Origin: a virus
IMG/VR virus record: IMGVR_UViG_3300045988_015741
Coordinates: 1 to 6,397 of that record
Length of the DNA: 6,397 nt
Reading direction: 5' to 3' (one strand)
Shown here: piece by piece, positions 1-6,397 of the stretch
Layout of the letters: every line of letters starts with the position of its first letter
How positions within the stretch are numbered: the first letter of the stretch is position 1
The notes under the pieces: generated by a model
Told to the model about the DNA's origin: nothing
What the model saw: the letters and a program-made list of their open reading frames with translations, nothing else
The model's database searches: none
Translations under genes and position numbers: made by a program

Positions 1-127
1 GAGAAACGCCGGAAAAATAATCCACGTTATAAGAGGAAGGATTAGCATTTTCCCATTGATTCCATCGAAAGAAATCCTGATAAATCTTTTGATAAGCAAG
101 AAGAGGGAAAATATTTACATAATTATT
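1..127. repeat. Terminal direct repeat, left copy. It is identical to 6271-6397 and is the assembly overlap of a circular 6270-nt genome.
   Basis: Block-by-block comparison of 1-127 (gagaaacgccggaaaaataatccacg...atatttacataattatt) with 6271-6397 shows identity over all 127 nt. The repeat lies inside one continuous reading frame, that of the capsid gene. Confidence 0.97.
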
Positions 128-718
128 TTGGATATATTGCTGAGTATAATTAGAAGAAGCTTCACTTACCAAAGAAGTAGACCACCAACGAGTACCAGAA
201 GAAGGAGCAGTACTCAGGATGTTACCATATCCAAGATATGAAAGAAGCTTAAAACTTAAATCAGCACGGCTAAAACCAAACATATTCTTATAAGAGGAAG
301 AATTAGAAGGATTATAACTCGACGCATTAAGACGATTCAAACAAGTAGAAAAATATTGTAAAGTTAAAGAGGGAAGATAAGAACCCAAAGACAAATTCTG
401 AGTTAAAGACAAAGCTTGAATCTGATTGATATCCTGCATCTGGGTAAGCACAGAAGGCGCAGACTTCCAAAGAAGACGCAACGGAACAGCATAGAAATCA
501 AAATATTCACGCAACCTGGTATAAGCAGAAGTCTCAACGGGCTGAGTACGAGTAAAATACTCAATGTTAAACTTATACTTATCACCGGGCATAGAAATAT
601 CCCAATAAACAGGGAGAAGCTCACCAACCTTTGCAGTAAATGCATTTTTACGTCCAATATCAAATCCAGAACGGTGAGGATGGTTCTGAAGATTGGACAT
701 TCCAGTGTAAGAAGCCAT
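1..718 (-). CDS. VP1: Major capsid protein VP1 (F-like jelly-roll), N-terminal part. The gene wraps around the circle and continues at 6270-5141.
   Basis: The minus-strand ATG is at 718-716. My hand translation of 718 down to 1 has no stop: MASYTGMSNLQNHPHRSGFDIGRKNAFTAKVGELLPVYWDISMPGDKYKFNIEYFTRTQPVETSAYTRLREYFDFYAVPLRLLWKSAPS...NVDYFSGVS. It is in frame with track ORF 5141..6295 through the repeat (718-25=693, divisible by 3). The N-terminal pattern (G.L.P, PGD, R..P, F..VP.R..W) is typical of Microviridae capsid proteins. The ORF track missed this part because it runs off the window edge. Confidence 0.93.
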   Translation of the reverse strand, partial: MASYTGMSNLQNHPHRSGFDIGRKNAFTAKVGELLPVYWDISMPGDKYKFNIEYFTRTQPVETSAYTRLREYFDFYAVPLRLLWKSAPSVLTQMQDINQIQALSLTQNLSLGSYLPSLTLQYFSTCLNRLNASSYNPSNSSSYKNMFGFSRADLSFKLLSYLGYGNILSTAPSSGTRWWSTSLVSEASSNYTQQYIQNNYVNIFPLLAYQKIYQDFFRWNQWENANPSSYNVDYFSGVS

Positions 719-746
719 AGAAAAAATAAATTAATAATTAAACATA

Positions 747-2447
747 CTATTCATATTCATATGAGAAAATACCTGACAAATCATTAACCTTCTTGTGTTT
801 AACCTTATCCCGACATTTCATCAACGCCGCGGCGACCAAACGACGAACAAAAGGTAATTTATCATAAGGAGTTTCCTCATCAAGAACAGACTTATCATAA
901 CGAAAAGAATAATTACGAATTTCAAAATCAACCAATTCCTTATCATTAGAATCTTCCAAGGTCTGATAAAAATCAACAAGGCGGTTGTATTCGTAACGAT
1001 TCCAAAAATTAACTATTTTGTCGGAAACAATACGCAAGAATCTGTCTCGGCCAAAATAGACTCCTCCAAAAGAGCCTTTGGATAAGAAGAAGTTCGTATC
1101 TCCGCTTGAGGAATATGTTTGAACAAATTTCTTAATTCCAAGAAAAAAACGGTAGACGCGGGAGATACGATGAACAGGCTCCAAATCAACACCATCATAC
1201 AAACGACATTCAGACAAGATGAGAATATCACTATGCGGTAGATTCGATTTAGGTAAAAGAATGTTACTTACGTCATTTCTTTTTCCATAATTATCTACAT
1301 AATTTAAATACTGTTTACAAAAAGACAACATGCTTTGCTTGGAAGCTTCGCTAAAAGGATCACATCTTATATCAGCGCATCCGCTACGAACGACTCGTTC
1401 GGGCGCTGTGAACGCAGCATAAAGTAACTGGTAAATACTCGATGAAGATTTACGAATAGCATCCGAAAATCGGGGGAATAGTCGAAGGAGATACGGCCAT
1501 GTAGGTTTAATTGTGCGAAAAAATCCATTGCGCTCAACGCACACTCCATCAAGACACTTATCGGCAACTTCGTCAATTTCGGTAATTCGTACCTTTCGAG
1601 GAAAGAGATTTGATTCTGTAAATCCAATGGAATGGAAGGATTTAGGTCGCACCACTTTTGGCATTTGAGTATAAAAGTTGGGTAAAGCGACAAAACTATT
1701 AACATAAGACGCAACATATGGAGCTGCGAATCCTCTCGAGAGTGACGCATCACAACGTCCGTAAGACCAAGCCTTAGATACATTTTCAAGAACAGTTTCC
1801 GAGAATCGTTCGGAATTGGAAAACAATAACAAATGCCAATGCGGGCGGAAACTGGTAGGGCCGTATTCTGATACAGCGTAGTAACGTAATTTTTCATCCG
1901 GGTAATAACTTCTTAAACGTTTCAAAAATAAATCAAGGTCACGATTACAAATATAAGGAATTCTATTCGGAATGTTATGTTTAATCTTACCAAAAATAGA
2001 TAACAAATCCTTGGGCTTCATAGGATAAGTAAATCTAACCTCAGGGTCTTTAAAGGTACGTTCTACAGTAGAATTTTTCAATTTAATAGAAGAGGAACGA
2101 GGAATGCTACGAAAACCAAACAAATAAGTATTAGGGTCACGAGCGTCCAAGTCATTAATATCGGGAACGACGGATACATCCGCAATATCATCAATGCAAG
2201 TTTCAACAACCGAAACCTCCAAAGTAGGAAGAAAGCGAGGAGCATAAGTAAGAGTAACAAAGTATATATATCGGAATTGAGCAGAATAAGTAGTGAGCAG
2301 GTTAGTCTGAATACCAGAACGGCGAAGAATACAAGAAGGGCAAGAGCCACAAGGAACAATAACAGGCTCGTGCGTGTATTTGTTGACAACCGTACGAGGA
2401 TTTTGACAACGAGTCACTAACTTATTCTGTAATTCCTTAGTAATCAT
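747..2447 (-). CDS. VP4: VP4 replication initiation protein (HUH rolling-circle endonuclease, phiX174 gpA-like)
   Basis: 566-aa ORF. It has a Cys cluster C14 ... PC33GSC36PSC39. RCR motif 1 is FVTLTY (aa 63-68). The HUH motif is RPHWHLLLF (H203/H205, nt 1841-1833, verified on the DNA). The two-tyrosine motif 3 is PYVASYVNS (Y244/Y248, nt 1718-1704), which closely resembles the YVAKYVNK active site of phiX174 gpA. The segment YYAVSEYG precedes the HUH motif, as in other microvirus VP4 proteins. Confidence 0.95.
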   Translation of the reverse strand: MITKELQNKLVTRCQNPRTVVNKYTHEPVIVPCGSCPSCILRRSGIQTNLLTTYSAQFRYIYFVTLTYAPRFLPTLEVSVVETCIDDIADVSVVPDINDLDARDPNTYLFGFRSIPRSSSIKLKNSTVERTFKDPEVRFTYPMKPKDLLSIFGKIKHNIPNRIPYICNRDLDLFLKRLRSYYPDEKLRYYAVSEYGPTSFRPHWHLLLFSNSERFSETVLENVSKAWSYGRCDASLSRGFAAPYVASYVNSFVALPNFYTQMPKVVRPKSFHSIGFTESNLFPRKVRITEIDEVADKCLDGVCVERNGFFRTIKPTWPYLLRLFPRFSDAIRKSSSSIYQLLYAAFTAPERVVRSGCADIRCDPFSEASKQSMLSFCKQYLNYVDNYGKRNDVSNILLPKSNLPHSDILILSECRLYDGVDLEPVHRISRVYRFFLGIKKFVQTYSSSGDTNFFLSKGSFGGVYFGRDRFLRIVSDKIVNFWNRYEYNRLVDFYQTLEDSNDKELVDFEIRNYSFRYDKSVLDEETPYDKLPFVRRLVAAALMKCRDKVKHKKVNDLSGIFSYEYE

Positions 2448-2752
2448 TTTCTATCAATAAAATTAAGCTCCATTTGACGGGGATTGCGGCCACGCGCAAA
2501 AGAAATGTGAATAAACGTACGATATTTTATAAGCTGGTCAAAAGTAAAAGGAGAATTTTTAATCAGAGAAATAAAATCCTCAACAGATAAATCGACAGGC
2601 TTTAAATCGATAGCGTCTCCAGTTAAATGCTGAGAACTAGGAGAACCGTTACAAGCAAGGTTTTGTTCCTTAGTACGAAAAGCAGAAGTAACAGTAAAAT
2701 GAATGTTACAACGGAGAAGCCATTCAACAAACTTCATTAGTTCAGGATTCAT
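2444..2752 (-). CDS. Peptidase M15 / LAS-family zinc peptidoglycan peptidase (putative endolysin)
   Basis: 102-aa ORF. The segment TSAFRTKEQNLACNGSPSSQHLTGDAIDL ... FIHIS matches the peptidase M15 (VanY / M15_3-like) signature SxxR..N...G....S.H..G.A.D plus a distal H. This gives a candidate zinc triad of H42-x6-D49 and H82. The stop codon overlaps the VP4 start as ATGA (2447-2444). Confidence 0.8.
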   Translation of the reverse strand: MNPELMKFVEWLLRCNIHFTVTSAFRTKEQNLACNGSPSSQHLTGDAIDLKPVDLSVEDFISLIKNSPFTFDQLIKYRTFIHISFARGRNPRQMELNFIDRK

Positions 2753-2761
2753 AATTTACGA

Positions 2762-2851
2762 TTACGAAAATATTTGAGCAATAGAAGTAAGAAGACTAAC
2801 AGCCGCAGCAATAATTGCAGACCAAATTTTAGATTTAGTTTCACTTTTCAT
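2762..2851 (-). CDS. 29-aa single-pass membrane peptide (holin-like candidate). It is the 3' part of the 66-aa ORF in the track.
   Basis: The internal ATG at 2851-2849 gives MKSETKSKIWSAIIAAAVSLLTSIAQIFS, a charged N-terminus followed by a ~20-residue hydrophobic helix. T-ending codons are 18 of 28 (64%), like the bona fide genes. The upstream part of the 66-aa ORF has only 11 of 36 (31%). The ORF ends 10 nt before the peptidase start. Confidence 0.5.
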   Translation of the reverse strand: MKSETKSKIWSAIIAAAVSLLTSIAQIFS

Positions 2852-3014
2852 CAGAAATTGCTTTAAAAGTTGAACAATGAGAAAGAATAAGCACACAATC
2901 AGGACACAGGTGAGAAGAAACAAATTCAGAAACTTCGTCAACGGGAACAAGAATGGTTTCATTTTGATTAGGATTTACCTTAGACTGAACAGAACACAAA
3001 TAATACTTTTCCAT
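2841..3014 (-). CDS. 57-aa Cys/His-rich acidic protein of unknown function. It is below the length cutoff of the ORF track.
   Basis: ATG at 3014-3012, the first ATG after an in-frame TAA at 3047-3045, and TGA at 2843-2841. Translation: MEKYYLCSVQSKVNPNQNETILVPVDEVSEFVSSHLCPDCVLILSHCSTFKAISDEK. T-ending codons are 35 of 56 (62%), matching the genome-wide coding bias. It is the first ORF downstream of the AT-rich promoter-like tract. C7, H35, C37, C40, H46 and C47 could be metal ligands. Confidence 0.55.
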   Translation of the reverse strand: MEKYYLCSVQSKVNPNQNETILVPVDEVSEFVSSHLCPDCVLILSHCSTFKAISDEK

Positions 3015-3056
3015 AACATTTAAAATTTTAATTATACATTGGTTTTAAAAACAGAA

Positions 3057-3124
3057 CAAAGATATAAATAAAAATTTGAAAAGAGCAAATACACAAATAT
3101 ATTATTAACATAAATAAACACAAG
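3057..3124 (-). promoter_or_regulatory. Two candidate Bacteroidetes-type promoters (-33 TTTG / -7 TAnnTTTG) for the minus-strand gene array
   Basis: Read on the minus strand, TTTG (3089-3086) is followed after 21 nt by TATCTTTG (3064-3057), and cTTG (3124-3121) is followed after 19 nt by TATATTTG (3101-3094). The tract 3021-3120 is 15% G+C by hand count and sits directly upstream of the first ORF (ATG at 3014). Such motifs arise easily in AT-rich DNA, so confidence is modest. Confidence 0.35.
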
Positions 3125-3128
3125 CTAT

Positions 3129-3420
3129 ATGAGTGGCAGGCTGGTCTGTGAGTTTGCATATATAAGACAAGAGGAGACTGAAAGCGATGAGGTAAATCGC
3201 TTTCCCTACGGGCAAACTCATGTAGGCTTCGCCAATTTATATTTTAAGAGGTATAGCAGCGACGGGGGAGAGGAACTCTCCGGGAGATTGCTTACGCGTT
3301 GCAAACGTCAAGTTTTAAGGATGGCAGTACTATAGCCTGACGGCTCTGATTCCAGTCGACGGAGTCTCCCAGAATTCAGGGGGGTGTATAACCACGCTAC
3401 GCGCGGTTGCCGGAAGTTAC
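3129..3420. other. GC-rich, highly structured non-coding island. Candidates are a complementary-strand origin, a structured RNA, or a foreign insert. Function unknown.
   Basis: There is no credible coding-strand ORF. G+C is about 51% (175 of 340, hand count over 3131-3470). Two coding samples gave 37% and 42%, and the adjacent tract gave 15%. Perfect stems are present. Stem A pairs 3149-3157 (tgagtttgc) with 3212-3220 (gcaaactca). It encloses hairpin B, which pairs 3180-3188 (gaaagcgat) with 3196-3204 (atcgctttc) around a 7-nt loop. Hairpin C pairs 3267-3272 (ggagag) with 3276-3281 (ctctcc) around a GAA loop. Long-range complementarities are 3137-3142/3334-3339 (caggct/agcctg), 3173-3179/3363-3369 (ggagact/agtctcc) and 3306-3310/3338-3342 (cgtca/tgacg). 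Confidence 0.6.
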
Positions 3421-3461
3421 TACAAACAACAAAGCCCGACGCGCATCACTGCGAGCCGGGC
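3421..3461 (-). terminator. Rho-independent terminator of the minus-strand transcription unit
   Basis: Minus-strand reading: GCCCGGC-U-CGCA-GUGA-UGCG-C-GUCGGGC (3461-3434). This gives 5 GC pairs, one G-U that pairs only in this orientation, one more GC pair, a mismatch, and 4 pairs closing a GUGA tetraloop. It is followed immediately by TTTGTTGTTTGT (3433-3422). It lies 57 nt downstream of the VP2 stop. The plus strand has no T-tract after the hairpin. Confidence 0.6.
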
Positions 3462-3518
3462 ACACATGACAAACAAAAAGACTAACGGCGAGAACCATAA
3501 TTGTAATTATAGTTAGCG

Positions 3519-4643
3519 TTAGTGCCCAGTGTTAGTATTGTGATTAACAGAACGAGGAAAAGACCTAGAAAAAATCCTACGAGGCATGAAATTTCCTATA
3601 GTATTACCGATACTAGTACCATATTCAACCCATTTATCAGCATCAAAATACTTATACTTTTTCTTTTCATTTCTAGCACGATACCATTCCTCAATATTCC
3701 TACTGCGAGCGTTGTCTTTAGGAAGCCCTAGTCTAAGTTCTTCATTATGATAAGCTGCAGCAGATTCATTAGCTGCAATATTGGCAGCAATTTGAGATTC
3801 AGCAATACGAGAAGCAACTTCATTAGAAATATTTTGACCACGAGTACGAGCAGCAGCCAAAGCTTCTTCAGCCAAAGCTTTTTTAGCTTCAGTATAAGAA
3901 AGATAACCAGCAGACATGCGCTGGTAGTAATCCGCAGCTTTAACATTTAAGTCAAGCTGTTGTTGTTGGTCAAGATACTTGTTCAAAATACCTTTAGCCT
4001 CATTATCGAGAAGCATACCAGCACGTTGAGCACGCATAATAAGACCGGTCATTGCCATGTTATCAACTTCCTGTTGTTCCTTAGCATAACCAAGTTGAGC
4101 ACGAGCTAGTCCAGTAGACCTCAAATAATTACGAGTTCCTTCAGTAAGTTTTCCCCAATCAATATTAGAAAGAATTTCCATAGCTTGGGCATCAGCAAGT
4201 TGTTTAGCACCTTGCAACTGAGATTTTTCAGATTGAATCAAATCATATTGGAAAATATTACCAATAGAAGAACCGATACCGGAGTAATCAACTTGAAAAG
4301 GTTGCATGGCAGCATTACCAGTAGAAGTAGCAGAAGCACCAGTACCAGCAGATTGAGCAGCACCAGCGGAACCTCCATTCATCATCAGATAAGGATTCAA
4401 ACCAGCTTCCTCGAGACGTTGGCGTTGGGCAGAAGCAGTGTTATAAGCGTTCTCCTTATTCCACATGTTTTCCTGCCAATCACGCTGCTGCATTGCCATA
4501 CGTTCGTTAAATTGGTTATTCATCTGATTAATTTTATAATTCATCTGGTTGGTTTCCCTGATATTTTGTCTATTCTGAGAGTTTTGAGCAGCAGAAGAAC
4601 CAAGACCAAGGAGACCACCAGCGATTGAACCAAGTAAGCCCAT
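3519..4643 (-). CDS. VP2: VP2 minor capsid / DNA pilot protein (H-like)
   Basis: 374-aa ORF. It has a Gly-rich hydrophobic N-terminus (MGLLGSIAGGLLGLGSS) and a Q/N-rich segment. It carries the conserved pilot-protein motif ENAYNTASAQRQRLEEAGLNPYLMM, which resembles the N-T-A-x-Q-R-x-x-x-x-x-AGLNP motif of gokushovirus VP2. A long Ala/Gln-rich helical central region follows. Its position after the capsid and scaffold-like genes is as expected. Confidence 0.9.
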   Translation of the reverse strand: MGLLGSIAGGLLGLGSSAAQNSQNRQNIRETNQMNYKINQMNNQFNERMAMQQRDWQENMWNKENAYNTASAQRQRLEEAGLNPYLMMNGGSAGAAQSAGTGASATSTGNAAMQPFQVDYSGIGSSIGNIFQYDLIQSEKSQLQGAKQLADAQAMEILSNIDWGKLTEGTRNYLRSTGLARAQLGYAKEQQEVDNMAMTGLIMRAQRAGMLLDNEAKGILNKYLDQQQQLDLNVKAADYYQRMSAGYLSYTEAKKALAEEALAAARTRGQNISNEVASRIAESQIAANIAANESAAAYHNEELRLGLPKDNARSRNIEEWYRARNEKKKYKYFDADKWVEYGTSIGNTIGNFMPRRIFSRSFPRSVNHNTNTGH

Positions 4644-5125
4644 TATTCAGAGGAAGCAGTATCAGCGGAAGCAGCAGCCGCCTTTTCTGCCTCTTGTTTA
4701 GCATTTTCAGCATCAATCAATTCTTGAGCTTGAAACTCGAGATGTTCAGCATAAACTGACAACTCTTTAGACCAAGCAATAATTTCAGAAGGAGCTTGAA
4801 CATGACGAGAACGAACCGTTGCCAAAAGGTCATCATCAGACATTTTATCCATAATCTGCTGAATCTGAGAAGCAGACCTATTACCTTGACCAAACTTAGA
4901 AGCAATAGAAAGACCAGCACGAGAAGCCAAGTCCTTGGTATGAAGAATCAAACGAACATCAGAAGTATAACGAACTGGACGAGTTTCATCAGTATCATAA
5001 ATCTCTACACGAAGCTCTTCAGTACAATCAAACTCAGGAGCAACAGCAAAAGCATCAGGCTCAACATTAGGAATAAGTCCACAACCTTGTTCCAGACATT
5101 CCAAAGAATTAAATTTTCCTATCAT
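4643..5125 (-). CDS. Acidic 160-aa protein, putative internal scaffolding protein (VP3-like by position, size and charge)
   Basis: The ORF has strong third-position T bias and lies between VP1 and VP2. It is rich in D/E and has a C-terminal Ala/Glu helical tail (ELIDAENAKQEAEKAAAASADTASSE). Its stop overlaps the VP2 start as TAATG (4645-4641). The functional call is an analogy with the ~150-aa VP3 of gokushoviruses. I cannot verify sequence homology by eye. Confidence 0.5.
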   Translation of the reverse strand: MIGKFNSLECLEQGCGLIPNVEPDAFAVAPEFDCTEELRVEIYDTDETRPVRYTSDVRLILHTKDLASRAGLSIASKFGQGNRSASQIQQIMDKMSDDDLLATVRSRHVQAPSEIIAWSKELSVYAEHLEFQAQELIDAENAKQEAEKAAAASADTASSE

Positions 5126-5140
5126 AATTAAAACAAAAAA

Positions 5141-6397
5141 TTAGTAAGGTACACCATCACGAGACAAATTACGGGCAACATAGCAACCAATATAAGAATT
5201 AATCAACAGTTGGTCGGTATCCCAAGTAGAATCCGCAGCAACTCCGAATATCGGGTCAAGAACAGAAGGATTGACCTTAAAAAACTTATAATTCAAAACA
5301 ACCTTGTTACCTTCATTGATATCTCCTTCATTGTATCCAAAACCAAACCATCCGGAAAGAAGAGACTCGGTAACAGGAGATACCCAAGATTTAAGAGTAG
5401 TAGTAAACGCACCGTTAATGACATCAAGTTTTGTCTTCCAATTGAAATAACGAGGATTATAACCTGCATTGAACAAATTGACAATAGAAGCTTTTGGGGA
5501 ATTGAAAATTTGTGTCATAGGAAGAACTTCCATACCAATATTATCAAACTCGGGAATTGGGAGAGACTCGGCATCAGTTACAAGCAACTGACCATCTTGG
5601 CCGGTAAGTGTATAATCGAGCAAAGGAACAGCGTGATAAATACACATAACGACACAATGTTCATCAGTAGTGTAAGTGAAAGAACCATTTCCAGCACCGA
5701 CACCCTTACCAGCAATAACAGCAGTATCACCTTCAGCAGCAAGGTTATTGTTCACAACTTCACTGATATCAAGATTACGAGAGATACCACCAATATAGGT
5801 ACACATATTAGAAAGGGCTTGGGGCAAGTTCACACCAAAGTGTTTGCGAATCTGTTCACGATAATCCGAATCACCGGATTGAGAGATTTCCTTCCAACGC
5901 TGAAGAGCTTCAGCCTGGCGAAGCGCAAGTACCGTAAATTGAGATTGCAAAGTTGATAAATCAACACAAAGGGAAGAACCCAAAGGTATTGTATTAGAGG
6001 CAGAGGCTTGCAAAGCAAAGAAAGGAACTGGAGCAGAACTAGAACTAACGGCAGAAGCAACACCTATCTTACTCTTTTTATTATCAGAACGTAAAACAAC
6101 ATCGGAAGCTCCTGAATTAGGAATATCAATAACAGCAACATCTCCAAATTGAGAATTCGGAAGAACACCCATTAACAGATCCTTGTTCCAGTTACAATAT
6201 TTGAGGTCAAACATTGTATCAGATTTCCAATATGGATCAGAAGCAAGAGGAAGAGAAGATGTTAAAAGAGGAGAAACGCCGGAAAAATAATCCACGTTAT
6301 AAGAGGAAGGATTAGCATTTTCCCATTGATTCCATCGAAAGAAATCCTGATAAATCTTTTGATAAGCAAGAAGAGGGAAAATATTTACATAATTATT
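5141..6397 (-). CDS. VP1: Major capsid protein VP1, C-terminal part. Positions 6271-6397 duplicate 1-127.
   Basis: Track ORF 5141..6295 (TAA at 5143-5141) stays open up to the window end in the same frame. Its listed start is a GVS-context GTG (N-V-D-Y-F in the continuous protein), not a real initiation site. The joined gene is 718 + 1130 = 1848 nt, giving 615 aa. Confidence 0.93.
   Translation of the reverse strand, partial: NNYVNIFPLLAYQKIYQDFFRWNQWENANPSSYNVDYFSGVSPLLTSSLPLASDPYWKSDTMFDLKYCNWNKDLLMGVLPNSQFGDVAVIDIPNSGASDVVLRSDNKKSKIGVASAVSSSSAPVPFFALQASASNTIPLGSSLCVDLSTLQSQFTVLALRQAEALQRWKEISQSGDSDYREQIRKHFGVNLPQALSNMCTYIGGISRNLDISEVVNNNLAAEGDTAVIAGKGVGAGNGSFTYTTDEHCVVMCIYHAVPLLDYTLTGQDGQLLVTDAESLPIPEFDNIGMEVLPMTQIFNSPKASIVNLFNAGYNPRYFNWKTKLDVINGAFTTTLKSWVSPVTESLLSGWFGFGYNEGDINEGNKVVLNYKFFKVNPSVLDPIFGVAADSTWDTDQLLINSYIGCYVARNLSRDGVPY
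6271..6397. repeat. Terminal direct repeat, right copy (identical to 1-127)
   Basis: Exact 127-nt identity with the start of the window. See the left copy. Confidence 0.97.

Follow-up and report, generated by a model that had tools for sequence, protein, structure and literature searches.

A GC-rich intergenic cassette of gut microviruses as a putative complementary-strand origin

What does a GC-rich, gene-free patch of about 300 nt do in the genome of a gut microvirus? The question is raised by the window analysed here, a stretch of 6,397 nt (positions 1 to 6,397 of IMG/VR record IMGVR_UViG_3300045988_015741), in which the 504 nt from 3015 to 3518 contain no gene, as a sequence-only reading had pointed out. 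Within this region the island at 3129–3420 has a G+C content of 0.50, compared with 0.167 for the adjoining 3015–3128 and 0.385 for the whole genome, which bears out the earlier description of a GC-rich island of some 290 nt beside an AT tract. Its conservation, its G+C content and the lack of a conserved open reading frame (ORF) identify it as a structured non-coding element of about 300 nt, composed of a domain D1, a linker and domains D2 and D3, whose functional strand is probably the window's minus strand, i.e. the T-rich, gene-sense strand.

Coding does not account for the island. The ORF list holds just two frames that touch 3015–3518, one of 68 aa on the plus strand (3129–3335) and one of 43 aa on the minus strand (3028–3159); both overlap the island, and the earlier statement that it is ORF-free holds in the sense that no ORF is conserved. 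Among 91 relatives the 68-aa frame is unbroken in nine, the island length does not keep to multiples of three (remainders of 0, 1 and 2 in 38, 21 and 32 relatives, respectively) and the variability at the three codon positions of the frame is 0.087, 0.114 and 0.085, so that neither a conserved reading frame nor a three-base periodicity of substitutions was found. Nor is the island likely to be a decayed gene or host-derived filler without function. The overlapping 68-aa ORF, and an ORF annotated at this place in Dulem virus 257, might suggest as much; however, the broken frame and the missing periodicity contradict a pseudogene of a gene kept intact by relatives, the island retains 83–89% identity in close relatives against about 80–82% genome-wide and is thus at least equally conserved, and its helices carry compensatory changes. 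In addition, an exact-pattern scan for D3 in 185,579 bacterial and archaeal genomes returned 45 hits, roughly the level expected by chance (about 100 by a hand estimate), and no true copy was recognised by nhmmer on all 45 or by a covariance model on eight of them; a host-derived island is rejected at the sensitivity of that scan. The probability of functionless filler can be regarded as negligible.

The island lies between a terminator and a promoter and outside the mRNA, a placement proposed earlier that is confirmed here. On one side, the intrinsic terminator of the capsid/scaffold/pilot transcription unit (3423–3461, minus strand) comprises a hairpin at 3434–3461 (-21.1 kcal/mol, z = -3.1) followed by UUUGUUGUUUG, with a U-rich tail at 3433–3423; it was overlooked by a simple consensus scan and found by folding. 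On the other side lies a Bacteroidetes-type promoter (3057–3089, minus strand) of the unit encoding a small ORF, the peptidase, Rep and capsid, with a -33 TTTG, 21 nt and a -7 TATCTTTG. It is the single full match to TTTG-N19-21-TAnnTTTG in the genome, read on the gene strand from 3089 to 3057, and its equivalent is conserved in relatives; in a clade whose coding strand is A-rich it follows the element at a distance of about 37 nt, as read along the gene strand. A dif-like attachment site (attP; gene strand GTGTTTATTTATGTTAATAATATATTTGTG) was placed at about 3092–3121, on the minus strand and outside the island, by alignment to a prophage junction; like the promoter, it belongs to the neighbouring AT tract. 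Prophages of this phage type are present in Bacteroidales-like chromosomes; the integrated relatives L347–L350 terminate at the direct repeat TATATTAAACAT, and the island is contained wholly in the right prophage end (8013–8372 of L347, corresponding to 3480->3117 of the window).

A dif-like core some 10–60 nt from D1, in a phage with such prophages, could mean that the island is an accessory structure for Xer/dif lysogeny, either by folding into a single-stranded attP like that of CTXphi or in the manner of cer/psi-like sequences with a dif-like core. Integration by XerC/D has been proposed for Bacteroidetes microvirus proviruses, possibly with a CTX-like second site (PMC3091885), and both the CTXphi attP and the att sites of these proviruses resemble the present locus in that a dif-like site lies in a non-coding region and integration proceeds without a phage integrase (PMC3091885, PMC7062461). 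The crossover repeat is, though, outside the island, which lacks the attP core and also the inverted dif-like partner that a CTX-type forked hairpin would need, and cer/psi accessory sequences work as duplex DNA, for which covariation of helices is not expected. Moreover, the island of the A-rich clade is inverted relative to the genes, whereas the dif-like ATGTTAA(A)T of mar45 keeps the gene-strand orientation of the window's attP (judged by eye in this one A-rich genome). An accessory role in lysogeny is accordingly very unlikely. From the earlier proposal of horizontally acquired or host-derived DNA, for example an attachment region, what survives is horizontal exchange between phages and an adjoining attP; the crossover outside the island and the failure of the D3 scan to reveal a host-genome copy speak against the remainder.

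The element is found in more than 100 gut microvirus contigs on three unrelated genome backbones, with an identity of 83–93%, and is modular. D1 (3143–3233, minus strand), a three-way junction with one mini-hairpin in which 98.6% of cells are paired, is missing from elements of the mar40, L041 and Dulem262 types. It is followed by a variable AT-rich linker (3234–3248), a hot spot for inserted modules of 77–149 nt in relatives (L005, L024, L026, L028, L050, L073, L080, L215, L222 and L237). D2 (3249–3381, minus strand) contains the hairpins H6 to H9, with pair changes on both sides in H7 and H8, and the conserved unpaired blocks TACGCGTTGCAAACGTCAAG and GGATGGCAGTACTATA; it can be replaced by a 'variant C', present in L028, L041 and others. 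D3 (3383–3425, minus strand) is the most conserved module and occurs on all three backbones. It consists of GGTGTATAACC, the hairpin H10 and GCCGGAAGTTAC, with invariant flanks, reads GTAACTTCCGGC-AACCGCGC-GTA-GCGTGGTT-ATACACC on the minus strand, including GCGTAGC, and shares 98% identity with that of Dulem virus 262. Between window-type and L041-type phages no similarity of VP1 or Rep is detectable, the Rep proteins of these backbones having no recognisable likeness beyond the Pfam REP_ORF2-G2P domain; D3 is nevertheless near-identical, which favours a target of a host factor over a Rep-specific site. Bacteroidetes-type promoters occur in both main clades. These comparisons show a cassette that passes horizontally from phage to phage.

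Helices were built by hand and checked by pair counts, as the structures that RNAalifold derived from a MAFFT alignment were partial and inconsistent as to strand. The three helices seen by the sequence-only reading are all present: H1 (3149–3157/3212–3220) and H2 (3180–3188/3196–3204), each of 9 perfect base pairs, and the GAA-loop hairpin H6 (3267–3281, GGAGAG-GAA-CUCUCC), a variable hairpin of D2. To these can be added the mini-hairpin H3 (3204–3212, minus strand CCCGTAGGG, of the CCGNAGG loop type); H4 (3225–3233, minus strand GGCGAAGCC), with three pair types; H7 (3334–3337/3342–3345), paired in 100% of cells and with all four pairs changed on both sides; H8 (3346–3353/3371–3379), with one bulge and four of eight pairs changed on both sides; the variable hairpin H9 (3358–3366) within H8; and the D3 hairpin H10 (3390–3397/3401–3408). 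The changes are compensatory, as in the H2 pair 3186–3198, which is G-C in 53 sequences and U-A in 37, or the H8 pair 3352–3372 (U-A in 62 sequences, C-G in 31). Both-side changes affect 5 of 23 pairs in D1 (81 cells) and 10 of 20 in H7, H8 and H10 (73 cells), 15 of the 43 tested pairs overall, and neither count was reached by any of 500 shuffles. Covariation, recommended earlier as a check, thus supports H2, H4, H7, H8 and H10. H1 never varies and is therefore neither supported nor refuted, and the same holds for the invariant wobble pairs that had been suggested to extend stem A.

Folding energies, another suggested check, proved moderate: the z-scores against shuffles are -1.6 and -2.8 for plus-strand and minus-strand RNA, and -2.1 and -2.7 for plus-strand and minus-strand DNA, values that separate neither DNA from RNA nor one strand from the other, and the comparative evidence is stronger. 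A pseudoknot once proposed between 3173–3179 and 3363–3369 is exact in the window; however, it is complete in just 27 of 91 relatives, without compensating changes, and was abandoned. Two further candidate helices (3255–3259/3288–3292 and 3256–3261/3297–3302) were left unassigned; they are compatible with the plus strand only, show no covariation and fail in mar40-type or variant-C elements.

Whether this structure forms in DNA or RNA, and on which strand, can be approached through its loops, which were counted on the T-rich strand (here the gene strand) of 91 distinct elements. Nearly all the short hairpins on that strand are C-GNA-G or C-GNNA-G mini-hairpins. The loop of H10 is C-GNA-G in 88 of the 91 (GCGTAGC in 61, GCGAAGC in 21 and GCGCAGC in 6), CCGNAGG is found at H3 in about 80 and a GAA loop at H4 in about 87, and H7 shows either C-GNA-G or C-GNNA-G in about 85. 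The non-homologous linker inserts, too, carry one C-GNA-G hairpin each, always on the T-rich strand (10 vs 0 on the opposite strand). Mismatches on the plus strand include the H10 pair 3394–3404, which in all 96 of the sequences is A.C there and G.T on the minus strand, and the pair 3353–3371, C.A in eight sequences. DNA mini-hairpins of the GCGNAGC/GCGNNAGC type melt at 70–76 C, their RNA counterparts being far weaker; they bind single-strand-binding protein (SSB) poorly and are found where priming takes place in the minus origins of G4 and St-1/alpha3 and, as CCGAAGG, in RSF1010 ssiA (PMC13037366). C-GNA-G hairpins were rejected as a marker of packaged strands in general: 47 lie on the T-rich and 141 on the A-rich strand of 89 microvirus genomes, a count confounded by base composition. 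The loop signature thus belongs to this element family, which has a single evolutionary origin, and does not hold in general.

An independent structured RNA transcribed from the plus strand, for instance a regulator or a ribozyme, would run against the genes in the window and along with them in the mar40/L041 clade. The strong covariation and the long invariant unpaired blocks do recall a tertiary-folded RNA, a self-contained gene would tolerate either orientation relative to its neighbours, the plus-strand sequence of H3 is C(UNCG)G, and a sigma70-like TTGAAA-16-TATATT lies upstream of the island (3076–3103, plus strand). Furthermore, the candidate helix 3256–3261/3297–3302 and extensions of H1 and H10 contain pairs that are G.U on the plus and A.C on the minus strand; among them is an A/G polymorphism facing U (30 of 91 sequences). 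Real pairs of this kind would point to folding of the plus strand, yet covariation backs none of them. Against an RNA, the loops of H4, H10 and most H7 are only triloops (C-UNC-G) on the plus strand, which is not a stable RNA motif, the invariant mismatch in H10 falls on that strand, and the GNNA loops of the minus strand (GUUA, GUCA, GCCA) are not GNRA. Sigma70-like matches occur at chance (4 vs 2.0+-1.4 expected) and Dulem 257-type relatives do not keep the site, promoters in this host are of the Bacteroidetes type, with none on the plus strand, and no plus-strand terminator was found. Rfam 15 gave no match at the gathering score in the window, the sole hit at E<=10 being ncS16, whose 13.5 bits fall short of the gathering score of 48, and none at E<=0.1 in eight divergent relatives; ARAGORN found no tRNA or tmRNA in the window, in line with the failure to recognise a known RNA by eye. 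An RNA gene would also leave unexplained the tracking of strand composition by orientation described below. The plus-strand RNA considered by the sequence-only reading is therefore weakened, the more so as its stem A extension and pseudoknot lack comparative support, and it is unlikely.

The orientation of the element follows base composition. Where the coding strand is T-rich (111 contigs; T3, at third codon positions, 0.38–0.58), the plus strand of the element runs antisense to the genes, and in eight contigs with an A-rich coding strand (A3 0.32–0.51, T3 0.12–0.22) it runs sense, so that the mini-hairpins lie on the T-rich strand in all 119 informative contigs, regardless of gene direction; L265 and L267 obey the same rule. 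The rule amounts to only about two to three independent transfers between backbones, and later module swaps could retain the orientation merely through homologous recombination. An A-rich, T-poor coding strand characterises all 79 sampled VP1 relatives and the cultured Bdellovibrio phage phiMH2K. In the A-rich clade that carries the element, a purine bias of the host is an unlikely explanation, as Bacteroidetes-type promoters and near-identical modules are common to the A-rich and T-rich clades. Taken together, loop chemistry and orientation favour folded single-stranded DNA over RNA, and the element probably folds as DNA. The T-rich strand is presumably the packaged strand in every clade, an assumption in the case of the A-rich-coding clade.

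A coupling of orientation to strand composition would also be expected of an origin that defines the displaced strand. The element, and D3 in particular, might be a viral-strand rolling-circle origin with the nick and termination site of Rep, or a packaging signal, its orientation setting the strand that is displaced and packaged. D3 is universal as well as highly conserved, and there is a precedent in f1/M13, where a single non-coding region of about 500 nt, bounded by a terminator and the following transcription unit, holds several replication signals as hairpins active in the single-stranded form. The hairpin-packed, terminator-flanked 504 nt of the window are comparable; the f1 hairpins serve packaging, the minus origin (primed by RNA polymerase) and the plus origin, and the present region carries in addition the dif-like attP and the promoter. 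What makes this reading improbable is that near-identical D3 modules serve dissimilar Reps, though Rep–origin pairs normally co-vary, that phiX174-type origins function without a hairpin array, and that some 300 nt rich in mini-hairpins exceed the needs of a nick site. In mitochondrial genomes, inversions of replication origins are reported to flip strand composition (PMC13602327; 10.1101/2020.05.09.085712), which a Rep origin would parallel. A viral-strand origin and a complementary-strand origin are not mutually exclusive.

The closest structural counterparts of the island are the primase-dependent complementary-strand origins of G4, St-1, alpha3 and phiK, likewise non-coding intergenic patches with several stable hairpins on the packaged strand of a microvirus. 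Their mini-hairpin cores (GCGAAAGC in G4, GCGTTAGC in St-1/alpha3) can be set beside GCGTAGC/GCGAAGC, GGCGAAGCC, CCGNAGG and C-GTTA-G in the island, for which resistance to SSB coating is expected by analogy (PMC13037366). The island differs in being modular and about 300 nt long, compared with about 140 nt and three hairpins, in its Bacteroidota host, and in having an invariant duplex of 9 bp and long unpaired blocks that do not vary; the likeness is structural, and homology is not expected. The plasmid elements ssoA, ssoU, ssoT and ssoW, the sso of ICEBs1, and ssiA and ssiB of RSF1010 are similarly structured, non-coding and orientation-dependent, although their replicons are not phages. Such sso and ssi elements depend on host factors and move as cassettes between unrelated replicons that share a host. 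The CCGAAGG of RSF1010 ssiA is the H3 sequence of most family members. The CS-6 motif of ssoA (TAGCGT), on the other hand, depends in H10 on a GTA loop (61 of 91) and is not conserved as such, and an equivalent of RSB was not recognised in the island; an ssoA-type plasmid origin was rejected on these two grounds.

It is moderately probable, largely by this analogy, that the island is a complementary-strand origin cassette, a putative single-strand initiation signal. Of the explanations offered by the sequence-only reading, this is the one that gains, by DNA-type mini-hairpins on the T-rich strand, an orientation linked to composition and sharing as a cassette, priming being argued from known origins. 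The non-coding position, conserved intrastrand structure, mini-hairpins and sharing among backbones are all characteristic of such signals, a functional class that spans the G4-type origins, the phiX174 PAS, M13 ori(-) and the plasmid sso/ssi elements; the strand and orientation of the mini-hairpins would fit as well if the strand that is single in the virion is, as seems probable, the T-rich one. The element would act in the single-stranded packaged form of the genome, which in the window would be the minus strand. After entry of the circular single strand into its Bacteroidota host, single-strand-binding protein would coat most of it, and the GC-rich island would fold into a fixed set of hairpins capped by stable C-GNA-G and C-GNNA-G mini-hairpins (H3, H4, H7 and H10), leaving the invariant unpaired blocks and the invariant H1 duplex exposed. 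This folded patch may be recognised by a priming enzyme of the host (primase, RNA polymerase or a PriA-type primosome), which would make the primer for complementary-strand synthesis and so allow conversion of virion DNA to the double-stranded replicative form; the island would thus serve as minus-strand origin. Such a cassette would rely on host factors instead of the phage Rep and could for that reason be swapped among unrelated microviruses of the same host, as long as it kept one orientation relative to the packaged strand. The invariance of H1 and the long conserved unpaired blocks are features for which a complementary-strand origin does not account.

Should the packaged strand be the one marked by the cassette, the clade of mar40, mar45, mar49 and L041-type phages, in which the cassette lies in sense orientation, would package the gene-antisense strand and consist of negative-sense microviruses, a tentative proposition that is somewhat less likely than not; literature searches for negative-sense or skew-inverted microviruses found nothing relevant. 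Were it true, inversion of the origin relative to the genes could, given the A-rich, T-poor coding strand common to the sampled VP1 relatives and phiMH2K, hold for much of the Microviridae, by definition a positive-sense family, and would parallel the mitochondrial origin inversions that flip strand skew.

Bacteroidota gut microviruses are among the commonest phages of the human gut. To our knowledge, the conversion of single strand to duplex has been worked out among microviruses only for the phiX174/G4 group infecting E. coli; we know of no described origin in gut microviruses of Bacteroidota, and limited literature searching, not aimed at such origins, found none. A portable candidate origin of about 300 nt would provide an experimental handle for infectious clones, for single-stranded Bacteroides vectors and for the identity of the priming host enzyme. 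Through the link between orientation and composition, the question of which strand uncultured microviruses and phiMH2K package, long settled by assumption, becomes testable by a single strand-specific assay.

The GC-rich non-coding island at 3129–3420 may, on the reading towards which the evidence leans, act as a signal of folded single-stranded DNA on the packaged strand, a complementary-strand origin being the likeliest. The window represents a circular microvirus genome of 6270 nt plus an assembly overlap, bases 1–127 being repeated as 6271–6397 (a 127-nt terminal repeat). Every gene lies on the minus strand: a major capsid protein with a Phage_F domain match (5141–6295, wrapping round the circle), a scaffold-like protein of 160 aa, a pilot-like protein of 374 aa (3519–4643), two small ORFs, an M15 peptidase of 102 aa (Peptidase_M15_3; 2444–2752) that shares 4 nt with the start of rep, and a 566-aa Rep (747–2447). 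The peptidase gene, which is outside the classic microvirus gene set, probably encodes a cell-wall hydrolase for lysis. The only long gap in this layout is 3015–3518. On the gene strand, an intrinsic terminator follows the pilot gene (hairpin 3434–3461, then UUUGUUGUUUG; -21.1 kcal/mol), and a Bacteroidetes-type promoter (TTTG-21 nt-TATCTTTG, 3089->3057), the sole full match in the genome, lies in the AT tract. A sigma70-like match on the plus strand (TTGAAA-16-TATATT, 3076–3103) is directed into the island; it is at chance frequency for an AT-rich tract and is not kept in Dulem 257-type relatives. A sequence-only reading had described the island as GC-rich, stem-dense and ORF-free, and its composition (G+C of 50%, against 16.7% at 3015–3128 and 38.5% genome-wide) and the helices proposed within it were both confirmed. 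The island is also ORF-free in the coding sense; a 68-aa plus-strand ORF was rejected as a gene, since only 9 of 91 relatives keep it intact and it is devoid of codon periodicity. Folding energy is moderately low relative to dinucleotide shuffles (z -1.6 to -2.8), a measure that separates neither RNA from DNA nor one strand from the other. Neither the window nor divergent relatives gave a match with Rfam or ARAGORN.

In phage records, BLAST detected the island at 83–89% identity in Dulem viruses 236 and 257 and bajarodmic viruses 1134 and 410, which equals or exceeds their overall genome identity (~80–82%), and in part in Microvirus mar62, mar40, mar45 and mar49 and Dulem virus 262. Scanning IMG/VR and public metagenomes by pattern and then with nhmmer yielded 152 element matches, spread over >100 contigs ~6.2 kb in length that derive, where a source is given, from human-gut metagenomes or animal faeces. 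A 9-kb contig (L151) carries two different copies in tandem (4058–4348 and 6890–7183) and is either a chimera or a heterodimer. Integrated copies of the window phage type adjoin a BatD/TPR/Usp gene cluster in metagenome contigs L347–L350, and the prophage boundary is the direct repeat TATATTAAACAT (L347, 2005–2016 and 8429–8440; also L348–L350). Since the prophage right end contains the entire island and window positions 3016->2700 align within the left end, a dif-like attP can be placed in the AT tract at ~3092–3121, in keeping with Xer/dif integration as modelled for Bacteroidetes microvirus proviruses (PMC3091885; PMC7062461). The earlier suggestion of acquired or host-derived DNA, such as an attachment region, is borne out in part: an attachment site adjoins the island, but the attP itself lies outside it, and none of 45 pattern matches in bacterial genomes was a real copy of the element. 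That the island has an accessory role in Xer recombination is improbable.

The element is modular. D1 (3143–3233) consists of the 9-bp helix H1, which shows zero variation among elements, around hairpin H2 and the 2-bp mini-hairpin H3, with mini-hairpin H4 next. A variable AT linker (3234–3248) precedes D2 (3249–3381), which comprises the variable hairpin H6, invariant unpaired blocks, H7, and H8 around the variable hairpin H9; D3 (3383–3425) is formed by hairpin H10 and invariant flanks. D3 is universal in the family, elements of the mar40, L041 and Dulem 262 types lack D1, and D2 occurs in replaceable variants. Pair counts in the aligned sequences support the predicted helices: in H7, H8 and H10, 93.1% of cells are paired (slid controls, 19–45%), with changes on both sides in 10 of 20 pairs, equalled in none of 500 shuffles, and the corresponding values for D1 are 98.6%, 5 of 23 pairs and 0 of 500. 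That the island is junk is extremely improbable. The pseudoknot proposed from sequence gained no support: just 27 of 91 elements have it complete, and compensation is lacking. Structured insertions of 77–149 nt recur in the D1–D2 linker of relatives (L005, L024, L026, L028, L050, L073, L080, L215, L222 and L237). A direct repeat, CAAG...TGGCAG (3121–3139/3309–3327), and an imperfect 18-nt inverted repeat (72% complementary; 3121–3138/3322–3339) tie the island's 5' flank to the conserved GGATGGCAGTACTATAGCC block, and the latter could form a long-range closing helix.

Loop sequences differ in meaning between the strands. Plus-strand loops read C-UNC-G, and H4, H10 and most H7 permit a triloop only, so a UNCG tetraloop is impossible. 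Minus-strand loops read C-GNA-G or C-GNNA-G, with variation limited to the middle base or bases: 88 of 91 elements have GCGTAGC, GCGAAGC or GCGCAGC at H10 and ~80 have CCGNAGG at H3, H4 is GGCGAAGCC or a variant thereof, and H7 is GCC-GTTA/GTCA/GTA/GAA-GGC. Judged by sequence, these are ‘mini-hairpin DNA’ motifs. The GCGNAGC DNA mini-hairpin melts at 70–76 C, RNA forms being far weaker, and mini-hairpins are poor ligands for SSB; known examples lie at the minus-strand origin priming sites of G4 and St-1/alpha3, in N4 virion-polymerase promoters and, as CCGAAGG, in RSF1010 ssiA (PMC13037366). The unrelated linker inserts each carry one extra C-GNA-G hairpin on the T-rich strand (10 versus 0 on the other strand), and a genome-wide census indicated that this loop polarity is a trait of the element family, not of microviruses generally. 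H10 contains an invariant mismatch, which reads A.C on the plus strand but G.T on the minus (96 of 96), and in 8 sequences pair 3353–3371 reads C.A on the plus strand. In the opposite direction, a plus-strand RNA would supply the G.U pairs needed by a candidate helix (3256–3261/3297–3302) and two helix extensions; none of these has covariation support, and such an RNA is unlikely.

In 111 contigs the element's plus strand runs antisense to the genes; in eight others (mar40, mar45, mar49, L041, L193, L221, L245 and L255) it runs in the gene sense. A ninth apparent sense case, L223, was set aside as an uninformative inverted-duplication contig; its two copies stand head to head (898–1193 and 1539–1834), probably an assembly palindrome. 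Coding-strand third positions hold 38–58% T and 10–21% A in the antisense group, and 32–51% A and 12–22% T in the sense group; thus the mini-hairpin strand is always the T-rich one, a rule that rests on few independent backbone transfers and is also obeyed by L265 and L267, added later. In single-stranded DNA phages, T-richness marks cytosine deamination on whichever strand is unpaired for part of the time. Genes in the flipped clade are genuine, with Phage_F and Rep domains on the A-rich strand and agreeing GenBank annotations. A host with purine-rich genes is an unlikely cause of this composition because the clade uses a Bacteroidetes-type promoter, ~37 nt past the element.

The element occurs on three backbones, designated window-type, L041-type and Dulem 262-type. 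Between the former two, tblastn detected no similarity in VP1 or Rep, yet variant-C D2–D3 occurs in genomes of both types; window-like D2–D3 is also present in the sense contigs L221 and L255. A role as Rep origin or in packaging, doubtful in itself, would be compatible with a complementary-strand origin, but a near-identical D3 serving dissimilar Reps better fits a site for host factors than a Rep-specific nick site. Among the functions first proposed, the putative complementary-strand origin is best supported, by loops, mismatches, orientation and cassette sharing. It would be akin in function to G4-type initiation signals and plasmid sso/ssi cassettes, whereas its sequence and architecture are its own.

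A-rich, T-poor coding strands were found in every one of the 79 VP1 relatives of L041 that were sampled, as well as in the cultured Bdellovibrio phage phiMH2K (third positions: A3 0.41, C3 0.32, T3 0.18, G3 0.09), while those of Chp2 and SpV4 are T-rich. A3 is 0.40–0.58 across a large microvirus clade (L265–L343, L344, which is phiMH2K, L003, L004, L009 and L041), whose composition mirrors that of window-type phages, Chp2 and SpV4. The searches made found no literature on inverted packaging or A-rich coding strands in microviruses. The composition of the A-rich clade raises the question of which strand is packaged: if the cassette must occupy the packaged strand, the clade with gene-sense elements would package the antisense strand, and this polarity is decidable by one strand-specific assay.
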